A stretch of 63,346 nucleotides of DNA, the filler included, from Octopus bimaculoides (Eukaryota), in the NCBI RefSeq assembly GCF_001194135.2. It is 4 parts of 4 records of this genome, joined end to end, with 100 filler letters (N's around TTAATTAATTAA, not from the genome) between each part and the next. Parts side by side here need not be neighbours in the genome. Positions count along the whole stretch, not along the records: positions 1 to 19,690 come from NC_068990.1; 3 more parts are not named here. One strand, written 5' to 3'. The notes beneath the pieces are model-generated. The model saw only the letters and a program-made list of their open reading frames with translations. It made no database searches and was not told where the DNA came from. Shown in pieces: positions 1 to 63,346 of this stretch; positions within the stretch are counted from its first letter, which is position 1; each line of letters opens with the position of its first letter. Both the position numbers and the translations under genes were made by a program.

Positions 1-79
1 AATGAGGGTGACCTATTTTGCCTAATGGATCCATAGAAACTTTTTTTTTTTAGGGATATGGGTTGTCTTTTACTTTTAA
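1..79 (-). mobile_element. Penelope-like element, continuation of the fragment at 6154-6745 beyond the DNA-transposon insertion
   Basis: Minus strand reads IKSKRQPISLKK. Joining it to 6154+ with a single TA restores GTA CTT AAA ATT ATT AAA AGT AAA AGA CAA CCC = VLKIIKSKRQP, typical of the PLE linker between RT and GIY-YIG. Confidence 0.75.
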
Positions 80-2003
80 TACCATAAAAACCCATGTAAT
101 TTACGCACTTTTTTCTTGCAAAATAAAAATAGACTTTAGCGGGTGCATAAATTACATGAGTAGATCATTTCTGGAATTTTTTGAAACTTTTTTTTATTGA
201 AAAAGACATACAAGACATAAAAATTTGTATCAGAAATTGACTCATTTAATGTCAGAATAGGTTTTTACAGAAAAAATAATGGCTTAAATATGCATAATGA
301 AGTTGACTTTTATTTATGCTGGATGGTATAATGCTTACATTTTCTGAATAAATTTACTACAACTATTAAATGGTTAACTAGTTTTTGAAGTCTAATTTTC
401 AATGCTAGTAAACACAGTCTGGGCCATATTTTACAATACTTGGAGTTTCTACCTATCGCAATCCATTGCACATATTTAATTTCTCCTTCACAGTAAACAA
501 TTCATAAGTTCTGCTCATACTGACAATAATGGTAATGACAAATTTTTAAGTTTGCTTGATATTCTATAAGTGTGAAAGGGATTAAAATTTCGATACTCCC
601 ATATCAAAGGTTCTGACAAGAATAGGCAGATGTCTTGCAAACAACTCGCACATGCAAGTGCTACCAGTCGAGAACTCCGCATACCGGAAGCCAGCAAGTA
701 TATGGGGTCATCAGGAGAGAATGCGCGCCGTTTCGGGGCCTACTTCTCGACAGCATCAATGCCCACCAGCCCTCCCTGATATGATGCCCCACTTGCTAGA
801 TCAACTGGTTATTAAAAACAAAGCTCAATATTTCTTTAGCCATCGCTCATCGTCTCTTTTTAACCAAATCCAGTGGCTAGCCTTCTCCACTGTGAGAACT
901 CCGCATACCGGAAGCCAGCAAGTATATGGNNNNNNNNNNNNNNNNNNNNNNNNNNNNNNNNNNNNNNNNNNNNNNNNNNNNNNNNNNNNNNNNNNNNNNN
1001 NNNNNNNNNNNNNNNNNNNNNNNNNNNNNNNNNNNNNNNNNNNNNNNNNNNNNNNNNNNNNNNNNNNNNNNNNNNNNNNNNNNNNNNNNNNNNNNNNNNN
1101 NNNNNNNNNNNNNNNNNNNNNNNNNNNNNNNNNNNNNNNNNNNNNNNNNNNNNNNNNNNNNNNNNNNNNNNNNNNNNNNNNNNNNNNNNNNNNNNNNNNN
1201 NNNNNNNNNNNNNNNNNNNNNNNNNNNNNNNNNNNNNNNNNNNNNNNNNNNNNNNNNNNNNNNNNNNNNNNNNNNNNNNNNNNNNNNNNNNNNNNNNNNN
1301 NNNNNNNNNNNNNNNNNNNNNNNNNNNNNNNNNNNNNNNNNNNNNNNNNNNNNNNNNNNNNNNNNNNNNNNNNNNNNNNNNNNNNNNNNNNNNNNNNNNN
1401 NNNNNNNNNNNNNNNNNNNNNNNNNNNNNNNNNNNNNNNNNNNNNNNNNNNNNNNNNNNNNNNNNNNNNNNNNNNNNNNNNNNNNNNNNNNNNNNNNNNN
1501 NNNNNNNNNNNNNNNNNNNNNNNNNNNNNNNNNNNNNNNNNNNNNNNNNNNNNNNNNNNNNNNNNNNNNNNNNNNNNNNNNNNNNNNNNNNNNCTACTTT
1601 TCATTTCTCACAGGAAGTTTCTTGTTCTTTTTCTTGAAACGGATCCGCTGACCTGAGAGCACGAAGGTAATAACATCTCAAGATGGTTCTTTCAATGGTT
1701 TTTTCTCAGTGTTGTTGAGATGAATTTGGTTTTTCATAGCATTGAAGATAACCTTCAGGACCAGGTTGTGTCTCTATGTATACCTATTCAATGCTAAGGA
1801 ACAGTTGGAAAGAATATGTTTCAGTGTTCCAACCTTTCTGCATTTGCATATGTCATTCTCTGAGATGTTCCATCTTACGAGATTCGTAGGTGATGGCAAA
1901 ACATCATAGGATGAACGAATCAGAAAACTTAGCCGAGATGTCGTCCACTTCCATATCTCATCTCAACGTATTTTCTTCTCAACAACATGTTCTTCTCATC
2001 TCT

Positions 2004-3701
2004 TCATCTGTCCTTGTTAACTACATCAGATCGAATGAAGCTCTCTGCTTCTCTTGTTTTGACGCTGTTGCTAACAACAGATCTGCATTCACTCCGCATC
2101 ATACTTGCAAACGGTCTGAACTGATTTGCACCAAAACTAAGTCCTCTCCGATGGTTCTGTGTTGCACCCACCATATCTCTGTGTATAAGAGAAGACAAGA
2201 TGTCATCAGTCTCTGCTTCTGCTTTCCACTTCCTGGCTGTTTTCACCTCTGATGGGTTACGCCTGATTTCAGTGTCCTTCGATTCTCTCAGCATCATCAC
2301 CGTCCGTATCTTCCCTAGTTTGTATATTTCGACTATTGACGCTAGTGGTAACTGCAATGAACCTCTTTTACGATAAAGAGCTGAACTGTTCAACATCCAA
2401 GGTAGGCCTAGCCACTTTCTAATGAACACATTACGTTCTTGTTCAATGATCTGAACTTGTGACATTGCTACCTTGTATATTAAAAGTGGCCACAAAAATC
2501 GTGGGAACAAACCGAACTGCAAGCACCAAATTTTATAGTTATCTGGTAACTTCGAGTTATCAATCGCTGATAATCCAGCCTTGGCTTGTTTCATAATTTC
2601 CATTCCACGACTTCTATCTGACAATGTTCCAGTGTATACACGCCCCAACCTCTTGACAGGTTCTTCTTTGACTGTTGGAATGCTTTCTTCAGCTATTCGA
2701 AACTTAAATTCTTTCTGCACTCCATTAACAAATGTCAGACTACGCGACTTTTTTGCTCTAAACTGCATCCTTGACCACCTTACAAGTTCGTCTAGTCTCA
2801 AGAGGGCATTCTGCATGACTTGTTTATCTGTAGCTAGAAGTGTCACGTCATCCATGAAGGCTTTCTTAGGAGATTGTACATGGGCGATTTGTTCAGAAAA
2901 ATCCACCGCTTTCAAAATCATCTCCATGACTAAGATAAACCATGTGGCAGATATTGTACAGCCAGCAGCAATGCCAATCTCCAATCAGTGCCAATCTGTT
3001 GTAAAATCTCCAGCTGTAAACCTCATGTCGAAACTGTCATAGTACATCCTCATTATTTTGATCACTTTGTCTGGAATGTGGAAGTTGTCCATGGCTCTTA
3101 TCAGTAATTTGTGTGGCACTGAGCCATATGCATTAGCTAGGTCAAGCCATACCACATTCAGACTTCTCTTTTTCTGTTTGACATCCTGGATTGCTTTCCA
3201 AATCGAAAAACAGTGTTCAACGCATCCAGGGATCCTGGGGATTCCGGCCTTTTGAACAGACTCATCAACATACCCGTTATTCTGTAAATACGTCACTGTT
3301 CTCCTTGAAAGAATTCCCATAAAGATCTTGCCTTCCACATTCAATAAGGATATCGGCCTAAACTGTTTTAAAGTCTTTGCATTAGCCTCCTTCAGCAGGT
3401 ATATACCTTCTGCCTTACACCAATCCTCTACTACAGTCTGTTTGCGCCACAGCTGTTGGAGTAGGACAAAGAGCTTCTTTCGCAGACGATTGCAATATTT
3501 ATAAACTTTATATGAGATGCCATCACCTCCTGGGGCACTCTTTGCTCTAGCTTTCCTTACAAAATTATTCACCTCTTTCTCCCTGATGTCACCAATTTGG
3601 AATTTGATATCAGGTTCTGAGAGATGAATTAGCCCATGTTGAGGTGGCAGTGGCTGGTTACAATACGGATCGCTGTAGGTTTCTTTGATACGAGCGTCCA
3701 A
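2004..3701 (-). pseudogene. Reverse transcriptase region of the HERO-like element, broken by a stop near 2985-2987
   Basis: ORF-track pieces 2985-3701 and 2004-2984 are consecutive in one frame and together contain the RT motifs, including the FMDD catalytic box. Confidence 0.9.
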
Positions 3702-4393
3702 TTCTTCTTTTGTGCACGATAAAGAATCACTCTTCGGTTCAGTGAACAGCTTCTTAGTAAACCCGTACAGGTCCTTCAGAAAGTGCCCCTGAGTTGTTTT
3801 ACTCTCCTTTTGACGCTCATATCAGCGGATATGTCGTTGCACATAACGACATTTCCTTTTCAAATCATTATACAGCAGCACGAGGCCAGGTTTTTCATCT
3901 TCTGCAGCACGTTTCCATCGCTTTCTTAGGCTGGTCTTTTCCTTCCTCAACTGTTTCATTTTCCTGATCCTCCTGTTTGGTCTACACTTTCCTTTCTCTA
4001 ATTGGATATTCTCTTTCATTCCAAACAATTCCTTCCCTGTANNNNNNNNNNTTTCTCTAATTGGATATTCTCTTTCATTCCAAACAATTCCTTCCCTGTA
4101 TCGTAAATTGAGCTTGTTAATTTTCCCAGTTTCTCCACTGTAGAGCCTGTCATTTTATAAAGAGCTCGACATACCTTGTTTCCAAACTCTTTATATTTTC
4201 CTTTCTCATTAGCAGCAGGCTACAAAACCCTTGGTCTCCTCCGAGTACTATCTGATGCACCAGTCTCATGACTTGCAGTTTCCTGATGGGAAGAGGTCTT
4301 TGCTGTAGCATTTATCGATCTGCTGTGGTTTGAGTCTGGGAATGATTTGCCACGTGTTTTATGATTAGATGATCTACACTGCTCTGTCTTCTT

Positions 4394-4579
4394 TTAACAA
4401 GTCTTTCCCTGATGTATCTTCAAGCCTCTCACAGTTGCAAAGGTTCTACAGCACAGCTTGCATCCAAAGTTGTTTGCACTGTGTTCGCTGTTCGAATGAA
4501 TAGCCGTACTCGTGTCCAAGGTGATTTCCATGTCAACTGGGTTTGATTGATTCTCGACTCTCCCCTCTCGGTCAATCAT
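4394..4579 (-). pseudogene. N-terminal zinc-finger segment of the HERO-like ORF
   Basis: MIDREG...CKLCCRTFATVRGLKIHQGKTC (C-x2-C...H-x4-C). First in-frame ATG downstream of the hairpin-rich 5' UTR. Confidence 0.7.
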
Positions 4580-4650
4580 GGGGCTGTCATTCTCATTCGT
4601 AGTTTTTACAATATATTACAAAGGTGAGGATTGTAAGTCCGCAGCCTTCG

Positions 4651-4746
4651 CCAGTCTCTCCTGGTGTCGATAGTCTTTCCTATTGTCCACTCGTCTTTCC
4701 GAGCAGTTCTCTTGTCTTTCCAAGATGCCTAACTGTCTTTCCGGTT
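4651..4746 (-). ncRNA. Array of five stem-loops in the retrotransposon 5' UTR (loop GAAAGA x4, GAGAGA x1)
   Basis: Sense strand: AACCG-GAAAGA-CAGTT, TCTTG-GAAAGA-CAAGA, CTGCTCG-GAAAGA-CGAGTGG, ATAG-GAAAGA-CTAT, CCAG-GAGAGA-CTGG. Period 19-21 nt. Stem sequences differ but pairing is kept. Confidence 0.7.
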
Positions 4747-4774
4747 TGTCAGTGGCTATCTACCACAAGGTCTT

Positions 4775-5639
4775 AGATGTCTTGCAAACAACTTGCACAT
4801 GCAAGTGCTACCAGTCGAGAACTCCGCATACTGGAAGCCAGCGAGTATATGGGGTCATCCGGAAAGAATGCGCGCCGTTTCAGGGCCTACCTCTCGATGG
4901 CATCAATGCCCACCGGCCTCCACCCTCACTGATATGAGGCCCCACTTGCTAGATCAACTGGTTATTAAAAACAAAGCTTAATATTTCTTTAGCCATCACT
5001 CATCATCTCTTTTTAACCAAATCCAGTGGCTAGCCTTCTCCACTGTATTTTGGATATCGGTCATGGTGGTATTTACCTTATGATAAGTTAGGCCTAACGA
5101 TAACAGCAGTCGTCTCACACTGTGTCCTACAAACCCTCTACATCCAGCTTCAATTGGGAAATGTTCCGTTTTCCAGCCTGCGTCTTCACATTTCTCGAGA
5201 AGGTTTACATAACGGTCAATCTTTCGAGCCCGCCCGGCGTCCATATTATTTTCATGAGGATCCGTTAACTCGACTAGATTTACAACTTTCCTTCTTTCAC
5301 ACCACATTAAAATGTCCGGTTTTTCTGTAACTGGGATGGGAAAGAATGCCTGGCACCCACGTAAATCTGCAGTCACTTCCCAAAATTGTCGTTCCACTTT
5401 TCATTTCTCACAGGAAGTTTCTTGTTCTTTTTCTTGAAATGGATCCACTGACCTCAGCGCACGAAGGTAATAAAATCTCTAGATGGTTCTTTCAATGGTT
5501 TTTTTCTCAGTGTTGTTGAGATGAATTTGGTTTTTCATAGCATTGAAGATAACCTTCAGGACCAGGTCGTGTCTCTATGTATACCTATTCAATGCTAAGG
5601 AACAGTTGGAAAGAATATGTTTCAGTGTTCCAACCTTTC
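4775..5639 (-). mobile_element. Second, 5'-truncated HERO-like copy (RLE domain plus 3' UTR), joined head-to-tail to the long copy
   Basis: 5399-5639 duplicates 1609-1838 (about 96% by eye) and 4775-5043 duplicates 628-893. ORF 4996-5397 has PDI...ELTDPHE...RKIDRY...IEAGCRGF...EKASHWIWLKR, a PD-(D/E)xK restriction-like endonuclease. Confidence 0.85.
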
Positions 5640-6153
5640 ATAATCAGTTTGATCAGTCACCTTCCTCTGTCGGTTGAATATAGCGTCATCCAAGCTGATG
5701 TTTATTGGTAATCAAGCTTAATTTGCTATTGCATATTTATCAGCTTTGTTTTTGTTGGTAATTCTTTTCAACAATTTTTCCTGTGATCACATATTTGAGA
5801 AGACATACAACAGTATGCTAAAGATCGGACATAATCTCTTATGGGCAAGAAATGTAAAATAAAATTTATGATAAACAACACGAACACTTTGTAATTTAAT
5901 GGCTTTCAATGTGATATCTGTTAAACAGAATTTTTTTTATTTAATGGAAGTTTAATAGAATCTAATTATAAGTAAGTGAAATTATGCTAAATACAACTAA
6001 ATTGAAGACCTTTTTCTTCTGGCTATATCGGCAATTCTGAAAACTTTTAGGTGCGAATTTTACATGAGTAGAAGCTTTTTTAAAACAAATTTTATCCTGA
6101 AAATCACCTGTTTAAATTACACAGGGGCGCAGATTATATGGGCTTTTATGGTA

Positions 6154-6745
6154 ATTTTAAGTACTTTGAGTGATTTTTTCATTCATAGATCATCCAATAG
6201 GAGAGGTATATTTTGATGGATGATGTTGTATGCTTCCATGTTCCTTGGATTGTGTGTTGATACATAAGACAAAGTTCTAAGTGTGTCACGAGGTTTTCCT
6301 GTTTTTCATAATTCTTGGATGTCTACCATTTTTATGTTCTATTCCGTTTTTGATTAAACTAATTGGGTGTTTTCTTTGTAGTAATATATTTTTAAGTTCT
6401 TGTAGTCACTTGTCCCAGGTTTCAGGATTCAGTCAGGCAAATTCTTCTTGCTAAGTTTGTAAAGTATATTGATTTTAGTATGCTTTGGGTGGCAGGAAGA
6501 GAATAGTAGATATAGTTTTGAGTCTGTTGATTTACAGATGTTGGTTTCAATGTTAGTGTCTCTTTTATGATTAAAATGTCCAGAAAGGCTAGCTGTTTGT
6601 GACTGTATTCCTTTGTAAATTGGATACTGTAGTTAATGTTAATTAAGTTTTTAAATTTCAAGAGTTGATTGAGGTTATGTGACCACAGAATGAAACAATA
6701 GTTTCCAGTTGGTGAGTAAGTATTTTTGAAAGTTGTCAGAGACAC
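6154..6745 (-). mobile_element. Penelope-like element fragment (RT C-terminal/thumb region)
   Basis: IQFTKEYSHKQLAFLDILIIK...NLARRIC and downstream YVSTHNPRNMEAYNIIHQNIPLL match recalled PLE RT motifs (FTxE...LPFLD, LARRI). Confidence 0.8.
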
Positions 6746-7029
6746 ACAGACACAGTGACATGTTTGTCCAATTTTTACTTTGTAACTTTAAACTCTCCTA
6801 AACCTTTTATATATTTGTACCATTGGTAAGCAAAAAAATTGTCAAAACTGCTTTGGTATTTGAATAAATCTATTACAAAATTTTTAAATGACTACACGCT
6901 TTGAAATTCAGGTGCATTTTCAGATGCATACACACACACACACACACATCCACACTTATATTCTGTACTCTGTATTTTGTATTCCAAGTAAATATATGCA
7001 AAATATTCTCTACTCTCATGGAATAATCT

Positions 7030-7450
7030 AAAACACTGGCTATTTGATTTCTAGTCAGTTGCCTGTCATCCATCACCATGTGGTGAACAGAATCACTGTT
7101 TTCCTTGGTGGTGGCGGTTGCAGGATGTCCAAACCTTGGGTCATCTTGAAAACTCTTCCTTCCTCTCCTAAATTCAGCTGCTTACTTTTGCACTGTTGTT
7201 GAAGCTAGAGTGTCATTCCCTAATGTAGCAACCATGTCAGCATGAATGTCAGTGGCTAAACCCATTTTGTGCAGGTACTTGATAACACCACAATTTTTGT
7301 CCATTTTTAAGAGAGGTCTTCTTTGAACAATCAGATGTCACTTTTACCTAGAAAGAAACAATGTAGTTATTAATAAGAAATGTTGAAATCAATGCAGGCA
7401 AAATTTCGCAGCTCTTGCATCATTTCTTTATAGTGATCCTATGAACTTTC
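7030..7450 (-). mobile_element. Mariner transposase 5' fragment
   Basis: Minus strand MDKNCGVIKYLHKMGLATDIHADMVATLG...AAEFRRGRKSFQDDPRFGHPATATT...VHHMVMDDRQLT (mariner HTH region). Homologous to 21770-22200. Confidence 0.8.
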
Positions 7451-8229
7451 ATAGGTGCAGCCATGGTTCTATTTGGATCAATCAGTTGATTGATTGATTG
7501 AAAAAAGTAAATGACTGATATAAATGCTATTGTCTTTGGAGTCAGCACATCATGTGCCAAAACAAATGAAACCAAAAGTAATAATTTCCTTGACTTCTAA
7601 TCCCTTCACATTTTTACTGTTTTATTTTTATTTTAAATGTTCTATTTCAAATTCCCTACTACATATTTTGAATAACTAGGAAAAATAAGCTGCCTTAAAT
7701 AAGCACATCCTATCAAACACAATGGCCGAACAACCATAATGTAGTAGTAATCTAACAAGCAATGTCCTAGATATCGTAAAATTTCACCAAAACATGACCA
7801 CTAGAGGAGGTGGTGAGCTTCAAATTTCAATGCCCTATGTTTATGGTATTTGACCTCAGTAACAGACAACAATAGACTAAGGCTGATGCCTAGAAAAGGC
7901 TGACCTAGTTCCTTGTAGATACAGCAGTGAGACCCAACATTTGAAAGGTGATTTTTACCTACCACCAGCATGGATGTTACTTATGCAACACCAGCAATGA
8001 CCACATTACATCTATGAGTCCCAACGGTTGAAAGGTGTTTTTTATATACCACTGGCCTGGGTAGTAGTTACATAACACCATCATTAGCCATGTTGCCTCT
8101 GGCACAGTTGCTAGTTATGTGACATCAACATCAGTCACATTGCCTTTGTAAAGCCCAACACTTGAAAGGTGCTCTTATGTGGCACTGACACAAGTGCCAG
8201 TAACATGACACTGGCATCAGCCATGACTA

Positions 8230-9545
8230 CGATTTCACTTGGCATGATGCGTCCTCTCAAGCATAGTATATTGCCAAAGGTCTTAGTCACTAGTCATAGC
8301 CTCCTTGAGGCCCAACGTTTGAAGATCATGCTTCACAATCTCATCCCATGTCTTCCTGGGTCTACCTCTTCCATGTGTTCCCTCTGCAGTTAGGGATCAG
8401 GACTTCTTTACACAGTTGTCCTCATCCATACGCATCACATGACAATACTAGCAGAGTTGTCTCTCTTGCACACCACATCTGATGCCTCTTATGCCCAACT
8501 TTTCTTTCAAGATGTACTCTGAAATTGCACATCCAGCGATGCATGCTAACTTCATTTCTTTCAAGCCTATACATGTCCTTGGTAGTCACAACCCATGTTT
8601 CACTGCCGTGTAACATATCTGTTTATACACAGGCATCATACAGTCTGCCTTTCACTCTGAGGCAGAGGTCCTTTGTTGCCAACAGAGGTAGGAGCTCTCT
8701 GTACTTTGTCCAGCCTATTCTTCTTCTCACAGCTACATTCTCAGAGCATCCACCTCCTCTACTGACTTAGTCGCCTAGATAACGGAAACTATCCACTACC
8801 ACTAGCTTACTCACCTGACGTTTGATGGAGTCTATTTTCTGTAAATTTTTAATGTTAATTGTACCTGTGCACCTTCAACACACAAAAACTATTTTTCCTG
8901 TTAACCTTCCTCTAATATTACTGCACTCCTTATGTGTCTATAGCTTGCACTGGGTACATCTTATGGAATTTCTCCCTATACCTTTCCTACAGAGCGAGCA
9001 GGACTGTCTACCTGAAGGGATTTGCAATTTGTCTACTTTCCTACTTACTGAAACTTTGGTTTTCATTGGGATAACTCTAAGGCCCTTCGATTTTAGACCT
9101 TGCTTCCACAACTGAAATTTCTTCTTTAGTTCTGGTAGTGATTTAGCTATAAGAACAAGGTCATCAGCATAAGGAGCTCCCAGGGGCAGCCTGTCTTAAA
9201 TTTTTCTGGTATTGCCTGGAGGACTATGATGAACAAGAGGGGGCTGAGGACTGATCCTTCATGAACCCTTGCTTCTACCCTGAATTCATCACTATACTCA
9301 CCTTCACCTTACTGGCAAACCCTGTATGTGGCTTGTACGGTTTTCACCAACCACTCATCTATCACTAGTTTCTGTATTGACCACCAGATAAGGGAGTGGG
9401 AAACCCTGTCAAAGCTTTCTCCATGTCAACAAAGGCCAAGTACAGAAGTTTGTCTTTGGCTGGGTATTTCTCCTACAGCATCAGTGGTGCTTCTCCTTGG
9501 TACACATGCTTCTGGGATTAGTCCCACTGCCTGGCACCTTTTACT
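8230..9545 (-). mobile_element. RTE-clade LINE, 3' portion with RT remnants
   Basis: VHEGSVLSPLLFIIVLQAI...CPWELL, VDSFRYLGD, RELLPLL...RVKGRLYDACV, MLHGSETW, RLERNE. Many stops and frameshifts. Confidence 0.85.
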
Positions 9546-9792
9546 ATAGCTTCGAGCCAATCAAAGCCTTCTGAGTGGATTTGGTAGGTGAAGACTGTAA
9601 GAAGCCCATTGTGTTATATATATATATATATATATATATATNNNNNNNNNNNNNNNNNNNNNNNNNNTGGTGCATAATTATTGCGACTTTTCTTCAATAA
9701 ATTTTATTCAACAAAAAATTTAAACAAAATGCCAGGTAGAAATTGAGTAGATGGTGAATATTCTCTGGAATAATCATATAAAGATGTTTTTG

Positions 9793-10175
9793 TTATCTCC
9801 GCCAAGGAAGAAGGTTATGTTTTCATCGGTGTTGGTTTGTCTGTCTGTCCTTCTGTGTGCAAAATAACTCAAAAAGTTGTGAACGGTATTTTTTGAAACT
9901 TGTAGGAAGAGTTGGTAATGACACAAGGAACAGATGATGAAATTTTGGTACTGATCCAGGAATGTTTATGGATTCTTGAAGGAATTTTCATTTGTTATAT
10001 TTACTTTACATGAAGTATTACAATGTTATGTTCTTTGATTATCTCCCTTGAAAACACGTTCATTGTTTCCACGTAACCTATGGTGGTGTTGCTGTTTCCA
10101 AAGTTTATTTTCGTTTCTCTATTAGTAATTTTACTCGTGTATCTATCTTAAAATGAGCTGCTTGGCAGAGGTCTG
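9793..10175 (+). mobile_element. Helentron-associated (HINE/DINE-1-like) non-autonomous element
   Basis: 5' TTATCTCCGCCAAGG..GGTTATGTTTTC...TTTGTCTGTCTGT and 3' subterminal inverted copy CTTGGCAGAGGTCTG. A second 5' stub lies at about 11341-11380. Confidence 0.55.
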
Positions 10176-10194
10176 TGGAGGATGACATGACAAG

Positions 10195-10560
10195 CCAATT
10201 ACTCAAAAAGCTCAGACTTTGCTCCCTCCACCGCTGCTGTGAGCTCTATATCATCTGTATGATGTGGAAAATATTCCATCAGCATTGCCCATCCTTAAAA
10301 TTCATCCGAGGCTTGTCCCCCGTGCAATCCGTCCACTACAGAAATGTTCATGTTGTATCACAAACACTATGACAGAAATATTTCACCTCAATTAGCCCTG
10401 TTCACTTCAACATTGTGCCAGACACACATAAAGGAGAAAAGTGACTTCACAGCATTCAAACGATCCCTAGATGACTACCCCCAACAAATACCAGATAAAC
10501 CACCCACACCCAGATATGTCTCTGAAAACAATAACCCTCTGCTTGAATGGGCTACAGTTC
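10195..10560 (+). mobile_element. CR1-group LINE, 3' ORF2 remnant
   Basis: LKKLRLCSLHRCCELYIICMMWKIF resembles the LxLYSLQRRRERYxIIxxWK motif; later FKRSLDDY.QQIPDKPPTP.YVSENNNPLLEW. Confidence 0.65.
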
Positions 10561-10574
10561 CCCAGAACTGACTG

Positions 10575-10795
10575 TGTATCTCTTCCAGGTAGTGCTATTA
10601 AATTAGACATGGCCTGAGTCAACTTCAGCTGAAAGTTATCTAAGTAATCTAATTTATGCTGTAACCTTTTAATCAAAGCATGACAACGTGGGTAGAAGCT
10701 GATATCTTAACATTTCTGATGGTCTTAAGTATAAAAAAAATTCTTAAAGATTTATATAGAACTACATTCAGAATATGTCTATAAGCTATTATGTT
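10575..10795 (+). repeat. Interspersed repeat, present in inverted orientation at about 37145-37365
   Basis: CCAGGTAGTGCTATTAAATTAGACATGG...GAACTACATTCAGAATATGTCTATAAGCT matches the reverse complement of 37145-37365. Confidence 0.75.
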
Positions 10796-11429
10796 TAGAC
10801 CTGGTTTCTATCCTCAAACTGTTCTGGTTTGTAGATGCAATTTTTTTTTTTAATAAAACACTCCGAAATTAGAAAAATCAAAAATCTACAACAATCTCGG
10901 TCCCAGGAGTATCGAATAATGGATTTTCAACTGTGTAAAGAAACTGATTGTGGTGACTGTAGTTTTGATGGTGATTGTGGTGAAAGCAGAGACAGTGTTG
11001 ATGATGACGATAATCGAGATAAGTATGGGTGGAGGATAAAATAGTATCAGTGGTTATAATGGCAACAGGAGTGGTGTGATGTGTGTTGATGGTGGTAATA
11101 GTGGTGTTGATGATAGTGTTAGTTGTGTGGTGGAGGTATTGTAGTGGTTATACTGGTTGTGGTGGTGAAAGTGACTGTCAAGGTAACTGTCATGATAACG
11201 TTGATGGCAGTGTATGTGGTTGAAGTGAAAGCAATGACAGTACTGCTGCTGATGTTGGTGGTTGTGAACTGCTTCAGATGATTCCTGTTTTTAAAGGGTT
11301 TTTGTTTTTTAAAATCATATGGCTGTGTTATCCCCCCCCCCCCGCCAAGGAGGTTATGATTTTGCCGGCATTGGTTTGGGAAATTAGGCGATTTTCAGCA
11401 TGCATGTATATGGGTGGAAATGAGCTCTA

Positions 11430-11760
11430 ACTGTAGAGGGAACCTGTGGAACAGGTAGACCAAGAAGATATGGAATGAGGTAATGAAGCATAATCTTCAA
11501 ATGTTGGGCCTCATGGAGGCAATGACTGGTGACCAAAACCTTTGGCGATATACAGTGCTTGAGAAGACCGGCTAAGCCAAGTGAAATCATAGTTGTGACC
11601 GATGCCAGTGTTGCGTATCTGGCACCTGTGCTGGTGGCACTTCAAATGCACTCTTCAAACTTTGCACCTCACACAGGCAGTGACAAGTGACTGAAATGTT
11701 TGGCAATATACTCTGCTTGAGAAAACCTGTCAAGCCAAATGAGATTGTAGGCATGGCTGA
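11430..11760 (+). mobile_element. RTE LINE 3'-end fragments
   Basis: VEGTCGTGRPR...KHNLQMLGLMEAMTGDQNLWRYTVLEKT; same family as 8230-8420 and 32760-32870. Confidence 0.75.
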
Positions 11761-12899
11761 TGCTGGTGTTTTGTCATTGGTATGTATAAAGCACTCACTA
11801 CTCTCTTGGCCACTGGAATTGAGCCTAAATCGCTTGAAACACAAGCCAAAGACCGCACCAAGTGGTAGTGTTCCATTACCATCGGAACCAAAAACTTCAA
11901 ACCCACCATAAGAGAAAAGGAAGAAATCAAATGCTAGGAGAGAAAGGCTCAGTAGAAAACAAAAGAGCATGAAGAGAACTAAAGAATAAAGTAGGATTTA
12001 CTGTATTAAGAGAGTGTAAAAGAAAAATAATCAGTTAAACCCATTTATGTCATGCTTCCAAGTTTTAGTATGACATATTGTTTCTTTTGCTTCTTTGAAT
12101 GTGTGGATGCTGGACACTGGTTAGTGGGTAAAGGAATGGCTTATGGTGATGTGTTTGAAGATGTGATGGCTTTGCATATGTAGTAGAATACTATGAATGT
12201 GTTTATAAAAGTAAGCAGTGAGGAAGGGCTAGTTTTACCAATAGTGCAGCAGAAGTTTTGTCTCATATGATATAGTGACTTAGTAAAAATAGTCAACAGA
12301 GACACTCACTACATTCAAATATTTACTTGTTCTCATTGCTATATGTTGTCTCAAAAAATAACCATAATTTTTTGTATCAATACTTTAATCAGCCATCAAT
12401 TTAAAACAATATTATTACAGCATGCACTTACTGAAAATCTACAGGTGTCAGAGTAGTTCTTTTATATTCTTGATCCATCAATTTCTTGCTCATGTAATTA
12501 CTCCATTCTAGAGCATCTTTTTTTGCACTAGCTGTAGTTGATTATTATAATGCTATACCAATATTTCCTGGTTGATTATGGACCAATGAGGGTGTTTCTC
12601 TGTATCAGTTATAGGCAACCTGTGGCTCACAGAACTTTTGGAATTGCAGGCCTAATGAAAAATTGCCTTCAGTTTTGTTGTTGTATAGCCTTCCCGATGA
12701 TGACCCATGCCTCATGCAGACCACTTCTCAAAAAAAAAAAGGTTACCGATACTTGCTCTACATTGTTACCCAACTTGCTAGAAATATCTCTTGGATCTCA
12801 CCCTCTCATTTTAAAAATGTCTTGTTAGATAAAATGGTTCTGAATTTCCTACACGTGAGAAAAAGACAAGCTGGTCACAAGTAGAATGCCTTTGATTAT

Positions 12900-13540
12900 A
12901 GTCAGAAATGACTTGTGTTTAAAGAACATTAACAACCTGATTGATTATCTTGTTTCCTACTACATTGGGTATTTTCAGCCTTTCAGCTACAATTGTACTA
13001 ATTGCTTTTCATACCTTCTTATCCTTACTGGCCCTTTTGCCTGTATAACTACTTAAATAGTAGTTATACATATAGTAATCCATATTTATATGATGCACTC
13101 TCCCCATTTAGCAACCTCTCATCATAGCATTTCCATGCCTCTTTCTTTTTGATTGTAATGAACGTGCGTGTATATCTATTATTACATTGACACTTCACAC
13201 CAACACCATCCCAATTCACACTGATTATACTACTTTGCAATTCAGAACATTCATACATCTAATCTTCAAATTACAGAACTTAGGCTGACTACTTACTTTC
13301 AACCACTCTCCTTCCTAAGTATATCCAATATTTAGCTATCTGATGTTGCAGCTTACTTTCCCTCACTCTTTCCAGGTCCATCTCTTAACTTTTATGGCTT
13401 TGTCATTGAGGTTTTGCAAGAGGCTGTCATGAAAATTGTCCTTTGGATCATCTGTAACTTCTGATGGTGTATATGCAAAGATAACTATTGCTGTTGTATT
13501 GCCTATGACTACTTCAGTTACTCTATACATTTCTCGGCCT
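12900..13540 (-). mobile_element. Decayed APE endonuclease region of an RTE-like LINE
   Basis: Minus strand IVIFAYTPSEVTDDPKDNFHDSLL resembles the IxxYAP...KDxFY motif. Heavily mutated. Confidence 0.5.
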
Positions 13541-14494
13541 ATTATATGTTATCATTCATTTGAACATTGTTACCTGTCTAGGAAAAAATGTACCTATTAG
13601 TTCTGGGTTCAATTCCACTGTGCATCAACTGGTGATCTGATGCCCCGTGAGGGAATGTGAAAGATGGAAACTGACTGAAGACTGTTGTTTCTTTGCATCT
13701 GTGTGTCTGTGTGTGTGTACAACAGATGATTTTGTTGATACTTCCTGCCAACAAATTATCCACTTGTTCTGTGCTTTTGAATTCTTCTGGAACTAAAATA
13801 TCCTTACTTATGAAACAGGTAAATGTTTGTAAGAAAAGCATCAAACCACAATATTCTTGCTTCAAGTATAATCCCATCTAACCCCAGTTAGCATGGAAAA
13901 ATAGACATTGAACAAATGAATAAATGGATTTTGTTTGTGAAGACAAAGGCTGAGGCTTCTCTCAATCTTAGCTGTATAAATCTAATTGTCTTACAGTATA
14001 AATCTAATTGTCATCACTCAAGTACTTCTACAATCTCTGTATATCTACCTTCCATTATGCTAATATTTATGGTGACATTCTTAAAGTTCTTTGAGAGATT
14101 TTGCTTGGGTAGTGAGTAGGATACTTATGTCTGCACATGAAAAGAAGAGAGTTTCTGGGATTGTCTACAGTTGTAATATAATATTTCTGTTATATGATAT
14201 TACTAAAAGGTCTTGTCTTCTGAGTTAAAAAAGAAATAATTTCTTAATATTAAGTTTTGAATATTGCTTTTCATTCAGAAATTTCATGAGCATATCTATT
14301 TGCTTTCATATTTTTAAGCTGTTGGTGAAATTCTGTGGTGTTGTTTTTGAATTTGAAAAATTTAACTGGAGTTGTGAGTCACTTTATGTTCCTGATGGTT
14401 TGGTTGATGGACGATTAATTCCTGTAAAGTAAGTTTAATTTATGAACTTTTATGTTTGATTTTCTCCTATTTTTCATAAATATCTAATATAGAT

Positions 14495-14635
14495 ACAATC
14501 GCAGCATGGAAGGTGTTTATAAGCCATTTAATTTGTCAAAATATTTTCGCTGCTTTGAGACCGCAACCTGTTCACTGACAAAATTCCGTGCCTTGTTTTT
14601 AAATGACTTATAAACACCTTCCACGCTGCAATTGT
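14495..14635. mobile_element. Small foldback/MITE-like element with ~36-bp inverted arms
   Basis: ACAATCGCAGCATGGAAGGTGTTTATAAGCCATTTA versus reverse complement of 14600-14635, ACAATTGCAGCGTGGAAGGTGTTTATAAGTCATTTA (3 mismatches). Confidence 0.7.
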
Positions 14636-15951
14636 TTTTGTTTCAGCACACTATCTCAAATAAGGTCACTTGCTATGCAAGTACATCTCCATAAAAATAA
14701 TATAGATAATTTGTCATATATAAATTGTGCTGATGAAATATTGATTGATTATACCTCTCTATCTGCCAGTCATGTATTGGATTGAAAGCTTCTCATTAAA
14801 TGATGCCATTGCTGCATGCACTGTCAGGGATCTTTCTGACACATACACTCTGTCTATTTTGGTGTATTCCAAGATTCACTTATGTTCCCCATTTTTCCAT
14901 CTCTTCTCCATTAAGCTTGCTATCACTTCTAGCATTGCTAGAGGTGATAGCAAGCAGGTTGTTAATGACATCAGAGGAAAATATCTGCCAATGACTTCTG
15001 TGCATATTAACTAATGATTTGGGATGGAATTCCTAATCATGTTCTGCACTATCAAACATTATCAATTGATTCTTGATTCACATAATTCTCAAGCTACCTA
15101 GAGTAATAAGGCGGTTTAAGAGGAAACAAAAAAAAAAGTCAGGGTTGTGAATTATGTGTGTGAAGGATCATATTTCCAATGCACCATCTAAAGTATCAAA
15201 ACTAATTACTTCTCCCATAAAAAATCAATAAAATTTGTATGAGGTTGATATGAGGTAAAACCTTTGAAAGTAGTACCCCAATGTGACTGTCCAATGACTG
15301 AAATTAGAGAAAGAGTAAAATATACAGCTCTTGATTGAATTTAAATTCAAGTACATATTAAAATTTATGAAATATTGAAATTTTCTCTGGATGTGTATAT
15401 TCAGTTTTGTGTCAGTTACATAATCTTCTCTACGGTGAAATACTGGAGTGTATCCTCAACTTAGACCTTTAAACCAGAGGCCTTGATAAGGAATATGATA
15501 AAAAAGCTTCCTGTGGGGGGGGGGGGGGTGTTTCACTTCAGCTGCATACAGTGTTGAATGAAGGCATGACTCTTAAAAATAGAAATTCATAGAAATAAAA
15601 TCCTTAAATAAATACGACTTCATTTTCATTCTATTACTGGAAAATGTCAGAACAGAGAGTAGAAGTTGTTTTATTTTGTTTTCTTCATTTTGCTACTTCT
15701 GGTTTAATGATTGTTAAATGATGCACTATGAATTGTGAAGTGTTGCTAGATGATGTACTGTCTGACTCACATATATGTAACTATTTTATATAGGTGTACA
15801 GCACCTGAATTACTACCAATTGACCTCCGAGCAAAGCTTATTGTCTGCATGATTCATTTGAAGCATCATAAAATTGTTGAGGTTTGTAAATAAAATTATT
15901 GAGGTTTCTAAAACATGTAATTGTGTGTGTATATATGTATGTGTATGTATA

Positions 15952-16040
<89 letters not shown>

Positions 16041-16051
16041 TCATATAGATA

Positions 16052-16214
16052 GGTGCAGGAGTGGCTGTGTGGTAAGTAGTTTGCTTACCAACACATGGTT
16101 CTTGGTTCAGTCCCACTGCGTGGCACCTTCAGCAAGTGTCTTCTACTATAGCCTCGGTCCAACAAAAGCCTTGCGAGTGGATTTGATAGACAGAAACTGA
16201 AAGAAGCCTATCAT
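16052..16214 (+). mobile_element. tRNA-derived SINE (family A), 5' half
   Basis: A-box-like TGGCTGTGTGG and B-box-like GGTTCAGTCCC; at least nine copies in the window. Confidence 0.85.
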
Positions 16215-16223
16215 ATATATATA

Positions 16224-16430
16224 TCGGAGTGGGTAAGGGACATGGGAGTTATAAGTATGTCTTAGCCAGCGGCCGGTTCATTCAAGATTGTTGCCTACAG
16301 AACTCGGGAGCATAATTTTTTGATAATCAACCCCGTACCATTGCACATTATTGGAGCATCTAAATTCCTTAGCAGCATGATTGGCGCGTCAACTTTCAGG
16401 TGCAGTTTGTGAGCTGGTAGTTTTGCAGGT
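16224..16430 (-). mobile_element. Helitron Pif1-like helicase remnant
   Basis: PAHKLHLKVDAPIMLLRNLDAPIMCNGTGLIIKKL..RVL*ATILNEPAAG*DILI matches the recalled PPHxLxLKVGxPIMLLRNL...LCNGTRL motif; two in-frame stops. Confidence 0.85.
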
Positions 16431-17351
16431 CCCCCCTTTTGTCAGATTTGTCATGGGCCGGCCGATCTATCTCAGATACATGGGAAGCTGGATTNNNNNN
16501 NNNNNNNNNNNNNNNNNNNNNNNNNNNNNNNNNNNNNNNNNNNNNNNNNNNNNNNNNNNNNNNNNNNNNNNNNNNNNNNNNNNNNNNNNNNNNNNNNNNN
16601 NNNNNNNNNNNNNNNNNNNNNNNNNNNNNNNNNNNNNNNNNNNNNNNNNNNNNNNNNNNNNNNNNNNNNNNNNNNNNNNNNNNNNNNNNNNNNNNNNNNN
16701 NNNNNNNNNNNNNNNNNNNNNNNNNNNNNNNNNNNNNNNNNNNNNNNNNNNNNNNNNNNNNNNNNNNNNNNNNNNNNNNNNNNNNNNNNNNNNNNNNNNN
16801 NNNNNNNNNNNNNNNNNNNNNNNNNNNNNNNNNNNNNNNNNNNNNNNNNNNNNNNNNNNNNNNNNNNNNNNNNNNNNNNNNNNNNNNNNNNNNNNNNNNN
16901 NNNNNNNNNNNNNNNNNNNNNNNNNNNNNNNNNNNNNNNNNNNNNNNNNNNNNNNNNNNNNNNNNNNNNNNNNNNNNNNNNNNNNNNNNNNNNNNNNNNN
17001 NNNNNNNNNNNNNNNNNNNNNNNNNNNNNNNNNNNNNNNNNNNNNNNNNNNNNNNNNNNNNNNNNNNNNNNNNNNNNNNNNNNNNNNNNNNNNNNNNNNN
17101 NNNNNNNNNNNNNNNNNNNNNNNNNNNNNNNNNNNNNNNNNNNNNNNNNNNNNNNNNNNNNNNNNNNNNNNNNNNNNNNNNNNNNNNNNNNNNNNNNNNN
17201 NNNNNNNNNNNNNNNNNNNNNNNNNNNNNNNNNNNNNNNNNNNNNNNNNNNNNNNNNNNNNNNNNNNNNNNNNNNNNNNNNNNNNNNNNNNNNNNNNNNN
17301 NNNNNNNNNNNNNNNNNNNNNNNNNNNTATATATATATATTTATAATATAT

Positions 17352-17735
17352 ATCATCATCATCATCATCGTTGATTAATGTCCGCTTTCCATGCTAGCAT
17401 GGGTTGGACGATTTGACGGAGGACTGGCAAGCCAGCAGGCTGCACCAGGCTCCAATCTGAGTTTCTACAGCTGGATGCCCTTCTTAACACCAACTTCCAA
17501 GAGTGTAGTGGGTGCTTTTATGTGCCACCATCATGAGGGCCAGTCACACGGTACTGGCAACGGCCACGCTCAAAAAGGTGCCACCTGCATGGGAGCCAGT
17601 CCAGCGGCACTGGCAACAACCTCGCTCGAATGATTTTCTAATGTGCTACCAACACGAGTGCTAGAAGGCGACGCTGGTAATGATTACGCTCAAATGGTGC
17701 TATTTACGGGCCACTAGCACGGAAGCCAGACAGCT
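17352..17735 (-). mobile_element. RTE 3'-UTR/tail-derived repeat ending in (GAT)n
   Basis: (CAT)n...GTCCGCTTTCCATGCTAGCATGGGTTGGACG...CTACAGCTGGATGCCC; more than ten copies in the window. Confidence 0.75.
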
Positions 17736-17739
17736 GCTC

Positions 17740-17995
17740 TGGCAATAAACACACTCTTTAATTCTAGTGAGACAATCTTCAAATTTGCCTATGTGGTTTG
17801 GAGCATCCAGTAGGCAATATGTATTGCATATGACTATATTATGTTGTCTTATGTATACAATTAGGGTGTCACATACCGAATTTGAGTATGACAGTAAGAC
17901 CTGGGGTGTGAGGTCGTCACGGATGTATACAGCAACTCCACCATGGCTCCTTTCCCTTCTGTCTGTTCGCAGTATGACATATTTTGGTACGTGTA
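17740..17995 (-). mobile_element. CR1-type APE endonuclease fragment
   Basis: YVILRTDRRERSHGGVAVYIRDDL matches the RxDR...GGGVAxY APE motif; runs into an N gap. Confidence 0.75.
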
Positions 17996-18933
17996 NNNNN
18001 NNNNNNNNNNNNNNNNNNNNNNNNNNNNNNNNNNNNNNNNNNNNNNNNNNNNNNNNNNNNNNNNNNNNNNNNNNNNNNNNNNNNNNNNNNNNNNNNNNNN
18101 NNNNNNNNNNNNNNNNNNNNNNNNNNNNNNNNNNNNNNNNNNNNNNNNNNNNNNNNNNNNNNNNNNNNNNNNNNNNNNNNNNNNNNNNNNNNNNNNNNNN
18201 NNNNNNNNNNNNNNNNNNNNNNNNNNNNNNNNNNNNNNNNNNNNNNNNNNNNNNNNNNNNNNNNNNNNNNNNNNNNNNNNNNNNNNNNNNNNNNNNNNNN
18301 NNNNNNNNNNNNNNNNNNNNNNNNNNNNNNNNNNNNNNNNNNNNNNNNNNNNNNNNNNNNNNNNNNNNNNNNNNNNNNNNNNNNNNNNNNNNNNNNNNNN
18401 NNNNNNNNNNNNNNNNNNNNNNNNNNNNNNNNNNNNNNNNNNNNNNNNNNNNNNNNNNNNNNNNNNNNNNNNNNNNNNNNNNNNNNNNNNNNNNNNNNNN
18501 NNNNNNNNNNNNNNNNNNNNNNNNNNNNNNNNNNNNNNNNNNNNNNNNNNNNNNNNNNNNNNNNNNNNNNNNNNNNNNNNNNNNNNNNNNNNNNNNNNNN
18601 NNNNNNNNNNNNNNNNNNNNNNNNNNNNNNNNNNNNNNNNNNNNNNNNNNNNNNNNNNNNNNNNNNNNNNNNNNNNNNNNNNNNNNNNNNNNNNNNNNNN
18701 NNNNNNNNNNNNNNNNNNNNNNNNNNNNNNNNNNNNNNNNNNNNNNNNNNNNNNNNNNNNNNNNNNNNNNNNNNNNNNNNNNNNNNNNNNNNNNNNNNNN
18801 NNNNNNNNNNNNNNNNNNNNNNNNNNNNNNNNNNNNNNNNNNNNNNNNNNNNNNNNNNNNNNNNNNNNNNNNNNNNNNNNNNNNNNNNNNNNNNNNNNNN
18901 NNNNNNNNNNNNNNNNNNNNNNNNNNNNNNNNN

Positions 18934-19690
18934 NGTTTTTTAAGCCCAGAAGGGGAGTAGAGGATAGAGAGGAAGTGAAAGATAGCGGGAGGTAGAAAAG
19001 AAGAAACACAGAGGTGGGGAATAGAGAAAGAGAGAGGGAGATATGAAGGAAAGAGAGAGTGAGATATTAAGGAAAAAGAGAGGGTGATATGAGGAAGAGA
19101 GGGAGTGTGGGGTGTTAGAGACAGAAGGAGGTAGAGGAAGGGGAGAGAAAGAGAGACAGAGGGAGGGAGAGGATGGGAGGAGAAAGAGAGACAGAGGGAG
19201 GGAGAGGATGGGAAGAGAGAGAGAAAGAAACAAGAAAGGATGAAGGATGTGAGAGGAAGGGAGACACGGACTGAGAAGAGGAGGAAAATGAAAAGTGTAT
19301 GAGGGAGAGGGTGAGGTGACAGAAGGAGAAGAAGGCGTTGTGAGATACAATGGAAAGGGAAGAGAACTGAGAAAAGTGGAAGATATGAAAGCGAAGGGGA
19401 CAGATGAGAAAAAGGAATGAGATATGGAAAGAAGAGGAAGATATGAAAGCGAGGGAGGGAGATGAGAAAAAGAGTAAGATATGGAAGACAGAGAGGGAGA
19501 GAGATAGGTGTAAAGAGATAAAGGGAGAGAGAGAGAGAGGAAGCAGTACTTATGAAAAAGAGTGGGAGCAGGTAACGAAGATGTGTAGGAAAATGAAAAA
19601 TTCGTAATTCTAAATGGGATTTGTAATTCAAAGAGTTGTAGAGATAAAGCGAAAAGAAACGAAACGATAGTGAAAAGAAGGGGGGGGGGG
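18934..19690. repeat. GA-rich polypurine low-complexity tract
   Basis: Dominated by G/A on the plus strand; generates spurious L/S/P-rich ORFs. Confidence 0.9.
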
Positions 19691-19790
19691 NNNNNNNNNN
19701 NNNNNNNNNNNNNNNNNNNNNNNNNNNNNNNNNNTTAATTAATTAANNNNNNNNNNNNNNNNNNNNNNNNNNNNNNNNNNNNNNNNNNNN
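19691..19790. other. Artificial scaffold linker
   Basis: 44 N + TTAATTAATTAA + 44 N; the 12-mer gives stops in all six frames. Confidence 0.95.
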
Positions 19791-20023
19791 ATTGAAAAAT
19801 TTATGAAACAAAGTAACACGCATACACATTCACACACACACATGCATGCACATTCACGCATACACAATCACACACGCATATACATGCACAGACACGCATA
19901 CACATTCGTTCACACACACACACACACACACACACGTACATGTATTTGTATATGTATGTGTGTATGTATAATTTTATATATATATACAAACGCAAATATA
20001 TAAATAGAGAGAGAGAGGGGGGG

Positions 20024-20060
<37 letters not shown>

Positions 20061-20774
20061 TTGCGCGGGACCCATTTGTCAAACACGTTCTACCTTTCTA
20101 CGATTTAATATGGTGCAAGTATCAAACATTAAGTGAACATTTACTTCTGCAATATCTGGAGTTGCTGTGCGTGAGTCTGTTTCACCAATGACTCTTAATT
20201 GATTATTCTTAATCGTAGTAGATCATCCACCACTTTCTTCAAAGATCCTCGCTAAAACTTTTGGAATTAATGTGGATTGTTGACAATTTTGTTGACAGTT
20301 TTCTGCCCAAAAGTTTGGCTGAAAATGAAGTAGTTTCTGTAGTTCTGTTTGCCATTTTAAATCCAAATAATAAAATACTCGAATATGCTTTCTTTCTTTT
20401 CTTTTCTTTTCTTTTTCTTTTTCTTNNNNNNNNNNNNNNNNNNNNNNNNNNNNNNNNNNNNNNNNNNNNNNNNNNNNNNNNNNNNNNNNNNNNNNNNNNN
20501 NNNNNNNNNNNNNNNNNNNNNNNNNNNNNNNNNNNNNNNNNNNNNNNNNNNNNNNNNNNNNNNNNNNNNNNNNNNNNNNNNNNNNNNNNNNNNNNNNNNN
20601 NNNNNNNNNNNNNNNNNNNNNNNNNNNNNNNNNNNNNNNNNNNNNNNNNNNNNNNNNNNNNNNNNNNNNNNNNNNNNNNNNNNNNNNNNNNNNNNNNNNN
20701 NNNNNNNNNNNNNNNNNNNNNNNNNNNNNNNNNNNNNNNNNNNNNNNNNNNNNNNNNNNNNNNNNNNNNNNTAT

Positions 20775-21080
20775 TCTATCGTTCTCTTTTTGCCGAACCG
20801 CTAAGTTACGGGGACGTAAACACACCAGCCTCGGTTGTCAAGCGAAGTTGGGGGGGGACAAACACAGACACACAAACATATACACACATACATATATATA
20901 TATATACATATATATACGACGGGCTTCTTTCAGTTTCCGTCTACCAAATCCACTCACAAGGCTTTGGTCGGCTTGAGGCTATAGTAGAAGACACTTGCCT
21001 AAGGTGCCACGCAGTGGGACTGAACCCAGAACCATGTGGTTGGCAAACAACCTACTTACCACACAGCCATTCCTGCGCCT
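20775..21080 (-). mobile_element. tRNA-derived SINE (family A) with internal microsatellite
   Basis: Reverse complement of the head at 20916-21080, (CA)/(TA) middle, 3' module GAACCGCTAAGTTACGGGGACGTAAACACACC. Confidence 0.85.
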
Positions 21081-21084
21081 ATTG

Positions 21085-22200
21085 GTAAAAAACAACAACT
21101 CATCAACAGCAGATATGACGTCATCATCACTACGCTACTTCTTGCCAGCCAAGCGTCTTTTTTTATGTTGGGGAACAGACGATAGTCAAACGGGATCAAA
21201 TCAGAATAGGCACAGTACAAAGCCAGTTCAAAGCCATAGTCACGCATAGCAGCCACTGAAACCAATGACTTGTGTGCTGGAGCATTTTCCTGATGAAACA
21301 AGACCCTTTCATCAGTTTTCCTGGGCGTTTGTTCTTGATACCTTTTCATAACTGCCTCAGTGAGTTGGCACAGTACTCTCCATTGATGGTGTAACCCTTT
21401 TGAAGATGGTCAATAAACACAATGCCTTTTGCATCCTTAAAATCTCAAACCATCACCTTCTCTGCACGTAAAACCACCCAGGCCTTTTTTGAAGCAGGTG
21501 AGGAAGTGTTACAGCTGCACAGATTCTCTTTGTCTCTGGCTCAAAGTGATGAACTAAACACTCGTTCTGGGTTAGGAAACTTTCAAAGAAACTAGCTGGA
21601 TTTGTTCCAAACAATGTCAAATTTTGCCGTAATGGGATCTGCCTGGTGCGCTTTTGATCAGGTGTCAGAAGACGTATCCCCTACCGAGCAGAAACCTTCG
21701 TCATGCCAAGTTCATTGTGAAGGATATTCTCAACTCTCTTCGAGATATGATTACAACGTTAGCTATTTGATTTATTGTCTGTCATCCATCACCATGTGGT
21801 GAACATAATCAATGTTTTCTTTGGTGGTGGTAGTTGCAGGACATCCAGACCTTGGGTCATCTCCAAGACTCTCCCTTTCCCTAATGAAACCAGCTGCCTA
21901 CTTCTGCACTGCTGATAAAGCTGGAGCATCATCCCCTAATGTAGCAACCATATCAGCATGAATGTCCTTGGAGGCTAAACCCTTTTTCTGGAAGTACTTG
22001 AATACACCACGATGCCAAGTTTTGTTGATTTTCAAGAGAAGTCTCCTAGTTGTTTTTGTTGTCTTCTATGAACAGTCAGATGTCAGTTTACCCGAAAAGA
22101 ATCAATGCAGTTATTAACAAAAAGGATTGAAATTAATGCATACAAGATTTCCCATCTCTAGCATCACTTCTTCATAGTCAGCCTATGAACTTTTCAACTC
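21085..22200 (-). mobile_element. Decayed mariner element, most of the transposase
   Basis: LFHQENAPAHKSLVSV...SDLIPFDYRLFPNIKK corresponds to the HQDNAPAH and YSPDLAPSDYxLF motifs; N-terminus homologous to 7030-7310. Confidence 0.85.
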
Positions 22201-22791
22201 ATCTCCGTAATTAGAACGAAATCTTCCCTTCAAAATGTTATATTACTAGCATTGAGTTGAAAATGAAGATGAATGTTTGAAATAACGAAAACTGCAATTA
22301 TGCTTGCAACAGCCATAATCATACAGCGGTGAATTAGAAAAATCGTTGGAGCGTCGGAGAAATACCTTATTATATTTCTTCCGGCTCATTACTTCCTGAA
22401 TTTAAATTCCGTCTAGGTTGAATTTGCTTTGAATTCATTTGGAGTTGATAAATTAAAATACCAGTCAAGTATTGGGTCGTATTGTACGTTTGCCAACTCT
22501 GTGTTTAAATTCGACATTTAAGAGAGCAATGAATAGAGACAGTTGTAGACAGTGTCGTAGAAAAGTTCAAATCTCACCGAGATGAACTTTAATTTTCGTC
22601 ATTATGAAGGTCGATCGAATAGTGAACCAGTTAAGCACATGGGTTTATTTAGATTGACTATCGATGTGTCCGACAACAGAAACACCACGAACAGTTGAAG
22701 TGACACACCGACTAGTATACACAGCCGTTACATCAATATTATTAATATGAACACTTCCCACACACACGCACATGAACATATGTAAATGTAG

Positions 22792-22955
22792 GGGAAGACG
22801 TGGTTGTGTGGTAAAAAGCTTGCTTCCCAACCACATGGTTCTGGGTTCAGTCCCACTGCGTGGCACCTTGGGAAAGTGCCTTTTGCTATAGCCTTCGGCC
22901 GACCAAAGTCTTATGAGTGGATTTGGTGGACGGAAACTGAAAGAAGCCCATCGTA
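22792..22955 (+). mobile_element. tRNA-derived SINE (family A), 5' half, followed by (TG)n and a gap
   Basis: Same sequence as 16052-16214 and 34803-34962. Confidence 0.85.
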
Positions 22956-23288
22956 TATTTGAGTGTGTGTGTGTTTGTTTGTGTTGTGTGTGTTTGTTTG
23001 TGTTGTGTTTGTGTGTGTGTGTGTGTNNNNNNNNNNNNNNNNNNNNNNNNNNNNNNNNNNNNNNNNNNNNNNNNNNNNNNNNNNNNNNNNNNNNNNNNNN
23101 NNNNNNNNNNNNNNNNNNNNNNNNNNNNNNNNNNNNNNNNNNNNNNNNNNNNNNNNNNNNNNNNNNNNNNNNNNNNNNNNNNNNNNNNNNNNNNNNNNNN
23201 NNNNNNNNNNNNNNNNNNNNNNNNNNNNNNNNNNNNNNNNNNNNNNNNNNNNNNNNNNNNNNNNNNNNNNNNNNNNNNNNNNTAAAAC

Positions 23289-23364
<76 letters not shown>

Positions 23365-23408
23365 AGTAGTAGTAGTAGTATTAATGGTGGTAGTAGTAGT
23401 AGTAGTAA

Positions 23409-23458
<50 letters not shown>

Positions 23459-23467
23459 TTAATCGTG

Positions 23468-23512
<45 letters not shown>
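23289..23512. repeat. Compound (TAT)n/(TAG)n microsatellite
   Basis: Direct reading. Confidence 0.95.
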
Positions 23513-23514
<2 letters not shown>

Positions 23515-24437
23515 TGGAATTGTGATGCTCTAAAGTGTTTCCTATGTGCAAGTGTGCGCGTAAGATTCCACACGTCTTTATATGAACTTCGCTCTTTCTA
23601 TTTATCCCCTTCCGTACGTACATATACATATATGTATATGTATGCATGCATGTATGTATGTATTATGTGTGTATGTATGTATGTATATATGTATAAACAC
23701 AAACATGTTTTCTCTAAATGTTTGTCAGTGTATGTATTTGAACATAATTGTGCGTGTTAGTTTGTACATATTTATGTATGTACATGTACGAATGCATGTC
23801 CTGGTCTTTGTCTCCGTGCATGTCTGCGTGCGTCTATGTATGTATGCACCAGTTTCAATTAGGGTGTGTGTGTATGTGTGTAGGAGGTGTATCGCTATTT
23901 TCTATAAGAGACAAAGAATTTCCATTTCAAAAACACAACAGCCAGCCTACCAACCAACAAACCAGCCAGCCAGCCATCAAGTGCCATCATCACAATTACC
24001 GCCACGCCAACACCAACACCAACACATCCAAACTACCGCAACAATAACAACAACAACAACAACAACAACACAAAACTCAGCAAGTGACAACAACAATAAT
24101 AACAAAAACAATAAGGAGATGAGACGTGCAATATAAAACGTTCAATTTAGCCGTAGGTAAGTCTAGAAATGTTAAAGTGGAAAAGGTCAAAGAAGAAAGA
24201 TACGAAAGAATACAGGTGTCCTCAGCCATGAAATATGAATTCCTGTGATGTTGGAAAAGTTATCTATTGAAATGGTAAAGAATCAAACAGATTGAAAGTT
24301 TCCTGTGTTGCTTTCTTCAATTCACTAAAGCGTTACACAACTCCATTCAAAACTAGGTTCATATATTCATACAATCATATAAATAATACATGTATGCATG
24401 ACGAAAAACATATTAATGATTATACACACATACATCC

Positions 24438-24502
<65 letters not shown>

Positions 24503-24601
24503 NNNNNNNNNNNNNNNNNNNNNNNNNNNNNNNNNNNNNNNNNNNNNNNNNNNNNNNNNNNNNNNNNNNNNNNNNNNNNNNNNNNNNNNNNNNNNNNNNN
24601 N

Positions 24602-24634
<33 letters not shown>

Positions 24635-24944
24635 TATATCTACATATTTATATATACATACATATATATGTATTTATACATATACATATATACAAGCATA
24701 TATGCATACATACAATACATATAATACATACAATACATATAATACATGTATATACATATATTATGTATTTAATATATATGCATCCATATGTGCCGACATG
24801 TATTTCTACAAGCATGTGTCTGTGTGCCCTACTTCTACATGTATATATATATGTACATCTATATAAAGATATATATACATATACATATATATACATTCTT
24901 ATATATGAATATACATGTATGTATATGCAGTGTGTGTACCTATA

Positions 24945-24978
<34 letters not shown>

Positions 24979-25014
24979 GGATATATATATGATACATATC
25001 GGTGTGTGAGCATG

Positions 25015-25054
<40 letters not shown>

Positions 25055-26544
25055 CGAATATGGTCTGACTTCGTGTATGTATGTGTTGTATGGTCTGACT
25101 TGACAAAAACGCGTATTTACTATTGGATTAACGATGCCTTGGGATGTTAATGTGGAGTGAGCACATGAAAGGAAGTGCCAAGGAGATGCTGTAGTACTTC
25201 CATTCAACAAAGTCATTATGGACGCATCTAAAGAACATGTAACACAATGGAACAAAAACAAAATACAACCCCAATTACACACAGAAGATGGAGAATGTAA
25301 TAAAAAAAAACAGGCTGATTCTCAACGATGGCAAACCCACACATAACTTGAAGTAAATTCAGCATCATACTACTAAATAAGGAAATAATAAAGAAAAATA
25401 ATGGTAAATATTTTTTCTTAAATGGCAACTACTTGTATGTAACGTTAACCGCAATGCTAACGCTAAGACGCTGTCATAATTAGCATCATCAACGGCAATA
25501 ATTATGAAGGCCGCCACATATCCCATGTCACCATCACAAATTAAAGTAAATGATTTACACCTCAACACCGAGCTAAGATCTTTACATGAATCCAAATCGA
25601 AATTTAAACGCCTTCCAACTAAACCACAATTTTGACCCCTTCTCGATATAACCTACAACAAGGTTCCGTAATATTACCTTCACTTTTTAACTTACGCATT
25701 CCTAAAACTTAAAGACAGTTTAATGCACAGCGTGCACAGCTGACACCACACTCATATCGTTGTATCATTCTTTAGACTCTGCAGGACAACTAATTTAACC
25801 TTATTTAAATAGCCCAGACTTCAGGCATGACAAGAGATTCAAAATAGCACCTAACAAATCCACAGTCATCATATATGAAGCAAACAAGGATACTGAGATA
25901 AGACAACCCGTGCATAAATTTCACAGAATCCATAGAAGAGCAAATCATGTCACGAACATGATTAGGGGCAATAATTCGGTTTACAAAATGAAACATCTAC
26001 AAGTGTAAACAATCTGATGATTAAATTCATCAGGGATTTCCCTGTTCCACCTGAGACTCCAAACACTCCGCGTCAAAGCAACGATGAACAATAAAACTAC
26101 ACAAAGCAGCTCACTGCTCATGGTCACACATTGTTTGAGTCACATTTCAGAAACAAAAAATACTAATAATGAAAGACGGCCTAAACTTGTAAGGATCATA
26201 ATTTGACTCTGTCCATCGTTCGTTTAAAATCGATTAAAAGGAATTTGTTATATGTTTGCATTTAGCAGAGATTTCATGTTTTTTATCAATGTAATCATTT
26301 TAGGTCATGAGGTACGTAGACTTGAAGTTTTCAAACCAATGCAATATAGTCTATATTTGGTTCATCGAAGCCTAAATTACAAAATTTCCTTTGTCTTTCA
26401 ATTTCCATATGTATTTTGATGAAGTGATTTCAGTTTCCACTTTTCTTCGTTGCAAAAAGATGGATGATGGTTGTAGTAACCGTTTTTGGATTATTTGGGA
26501 TGTCTATTGCTGTAATATTATTATTTTGCTATTAGCAGAGTATA

Positions 26545-26583
26545 ATACAACCTCTTTATTGCAGATATTTTGAACATACCTAC

Positions 26584-26630
<47 letters not shown>

Positions 26631-26733
26631 TACACACGCACACATGCACGCACATACACACGAACACAAACACGCATATACACACACTCACACACAAACT
26701 AACGTACACGCACTCACACACACACGTAGATAG

Positions 26734-26802
<69 letters not shown>

Positions 26803-26850
26803 CAGACTGGCAGACTGACAGACTGACAGACAGACAGACAGATAGACAGA
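26545..26850. repeat. Compound (CA)n, (GATA)n, (GACA)n microsatellite
   Basis: Direct reading. Confidence 0.95.
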
Positions 26851-27527
26851 TAATGATATATCCTGTTCTCTATTAATCCTTTCTTATATTTTGCTTTAAA
26901 CGGTCTGTAGATAAACACATATAACACTGAAAGTGTGTGTGTGTGTGTGTTTACGCGTGTGTGTGTCTTTGTATATTTATCATAGCTGTGTAGCCGTAGT
27001 TATACAATTCAGATGTGAATATATTCTACAACTTTATACACACTCATATACACTCACAACTCTTATACGCCCTCACAGTTATGTATGTATTATATTTATG
27101 TACAGATATGTATGTCTATATACATACATAATATATATGCATATGTAAATAGATATAGCTATCTATTTATTTACACTCACACAAACACACGCACACACAT
27201 ACATATATGATATGTATACGTAAGCATGTATGCATGTGGATACATATTTATATGTTTATTTTCAATATTCTCTGTCTTTTGTGCATTAAAAATATAGTCT
27301 TTGAAGTTTAAAGACTATTGTTCTGCCTGAACATATGAGGTGGGTTGGATCGATACCCAATCAAATAGTGAAATAATGACATCACTGGAGAGATATCGAT
27401 CCCATTGATCTCTGCGACGTAGAGAAGACAAACAACATAACTCGTTTATTACTTGTTGTTTTTGTCGTCGTAGATCCGGGTTCGATCGGTGTTCTAACTG
27501 TGACTCTAATGTCTTTGCTGTTGCGCA

Positions 27528-27528
27528 G

Positions 27529-27578
<50 letters not shown>

Positions 27579-27590
27579 GCTGTTGTTGTT
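27528..27590. repeat. (GTT)n tract, probably the tail of an adjacent retroposon
   Basis: Followed by GAGCAGAGCTATAATCAAAGGCGTCC, similar to the sequence following the (GTT)n at 32240-32330. Confidence 0.8.
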
Positions 27591-28129
27591 TAGCATTAAA
27601 TCAACGTTAATTGAGCAGAGCTATAATCAAAGGCGTCCCGGATATGCCCATACCTAGGACTTCTTCATCTAACACATCCTATGCATTTTGAAGACTGTAG
27701 GATGCAAATTGGGTGATAATTTGGCTTTTATATCCAAGAAGCCGGCTGACCACAAACAGCCTCGCTGAGTAATGTTACAACAGGCAGAGAAGTATAAGAT
27801 GCTGGATAGCTGGAAGTGCACTCATCGTTGATACATTGGTCAAGTGCCTTAGTTTGCTGGTTCCTCTTCTGTCCACGACACATAATTATCAAATGTTCTA
27901 GTCTGCCTAGATACAAATTGGATAGAAGCTAATCAAAGATGTAAGCAATGACAACATTGTAACGTTTACGGGAATATCTTCAGTTGTGATTAGGGTAAGC
28001 GTTTGCAGTTTGCCCTAAGGTGGAAGGCTATCGTTTTTTGGTAGAATCATTCGATGGGCAGAGATGAACTACATATTGCTAGCTAGTCTTAGTCTTCCCG
28101 GCTTCACTATGGAATATCGGGCAATGAGA

Positions 28130-28400
28130 AGTCTTAGTTACAAGCATTGTCATAAGCTTGATCCTCCACCAGTTCTCATACACGTCTTGGAAGGTTTGCC
28201 TCGCTTCCTACATTCCCTCTCTGGCTTCCATTCTAGAGAGGCTCTCACTGATTTGTTCATGGGAATGCGAGCAACATATATGAAAAATCTTCCGCTACAT
28301 AACGGTATCTTGTATGTTACTTAGACTGACTCTTTCTGACTTCTTCATTCCTGATATGGTCGCACCAAAAATTTCTTATTATGGTCCAAAAGCGACTCTA
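28130..28400 (-). mobile_element. Highly decayed RTE-like LINE C-terminus
   Basis: YVARIPMNKSVRASLEWKPERECRKRGKPSKTCMRT resembles GHVxRM...ALxWxPxGxRxRGRPxxTW. Confidence 0.45.
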
Positions 28401-29458
28401 TAAAAGACAATTGTAGTTCCGTGGGTTCCGTTGTCTTCACTCCAATTATCATGGGAATAAGTCGACGTCGGCATGATAATGAATATATTCAGACTGTATT
28501 CGGTTGCTACCTTGGTTGATGGAGAAGTTGGACCATACAGCGTTCAAATGCAGCTTGTTGAATCTATTCTGACCAGGACTGAGTTGCTGAAGCAGAAATA
28601 ACGTTATAGCAAATATTCTGCTCAATAACACACATTTGTTTGTCAGTTGCTTAATCTTAACCACTTGAACATGACTCTTAGGTTGACAATTTATGCATTT
28701 CTGACCATGAGGAAGAGTATTGAGGGAGCATTGTAGCCATGTATTAAGAGAGATTCTTTGAGGTTTGAATAAATCTAAGAAAAATACAGTTAGAAGGAAA
28801 TATTAGCCATTTTTTAATACTTTCTAGGGATAAGCGAATTGGAAATAACAGTTGCTATCCAAGGGCAAAAATCGTGTTACAAAGCGTTATCAATTTCGCC
28901 TCCTATTTGTTGCTGACTTGAAGACCAATTTTTGATCTGTTGCTGAAACAGGTGATCATGTTTGCATCACTTTAGGTGCGGCCACAAATACTTTAACGCA
29001 AAGAGCTTGCATGAATTCTAGCAACCCTTGTCTGTTCTGTTCTTCAGATTTCTGCCAGTCGTGATCTCTTTCTTTCAACATTGTTCTCAGTTAACTTGAC
29101 CTAAGTCTCCTATTACTTGTAACTGGGACACTGCATTTTATTGATTGATGTATTTTCCGGTCTTTCGGGTCGAACTGAATCTCGTGGCTCAAATATTGCC
29201 ATCTACTCTATATTTGATATACTGGTCATATCTCGGTCAACTTCTTTTCTAACAGCATACAATCGAACCAGACACTCACATAAAAACTAGAAAGGATGAA
29301 AAGCAGAATTGATCTTCCCTACCCGTACCCTCCAAAAAATCCAGTCATAGAAACTATTCTATGTGGACATACAGGGCTGCAGATTGTTGCCTAAACAAAA
29401 CACAAATAAGGAATATTTATCCACCGATGTGGTGTTGGGTATTGTTACTCATTCTCAC

Positions 29459-29508
<50 letters not shown>

Positions 29509-29594
29509 CATGCATACATACACACACACATACACATACACGAACACATATATATCGCTTTTACTTGTTTCATATAAATATATATATATATATA

Positions 29595-29694
29595 NNNNNN
29601 NNNNNNNNNNNNNNNNNNNNNNNNNNNNNNNNNNNNNNTTAATTAATTAANNNNNNNNNNNNNNNNNNNNNNNNNNNNNNNNNNNNNNNNNNNN
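29595..29694. other. Artificial scaffold linker
   Basis: 44 N + TTAATTAATTAA + 44 N. Confidence 0.95.
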
Positions 29695-29819
29695 ATTAAA
29701 TTGAATTTTTACCTGTAAATCTGGATTTTTATCCCTATTATTATTATCATAATTATTATAAATATATATACATATATACATATATACATATACATATATA
29801 TATATACATATATACTTTT

Positions 29820-30175
29820 ATTCTTTTACTTGTTTCAGCCATTTGACTGTGGCCATGCTGGGGCACCGCCTTTAGTCAAGCAAATCGACCCTAGGACTTA
29901 TTTGTAAGCCTAGTATTTATTCTATCAGTCTTTTTTGCTGAACTGCTAAGTTAAAGGGACGTAAACACACCAGCATCGGTTGTCAAGCGTTGTTGTGGGG
30001 GGGGGGACAAACACACACACATATAGATATACGACAGGCTTCTTTCAGTTTCCGCCTACCAAATCCACTCACAAGGTTTTGGTCGGCCAGAGGCTATAGT
30101 AGAAGACACTTGTCCAAGGTGCCACACAGTGGGACTGAACCCAGAACCATGTGGTTAGTAAGCAAGCGTCTTACC
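29820..30175 (-). mobile_element. tRNA-derived SINE (family A), near full-length
   Basis: Reverse complement of 34803-35185. Confidence 0.85.
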
Positions 30176-30597
30176 ATATATAAAATCAGCAGAAATATTA
30201 ATTACAGAGAATATTTTGGGCAGTTTGCAGTAATGTTATTTACTATATTTGCCAGAGAAAGTATAATCATCTTCATCTAACATATATAAATAAATCTACA
30301 TTTATAAGAAAAAAGATTTTCATACCATAATCTAAAATTGCTTATACAAGGCCAGATATGTTTATTCATCTAGTTTAAGAATTCAGTTATAAAAAAGTCT
30401 ATTTTGATAAAGCAATCATGCCCCAGCATGGCCACAGACAACAGAAGCCAATAAGACAGTATAGCTCGTATACTTAGTTCACCTGCAAAATTTCCCCTAT
30501 TTGTCAATCACTTTGTATCGTCTGACAATCTGCCAGTTGGTTGTCTTCATTTAACCTAATCACTCATTCAGATTGCTACAACTCCTCCTCCTCCTCC

Positions 30598-30867
30598 TCA
30601 TTATCATCATCATTTAACGTCCGTTGTCCATGCTGGCATGGGTTGGACGGTTTGATCAGGGCTGGTAAACTGGAAGTTCGCACCAGACTCCAGTCTGACT
30701 TGGCATGGTTTTCTACAGCTGGATGCCCTTCTTAACGCCAACCACTCCGAGAATATAATGGAGTACTTTTACGTGCCATTTGCGTGACACCAGTATCTGC
30801 CACAATTGCGATTTTGCTCGGCTTGATGGGTCTTCTCAAGCACGACATAACGCCAAAGGTCTCGATC
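30598..30867 (-). mobile_element. RTE 3' end with (GAT)n tail
   Basis: DRDLWRYVVLEKTHQA plus 3' UTR; inverted relative to 32790-33320. Confidence 0.8.
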
Positions 30868-31373
30868 ATTGCCTCCATGAGGCCCAACAGTCGAAAGGAA
30901 CTCAGCCACTTTGCCTCCGTGAGGCCCAACAATCGAAAAGAACTCAGCCACTTTGCCTCCGTGTGGCCCAACAATCGAAAAGAACTTGCCCACTTTGCCT
31001 CCGTGTGGCCCAACAATCGANNNNNNNNNNNNNNNNNNNNNNNNNNNNNNNNNNNNNNNNNNNNNNNNNNNNNNNNNNNNNNNNNNNNNNNNNNNNNNNN
31101 NNNNNNNNNNNNNNNNNNNNNNNNNNNNNNNNNNNNNNNNNNNNNNNNNNNNNNNNNNNNNNNNNNNNNNNNNNNNNNNNNNNNNNNNNNNNNNTTGCCT
31201 CCATGAGGCCCAACAGTCGAAAGGAACTCAGCCACTTTGCCTCCGTGAGGCCCATCGAAAAGAACTCCGCCACTTTGCCTCTGTGTAGCCCAACAATCGA
31301 AAAGAACTCCGCCACTTTGCCTCCGTGAGGCCCAACAATCGAAAGGAACTCAGCCACTTTGCCTCCGTGAGGC
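30868..31373. repeat. 42-bp minisatellite derived from an RTE 3' segment; contains gap 31021-31194
   Basis: Unit GCCACTTTGCCTCCGTGAGGCCCAACAATCGAAAAGAACTCA; gives the 14-aa periodic ORF LLGLTEAKWLSSFR. Confidence 0.9.
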
Positions 31374-31430
31374 TACCCCATAGATATTGATTATTTGAAA
31401 TCAGAAATAAATAAAGAAGAAAACACTTAC

Positions 31431-31574
31431 CCATGAATGTAAAATAAAATATACAAGGCTTTAGGATCACAGAGGTACTCAGATTTAACAGACAATACAC
31501 CATCGTCTGTGATAATAAGTGGCTCTAGAGCTGGGTGCTGGAATTGGACAAGCTGATTAAATAACCGTTCAACA
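31431..31574 (-). CDS. GGNBP2: Gametogenetin-binding protein 2 (GGNBP2/ZNF403) coding exon, 144 nt, phase 2-2
   Basis: (S)VERLFNQLVQFQHPALEPLIITDDGVLSVKSEYLCDPKALYILFYIHG versus recalled human SVERLFSQLVESGNPALEPLTVGPKGVLSVTRSCMTDAKKLYTLFYVHG. Acceptor TTTCAG and donor GTAAGT. Confidence 0.9.
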
Positions 31575-32004
31575 CTGAAAGAAAAAGTAAAAGAAAGTTC
31601 CATCATCAGTAGTTTGAATATTAACAGAAATTTTATTGAGCTCATTTGCTGCTAATTAGCCCCAGTAAGTCCTAATCAAGCAGACCTTTAATGAAAACTA
31701 TTCAAGCCGAAGCAATTATTATTTTTTTTTTTAGGCAAAGGTACTCTAGGACTACACTACCCAATAATGAGTCCATCCCTTTAAAATGGTGGAAACTGAA
31801 AGAAGCCCATCGTGTATGTGTGTGCGTTTGACCCCCCACAACATGTGTTGGTGTGTTTACATCCCAGAAACTTAGTAGTTCAGCAAAAGAGAGACCAATA
31901 GAATAAATACTAGGCTTACAAAGATTAAGTCTTGGGCTCGATTTGTTTGACTCAAGGTGGTCTCTCCAGCATGGCCATGGTTAAATGACAGAAAAACAGT
32001 TGCA

Positions 32005-32210
32005 AGCAGGTAGAATCGTTAGCAGGCCAAGCAAAATGCTTAGCAGCCTTTCATCCCTCTTTACAGTCTGAGTTCAAATTCCGCTGACATCAAACTTGCT
32101 TTCATCCTTTTGGGGTCAATAAAATAAGAACCAGTTGAACACTGGGAGTCAATGTAATTGACTCATCCCCTCCCCACTCCCGAAATTGCTGGCCTTGTGC
32201 CAAAACTGGA
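32005..32210 (+). mobile_element. SINE-like repeat (separate family)
   Basis: GAGTTCAAATTCC B-box-like motif followed by TTTCATCCTTTTGGGGTCAATAAAATAAGAACCAG; decayed relatives elsewhere, e.g. 58360-58460. Confidence 0.55.
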
Positions 32211-32359
32211 CACCAATAGAACGTGCTACTGCTGCTGCTGTTGTTGTTGTTGTTGTTAAACCTTACTTCAACTCTGATTTGGCAGGACTATGATCAAAAG
32301 CATTCCAGACATGACCACTGCATCTTTAATTTTCAGACAATCTATTTGAAAAATAGAAT

Positions 32360-33320
32360 TAGCTGATAGCCTGTTACCTAGGTGATCAAGTCAGTAGCTT
32401 GGGTGGATGCTCTGAAAGCATACCTGCTAGAATAAGAATAGCCTGGGCAAAGTTCAGAGAGCTCCTAACCCTGCTGGTAACAAAAGGCCTCTTGTTCAGA
32501 GTGAAAGGTAGACTGTAAGATGCATATGTGCGGACAACCATGCTACAGGCAGTGAAACATGGGCTGTGACTGCTGAGGACATGCTCAAGCTTGCAAGAAA
32601 TGAAGCTAGTATGCTCCACTGGATGTGTAATGTCAGTGTGCATACATGACAGAGTGTAAGTGCCCTGAGAGAAAAGCTGGACATAAGAGGCATCAAATGT
32701 GGTGTGCGAGACGACTGCGCTGGCATGGTCATGTGTTACATATGGATGAGGACAGCTGCATGAAACAGTGTCACACCCTAACAGTGGAAGGAACCAAGTG
32801 ACCAAGACCTTTGGAGATATGCTGTGCTTGAGAAGACCCGGCAAGCCAAGTGAGACCATAGCTATGGCCTATGCCAGTGTTGCATAACAGGCCCATTTAA
32901 TAGTACCCTTCAATCATTGAGCAATATGCTTTGCCTGAGAAGACCTGTTGAGTCAAGTGAAATCACTGTCTTGGCTGATGCCAGTCCCACTGGACTAGTT
33001 CCCATGCCAGTAGCACATAAAAAGCACCATACGAGTGGGGTTGATGCTAGTGCCACCAGACTGGCTCCCATGCTGGCGGCACGTAAAAAGCACCATACAG
33101 GCATGGTCAATGCCAGTGCCACCAGACTGGCTCCCGTGCTGGTGGCACGTAAAAAGCACCCACAACACTCTCGGAGTAGTTGGCATTAGGAAGGGCATCT
33201 AGCTGTAGAAACCTTGCCAGATCAGATTGTAGCCTGGTGCAGCCTCCTGGCTTGCCAGTCCTCAGTCCAACCGTCCAACCCATGCCAGCAGGGAAAGCGG
33301 ACATTAAACAATGATGATAA
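32360..33320 (+). mobile_element. RTE LINE 3' end with ~66-bp 3'-UTR repeats and (GAT)n tail
   Basis: RELLTLLVTKGLLFRVKGRL...ETWAVTAEDMLKLARNEASMLHWMCNVSVH...LWRYAVLEKTRQAK; UTR repeat period 66 (33046 to 33112). Confidence 0.85.
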
Positions 33321-33448
33321 TCTAAAGACTGATACAATTTGTTGTATAAGGTTTCTTTCTTTTGTAAAGACTGGAAGATGTTGGCATTACAAATATTTAT
33401 CATTGGAATTATATACTTGTCTTTTCTAAGGCAAAACCCGACACTTAC

Positions 33449-33642
33449 CTTCGTCGACATCCGACACAAGGAACTGTTTGTGATAAGAGATGGAGGATTC
33501 CTTTACTCGTTACCATCATTGCAACCCGCTTTTCTTCATTAGTCAAAATGTTGAACTTTTGGATAAACGGTTCCAATTCACGCTGCTTCACACCACAAAC
33601 ATGTTCACAATCTGCACATTTATCACTGAATTGTATCACCAT
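33449..33642 (-). CDS. GGNBP2: GGNBP2/ZNF403 coding exon, 194 nt, phase 0-2
   Basis: MVIQFSDKCADCEHVCGVKQRELEPFIQKFNILTNEEKRVAMMVTSKGILHLLSQTVPCVGCRR versus recalled human MVMEF...LKQFIQRHGML...AMVVTSREVLSALSQLVPCVGCRR. TTTCAG acceptor and AG|GTAAGT donor; AG+T splices to the Ser codon of the next exon. Confidence 0.92.
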
Positions 33643-34007
33643 CTGAAACAACCAACAAAACAATATTTTAAAACAATTTCAAATGACCAAAACAAAAGAA
33701 AAAAAAAAACTACAAACAATATGACACAGTTAGGAGAAGGTATGTGACCTCACAAATGCTAAAAATAGCAATCAACTATCTCTTGAATCACAATTTATAA
33801 AAAAAAAAAAGACACGCTCTCTAGTCCATAATACATACCTGAAAAATAAACCTAAAGAGGACGAAGGACTAAGCAAGTACGAACAACATTTAGACTCCAA
33901 ATATAAAGGAACTTAAAAGAATAAACAACAACTTTCTAATACTTCACTGATTAGTCTCTCCATTTGCCATAAATAATATTCAATGTGTGTGTACATTAAT
34001 AAAATTT

Positions 34008-34370
34008 GCAGGCACAGGAGTGGCTGTGTGGTAAGTACCTTGCTCACCACCACATGGCGCTGAGTTCCGTCCCACTGTGTAGCACCTTGGGCAAGTCTCT
34101 TCTACTATAGCCCTGGGCCAACCAAAGCATTGCGAGTGGATTTGGTAGACGGAAACTGAAAGAAGTGTATCATGTGTGTGTGTGTGTCTGTTCCCGCAGC
34201 ATTGCTTGACAATCAATTGTTGGTGTGTTTATGTTCCTGTAACTTAGCGGTTCGACAAAAGACACCAATAGAATAAGTACTAAGCTTACAAAGAATAAGT
34301 TCTGGGGTCGATTTGTTTGACTAAAGGTGGAGCTCCAGCATGGCCGCAGTCAAATGACTGAAACAAATAA
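34008..34370 (+). mobile_element. tRNA-derived SINE (family A), full-length
   Basis: Head + (TG)n + 3' module ending GCAGTCAAATGACTGAAAC. Confidence 0.85.
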
Positions 34371-34802
34371 AAAATTAAAAAATTTTCTATCTACACACAT
34401 CATCATCATCATCATTTAACGTCTGCTTTCCATGCTAGCATGGGTTGGACGATTTGACTGAGGACTGGTGAGCCAGATGACTACACCAGGCTCCAATCTG
34501 ATTTGGCAGAGTTTCTACAGCTGGATGCCCTTCCATCGAGTTTGAATTTATACAACATTAAGACAAATCGCTGATGCTTTAGGCTAATTTTCAGGGAGTA
34601 AGAGAAGTGTTTANNNNNNNNNNNNNNNNNNNNNNNNNNNNNNNNNNNNNNNNNNNNNNNNNNNNNNNNNNNNNNNNNNNNNNNNNNNNNNNNNNNNNNN
34701 NNNNNNNNNNNNNNNNNNNNNNNNNNNNNNNNNNNNNNNNNNNNNNNNNNNNNNNNNNNNNNNNNNNNNNNNNNNNNNNNNNNNNNNNNNNNNNNNNNNN
34801 NN

Positions 34803-35185
34803 TGGAGTGGCTGTGTGGTAAGTAGCTTGCTTACCAACCACATGGTTCTGGGTTCAGTCCCACTGCATGGCACCTTGGGCAAGTGTCTTCTACTATAACC
34901 TCAGGCCGACCAAAGCCTTGTGAGTAGATTTGGTAGATGGAAACTGAAAGAAGCCCGTTGTATATATTTGTATATATATATGTGTGTGTGTGTGTTTGTC
35001 TCCACCACCATCGCTTGACAACTGTTGCTGGTGTGTTTACATCCCCATAACTTAGCGGTTTGGCAAAAAGAGACCGATAGAATAAGTACTAGGCTTACAA
35101 GGAATAAGTTCTGGGATCGATTTGCTCGACTAAAGGCGGTGCTCCAGTATGGCCGCAGTCAAATGACTGAAACAAGTAAAAGAGT
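34803..35185 (+). mobile_element. tRNA-derived SINE (family A), full-length
   Basis: Head + (TA)n(TG)n + 3' module. Confidence 0.9.
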
Positions 35186-35404
35186 ATAAAAGAACTAGTT
35201 ACTCCACAAGCATATTTGAGGCCAGAAAGGGAGAGAGTTTGAGAAAGAGTGGGGAGAGAAAATTAAAATGAAAAGAGGAAGATTAAAACAGGTGAAAAAG
35301 AAGGCAACAATTATTCATCAAAAAAGGTTTGTTATTTTTTAGTGGCCAGGTCAGTGACCAGCAGACAGTATTCACATTCACATCTATCCATACATACATG
35401 TATA

Positions 35405-36307
35405 TGTGGTCTGAACAAATAAGTATCCAGACTGTTACCATAGTAATGAAGCTAAAGCATACAGAGTGAAGCTGCTTGGCACAGATTGATCTTGAACTCT
35501 GCTGTGCAAGTTTTAATGTTCTAGCTCACTTCCGCTGTTTACAGCAGTGCTTGGAAGGAAGGTGTGTAGCGTGTTGATTGTCGCATTGACCATGACAGAG
35601 AAAGTTGAACAGATAATCTGCATCAAATTTTGCCAAAGGCTTGGCGATACCTGTTCAGAGGCCTATGTAAGGTTTCCAAAAAGTGTTTATTGTTCTCGAC
35701 ACAATCAAGATCTTGTGCAACTCAAACCCGAATGTCCTTTTGGTCAGCTGAAAGCAGTTTTGGTACAAACTTGGCAGACATGTGTCTCATACCCAAATCT
35801 TCAGTGATAATGGACTGAAGTGAATTGAAACTAATCTGCACATCCTCTGATAACTCACAGATGGTGATTCGGCAATTTCCCCTCACAGCTGCACACACAT
35901 TTGTGAAGTTTTTCTCAGAACATTTGCCAATATCGACATATATTCCTGCCATCTTACAAACGTCTGAACCACTCCTACACTCATGTGCAGCTCATGCATT
36001 CCTCTCCTACACGTATGTGCAGCTCATGCATTCCTCTCCTACACGTATGTGCAGCTCATGCATTCCTCTCCTACACTTTCTGCAACTTTGTGTAGGCCTC
36101 TGAACAGGTATTGCCATGACAACTTTCTCACGTGCTACACACCTTCCCTCCTAGCACTGCAGTAAACAGCAGAAGTGAGCGAGAATGTTAAAATTTAGTG
36201 CACATGCATAGCAGAATTCCAGGTCAATTTGTGCCAAGTAGATTCACTCTGTGTGCTTTGGCTTTGTTTCTATGGAAACAGTTTGGATACTTACTGATAA
36301 GACCTTG
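35405..36307. mobile_element. Mariner-derived non-autonomous element made of two inverted 5' ends
   Basis: TA at 35403-35404 and 36308-36309; inverted arms of roughly 200-250 bp. Plus arm MTEKVEQIICIKFCQRLGDTCSEAY; minus arm ...RITICELSEDVQISF...LGMRHMSAKFVPKLLSADQK. Confidence 0.85.
35975..36076. repeat. 32-bp tandem repeat, 3 copies, inside the mariner remnant
   Basis: Unit CCTACACGTATGTGCAGCTCATGCATTCCTCT. Confidence 0.9.
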
Positions 36308-36332
36308 TACATATACATACATATATACTTTC

Positions 36333-36470
36333 ATTAATATTTAGCAGGAGTAACAGAGTCACTTAAGAATGTAAGAGTTTCATGCGATGACATTTATCAA
36401 AGTTTGACAAGTGCCACTGCACAAAACTCTTAAATCTCGAGTCACTCGGTTACTTCAGCTAAATATTAAT
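36333..36470. mobile_element. Small foldback/MITE-like element
   Basis: ATTAATATTTAGCAGGAGTAACAGAGTCACTTAAGAATGTAAGAGTTT is an imperfect inverted repeat of AAACTCTTAAATCTCGAGTCACTCGGTTACTTCAGCTAAATATTAAT. Confidence 0.6.
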
Positions 36471-36793
36471 AAAAATATATATTCATATTTTGAGTCCTAC
36501 TTTTCTTGTTTGCATCACTATATACACACACACACACACACATATATATATATGACCTTTGAACATTAGGCCTCACCAAAGCAAAGACTAGTGACCGAGA
36601 CCTTTGGAAATATGCTGTGCGTGAGAAGACCTGGCAAGACAAGTGAGACCATAACCTGTGGCCTCTGCCAGGGGTGTAACCAGCCCACTTATGCATACCT
36701 TTCCTTCTTTGGACACAAAACTCTGCTTGCGAAGACCTGTTGGGGCAAGTGAAATCGAAATCATAACTGAACCAAATTCAATGAAAGAAGCCC

Positions 36794-36835
<42 letters not shown>

Positions 36836-37616
36836 TGCATCTGTGTTTATTCCCCCCCAACATCGCCTGACAACCAATGTTGGTGTGTTTACATCCCTGT
36901 AACTTAGCAGTTCTGCAAAGGGGACCGATAGAATAAGTACTAGGCTTACAAAGAATAAGTCGTGGGGTTGATTTGCTTGACTAAAGGCGGTGCTCCAGCA
37001 TGGCCACAGTTAAATAACTGAAACAAATACAAGAACTGATCTCAGTATTCAAATACCATTCCGCCACAAGGCAGCTTCTAAATGGTCTCTTGATCTGCTA
37101 GAAGTAGTAACCATCTCACCCTCAAGTTGTATTCCATCTCTAAACAACAGCTTATAGACATACTCTGAATGTAGTTCTATATAAATCTTCAATAGTTTTT
37201 TTTTATACTTAAGACCATCAGAAATATTAAGATATCAGCCTCTACCCACATTATCATGCTTTGATTAAAAGGTTACAGCATAGATTAGATTACTTAAATA
37301 AGTTTCAACCGAAGTTGACTCAAGCCATGTCTAATCTAATAGCACCACCTGGAAGAGAGAGAAATGTTATTGTTTCACTTTTGACATGTAATACCGAAAT
37401 AGTGTAAGAAATGAGATTGCTTTGGGTTCGCATTAGGAAAGAAGTTGAACATTTTTTGAGCCTATGATACTGTGTGGACCCTAAGTAAGGCATGTGTAAA
37501 ATTTGAATGAAATCGGTTGTGTAGTTCTTGAGTTTTAGGGATTCACACAGACACACATTCTCATCTGTATATGTTTAGATGTCAGATTTCGGAACAAGAG
37601 GCTGACAGAAAACTGG

Positions 37617-38207
37617 GATCTTTTTTAAAACGGGTGCCACATTTTTCATTAACGAAACACTTTGAAACTTGGAACACTGGTAGAATGTGTCATATAAAAC
37701 ATCTTTTTCTCTTAGTCTTCTCAAAAAAAAAAGAAATCCATAAGTTATTCCATGTTAAAGTTGTCGTATTTCTGTAATTTCAACCAATCACTGACGTCCA
37801 TTCAGCCGATATACATTAAGTGCCGACTACATAAACAAACGATTCTGAAACAATTAACCCTAACCTCAGGGTTAGGGTTAAAGCAAATTTAAAATGAAAA
37901 AAACAAATAAAACGAAGGTATGNNNNNNNNNNNNNNNNNNNNNNNNNNNNNNNNNNNNNNNNNNNNNNNNNNNNNNNNNNNNNNNNNNNNNNNNNNNNNN
38001 NNNNNNNNNNNNNNNNNNNNNNNNNNNNNNNNNNNNNNNNNNNNNNNNNNNNNNNNNNNNNNNNNNNNNNNNNNNNNNNNNNNNNNNNNATATTTTTCTG
38101 TTCTATAACACAAAATAGATAAGTATACGAAGTTTGAAAGTCTTTCCGTACCAAAAAGACTACGTAAAACATTAATGAAAAATGTGGCCTCCGTTTTAAA
38201 ATAGATC
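37617..38207. mobile_element. Inverted-repeat-bounded element with an internal telomere-like palindrome
   Basis: GATCTTTTTTAAAACGGGTGCCACATTTTTCATTAA versus reverse complement of 38172-38207; internal TTAACCCTAACC-TCAG-GGTTAGGGTTAA at 37854-37881. Confidence 0.55.
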
Positions 38208-38969
38208 CGAAAACTGTACCAATTTCCAATGAATGGCAAGATAAATAAATCTATACAAGGAAATGGTGAAACTATGCAAAGGAAATTTTGCACATAAATC
38301 CAGTTTCCAAAAATAAACGCTCGAGAAAACTGACTCAGCATTTATTGCACCCATGCGAGAAATATTGTTGCAATGGCTAAATGCATAATAAAAAAAAAAA
38401 ATCTGAGCACATGGAACATGACATCATGTTTACTCACTGGCATTGATACAAAGAACTAAAAGGAATTTATCATCATTGCTCGTTTGGTCTGTTAGTTCGT
38501 GAATGGTGACATCTCCTAGAAGCTTTCAACCATGCAACTTGTTAATTATAGCTCTGTGTTTTGATTAAATGCTTTCTGAGGAGAGGGAAATAAAATAATA
38601 TTATTCAAGCAATTATATATCTGCTCCAGAAATTTATGAACTTGGGCCAGTGCAAACATCGTAGGAAAGGCAGGAGTAGAAAACGGTAAAGAGCAAAATG
38701 AAAGATGTGGTCTGGTTGTTGGAGAGACATATTTGTTTGTGCAATGGGTTGAGGGTAATTTATGACAGAGAACTGACATAAAAAAAATTAAAAAATCCTT
38801 TCTACTACAGGCACAAGGGGAGGAGGGGGAGGGGGGATAGGTTGATTGCTTCCAGCTTGGTGTGCGACTGGTAGTTATTGGATTGACCTCGATGGAATTT
38901 GAATATCAAGGCAGATGAAATGAGGCTAAGCATTTAGTGTGGAGTGCAAATGATTCTGGCTATGGCAGA

Positions 38970-39265
38970 ATTGATGGGAAGAGGAAGGGGAGAGTAAGGG
39001 GGAAGGGGGCGGAAGGGGAAGGGGAGGTGGAAGGAAGAGGAAGAAGAGAAAAGGGAGGAAGATAAAAGAGAAGGGAGAGAAGGAAGGGGAGGAAGAGGGA
39101 AGAGAATGAATAGAAGGGAGGAAGGGGAGGAACAGAGAAAGGTGGAAGGGGTGAGAAGGGGGAGAGGAGGAGGAATGAGGAAGGGGAAGGAGGGGAGAGA
39201 GAAAGGGGAGGAGGAGGAGGAAAGAGGAAAAGATGGAGAGAAAGTGGAAGAAGAGAAGGATGAAA
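38970..39265. repeat. G/A-rich polypurine tract
   Basis: Direct reading. Confidence 0.9.
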
Positions 39266-39781
39266 TTATCTAGCCCCTTAGGATTTGAACCCATTATGTG
39301 ACACCTTGGACAGGTGACTTGTATGTACCCTAGTATTTAGCCACCCAAGTGACTTGCAAGGAAACCTGGGAGCCTGTCATAGAAGTTGTAGGTGGGGTTG
39401 CTACATAAACACTGTTTAGGGGAGGAAGTGTGTTTATATCCTTTAACTTAACACTCTAAGCAGAGATTGATAAAATATCTGACTTGGAATTCAACAGTGA
39501 TGTCAAAATAATTTACCAAAGCTCTTTAAGCATGTTTTCCAATATGGCTGCAATCAAATCCTCTTCCTCCTCCTCATCATCCTCACCATCATTTCATGTC
39601 TGTTTGCTATGCTGGCATGGGTTAGATGGTTTGACAGGAGCTGGCAAGCCAGAGGGCTGCACCAGGTTCCAATTGTTTGTCTTGACATCGTTTCTACAGC
39701 TGGATGCTCTTCCTAATGCTAACCACTCTACAGAGTGGCACTGGGTGCTTTCTATATGGCACCAAGATGAATGCTTTTTAC

Positions 39782-40115
39782 TCAACACTGGCACAAGCAC
39801 ATTCCCTGCGACGCTGGCACGAGCACATTCCCTGTGACACCAGCACAAGCGCATTTCACGCGACACCAGCATGAACACATTTCAGACAACACTGGCACTA
39901 GCGCATTTTGCACACGAGCACATTTCGGCATGAGCACATTCCATGCGACGCCAGCACGAGTGCATTTCGCACAACCCCAGCACAAGCACATTTCATTTTA
40001 TGCAACACCAGCATGAGTGCATCTTATGCAACACCAGCACGAATGCATTTCATGCAACACCAGCACAAGTGCATCATATGCAGCAGGAGCACAAGCACTT
40101 TTTACATGGCCCCAA
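39782..40115. repeat. Degenerate ~25-bp minisatellite next to an RTE-tail repeat
   Basis: Roughly 13 units resembling GCGACACCAGCACGAGCACATTTCAT. Confidence 0.75.
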
Positions 40116-41719
40116 CACCTGCGAGTTTGAGCACCTGAACTAACAACAAGAGTTGACAGGAAAAAACTCTGTTTATAATAACCAAGTGGGAAAACTAAAA
40201 TAGTGTAAAGAAAAGTAGAGAAAGATGAAGAGGTAAGTAGGTAGAGTGTGAAAAGAGAGGCTGGGGTTGGGCTAAGATGACGACTGCACTATGAAAGCTA
40301 TGTTTACGCAATAATGAAATTACGATCTTGACAAAGCAGCAAAAATTAACATTAACTTCTATATTGTTTGTAGACCAAAGATAAACATACAAAACTTTTG
40401 ACTTTTCTTCAAGGTTGAATACCAACCACAAACTTTATCAAGTTGATAACAACACAACACAAATAAAAGAAAATAAAACAAAGGTTTATAAGTCATATAT
40501 TTTTGTTGACAACGTAAACACACACATTGTAACAACCTTGAGATCAATGATCAATTTCTATAGAGTCTCTTCTATACAATCATTGAATATATTAGGAGTC
40601 AGCTGATTGGCTAAACATTACTAATACTGTTTTTGTTGCTAGGGACAAACACAATGAAGACTTTCTCCTCAATTTATATGGCAGTAGCAGGCCATATTGC
40701 AGTTCAATCAGATAGAAATAGCAACCAAGTCACCTTACAGTTTCACCCTACTGTCTTTAAACTGTACTCATTCCTGGGTGAACTGCCAGGAAAAAAAAGG
40801 GATCATGACTGCTTGGAATATCTTGAATATTATTCGGGGCTAAACAATAACTAGCTAACAGTAAAGAGGAGATAATAGAGAGACAGCAACCGAAACAAAA
40901 TTGTTAGTGAACTTGAGAAATTAATGCTAGTTTCAAGTATCAATTCAAACAAAATAGAGAGGAGAATGTATGAAGAACTTTAGTGTTTAAACCGGCCATA
41001 TCCGGCCCGAATATTCTACATGTTTTATATTTGAACTAGCCACATCTAGCCTCTCACACCAAACCCACATTGACATTCTAAAAATAAATCATCACATCAT
41101 TGAGATTTCAAAGCAATGAGATAATGCATGATTAATGCAGTTCTAATATTTAATAAGGGAACAGAGTAGCCATGTAGCCCCTCTACAGCAAGAAGCCCGT
41201 TCTGCTCTGGCCCCTTTTCTCATACTTTAACCCTTTATTACTTAACATAAAGCTTCTTCATTAAAAAAAAAAAGCACGCAGAACACACTACAAACTGGTT
41301 GGCATCCGAAAACCATCCAACCATAGAAACCATGCCAAAGTAGACAGTGGGGTACAATGCAGTTCTTGTCCAACCATCCAACCCATGCCAGCATGGAACA
41401 TGGATGTTAAATGATGGAATATGTAATAGAAGGAATCGGTTACTATATTTATTCATTGATATAAGCAATGGAATTGTAACCAGAAATAGTAATGACAAGG
41501 AATTTAGGACAATTCTTTCAGCAACTATAATTCACTAATGTCTTTTTTGCAACAAAACGAAAAAAGAATGAAAGAAAAATCTATTTAACATCTATCCATT
41601 TGTGCTTACACTGTCTATAAATGTGTGGTTGGTTACAATAGTCATGCTCTCAACATGCAAAATGTAGTAATATGTACTGTAAGACTGTGTTGTTGGATAA
41701 CATTACAGCTGGATGCCCA

Positions 41720-42130
41720 GCCTGACATCAACCTTTGTCTTTCGTTGGTACTCCGTCGGTTACGACGACGAGAGTTCCAGTTGATCCGATCAACGGAACA
41801 GCCTGCTCGTGAAATTAACGTGCAAGTGGCTGAGCACTCCACAGACATGTGCACCCTTAACGTAGTTCTCAGGGGAGATTCAGCGTGACACAGAGTGTAA
41901 CAAGGCTGGCCCCTTTGAATTACAGGTACAACAGAAACAGGAAGAAAGAGTGAGAGAAAGTTGTGGTGAAAGAGTACAGCAGGGTTCACCACCACCCCTT
42001 GCCGGAGCCTCGTGGAGCTATAGGTGTTTTCACTCAATAAACACTCACAACGCCTGGTCTAGGAATCGAAACTGCGATTCTAAGACTGTGAGTCCGCTGC
42101 CCTAACCACTAGGCCATTGTGCCTCCACGA
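41720..42130 (-). mobile_element. tRNA-derived SINE (third family), ~410 bp
   Basis: Head GTGGAGGCACAATGGCCTAGTGGTTAGGGCAGCGGACTC...GTTTCGATTCC with A and B boxes; CpG-rich 3' body GCTGTTCCGTTGATCGGATCAACTGGAAC. Confidence 0.75.
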
Positions 42131-43789
42131 CATCAACCTCTATAAAGGGAAAAAACAAATAAAATACTATTCTAAGAACATTATTAGCAATTAGACTGTT
42201 TGTTTTATGCTACAACCATGGCATTGATTAATTAGCTTTATCTTATTAATATGGGATATATATTTCCATGTAAATTATAAACTGAAGTGCTAATGACTAC
42301 GTTCAATAGAACTATGCATTCAGCAGGGTTTTTTTTTTATGTCTGCCCCAAATGACCAATCATATTAATTTATTTTAGCAATCCAGGTTCTTGTTTTACT
42401 CCATGTCAGCCCTGATCAAGCAGGACTATGATTAAAGGTGTTCTAACAGTGACCATCCCATCTTATTTTGTATCTAGAACATTTGTTCAATATCGTTTTC
42501 TTTTAAGATGGTGGGGATGTGATTTGAAGGAGATTCGGCTAGCAGGCCAAAGTGACTTGACACTGTGTTCTATGCCAACAAGATACTTTAGCATATTTGG
42601 AACTTTGGCTTTCCTCACAATCACTTAAGTTTCAGTGAAGATGAATGAGTAAGAGAATACGAAAGTGGAGCGGTTCAGTAGGTATTATATGTCTACCAAC
42701 AAAGGCAAGGAGTTCAAATCCATAGCATGCATTTGTGTATTTGGAAAGGGGCTTTTAATTCTATATGCCTCGGTTAAGCCCAAGAGGAATTGGTACTATT
42801 CCTAGGAATCTAGTCAGAGGAGGCAGAATGGTAAACATGACCTTTGGAGGTCCTTGATGTCCAGTTTGAATGTGTGTCGGTTGACATCTGCAGAAGAAAT
42901 GTAGATGAGGAAAGACATGAGGTGAGTATGCAGCTCTAGAAAGAAAGGATTGGGTGAATTGGAAGAGGAGATATGATGTGATGAGAGGAGGAGGAGGAGG
43001 AGGAGAGACAAAGGAGTCACATGGGTCAGAAGGTGGGGAGTGTGTAGTTCACAAGTTGGGAGGAACAGAAGCTTCTGGAAAAATCAGGAAAAACGCGGAG
43101 AAGCTGTACATTAATAAATGTACTTTGTTGAAGTACATTGATGAATAAACCAGATTCCCTTATTTTGTATTGGGTCTAGAATGTGTGTGTGTGTGTGTGT
43201 GTGAAACAATTGCACTATAGCGGTAGCACACCTGTCTCTGTCTTCATTCTTGATCTCTCACTCTCTCACCAGCTGGGTAACCTACTTCCTCTACAGCAAG
43301 GCACCTGTTTCTGTCTCCCTGTCTCACTATAGCCTTTCATCCGACATCATAACACCTCTTCCAATGCCCCCTCCCCTCTCAAAAGTTTTTTTTTTTGGTC
43401 TTGCAATGTACTCAGTGACCCTGTCAGTGCAGGTGCCACTTGAAAGCACCCAGTCCACTCTGTAAAGTGGTTACTGTTTTGAAAGGCCTCCAGCTGTAAA
43501 AAACCTTGCCAAAACTGACCCCACCTGTGCTTGTGCCACGAAAAAAGCACTAAGTCCACTCTGCTGAATGGTTGATGTTATGAAGGGCATCCAGCTGTAA
43601 AAATCCTGCCAAAACAGTTACAGAAGTCTGGTGTAGGCTTCTGCCTGGCTGGCTCTTATGAAACCATCGCACCCATGTTAGCATGGAAGGCGGACATTGA
43701 ACAAGGACGACGACAATGATGATGAGAACCTCACTTGTGCTTTGTGGAATCAACAACTAGATTAATCCTGTTTTGGTGATATACTTTCA

Positions 43790-44460
43790 GTAATGTTCTG
43801 TATATGGGTTTGCCCAATCGTTTGAGTGCTTCGGTTGTGTTGCCCAGTTTATGATAACATTGACTTTCTCTTTTCCTACTACCATGGGTTTTATTTTCAT
43901 ATAGTTGAGATAGAGACCATGCATACGTGATACTCTCTCAATTCTTGTAGTCCAGTTTCAGTCTTGGCAAGTAGAGCAGTATCATTTGCATACCTTAGAT
44001 TAGAAATATGCAATCCATGTATTGCTTCTTGTATTCTCCGCTCCAATACAGCCTTAACAAACCACCCATCCATTTTAAAAACTTTTCTGTGTCCTCATTA
44101 TTTACTTAAATGCAAGATTCTTCTCTGATTGTAAAGCTGCTTGATGAAACCAGTGATGTGTTTTGGAAAGCCAAGATTAGATATGAAGCACCACGTACGG
44201 CTATTATTTATGTATAGATCATAAATTCATTTTGTAATATTTTGCCTAGAGGAGTTTGAACTTGTGATCTTTGAGTTGGATGTTCCTTGCTACTTAAATT
44301 CTAGTTTTTATACAAATTAATAAAGCTATGAATTACTGTAACAATGAAACAGAGATAACAATAAAAGGTTATATGTTTGGACCTCTCTGAGTTATCATTA
44401 TTAGGATCAAGGTAGACATAGATAAGCGACGTCTCTGTTTTGCTGTCAACTTTGCATATA
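43790..44460 (-). mobile_element. Decayed RTE (BovB-like) RT fragment
   Basis: LGFPKHITGFIKQLY and GLHISNLRYANDTALLAKTETGLQEL correspond to the NNLRYADDTxLxA motif. Confidence 0.75.
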
Positions 44461-45089
44461 ATAAAGTGCGCTAGATACTGTTGAACTTATAGAGCAGACC
44501 TACACAACATGCTTCAATAAACTTCAGAAAACAGAACAAATTCACAGAATCTGGTAGGATTGTGGATGGTGATGAATGAAACCCCATCTTAAACTTCCCT
44601 CATTATCAATGCTGACATTAAATGGATGTTAAACAATGATGATGATGATGATGACGATGAAAGGAAATGCTGCTTTTTGGCATAAATACTTCAGATTATG
44701 CACAGACAATCAATAATTTCCAACAGCTACAAAACTATAATGTCAAGGGGAAGGGCAGTCAATTATATTGGCCTTGGTATATTACTGGTACCTATTAACA
44801 CTTCACCCTGCTGGAAAGACGAAGAGCAAAATTAATAACCACCATCTCATACAATAGTACAAGGCCAAAACTTTTTATAAAGGATGGGTATTACACCACA
44901 AACACACAAGAAGTGGTCGGCCCAGTTGGTATCTCAACAAGAAAAAATTAAATACAAGACAGTACTCTACTATTTCTGCCACTCTACCTTCTATGTACTG
45001 ATAAACATACAACCAATGAAGTTATCTCGTGCAGGTCTCTTGAGCCGACAGAAATGACAACCAAATCGCCTTCAAATTAACCAACAGCA

Positions 45090-45300
45090 TTAACCCTTAC
45101 TCTCTTGAATGTAATTCTTATTCACAGTGTTTTGAAGTAATCTTGCATTATCTTGTAGCTTTGAGATTTAGATGATGTGATTGCTTATTTCAAGAATGAC
45201 ATTGTAGGGTAAATGCAAGAGGTTGGATCTGGTCAGTTTGAACATAAAACAGATAAGATATTTTGGCCTGATATGGCTGGTTTAAATGCTAAAAGATTAA
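45090..45300 (-). mobile_element. piggyBac-like MITE (family 2); partial second copy at about 40978-41130 (+)
   Basis: TTAA at both ends, TTAACCCTT terminus; TTTAAACCGGCCATATCCGG motif shared with 40987-41008. Confidence 0.55.
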
Positions 45301-45514
45301 CAAAGGAAATATACATTGAACAAGGGAATAAAAAAAAAAAATGGTCATGGTTGGAATGCCTTTAATTACAGGTCTGCTCAATTAGGACTGACCTGCACAA
45401 AAAAAAAAATGAATAGTAGAAGAGACACCAAGTCATGTTAGCATGAAATACATCAGAACCAAATTACTAATTAACCTTTTTGTTACTGTATTTATTTTGA
45501 GATGCTCTGTGTTT

Positions 45515-45895
45515 TTGCTGGTGGCACGTAATAAGCACCATTCAAGTGTGGGTCGATACCAGTGCCAACTGACTGGCTCCCTGTGCCAGTGACATGTAAA
45601 AAGCAACATCTGAATGTGGTCGATGCCAGTCCCCCCACCCCCTGACTGGCTCCTGTGCCGGTGGCATGTAAAAAGCACCATCCGAACATGGTCGATGCCA
45701 GTGCCGCCTGACTGGCTCCCGTGCCAGTGATATGTAAAAAGCACCCTCTACATTCTTGGAGTGGTTGGCGTTAGGAAGGGCATCCAGCTGTAGAGACCTT
45801 ACCAGATCAGATTGGGGCCTGGGGCAGCCTTGTCCCCAGTCAAACCATTCAACTGATGCCAGCATGGAAAATGGACATTAAATGATGATGGTGAT
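45515..45895 (+). repeat. RTE 3'-UTR ~65-bp repeats plus tail
   Basis: About 3.5 copies of GATGCCAGTGCC..CTGACTGGCTCCCGTGCCAGTGGCATGTAAAAAGCACC followed by the (GAT)n-tailed module. Confidence 0.75.
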
Positions 45896-46329
45896 TATGC
45901 CATACCTTTCATGGTCTTTCCAATTGTTAGTCACCATTCTGAAATGATTTCATTTTTATTTCAAACAATTGCCTCTCCTCCGACTGATCTCTCCTGTCCA
46001 CAGTCAGTTTCATTTTCTCTCTCTCCTTCTTGGTAAATATACCATTCATCTACATTCTCTGTTCTTCTTTGTCCACATTACTCCATAAGAAACATTGGAC
46101 TGGTTCCCCAGGTTCTCTGCTGTATAATTTCACCAGATGAGCGAACCAGTGTCATGTGAAATGAAGTGTTTTAAGAACACAACTCATAGCCTGGTCCAGG
46201 AATCGAAACCACTATCTTATAGTCATGAGAGTAATACCCGAACCACTAAGCTATGCACTTCCATCTACCTTCATATGTTCTCTTATTTGTTTGTGTCTCT
46301 GTCATTATATGTCCAAAAATTCGACGACT

Positions 46330-46770
46330 GGCACCCATGCCAATGTCGTCTCCTTCATTGGACATGAAACTCGGCTTGCGAAGACCTGTTGGGGCAAGCG
46401 AAAGCGAAATCGTTATGGCACCTGTGCCCAGCGCCGCCTTCCTGGCACTTGTGCTGGATGGCACGTGTAAAGACATTCGAGCAAGATCGTTGCCAGTGCC
46501 GCCGAACTGGCTCCTGTGCAGGTGGCACGTAAAATACACCATTTTGAGTGTGGCTGTTGCCAGTACCACCTGACTGGCCTTTGTGCCAGTGGCACATAAA
46601 AGCACCCACTACACTCTCGGAGTGTTTGGTGTTAGGAAGGGCATCCAGCTGTAGAAACTCTGCCAAATCAGATTGAAGCCTGGTGTAGCCATCTGGTTTC
46701 ACCAGTCCTCAGTCAAACCGTCCAACCCATGCTAGCATGGAAAGCAGACGTTAAACGACGATGATGATGT
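46330..46770 (+). mobile_element. RTE 3'-end/UTR repeat with (GAT)n tail
   Basis: Same module as 33140-33320. Confidence 0.75.
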
Positions 46771-47200
46771 TATACAGTGAGCATTCCATCTTGAGATTCC
46801 TTTCTGTTTCCACTGTTAAGATCCACAGTTCAAATCCAGAAATCACTGCTGGGATCACGCATTAGTTGAAGATTTTTCTTTCGATGCAAGATAAGGGGTT
46901 TGATTTCATATCACTGTGTTTGTAGAAAGTGGTTCAGCCTAATGAGAATCATTTTTTTTTATCCTGCTTCCTCTGACTTTTCGCCGAAATACAATGAAAA
47001 AAAATAGCACGACCTCAGTTTTATTTGAACATAAAATGTAAATAGACTTATCTAAATACAACAAAGCATTTAATTTGTTGCTCTACTGCTTCTGCTACTG
47101 CTCCACTGCCTTTAAGATAATAGTTTAATAATTGGAAAGCTAACACTATAAAAAGCAATCAACAAACTTCGTTCCTTGTTCTAATTTTACTTTCTCTAAT

Positions 47201-47635
47201 TTAACCCTTTCGTTACCAACATAGCTCTGGTTCTGAGTACAAATGTCTTGTTTTCGTAAGTTTTGAATTAAAATCTTTCACCAATCTTTAGTCACAATTT
47301 ATGTTCCTAACACTAGCTTAATGATAACTAAGTTCATCATCATCATCGTTTAACGTCCGCTTTCCATGCAAGCATGGGTTGGACGATTTAACTGAGGACT
47401 GGCAAGCCAGAAGGCTGCACCATTCTCCAATCTGATCTGGCAGAGTTTCTACAGCTGGATGCCCTTCCTAACGCCAACCACTCCAAGAGTGTAGTGGGTG
47501 CTTTTACGTGCCACCAGCACGAAGGCCAGTCAGGCGGTACTGGCGGCGGCATTTTACTAAATTCTTTGTAATATTTAAAATTAATTGAAAGAAACACAGA
47601 GCATCTCAATAGAAATATGGTAACAAAAGGGTTAA
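47201..47635. mobile_element. piggyBac-like MITE (family 1), copy 1, interrupted by an RTE-tail insertion at about 47335-47550
   Basis: TTAA|CCCTTTCGTTACC ... GGTAACAAAAGGG|TTAA. Confidence 0.8.
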
Positions 47636-47658
47636 AATATATAATAGAGAAACAATTC

Positions 47659-47882
47659 TTAACCCTTTCGATACCAATCCAGCTGAAACTGGCTCTGTAG
47701 TACAAATGTCTTGTTTTCGTAAGTTCTGAATTAAAATCTTCCACCAAACTTAAATCACAATTTATGTTCCTAACACCAGCTTAATGATAACTAAGTTGTT
47801 TTACTAAATTCCTTGTTATAGTTAAAATTAATTGAAAGAAACACAGAGCATCTCAACAGAAATATGGTAACAAAAGGGTTAA
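47659..47882. mobile_element. piggyBac-like MITE (family 1), copy 2, uninterrupted
   Basis: TTAA|CCCTTTCGATACC ... GGTAACAAAAGGG|TTAA; body colinear with copy 1. Confidence 0.8.
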
Positions 47883-48439
47883 TATTCATTTTAAGGAACA
47901 AATGATGTGGGTCTTTATTAGTGAGTCAAAGACCCACAATAATATAATAAAAACCCAAAAATTATGTGGGCCTTCATTTCAGAGGTCAAATAGGTCAAAT
48001 AAAAGAAGACAAACATTAAATTGAAACAGCTGATTAGAGAAAGTGACAAGTCAACAACCGAAGTACATTAACGTTCTAAACCATTTAATTACAAGATAAA
48101 TATTAGCTTATATCCACTGCCATTACAATAAAGCTATTAGAATAATTTTTAACAGCTTTATTGGAATGGCAATGTCACATGCAGGACAAATTTAGTGAAA
48201 CAGGGTAATCTAATTCATCCTTATCGTTTGATATCCGTTTCCCATGCTGGCATGGGCTGGACGGTTTGACAGGAGTTGGCAAGGCCAGGAGCCACACCAA
48301 GTTCTGTTGTCTGCTTTGGCATGGTTTCTACAACTGGATGCCCTTCCTAATGCCAGCCACTTCACAGAGTGTACTAGGCACTTTTTACAAGGCACCATCA
48401 TCAGTACTGTTTACCATATATAATGTAATTATAAATTAC

Positions 48440-48643
48440 ATACTTTTTTACTCGTTTCAGTCATTTGACTGCGGCCATGCTGGAGCACCGCCTTTAGTCG
48501 AGAAATCGACCCCAGGACTTATTCTTTGTAAGCCTAGTACTTATTCTATCGGTCTCTTTTTGCTGAACCACTAAGTTACAGGGATATAAACACACCAGCA
48601 TCGGTTGTCAAGCGATGGTGGGGGGACAAACAGACACACAAAC

Positions 48644-48685
<42 letters not shown>

Positions 48686-48830
48686 NNNNNNNNNNNNNNN
48701 NNNNNNNNNNGCTTTGGTTGGCCCAAGGCTATAGTAGAAGACACTTGCCCAAGGTGCCACGCAGTTGAACTGAACCCGGAACCATGTGGTTGGTAAGCAA
48801 GCTACTTACCACACAGCCACTCCTGTGCCT
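48440..48830 (-). mobile_element. tRNA-derived SINE (family A), with an assembly gap in its internal (TA)n
   Basis: Reverse complement of 34803-35185. Confidence 0.85.
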
Positions 48831-49779
48831 ATTACATAATTACAAAAATTTAAATTAGTAATCTTTTATTTAGCTTGGTATATACCTATGTGACAAGTAA
48901 TGATTCTTAAAAGAAAAAAAAAAAAACAGATTAATGATATATATCCATTAATTTAACATCCATTTTCCCCATGCTAATAAAGATCAGATAAAAGTTTGTC
49001 ATTTGAAGCATTATCATCATCATCATCATCATCGTTTAACGTCCGCCTTCCATGCTAGCATGGGTTGGACGATTTGACTGAGAAACTTAAAAACAAAAAA
49101 GTAAAATGGAATCCTATTTGTCTTGAAAAGATTTTGTAAAATATTTTGTAGCAATACTAAATAAAGCACCAATGGTTGATATCACTTTGCCCAAATATGT
49201 TGGACATTGTTGCTAATTTAGATGCAAGGCCAACAAAGGAAGAGGTTAACTGTTTGACCAAGTACCTGGCTGGTACTTTATTAAACCTGGAGGGACAAAA
49301 AGTAAAGTTGACCATGCCAAGATTTGAACTCAGAACAGAAAGAATTGGAACAAACACCATAAAGCATTCTGATGTTTTCACATCTCTGCCTCTCCAACAC
49401 TGTTTAATTTTTGGTATTACTTATACCAACAGGTTGTTTAGTGAATTCATTTTATGACCAATTTCACAGAATGAAAGAGAAAGGCCGGGGAAAACCCCTG
49501 AATATAGGCAGAAAAACAAGTAAAATATCATTTTCAGGAGATTTATACTAATATGAAATATTAGGAAAATAGATTATGAAACTTTTCAAAACCTTGAAAA
49601 AATGTAGTAGAATGAAGTGAACCCAGCACTTTTTTCTTTGTAAAGCCTGGAACTTACTCTACTGGTGTCATTTGCCAAACTGCTATTTGTTCGACTAAAG
49701 GTAGTGCTCCAGCATGACCGCAATCAAATGACTGAAACCAGTAAAAGAATAAAAGAATATATATAAAGTCTGTCATACC

Positions 49780-49819
49780 GGCCATGACGAAGGGAAATAG
49801 CCCTGAAACTCGAGTCGCC
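49780..49819 (+). ncRNA. Minimal type I hammerhead-ribozyme-like motif of the Penelope type, with one extra base in the core
   Basis: GGC-C[A]TGACGA-AGGG(AAATAG)CCCT-GAA-AC(TCGA)GT-C-GCC: stem I GGC/GCC, stem II 4 bp, stem III AC/GT with palindromic TCGA loop, GUC cleavage triplet. Confidence 0.65.
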
Positions 49820-50042
49820 TTTATATATTTATATTTATATATTTGATCCTTTATATTGAACACTCAATATTTCATCTACATTCAATACTTTCTTTCATGG
49901 TGCCATCCATTTTTATTTTATTTTATTTTATATTATATATTATATTATATATTGTATATTCCATATTCTATACCCCACATTGGTTCTGCAGGAATATAAA
50001 TAAAACATAAAAAACAGACAGTGTTGGAACTCTTTTAAACAA

Positions 50043-50088
<46 letters not shown>

Positions 50089-50159
50089 ATATATATATAT
50101 ANNNNNNNNNNNNNNNNNNNNNNNNNNNNNNNNNNNNNNNNNNNNNNNNNNNNNNNNNN

Positions 50160-50202
<43 letters not shown>

Positions 50203-50204
<2 letters not shown>

Positions 50205-50385
50205 GGGCTTCTTTGAGTTTCTGTCTACCAAATCCACTCACAAGGCTTAGGTCAGCCAAAGAACATAGTATGGTTGGCCTGGGGCTAAAGTAGGAGACAC
50301 TTGTCCAAGGTACCACACAGCAGGATTCAACCCAGAACCATGTGGTTGAAAAGCAAACTTCTTACACATGGCCATATTTGCACCT
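50203..50385 (-). mobile_element. tRNA-derived SINE (family A), 5' half
   Basis: Reverse complement of the family head; abuts (CA)n and a gap. Confidence 0.75.
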
Positions 50386-51916
50386 AAAACATTTAGTTAT
50401 TTTCCTTTTAGAACTACATTAGCTAAAGTGTCTTTTCAACTTTAAAACAGTAGCAAAGGATCTGAATGAACCTAGGCTGCTATTTCTTGCAAGCTAAGTG
50501 CCTACACAGAGACTCACTCACTGGCTCAAACATAAACTTCCTCTCCATCAAGAATTTTTATATTTTACTCCCTCGCTGATTTGCTCCAATTACAGGATAT
50601 TATAAGAGTGAATTCATATGAAACGTACAGACAACATACAACTATCTAAATACTCAATTCAGATTGAAATCCGATTAATAATTAATCTTCTCAATGATTG
50701 GTGGGAATGAGAACATCCATAAGACCAGTTGTTTAATTTTTCATCCTATTACAACCAACACCTGACATTTCTCTTGTGAGTAGATGGTGATCTATCATCG
50801 AACAAGCATCCTAGAAATTCTGGGGTCTACGTATTTCCTTAAGGGAGGTGAGCTTATTCAGCTGAAATATAATGAAACAGCTGCACCAGATTTTTAAGCA
50901 AGGACCTAAGCATCTGGCCATGATGTCACAGCGCTAGATTCAGTTTAATACCAATCAATATTTAATCAATTAAGAGGGTCAATATTTAGATATAAACCCT
51001 GGGATCACCAGAACTAACTATATTTTGGTAAACAACTTTCACCTTTTCATTATCGAATAACTAGAATAAGAGGAAAACTTTGTTTTTAGAGGCAGACATA
51101 CGCATACAGAGGAGCACGCACACACTCATCATTGTTAAAACCAGTTTTCTAACAATGTGACTCACGAGATATGATAGATTAATATTTAATAAAATATGAA
51201 ACAGAAGAAAAAAAAACAAACATGTTTTTAAAAAAAAAAAAATACAGGAAAATAAAAGCAATTATCTCTTTTGGCCTATATACAAATGATATTTATTCAG
51301 ACACACACAGACACATGCGAGCGAGCGTGCACTTTCTAAAAAAGGTGTGCGGGGTTGGGGGAAAGACTCCCACACTGGAGGTAAGACAAAAGTATATCAT
51401 TACTATCCCAACGTATATTTGGAGAAGGAAGGGGGCGCATGTTGAAAGGAGGTTGAAGGTAGTGACATTTTCACAAATCTTACAGTGTGTGTGTGTGTGT
51501 GTGTGTGNNNNNNNNNNNNNNNNNNNNNNNNNNNNNNNNNNNNNNNNGAGTATTAACATATGAACTAAAGAGAGGGGAGGGGGCATAAGAGAACGAGGAT
51601 GGGGGGGAGGTACAGATGAAAGCAACAGTAAAGCGGAGGAGAGAGGGAGGGATAGACTTATATAGGGAAGACAGAAGAGGCAGAGGGGAAGAAAGACAGA
51701 AGAGGCAGAGGGGAAGAAAGACAGAAGAGGGGGGAGACAGGAGAAGTGGGTGTGGGTGGGAATATGGAAGGTGGAGAGAGAGGCAGACAAACAAATAAAT
51801 TGAGAGAGATGGGGAGAAAGAGAGTGCTAGAAAGAGGAAGAAACCGTCTGTTAATTAAAATGAACAGAACTGCAACGGATAGTATGAAGGATAACTAGAG
51901 AAGAAGAGAAAGGACA

Positions 51917-51956
<40 letters not shown>

Positions 51957-52264
51957 GAAAGGTTCCCCATGGTCCAGCTGGGAAGTGAAAGTGTGTGTGT
52001 GTGTGTGTGTGTACAAGGAGGAGGAGGAGGAGATTTATTGATCCAGTCAGAAGTCTAACACTGAAATGCACACACACACAAACAACCTACATTCCATCAT
52101 GTTGCACAGGTTCAAGCCTCACCTCACACCTCTTTCCCTTCCAACCGTTACAGATCTGTAAGTTTATCAGACCGTGAAATAATGAACATGCATTTGGCAT
52201 ATGTAACATTGCTTGCTTTCATTTTAGACATCAGTTGCATGCACACACACAGACACGTGTTTTT

Positions 52265-52625
52265 CTGTCTTGCTTCAGTCAATAGACTGCTACCATGCTG
52301 GAGCATTGCGTCCAAGAATTTTTAGATGAATGAATCAACACCAGTACCTTTTTTTTTAAAGTCTGGTACTTATTCCATCGATCTCCTTTACCAAACCGCT
52401 AACTTACAGGGATGTAAACACACCAACACTGGTTGTTAAGCGGTGGTAGGGGACAAACACACACACACAACAGGTTTTCGGTTTCCATCTGCCAAGACCA
52501 CTCACAAGGCTTTGGTCAGCCAGAGGCTTTAATACAAAACACATAAGGTGCCACGCAATGAGACTGAACTTGGAACCATGAGACAGGGAAGCAAACTTCT
52601 TACCACACAGCCATGCCTGCGCAGG
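52265..52625 (-). mobile_element. tRNA-derived SINE (family A)
   Basis: Head at 52475-52625 and 3' module at 52265-52460. Confidence 0.75.
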
Positions 52626-52809
52626 TATTTTCACAAACACATGCAAATACACACACAGCTCTCCAATAACTCACTGTGTGAAACTGGCACATAAAATTCA
52701 CAAATTTGGGTGGACAACTAAACTTTCATTGACAATCCCACCAAAGTTCCTCATTTACTGAGTCAAAGCCACTAATAAATACACAAATGCAATGAACAGC
52801 TCCTGGTAT

Positions 52810-53150
52810 CCTCATCATTTAACGTCCACTTTCCATGCTAGCATGGGTTGGATGATTTGACTGGGAACTGGCAAACCAGATGGCAACACCAGACTCCAAT
52901 CTGATCTGGCAGAGTTTCTACAGCTGGATGCCCTTCCTAACGCCAACCACTCCAAGAGTGTAGTGGGTGCTTTTTATGTGCCACCAACAAGAGGGCCAGT
53001 CTGGCGGTACTGGCAACGGCCATGCTCAAAATGGTGTTTTTTTACGTGCCACCTGCACAGGAGTCAGTCCAATGTTTTGTTCACATGCCACTGGCTTTTT
53101 TTACGTGCCACGGGCATGGAAGCGAGACCACTGCTCTGGTAGTGATCCCG
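52810..53150 (-). mobile_element. RTE-tail-derived repeat
   Basis: Colinear with 17352-17735. Confidence 0.75.
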
Positions 53151-54247
53151 GTCGAGGTTGTTATAATTTCAACCTGAAGCTTCCTAGCAACAAGGGTCAT
53201 GTCTCCTATACCTGAGTCCCTGCAGAAGCCACACTGCGATGACCAATGGTGTGATATTGCCTCATGTTGACTGGACCTCAATCAGGACCCACAAGTGTTA
53301 CACACCTACTACTGGACCAAATGATGATGATGAAAATGGTGAAGGCTGAACACTTAACAAAATTCTTCCATGATTGCCAGAGCCATAAGTTTAGGACTGC
53401 TTAGGGATTGGCTCAAATGGTCTCCTTGGTGCTCTACTAATGTGCGCTGGTCTTTCAATAAAGAAATGCTGTCTGATGGCATGACTGATGCCAAAGAATA
53501 AGTCTCAAGATGATAAGGAATTATTATTGCACTATGGAAATTGTCTTGCTTATTTGCATACATTTGAATTTCCTGCAACCACAAAAACCTGCAAGACCTT
53601 AAAATCTAAATACAAAGTTACATGGAAAGTTACCATATTTTTATCTTTAAAACTTTGCCACTGAGTACGTGGACAGTCATAATAAATTCTAAAATAGCAA
53701 CCAAGTAGATAAAACATAAATACATAGACATATACACACAAACATACATATGCACAGATGTATACATACATTCATATACAACCCAATATATGTTAAGAGA
53801 ATGGCTGTAAGTTCAAGTTATAGATCAGCTCTCCATCTAGGTAGCTGAATCATTGCTTAAGACAGCAATAGGCTATGTGACTTCATAAATAAGGAATGTC
53901 TTTGATGCAATACTTCCAAGAGAATCAATATTCCCAGACCATCCAAAGATTGTCAGCATTTAAAATAAATTCTTGTGATTACAATTAATTTATTTATCAA
54001 TAAAACCCTGATAATGCTGGGTATTGCGATAAAGGATGGTGATTATGATGATGATAAACACATAAGCAATTACCTGCATACATACACATACATTATATAT
54101 ATATATACATATGCACACATTTGCATACACAAGTGTGTGTATATACACATGCACACACAAAGGTATCTATATGTACTTAAATCAAGTGATGAACTGAAGG
54201 TGTGTATATAATGTATATTGTATAAGAAGACTTTCCACAAATAGGAA

Positions 54248-54278
<31 letters not shown>

Positions 54279-54433
54279 CATCATCATCGTCGTTTAACGT
54301 CCGCTTTCCATGCTAGCATGGGTTGGACATATATATATATAAATTCAATAATAGGATGAATTCTTTTACAAGAATTTATCAAGTAGCTAGCGTGAAAAAA
54401 TCCATTTATTCCCCAAAATATATTTATCTATAT

Positions 54434-54586
54434 AAGGGCATTACTATACAAGAATGCCTCATGCTATGAGGGACTCTAAGGTCAAACTACCATAATAAAC
54501 ACATTTTTACAATAAATGTGTTTATTATGGTAGTTTGACCTTAGAGTCCCTCATAGGGTGAGGCATTTTTGTATAGTAATGCCCTT
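54434..54586. repeat. Near-perfect 153-bp palindrome (73-bp arms, 7-nt loop, 3 mismatches)
   Basis: 54434-54506 versus reverse complement of 54514-54586; the right arm ends at an N gap. Confidence 0.9.
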
Positions 54587-55832
54587 NNNNNNNNNNNNNN
54601 NNNNNNNNNNNNNNNNNNNNNNNNNNNNNNNNNNNNNNNNNNNNNNNNNNNNNNNNNNNNNNNNNNNNNNNNNNNNNNNNNNNNNNNNNNNNNNNNNNNN
54701 NNNNNNNNNNNNNNNTATATATATATTTTTAAAAACTGATTACAAACAACAAAACAACAGCTATTCATCAGTCATATTTATTAAACCCATGGCCTTTTAA
54801 AGGCATCGGTGCTTGTTGATCTGTCCCTCCTTTATTTTACCCCCACACAGTAAGTAACACCAGAACTAAGCAGAGACAACATCCAAGGAAGACGGGGAAG
54901 GAACGACAAGACCAATTTTTATTACTGACCAACATATGTGTAGTAATAGTAAAACTCGGTGAGCGAGTGATCAGCTAGAGTGGTGGTGTGATGAGTGAAA
55001 AATAGCCAGTCGTGAGTAGCAAGCAAGCTAGCTGTTCCATTTGTGTCCGAAACATGAAGCACAGCACCATCATTGCCTTCAACCAACAGAAATAATAGTA
55101 CAAGGTCACCTATATTAGTTGTCTCTACAATAATAAGCAACTAATTACTGCTTTCCTTCCTATTATTGTAGTTATTTCATTATTATTATTATTTATGGAA
55201 ATTAAATATTTTGTAATGCATTTTTAAAATTTTGTTTATATATATTTTTTCAGACTTCATTTAAAAAGAAGAAAAAAACCAATTACATAACACCATAAAA
55301 ACTAAATTAATTTCAAAAATAATCACAACTAGATTACAACAGCATTAAAACCATTAAAAAAAGAAGAAGAAAAGCTATTTGAAATGTAATTTATGGCTTG
55401 TTAGTAAATAGTGATATAACCAAGAGATATATTTGTTTGTGTGTGGAGGGAGTTCAAATTACGACTAAGGTCGATCATTTCAGGCAACTGGGCGTTTTCA
55501 GATTTTAGCATCAATGAAGGTTTTAGATCAATCTGAAGTGCTTTCATCATAGCATGTGTTAACAGCTACACCAACCCACACTAGCAGTTTCAGGAATGAA
55601 TCATTAAGAAAGCAAGTTTTCCCCACCCACCCACCATTGGTTGTTTACAATTAAATATAAATTCAGTTTAAATTTATTCACTGGGTTCAGGATAAATTTA
55701 AACAGAATAAAACTTTTGAAGCAAAAAACAAAGGTTCGTTTTATTGATACAAGGAATAACACATTATTAGATTTAGGGTGCATTATCACTATGTACATAT
55801 ATGCATATGTGTGTGTGTATATATATATATAT

Positions 55833-55932
55833 NNNNNNNNNNNNNNNNNNNNNNNNNNNNNNNNNNNNNNNNNNNNTTAATTAATTAANNNNNNNNNNNN
55901 NNNNNNNNNNNNNNNNNNNNNNNNNNNNNNNN
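55833..55932. other. Artificial scaffold linker
   Basis: 44 N + TTAATTAATTAA + 44 N. Confidence 0.95.
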
Positions 55933-56214
55933 TTAGGAACAAAGATTTCATAACGGTAAATATGTAAACGTGTCACCCATCAACGGGGGAAAAAATGGCA
56001 TTAGTAGGTGTGGGGAACGTACATATACATAGATACATTCACACACACGAATCCCCACACACACACGCACGCACGTACTCACGCACGCACGTACTCACGC
56101 ACGCGTACGCTCACACACACACACACACACACACAGGCAGATAAATAGATAGATAGATACACAGGCAGACAGACAGAGAGATAGCCAAACAGATAGACAG
56201 ATACATACATATCA

Positions 56215-56470
56215 CGTGACCGACCAAGCTATCAGATACTGTTACACATCGCTGATCACAATGCGCTTTTCCATTGCTTTTACCTTCAACTGACGCCACC
56301 CCGCTGGATAGGCGAGCAAGCCAACATTCCTCCATTGATCGAAAGTAGGACTGGAGCAGCGTGAAATGAAGTGTTTTGCTTAAGAACACAACGTGCCGCC
56401 CGGTCTGAAAATCGAACCCACGATCTAGCGATCGTGAGAGCGACAGCCTGATCACTAGGCCATACACCTT
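56215..56470 (-). mobile_element. tRNA-derived SINE (fourth family); partial relative at about 46140-46260
   Basis: TGGCCTAGTGATC A-box and GGTTCGATTTT B-box, then GTTGTGTTCTTAAGCAAAACACTTCATTTCAC. Confidence 0.7.
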
Positions 56471-56524
56471 TACACACGCACACGCGTGTGTGTGTGTATG
56501 TATGTATGTGTGTGCGCGCGCGTA

Positions 56525-56629
<105 letters not shown>

Positions 56630-57139
56630 GGATGGATGGATAGATAGATAGATAGATATTTGTTTACTCGAGTTATTTCATGGTCCCTTCACAGTAGCTG
56701 TGAAGAACGAACATGGCAAGCTCAGATTAGTGACTTTACGAAGCTTCATTTCCGACTAAAAGAATAGGCTGTACTTGTTGAATGCTTTCATCTCTCGTGT
56801 TTATATCCAAGCATACACACATGTGCTCTCAAATTATGTTCACTTAAAGGATATTTTCATTTTCAAATATAATTCGTTATAATCATGCCTAATTTTTTTA
56901 AATTCCTATTTAAGTTTTGAAAATTTCGGATATATTTTCTCATATGCAACCATTGAATTTTCGAAATCATTCTCACTACTTACTTTAGATCAATGTTTTC
57001 AGCCTCTCCTTTCGATTCCCGATTCTCAATAAATATGGTGTAAAGAAAGTTGTCTTGTATATCATGCGTTTTACTGCAGAATAAATCTTGCCATAATATC
57101 CTTATGAATAGTTATATGTGTAACAGCAATGTTACTTAA

Positions 57140-57630
57140 CAACGTCCGTATATCAAAGTTAACTTATATACAACACAATTTATTCCATAACATTACCAGC
57201 TTTCTATTAAAGTACTTTTGTATACAACAATATTGCATAACATCAACAATCGTTATTGAAGTAGTTGTGTATATAGTACGATTACCTAATGTTAACAATC
57301 TTACATTAAAGTAGTTTTTATACGACACAGTTGCATAACATTGCTAGCTTTATATTAAAGTATTTTGTATACAATAATATCGCATTACATCAACAGGTTT
57401 TTATTAAAGTTGCTTTGTATATAACACGATTACCTATCATTATCAGTCTTAAATTAAAGTAGTTTTGTATAACACTATTACATCACTTTAACAGCTTTAT
57501 ATTAAAGTAATTTGTATCTAACACGTTTGTTAACTGCTATATATTAAAGTAGTTTGTCTACAACGCTATCACAGCTCATTGACAGCTTATTATTAAGGTA
57601 GATTGACATATAATACTATTACATAATATT
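57140..57630. repeat. Degenerate ~50-bp tandem repeat with a ~148-bp trimeric higher-order period
   Basis: Core ATTAAAGTA..TTGTATA recurs about ten times; units start at 57187, 57237, 57287, 57335, 57384 and 57435. Confidence 0.75.
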
Positions 57631-58201
57631 AATATTTTTCCATTGCTGCCTAGCCTACTGCCTCTCTATACTACCATTAGTGTTGTAAGTAGCCAAAATC
57701 ACACTAATCTACAATGAAAGCAACAGAATCTATTTCAATAACACCGGAAACAATATATACATTTTTATAAACTACGAGTGAACTCTCTACATAACATTCC
57801 AAACGGTATCGGCTCTAGAAGTAAGGACAAAACCTTGTAGTTATTTCTCAATTGTCTCGCTGTATCCCATTCAGTGAGACGATTGTGAAATCACTGAAGC
57901 CAAACCCAACATTTATTTACTAATTTTGAGAAGAAAGTGGCTTGCGTTCAGCTTGTAGGTGGATGTTTGTATGAAATGTGACCACAAGGTGGGGTTTAAG
58001 AAAGTTGCAGTCTTGAAATGAAAAGATTAGACGTAAGTGAATATACTGTTGGGGAATTTGAAATGTGGTACTATCTGTGTGGAAGAGGGGGTACCTGTTA
58101 AGTGATATTATGTCAGGAGAAGATTTTGGTGAATTTGAGTGGACATAATATGCAAAAAGCTAGTTCGGGGTAGAAAAGGCTGTGGTAGCAACTGAAGAAA
58201 A

Positions 58202-58247
<46 letters not shown>

Positions 58248-58458
58248 AGAGAAAGAGTTAGGGGCTAAAGGGCGAAAAAAACACGATGCAAGGAAGAGGG
58301 TGAAAAAAAGGAAGATAGGGTTACATAAATATTCTTTACAACTTTGGAACGTGGAGAGCAATTTTGAGAGGAGGGGAAGTCGATTACTTTGATCCCAGCG
58401 TAGTTTATCGATCTCGAAAGGATGAAAGACAAAGTCGACCTTGGCAGAATTTGCCTGC

Positions 58459-58506
<48 letters not shown>

Positions 58507-58965
58507 TTCTATGTGTCTATATATGATATATATGATATATATAAATATATGTATANNNNNNNNNNNNNNNNNNNNNNNNNNNNNNNNNNNNNNNNNNNNN
58601 NNNNNNNNNNNNNNNNNNNNNNNNNNNNNNNNNNNNNNATAAATATATATATATATATGTATGTATGTATGTATGTATATATATATATATAAATATATAT
58701 ATATATATGTATGTATGTATGTATGTATATACGCACACACACAACATACATATATAGACACACAAAAACGCATATCATATAGGTATGCATGCATGTATGT
58801 ATGTTTGTTTTTAATTATGTATGTAAGCATACATACATAAGTAAGCACGTGGGTCCAAAACACGTTGAGAAAAATAGTTCACGAATACTAATGGTAGATT
58901 AAAATCTTGTTTTATTGGAGCGGAAAATAAGTTGTTTTTCAACTTCAATAAAAAAAATATATATG

Positions 58966-59001
<36 letters not shown>

Positions 59002-59321
59002 CGTGCATTTGTGTAATATTTCTCCGTTTTTTTCCCGTCCTGGTTTTCGTATACATTCGCTTACTTTCTTCCAAAGAATCTAGTGCTCTTAGCTTAGATC
59101 TTCTTGGGACCGGCCAGATTGGAGCAGTCTCGAGTGTAACCCGCTGAAACTGCAGGGATGATTTGGAACTCGACTGACGATAGAAGGCTCCGAATGACCT
59201 GTCCTTAATTTTTCCTGTCCTACGTTGTATCGCCTAACTGTTCGGATGTTTTGTAGTCGCCTGTTACGTTCTTGTTCCATTTTTGTGTTCTTGTTTATAC
59301 ATACATACATACATACATACA

Positions 59322-59369
<48 letters not shown>

Positions 59370-59802
59370 GTCAGTTTGTTGACCACAACCCAGAAACAAA
59401 AGCACAATCAATTAACATGTACTTCCGCTCAACATGTCTTAAAAGACGTGAATGTTGTTTCGCTTAGTGGCAATATTCGACATGAAACCAACGGTAGTAT
59501 TCTGAGCAGTTATAGCGTGGTAGGGTATGTATGTATGTGCTTGTTTGTTTGTTTGTGTGTGTGTGTGTGCGTGTGTGTATGTGTGTTTGTGTGTGTGTGA
59601 ATGTGTGTTTGTGTCTACCGAGCAAGTGTAGAAATAAATCTTTACGTATATTCAATACATCCCACGTGTAAGAACTGCTGAATAAACGTAAAAATTTATT
59701 TACACACTTGTTCCATATTCGTACTGGAATTGAAGTTCAGACAGAACATACAATAGTAACACTTTTGCTCCTCACATACGGATCGCTTAAAATATTAACG
59801 AG

Positions 59803-59845
<43 letters not shown>

Positions 59846-60724
59846 GAATATAACAAGATACATATCATACATATTTATATGCAAAATATGTACGATCAAG
59901 CCATCATAAAGAAGAGAAATTATACATCTTCAAAATTTATTTATTAAAGTGTTATTCACACCAAATTCCAATCTGGCACGTGTTTCTGCTGGATGATTGA
60001 TTTAAATTTAAATCAACGAAATGCACNNNNNNNNNNNNNNNNNNNNNNNNNNNNNNNNNNNNNNNNNNNNNNNNNNNNNNNNNNNNNNNNNNNNNNNNNN
60101 NNNNNNNNNNNNNNNNNNNNNNNNNNNNNNNNNNNNNNNNNNNNNNNNNNNNNNNNNNNNNNNNNNNNNNNNNNNNNNNNNNNNNNNNNNNNNNNNNNNN
60201 NNNNNNNNNNNNNNNNNNNNNNNNNNNNNNNNNNNNNNNNNNNNNNNNNNNNNNNNNNNNNNNNNNNNNNNNNNNNNNNNNNNNNNNNNNNNNNNNNNNN
60301 NNNNNNNNNNNNNNNNNNNNNNNNNNNNNNNNNNNNNNNNNNNNNNNNNNNNNNNNNNNNNNNNNNNNNNNNNNNNNNNNNNNNNNNNNNNNNNNNNNNN
60401 NNNNNNNNNNNNNNNNNNNNNNNNNNNNNNNNNNNNNNNNNNNNNNNNNNNNNNNNNNNNNNNNNNNNNNNNNNNNNNNNNNNNNNNNNNNNNNNNNNNN
60501 NNNNNNNNNNNNNNNNNNNNNNNNNNNNNNNNNNNNNNNNNNNNNNNNNNNNNNNNNNNNNNNNNNNNNNNNNNNNNNNNNNNNNNNNNNNNNNNNNNNN
60601 NNNNNNNNNNNNNNNNNNNNNNNNNNNNNNNNNNNNNNNNNNNNNNNNNNNNNNNNNNNNNNNNNNNNNNNNNNNNNNNNNNNNNNNNNNNNNNNNNNNN
60701 NNNNNNNNNNNNNNNNNNNNNNNN

Positions 60725-60768
<44 letters not shown>

Positions 60769-60779
60769 ATACATGCATG

Positions 60780-60816
<37 letters not shown>

Positions 60817-61090
60817 CATACACCTGTATATATACACACATATAAATTGAATTTCTGTGTCTATATGTCTGTAATGGCAAGGTTCATCCTGTTCGCTTTA
60901 AGTATTATATAAACCAACCTAATGGCGTCTCTCTCGTTGTTTGTATTAATTCTGTTAACGTTTCATGGCTTCAGCACTTCAAATTTATCTTCTCACAACA
61001 CGATTAATTCAGCTAAAAGAACATTAAACTAACAACTAAAAGTAAACGATAAAGTAAATACATCTCCACATACATACACACACACATACA

Positions 61091-61124
<34 letters not shown>

Positions 61125-62313
61125 CATACATACATACATACATACATACATACATAAATATATACATACATGCGTATGTACGCACATATATATATACATT
61201 CATGCATACATACATTTATTCATACAAATATACATTCAGACATACATCTATGCATACATATACACATGCACTCGTATGTATCCATATGTTTGTGTATATG
61301 CATGTATAAATGTATGTATATGTGCATGTGTGTATGAGCGCGCGGACGCGCGTATGCTCACATGTACACACAAACACACACACACACGTATATAAATATC
61401 TATATGTATACATATATAGGTTCATACATACGCATAAACACGCATGCACACACGCGTGCGCGCACACTCACACACATACACGTGCCTATTTATATATTCA
61501 TATTGCATAGATACATATATGAATGTATATATATATATATATATGTATACATATATGTATATAAATATATATGTATACATAAGTATATGTATGCACACAC
61601 ACGCATACACATACACGCACGCACACTCAAACACACGCATGTACGCACGCACGCCCTTACATATACTCTTATATATGAAAATGCTATCGCAATCACGTGA
61701 CATCCATTAGCCGACAAGAATTGGTTCGAGGAAGAATTATTTTAAGTTTTCGATTTGCTTTCAATAGCTTTAAAAATTGAACTGGAATATTCCTGAAGAA
61801 ATTATAATAAAATTACTCCCCCTCCCCGCATCTTCCACCCCACCCCTGCCACCTTCAATCGCCTCAACCTCCCCTTCTTCATCCTGCTGGTGCCGTCTTG
61901 GCAACCAGCAGCTTCGACGATTATCGTTGGTTTAAGCAAATTTCTGTACAGTTTTGCAAACAATGTGTTCATATATGATAATGTAGAATACAGAAACGAA
62001 ACAGATTGTATATACGATGTCTGTCGATAATGAATTGTGAAAATATCAAATGTATTTTCGCCGACATCCGTGTATGTAAAAAAAACAAAAAACATTTAGA
62101 ATAAAGCAGACGTATTATTCATAGATGTGTATTGTGTGTCTGTGTGTGTGTGAGTGTGTCCGCGCACTTGTGTGACGTGTATTTCCCCCGCTCCCAACAC
62201 ACACCAACACTCAAACACTTGCATATAATGTAAATTCTTCAAAACAAGGCGGCCATAAATATAAATACATGTATGTATTTGTGCTAATGAATATGTATAT
62301 ACATATGTATTGG

Positions 62314-62357
<44 letters not shown>

Positions 62358-62470
62358 NNNNNNNNNNNNNNNNNNNNNNNNNNNNNNNNNNNNNNNNNNN
62401 NNNNNNNNNNNNNNNNNNNNNNNNNNNNNNNNNNNNNNNNNNNNNNNNNNNNNNNNNATATATAAGTATA

Positions 62471-63317
62471 TGAGTTATGATCAATAAGTATCCGCACTAT
62501 TGCCATAGTAACGAAGCTAAAGCTCGCAGAGTGAACCCTGTGGGCTAAGATTGACCTTTAACTCTGCTGTACATGCGCATTAAGTTGAAACGTTCTAGCT
62601 CACTTCCGCTGTTTACGGCCGTGCTTGGAAAGAAGGTGTGTAGCGTGTGATCGATCGTCGCGTCGATCATGACAGAGAAAGTTATCATACCTACTCAGAG
62701 GCCTACACAAAGTTGCAGGAAGTGTACGGAGCCGCACATAAGTGTACGACTGGTTCAGACGTTTCCAAGATGTCTGAATCAATGTCGATATTGACGACCG
62801 TTCTGAGAGACTCGTAGAGCTGAGACAATACATCAGCAGAACAGAGATGCGTGCAGCTGTAAAGGAAAATCGTTGAATCACCATCCCCGAGTTATCAGAA
62901 GATGTGCAAATTGTTTACGGTTCAGTTCAGTCCATTATCACTGAAGATTTTGGATATGAGACGTATGTCTGCAAGTTTGTATAAAACTGCTTTCAGGTGA
63001 CCAAAAAGACACACGGGTTTCAGCTGCACAAGATATCTTTGATTGTATCGAGAAGGATGAAAAGTGTTTGAAAAGCATCGCCATACTTTTAGCTAAACTT
63101 GATGCAGATTCTCTGCTCAATTTTCTCTGTCATTTCAAATGCGTCCATCACACGCGACACACGTTTCTTCCAAGAACTGCGAAAGTAAGCTAGAATGTTA
63201 AAACTTAGTGCGCATGCACAGCAGAGTTGAAGGTCAATCTGTGACCAGCGGCTTTATTCTGCGTACTTTAGTTTCGTTACTATGGTAACAATCCGGATTC
63301 TTATTGATCAGATCTCG
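62471..63317. mobile_element. Second copy of the two-5'-end mariner derivative, opposite orientation to 35405-36307
   Basis: TA at 62469-62470 and 63318-63319; terminus CGAGATCTGATCAATAAG; long transposase arm on plus and short arm MTEKIEQRICIKF on minus. Confidence 0.85.
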
Positions 63318-63346
63318 TATATATATATATATACATACATATATAT

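Follow-up and report, generated by a model that had tools for sequence, protein, structure and literature searches.

The DNA analysed here, hereafter the window, is a 63,346-nt stretch (filler included) made of four parts of the Octopus bimaculoides genome. Two copies of a non-LTR retrotransposon lie head to tail on its minus strand, and are made of the following components.

628-4774, minus strand: copy B, a full-length, decayed RLE non-LTR retrotransposon, which owns the hairpin array described below
4576-4596, minus strand: six-codon uORF of copy B (ATG 4596-4594, TGA 4578-4576), overlapping the ATG of the zinc-finger frame (4579-4577)
4394-4579, minus strand: putative C2H2 zinc finger of copy B
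2004-3701, minus strand: reverse transcriptase (RT) of copy B
1774-1899, minus strand: CCHC motif of copy B
4775-5639, minus strand: copy A, the 865-bp 3' part of a second, 5'-truncated copy, joined head to tail onto the 5' end of copy B
4996-5397, minus strand: RLE domain of copy A (AF2 model, Foldseek)
4775-4995, minus strand: 3' UTR of copy A
4855-4881, minus strand: conserved 3'-UTR boxes of copy A, GAAAC (4881-4877), TCTTTCC (4867-4861) and GGATGA (4860-4855)

Stops and frameshifts interrupt copy B, which also contains N gaps (930-1593, 4042-4051) and an assembly duplication of 49 bp. Pfam RVT_1 matches both pieces of its ORF (2985-3701 and 2004-2984), and the RT region of an intact relative is a structural match to L1 ORF2p and R2. 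Residues typical of the CCHC motif and the PD-(D/E)xK endonuclease (C..C..H..C and PD...ELT...K) are retained in the family alignment. The RLE domain is matched neither by Pfam nor by phmmer searches of the PDB at the sequence level; the best Foldseek PDB matches of the AF2 model of 4996-5397 (minus strand; pLDDT 87) are R2 proteins (9nl2, 9dou, 8iby, 8gh6; probability 1.00, TMq 0.60-0.71). The putative N-terminal zinc finger features the C2H2 pattern CKLCCRTFATVRGLKIHQGKTC, and scores 17.6 bits with Pfam zf-C2H2_4, the cut-off being 27. The element is an R2-group (RLE) non-LTR retrotransposon, and the RLE class assigned to it in the preliminary description is borne out by the RVT_1 matches, the RLE motifs in the alignment and the structural matches to R2. 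Among named relatives, those nearest to it are uncharacterised proteins from Octopus (90%), Aplysia (62%) and Branchiostoma (42-44%). Site-specific insertion was discarded: copy B and a 5'-truncated Octopus copy (L001) have different 3' flanks, so that no preference for a target is evident.

The whole window was scanned with Rfam 15 in E-value mode. No family was assigned to the array, no R2 family was found in the window, and no ribozyme was matched in it, at the 5' junction or elsewhere; HDV-like folds may go undetected by models based on sequence. In the 3' UTR of copy B, boxes TCTCTCC (720-714) and CTGATGA (714-708) are found. A hammerhead ribozyme made by the 3'-UTR boxes GAAAC...CUGAUGA was also considered, and rejected: order and spacing of the boxes fit no hammerhead topology, and Rfam gives no match.

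The 5' leader of copy B is occupied by five hairpins, H1 to H5, flanked at either side by a further structure. In 5' to 3' order of the element they are:

4752-4766, minus strand: H0, 5'-terminal hairpin GTGGT-AGATA-GCCAC, not an interlock unit (see below), kept in relatives L003 and L002
4651-4746, minus strand: hairpin array H1-H5, all loops being the G-C-closed hexaloop GA(A/G)AGA (base-by-base reading, RNAfold, 8-mer count)
4731-4750, minus strand: unit 1, GACA (4750-4747) and H1, AACCG-GAAAGA-CAGTT (4746-4731), with one C.A mismatch
4710-4729, minus strand: unit 2, degenerate GGCA (4729-4726) and H2, TCTTG-GAAAGA-CAAGA (4725-4710)
4687-4709, minus strand: unit 3, degenerate GAAC (4709-4706) and H3, CTGCTCG-GAAAGA-CGAGTGG (4706-4687), with two G.U pairs
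4670-4687, minus strand: unit 4, GACA (4687-4684) and H4, ATAG-GAAAGA-CTAT (4683-4670)
4651-4668, minus strand: unit 5, GACA (4668-4665) and H5, CCAG-GAGAGA-CTGG (4664-4651)
4619-4650, minus strand: H6, a longer two-part hairpin 3' of the array, AAGG..GGA-CTTACAA-TCC..CCTT

Stems measure 5 bp in H1 (one mismatch) and H2, 7 bp in H3, and 4 bp in H4 and H5. A G-C pair closes the loop in 5/5 units; the loop is GAAAGA in four and GAGAGA in one. The preliminary description had pointed to five different stems around a shared G-GA(A/G)AGA-C loop, and base-by-base reading agrees with it stem by stem. The octamer GGA(A/G)AGAC marks the minus strand at 4742-4735, 4721-4714, 4700-4693, 4680-4673 and 4661-4654, with spacings of 21, 21, 20 and 19 nt. 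It occurs 6 times in the window versus 0.95 expected, a number reached in 0/200 shuffles; the sixth site (4408-4401) resides in the coding zinc-finger motif QGKTC, and lacks pairing arms. Folding against shuffled controls, as had been proposed, gives -32.8 kcal/mol for 4640-4760 (minus strand) versus -20.5 +/- 2.9 (z = -4.28, 0/200 shuffles as good), H2-H5 being recovered exactly by RNAfold, and H1 partly. A coding reading of the array was discarded, as with a period of 19-21 nt the motif falls into different frames, and relatives contain stops.

The array begins about 29 nt inside the 5' end of the element, the earlier estimate being about 30 nt. The distance of about 70 nt given to the first ATG holds for the ATG of the reading frame, found 72 nt after the array; the first ATG, which belongs to the uORF, is 55 nt away. 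The GAC(R) motif directly 5' of the stems had been overlooked, and the flanking H0 and H6 had not been mentioned. In the window the motif is GACA upstream of H1, H4 and H5, and is degenerated to GGCA upstream of H2, and to GAAC upstream of H3.

Relatives of the element were found in plankton metagenomes, invertebrate genome contigs and amphioxus. The array was identified in 7 of the 8 relatives with a readable 5' region (L002, L003, L005, L006, L334/L335, L338, and L589 from amphioxus), with RT identities ranging from 42 to 70%. In the eighth, L588 from sea urchin, the array was not seen, and the 5' end is unclear. In L337 (45% RT identity) the contig starts within the array, of which a part is left; L001 and L004, both 5'-truncated, and an Aplysia locus were left out of the count. 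One more array-bearing relative, L089 (26% RT identity), was found through the pattern itself in a metagenome collection. The array is conserved since before the octopus-amphioxus split. Arrays are made of 2 to 9 units, and in the retroelements 7-72 nt separate the end of the array from the putative start. The segment is part of the element, just inside its 5' end, rather than unrelated flanking DNA, and in relatives the stems stay paired along with the loop motif.

Changes of the stems preserve pairing. The orthologue of unit 1 in L003, L005 and L002 is TCCTG/CAGG(A/G), with two compensatory pairs; the orthologue of unit 4 in L003 and L005 is ATGG/CCAT, a compensatory change from A-U to G-C. 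In an RNAalifold alignment of the window, L003, L005 and L002, compensatory changes mark 12/33 pairs, and several pairs of H6 are altered on both sides in the same sequences. Selection for structure, proposed earlier from the window alone, is thus supported by compensatory changes between paralogous as between orthologous units. It had also been argued that stems would be copied in a plain duplication. Relatives L006, L334, L089 and L589 do contain recent duplicates whose stems are identical, and therefore units are born by duplication; they diverge later, and pairing is retained.

Covariation was measured on 37 distinct units from 10 retroelement loci: 85.9% of the stem positions are paired versus 56.6 +/- 2.6 in shuffled units, and the covariation score is 0.779 versus 0.204 (0/500 shuffles). 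Shifting the stem register lowers pairing to 20-49%. The closing G-C pair is found in 37/37 family units, a closure partly imposed by the search pattern. G.U pairs outnumber A.C pairs (18 vs 8) in the retroelement units, and in other units the numbers at core positions are 46 and 0; therefore the fold belongs to the sense RNA. GACR was absent from every search pattern used. GAC starts 7-8 nt before GGARAGAC in 32/38 retroelement units (4.3 expected), in 8/8 viral units and in 89/115 bacterial and phage units (15.1 expected); GAC mostly adjoins a stem paired throughout, with a purine next to it, and in the retroelement family the purine is there in 22 of the 23 cases where GAC abuts a paired stem. 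GAC is retained in all five units of L003. In a census of hairpins within and beside arrays, the loop is GAAAGA or GAGAGA in 24/58 retroelement and 92/144 bacterial and phage hairpins; the remainder are mostly flanking hairpins outside arrays. Rare loop variants are GAAUAGA, GAGUAGA and GAACAG.

These data bear on the reading of the array as DNA, either as repeated transcription-factor sites of an internal promoter, or as a decaying tandem repeat devoid of function. Repeat-built internal promoters are often found in the 5' UTR of non-LTR elements. Tandem Repeats Finder detects a weak 19-nt period (2.5 copies) at the array, and a spacing of 20-21 bp corresponds to two helical turns. Against both versions, the arms of the units differ yet stay complementary by double substitutions, the tolerance of G.U but not of A.C marks one RNA strand, the unit is present in RNA viruses which have no DNA stage, and conservation predates the octopus-amphioxus split. 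We regard a DNA-level or neutral origin of the pattern as hardly credible.

Hairpin arrays of this type are not restricted to retroelements. They were identified in bacterial tmRNAs, rRNA leaders and tRNA leaders, in phages and in RNA viruses. In Acidimicrobiia tmRNAs, as in one tmRNA from IMG/VR, three units are found where the Rfam model expects pseudoknots, downstream of the tag frame, at the place of the pseudoknot ring. In a phage, 13 nt with a Shine-Dalgarno sequence separate the array from the ATG of the gene that comes before the major head gene; in Chloroflexota, a start codon follows at 24 nt. A dicistrovirus 5' UTR array ends about 30 nt before the ORF1 AUG, and in a tombus-like virus contig a 5' UTR array lies about 390 nt from the ORF. 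The bacterial arrays covary also. A covariance model built from the Acidimicrobiia tmRNA arrays alone has a single match in the window, at 4709-4646 (42 bits, E = 4e-9), and detects in addition the arrays of all related retroelements, and those of viruses, phage and rRNA leaders. At these other loci the arrays match no Rfam family, and only the surrounding tmRNA, rRNA, tRNA and IGR IRES are matched. As for specificity, 23 of the 87 IMG/VR loci matching GGARAGAC carry hairpin arrays; with three permuted loops, the figures are 2/80, 0/120 and 0/49.

Scans of the collections with the three-loop pattern returned mostly unrelated coding tandem repeats, L089 being the only additional retroelement from the metagenome collection. 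The same scans exposed the bacterial, phage and viral arrays. The identity of GGAAAGAC to residues 2056-2063 of 23S rRNA (the Erm/TLR13 site) was taken as a coincidence: a match of 8 nt is not improbable for an RNA of 2.9 kb, and the pairing is in another register.

Tandem arrays of the unit were looked for in the literature under hairpin, IRES and tmRNA terms, the GAAAGA hexaloop, tmRNA hairpin replacement and HERO 5' UTRs, and no report was found. The pair GGAGAGAC and GGAAAGAC alone pointed to a single small hairpin, the flavivirus sHP, known in dengue, Zika and yellow fever viruses, and in West Nile virus (PMC3187688; sequences in PMC11432202). In DENV and ZIKV it reads tGACg-CUGG-GA(A/G)AGA-CCAG (PMC11432202). 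The GACR-sHP interlock has been described in a preprint as a tertiary motif of mosquito-borne flavivirus 3' UTRs, defined by an invariant GAC followed by R, by a stem of 4-5 bp, by G-C closure of the loop, and by a hexaloop of which L3 alone varies, L5 being crucial (bioRxiv 10.64898/2026.09.23.753880). According to the same preprint, the GACR strand upstream of the hairpin is docked onto its loop, giving a very small, self-contained tertiary fold; a sheared G.A pair is probable between loop positions 1 and 6, and positions 5-6 are protected through the GACR contact. The interlock is described there as limited to mosquito-borne-related flaviviruses, and as one which may rank among the smallest RNA units to have a non-nested tertiary contact. 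By its sequence signatures, the array unit matches the interlock feature by feature.

The reading towards which we lean, with confidence little better than even, is that the array is a series of tandem self-folding mini-domains of the interlock type which would form a structural leader, held by contacts intrinsic to the RNA rather than by the element protein. Each unit would fold independently into a locked mini-domain, and the leader would be a string of compact beads almost devoid of free single strands, the invariant loop and linker being fixed by RNA-RNA contacts within the unit. Read-through of head-to-tail copies is the probable source of the element RNA, which is probably uncapped. The leader would shield the 5' region, prevent mispairing of the 3' UTR of the upstream copy with the start region of the next, and give H6 and the start region a defined setting for translation of the non-canonical kind which is typical of R2-type elements. 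Its role may thus be protective or insulating, or consist in aiding such translation.

A different role had been suggested in the preliminary description, that of a multivalent protein-binding or translation-initiation platform. As a site for the protein of the element, the array would serve RNP assembly or integration control, by analogy to the 5' RNA of R2. The structured 5' RNA of R2 binds R2 protein (PDB 8iby, 8ibz, 'R2 with 5'ORF'), the array is kept across the whole clade and adjoins the ORF start, and repeated identical loops suit multivalent binding. We moved away from an element-specific protein because loop, closing pair and GACR fit the flavivirus tertiary motif, which is made of RNA only, and because arrays of the unit occur in RNAs that share no protein with the element: unit and GACR linker are found in tmRNA, rRNA leaders, phage mRNA, dicistroviruses, tombus-like viruses and flaviviruses. 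The loop is fixed in flaviviruses through an RNA-RNA contact, and the variation in number from 2 to 9 units also argues against a dedicated protein site, which we consider improbable.

Somewhat less improbable, but still unlikely in our opinion, is a platform for host factors of translation, the loops recruiting the small ribosomal subunit or EF-Tu/eEF1A in a cap- and AUG-independent module, IRES-like or of the 'standby' type. The short distances from array to start reported above for retroelements, dicistrovirus, phage and Chloroflexota are in line with it, as is the position of the tmRNA array at the place of the pseudoknot ring. The ATG of the zinc-finger frame of the window is not conserved in L002, L005 and L006, and the intact frame of L006 has no in-frame AUG before the zinc finger. 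R2 protein is made by a non-canonical mechanism which needs no methionine codon (PMC13580325). Many arrays are found, however, in untranslated contexts, such as the leaders of rRNA and tRNA, the part of tmRNA which follows the tag frame, and the 3' end of flaviviruses, and the distance to the ORF in the tombus-like virus is large. Complementarity to conserved 16S rRNA was not found, the loops having no consistent complement in Ruegeria 16S rRNA or in the 5' part of a 23S rRNA.

The loops might alternatively act by kissing, either with the TCT(T/C)TCC box of the 3' UTR, in 5'-3' communication or definition of the tandem junction, or with the anticodon loop of tRNA-Glu (CUUUC/CUCUC). TCTTTCC in copy A is the exact complement of GGAAAGA, and TCTCTCC in copy B, L001, L003 and L005 is that of GGAGAGA; the boxes are located just 5' of a conserved TGATGA. 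The variable loop position would presumably match the wobble base of two tRNA-Glu isoacceptors. The box is absent or altered in the distant array-bearing relatives L338, L589 and L337, bacterial arrays have no such box, and a 7-mer match within about 220 nt is only mildly unlikely. Loop positions 5-6, moreover, are occupied by the GACR contact in flaviviruses. A link between 3'-UTR boxes and array is only a possibility, and kissing as the function of the loops is in our judgement very improbable.

Some observations temper the reading as a leader of interlock mini-domains. The paper which defines the interlock is a preprint. GAC is degenerate in 2/5 units of the window, though copy B is a pseudogene and L003 keeps all five. 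An intrinsic fold alone leaves arrays of 2-9 units unexplained, and a multimeric or repeated partner would also select for multivalency. The location of the array 7-72 nt before the start codon in several contexts also fits a role in translation.

What is new is the occurrence of the interlock unit outside flaviviruses, as a tandem array, five-fold in the octopus element and conserved in an old RLE clade from molluscs to amphioxus. It is conceivable, and we say so with more doubt than conviction, that the interlock is a modular building block universal in RNA, comparable in scale to the GNRA tetraloop or the k-turn, reused mostly as tandem arrays in bacteria (mRNA leaders included), phages, positive-strand RNA viruses and retrotransposons, and perhaps also read by a component common to all cells, the small ribosomal subunit or EF-Tu/eEF1A being examples. 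A direct test of AUG-independent translation in R2-type retrotransposons would then be at hand. As a general element of RNA architecture, the interlock would be useful for annotation, Rfam and RNA design, and numerous natural sequence contexts would be available for study of the flaviviral sHP. RLE retrotransposons would gain a defined, mutable 5' RNA module with which stabilisation and translation of uncapped, AUG-less RNAs can be tested, and there would be a concrete handle on why this retroelement family always occurs as head-to-tail copies.

Among known systems, the flavivirus interlock is the most similar to the array units in anatomy: both feature GAC and a purine directly upstream, a short stem of free sequence, G-C closure and a G-A-R-A-G-A hexaloop. 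Loop position 3, which is A in DENV2/4 and ZIKV and G in DENV1/3, is also the sole variable position in the loops of the window array, and the unit GACAGCUGGGAAAGACCAG of L089 is identical in anatomy to DENV2 UGACGCUGGGAAAGACCAG. In contrast, the flavivirus motif is present in single copy at the 3' end, where GACR belongs to the 3' cyclization sequence and genome cyclization is tuned by the motif, while five copies reside in tandem in the 5' leader of the octopus retrotransposon, with no known long-range partner. The resemblance does not imply common descent; the tertiary contact has been probed in flaviviruses only, and the octopus match is one of sequence signatures.

Like the R2 5' RNAs (the HDV-like ribozyme and the protein-binding '5'ORF RNA'), the array is structured, and located 5' in the RNA of an RLE non-LTR element; R2 RNA is co-transcribed, and translated without an obligatory AUG. 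The R2 RNAs are, however, dissimilar in sequence, and form ribozyme and pseudoknot folds rather than hairpin arrays. With pseudoknots pk2-pk4 of tmRNA, whose places interlock units take, the units share the character of compact structural beads between functional domains; the pseudoknots are H-type folds of variable sequence, whereas loop and linker are invariant in the array units.

Differing stems with one conserved loop are also found in CsrB/RsmZ (GGA loops), MAT2A 3'-UTR/METTL16, lambda boxB and viral packaging-signal hairpins. GGA is part of the array loop as of the CsrB/RsmZ loops, and, as in boxB, extrusion of bases could give it a GNRA-like fold. The array as a CsrA/RsmE-binding site was considered and rejected: G-GARAGA-C has no preceding unpaired A, and arrays are found also in animals, eukaryotic viruses and taxa lacking CsrA. 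Unlike the protein-binding hairpin arrays, the octopus-type loop features neither A(N)GGA nor UACAGAGAA, and has no adjacent boxA. Conservation of the GAC linker sets the interlock arrays apart from the CsrB/RsmZ, MAT2A, boxB and packaging-signal systems, in all of which the linker is missing.

The array occupies positions 4746-4651 (-) and belongs to copy B (628-4774, -), a non-LTR retrotransposon carrying a C2H2-like zinc finger, a reverse transcriptase (Pfam RVT_1) and a CCHC motif. Copy B is decayed: stop codons, frameshifts and assembly gaps interrupt it, and 49 bp are duplicated by assembly; a 93%-identical copy is present in GCA_001194135.2. Copy A (4775-5639), the 865-bp 3' part of another, 5'-truncated copy, adjoins it upstream, head-to-tail and without a gap. 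Structure prediction for the endonuclease domain in copy A (pLDDT 87) gave a fold closest to the RLE domain in solved R2 structures (TMq 0.60-0.71). Three Octopus copies share the 3' terminus ...TTGCAAGACAT(C), and no target specificity was seen across them because their downstream flanks differ. Judged by the A/B junction, copy B has its 5' end at ~4774, and the first array hairpin lies 29 nt downstream. The hairpins are:

4766-4752 (-), H0, one extra hairpin 5' of the array
within 4746-4651 (-), H1, AACCG-gaaaga-CAGTT
within 4746-4651 (-), H2, TCTTG-gaaaga-CAAGA
within 4746-4651 (-), H3, CTGCTCG-gaaaga-CGAGTGG
within 4746-4651 (-), H4, ATAG-gaaaga-CTAT
within 4746-4651 (-), H5, CCAG-gagaga-CTGG
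4650-4619 (-), H6, a longer, covarying hairpin 3' of the array

The window contains 6 copies of GGA(A/G)AGAC where 0.95 would be expected (at least 6 in 0/200 shuffles), and the five array copies are spaced by 21, 21, 20 and 19 nt. The sixth (GGAAAGAC, 4408-4401, -) falls outside the array: it is coding sequence for QGKTC in the conserved zinc-finger motif and lacks complementary arms. The array hairpins reappear in the MFE fold of 4640-4760 (-), whose energy has z = -4.28 relative to dinucleotide shuffles. Motif count, spacing and fold agree with the preliminary description of five hairpins here, and the array is far beyond chance. Rfam gave no ribozyme or other family at this locus.

Other features of the window include an inverted repeat (8138-8399 / 11421-11682, 77% identical) and a repeat pair (9502-9627 / 16091-16224, 71%), probably unrelated transposable-element fragments. 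At 19026-19539, GA-rich minisatellites (periods 23, 35 and 58 nt) lie within long spurious ORFs. The miRNA families mir-1277, mir-297 and mir-466, at 15930-16056, were rejected as sub-threshold Rfam matches, (TATA)n low-complexity artefacts. A 49-bp segment found exactly on both sides (3993-4041, 4052-4100) of a 10-N gap (4042-4051) is most likely an assembly artefact that added a false frameshift to the element ORF. Other N runs are at 930-1593, 9642-9667, 16495-17327 and 17996-18934, for a total of ~2.5 kb.

Relatives were gathered by exact-protein look-ups, and the array was found in 7 of the 8 with a readable 5' region; the eighth, L588 (sea urchin), with a less certain 5' end, showed none. 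The loci with an array are listed by locus handle and RT identity, including two outside that count, L337 and L089, the latter detected by the motif pattern itself:

L003, 70%, five units
L005, 65%, five units
L002 (Tara plankton), 62%, four units
L006, 55%, carries the array
L334/L335, 53%, carries the array
L338 (3-Mb genomic contig), 51%, inserted U in the loops
L337, 45%, partial array ending at the contig start
L589 (Branchiostoma belcheri), 42%, three GAACAG loops and one GAGAGA
L089 (metagenome), 26%, six units

Located inside the copy B 5' end and carried by relatives down to the most distant of these, the array is part of the element, not unrelated flank. Among 37 distinct units, the four loop-adjacent pairs are paired in 85.9% of cases, against 56.6 +/- 2.6 with shuffled partners; the units score 0.779 for covariation and the shuffles 0.204 (0/500), and pairing in shifted registers is 20-49%. 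A second, independent count backed these pairing statistics. RNAalifold on four orthologous leaders predicted H0, H3, H4, H5 and H6, and double changes preserve 12 of 33 pairs, as in H4 (ATAG/CTAT to ATGG/CCAT). Covariation and compensatory changes bear out the selection for structure proposed earlier. G.U pairs outnumber A.C pairs in array stems, which assigns the fold to the sense RNA. Neighbouring units are identical in L006, L334, L089 and L589, so units are born by duplication and later diverge under pairing constraint.

Another copy's 3' UTR precedes the array in every tabled locus with upstream sequence, and head-to-tail order thus looks like a family trait; L337 and L089, where the contig starts at or near the array, are outside this comparison. 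Each full-length copy found directly follows the 3' part or whole of another (4775-5639 with 628-1838 in the window; L002, L005, L006, L334, L338, L589). This order would fit end-to-end template jumping by the RT or tandem amplification, and implies read-through transcription. A conserved order of 3'-UTR boxes (GAAAC, pyrimidine box, (C)TGATGA) was observed at 4881-4855 (copy A) and 720-708 (copy B), and in L003 (556-600), L005 (3330-3360), L334 (3260-3300) and L589 (5710-5750); no hammerhead or other Rfam match was found in these boxes. The pyrimidine box reads TCTTTCC or TCTCTCC among close relatives, exactly complementary to GGAAAGA or GGAGAGA in the array loops.

Arrays outside this family came to light in a three-loop pattern scan, which also matched many unrelated tandem repeats. 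In dozens of scan loci every GGARAGAC is flanked by different complementary arms. These arrays comprise 3-9 units (GACR-hairpin, GA(A/G)AGA loop), always on the transcribed strand:

tmRNA of Acidimicrobiia and one IMG/VR contig, at the place of pk2-pk4 in the Rfam model: L237 474-529, L241, L249, L257, L282, L007, L010, L027, L033, L125, L198
rRNA leaders, in Rhodobacteraceae ~330-380 nt ahead of 16S rRNA and in one case ~60 nt ahead of a 23S rRNA: L225 5836-5902, L219, L016, L230, L254, L275
L026 245-309, a further array locus
upstream of tRNA genes: tRNA leaders L114, L084
gut phages (L188 6028-6149 and related contigs), in the gap separating a Prp-like peptidase gene from the gene that precedes the major head gene, 13 nt 5' of the ATG of that preceding gene
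Chloroflexota mRNA leader, upstream of the start codon
dicistrovirus 5' UTR, ending ~30 nt 5' of the ORF1 AUG (contig with helicase, 3C protease, RdRP, IGR IRES and capsid)
tombus-like virus 5' UTR, near the 5' end of an RdRP contig
further loci, within the contexts above: L247 3092-3157; L212 786-856; L155 4248-4321

Bacterial arrays also covary, and stems covary inside each group. Hairpin arrays make up 23/87 IMG/VR loci for GGARAGAC, against 2/80, 0/120 and 0/49 for three control loops of equal composition; both control hits are plain repeats. A covariance model built from tmRNA arrays alone has the window array as its sole match in the window (42 bits, E = 4e-9), and also recovers the arrays of all relatives, viruses, phage and rRNA leader.

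A literature search on both loop variants led to flavivirus 3' UTRs. Dengue 2/4 and Zika carry tGACg-CUGG-GAAAGA-CCAG, Dengue 1/3 the GAGAGA form (PMC11432202), in a small hairpin of 14 nt, the sHP (PMC3187688). According to SHAPE, mutagenesis and replicons, the sHP and the GACR immediately upstream form a tertiary 'interlock', with invariant GAC, stems of 4-5 bp, a G-C closing pair, variation at loop position 3 alone, a crucial loop G5 and a proposed sheared G.A pair between loop positions 1 and 6 (bioRxiv 10.64898/2026.09.23.753880). GACR was part of no search pattern used. A GAC starting 7-8 nt 5' of the GGARAGAC 8-mer was counted in 32 of the 38 units from retroelements, where 4.3 were expected; for bacteria and phages the count is 89 of 115 units against 15.1 expected, and 8 of 8 viral units have it. 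In most cases this GAC lies directly against a fully paired stem and a purine comes next. In the window GACA precedes H1, H4 and H5, and the degenerate forms before H2 and H3 fit a pseudogene copy.

The array is made of conserved, covarying, sense-strand RNA hairpins with every interlock sequence signature. Each unit may fold alone into a locked mini-domain, loop and linker being fixed by RNA-intrinsic contacts, and the leader would then be a string of compact beads in which differing stems prevent mis-register between repeats. Such a structural leader could act as shield and insulator for the 5' region of an element RNA probably derived from read-through of tandem copies, and would set the context for H6 and the start region. 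Downstream of the array, H6 is followed by a box conserved at the nucleotide level, (A/G)CAGCCCC..G..CGAGAG(G/C)GGG, across the putative start (window 4619-4650, 4571-4600; L003 786-880; L589 6040-6075). Its ATG is AGG, AAG or GGG in L002, L005 and L589, and in L006, whose frame is intact, no in-frame ATG stands upstream of the zinc finger. One sub-lineage (L006 102-118, L334 3455-3470, L089 139-151) has a mini-hairpin, GUGC-GAAA-G(C/U)GCA, a GNRA tetraloop of GCGAAAGC type, after the array and immediately 5' of the start codon.

The protein-binding or translation-initiation platform of the preliminary description is probably too element-specific a reading. Of the roles considered, binding by the element's own protein agrees least well with the cross-domain distribution of arrays. 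The array may also act in translation: synthesis of R2-type proteins is non-canonical and needs no obligatory AUG (PMC13580325), the AUG is absent or not conserved in some relatives, and a start codon closely follows the array in several cases. Arrays in untranslated RNAs speak against translation as the shared function of all of them.

The interlock was confined by its authors to mosquito-borne-related flaviviruses, and their preprint mentions no bacteria, tmRNA, retrotransposons or tandem copies (bioRxiv 10.64898/2026.09.23.753880). There seems to be no earlier report of tandem interlocks, of the motif in a retrotransposon clade, or of its wide distribution among bacteria, phages and other viruses. 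Compared with the flavivirus sHP, the retroelement units show every sequence signature of the interlock and, judged by these signatures, are of a known kind, very recently described.
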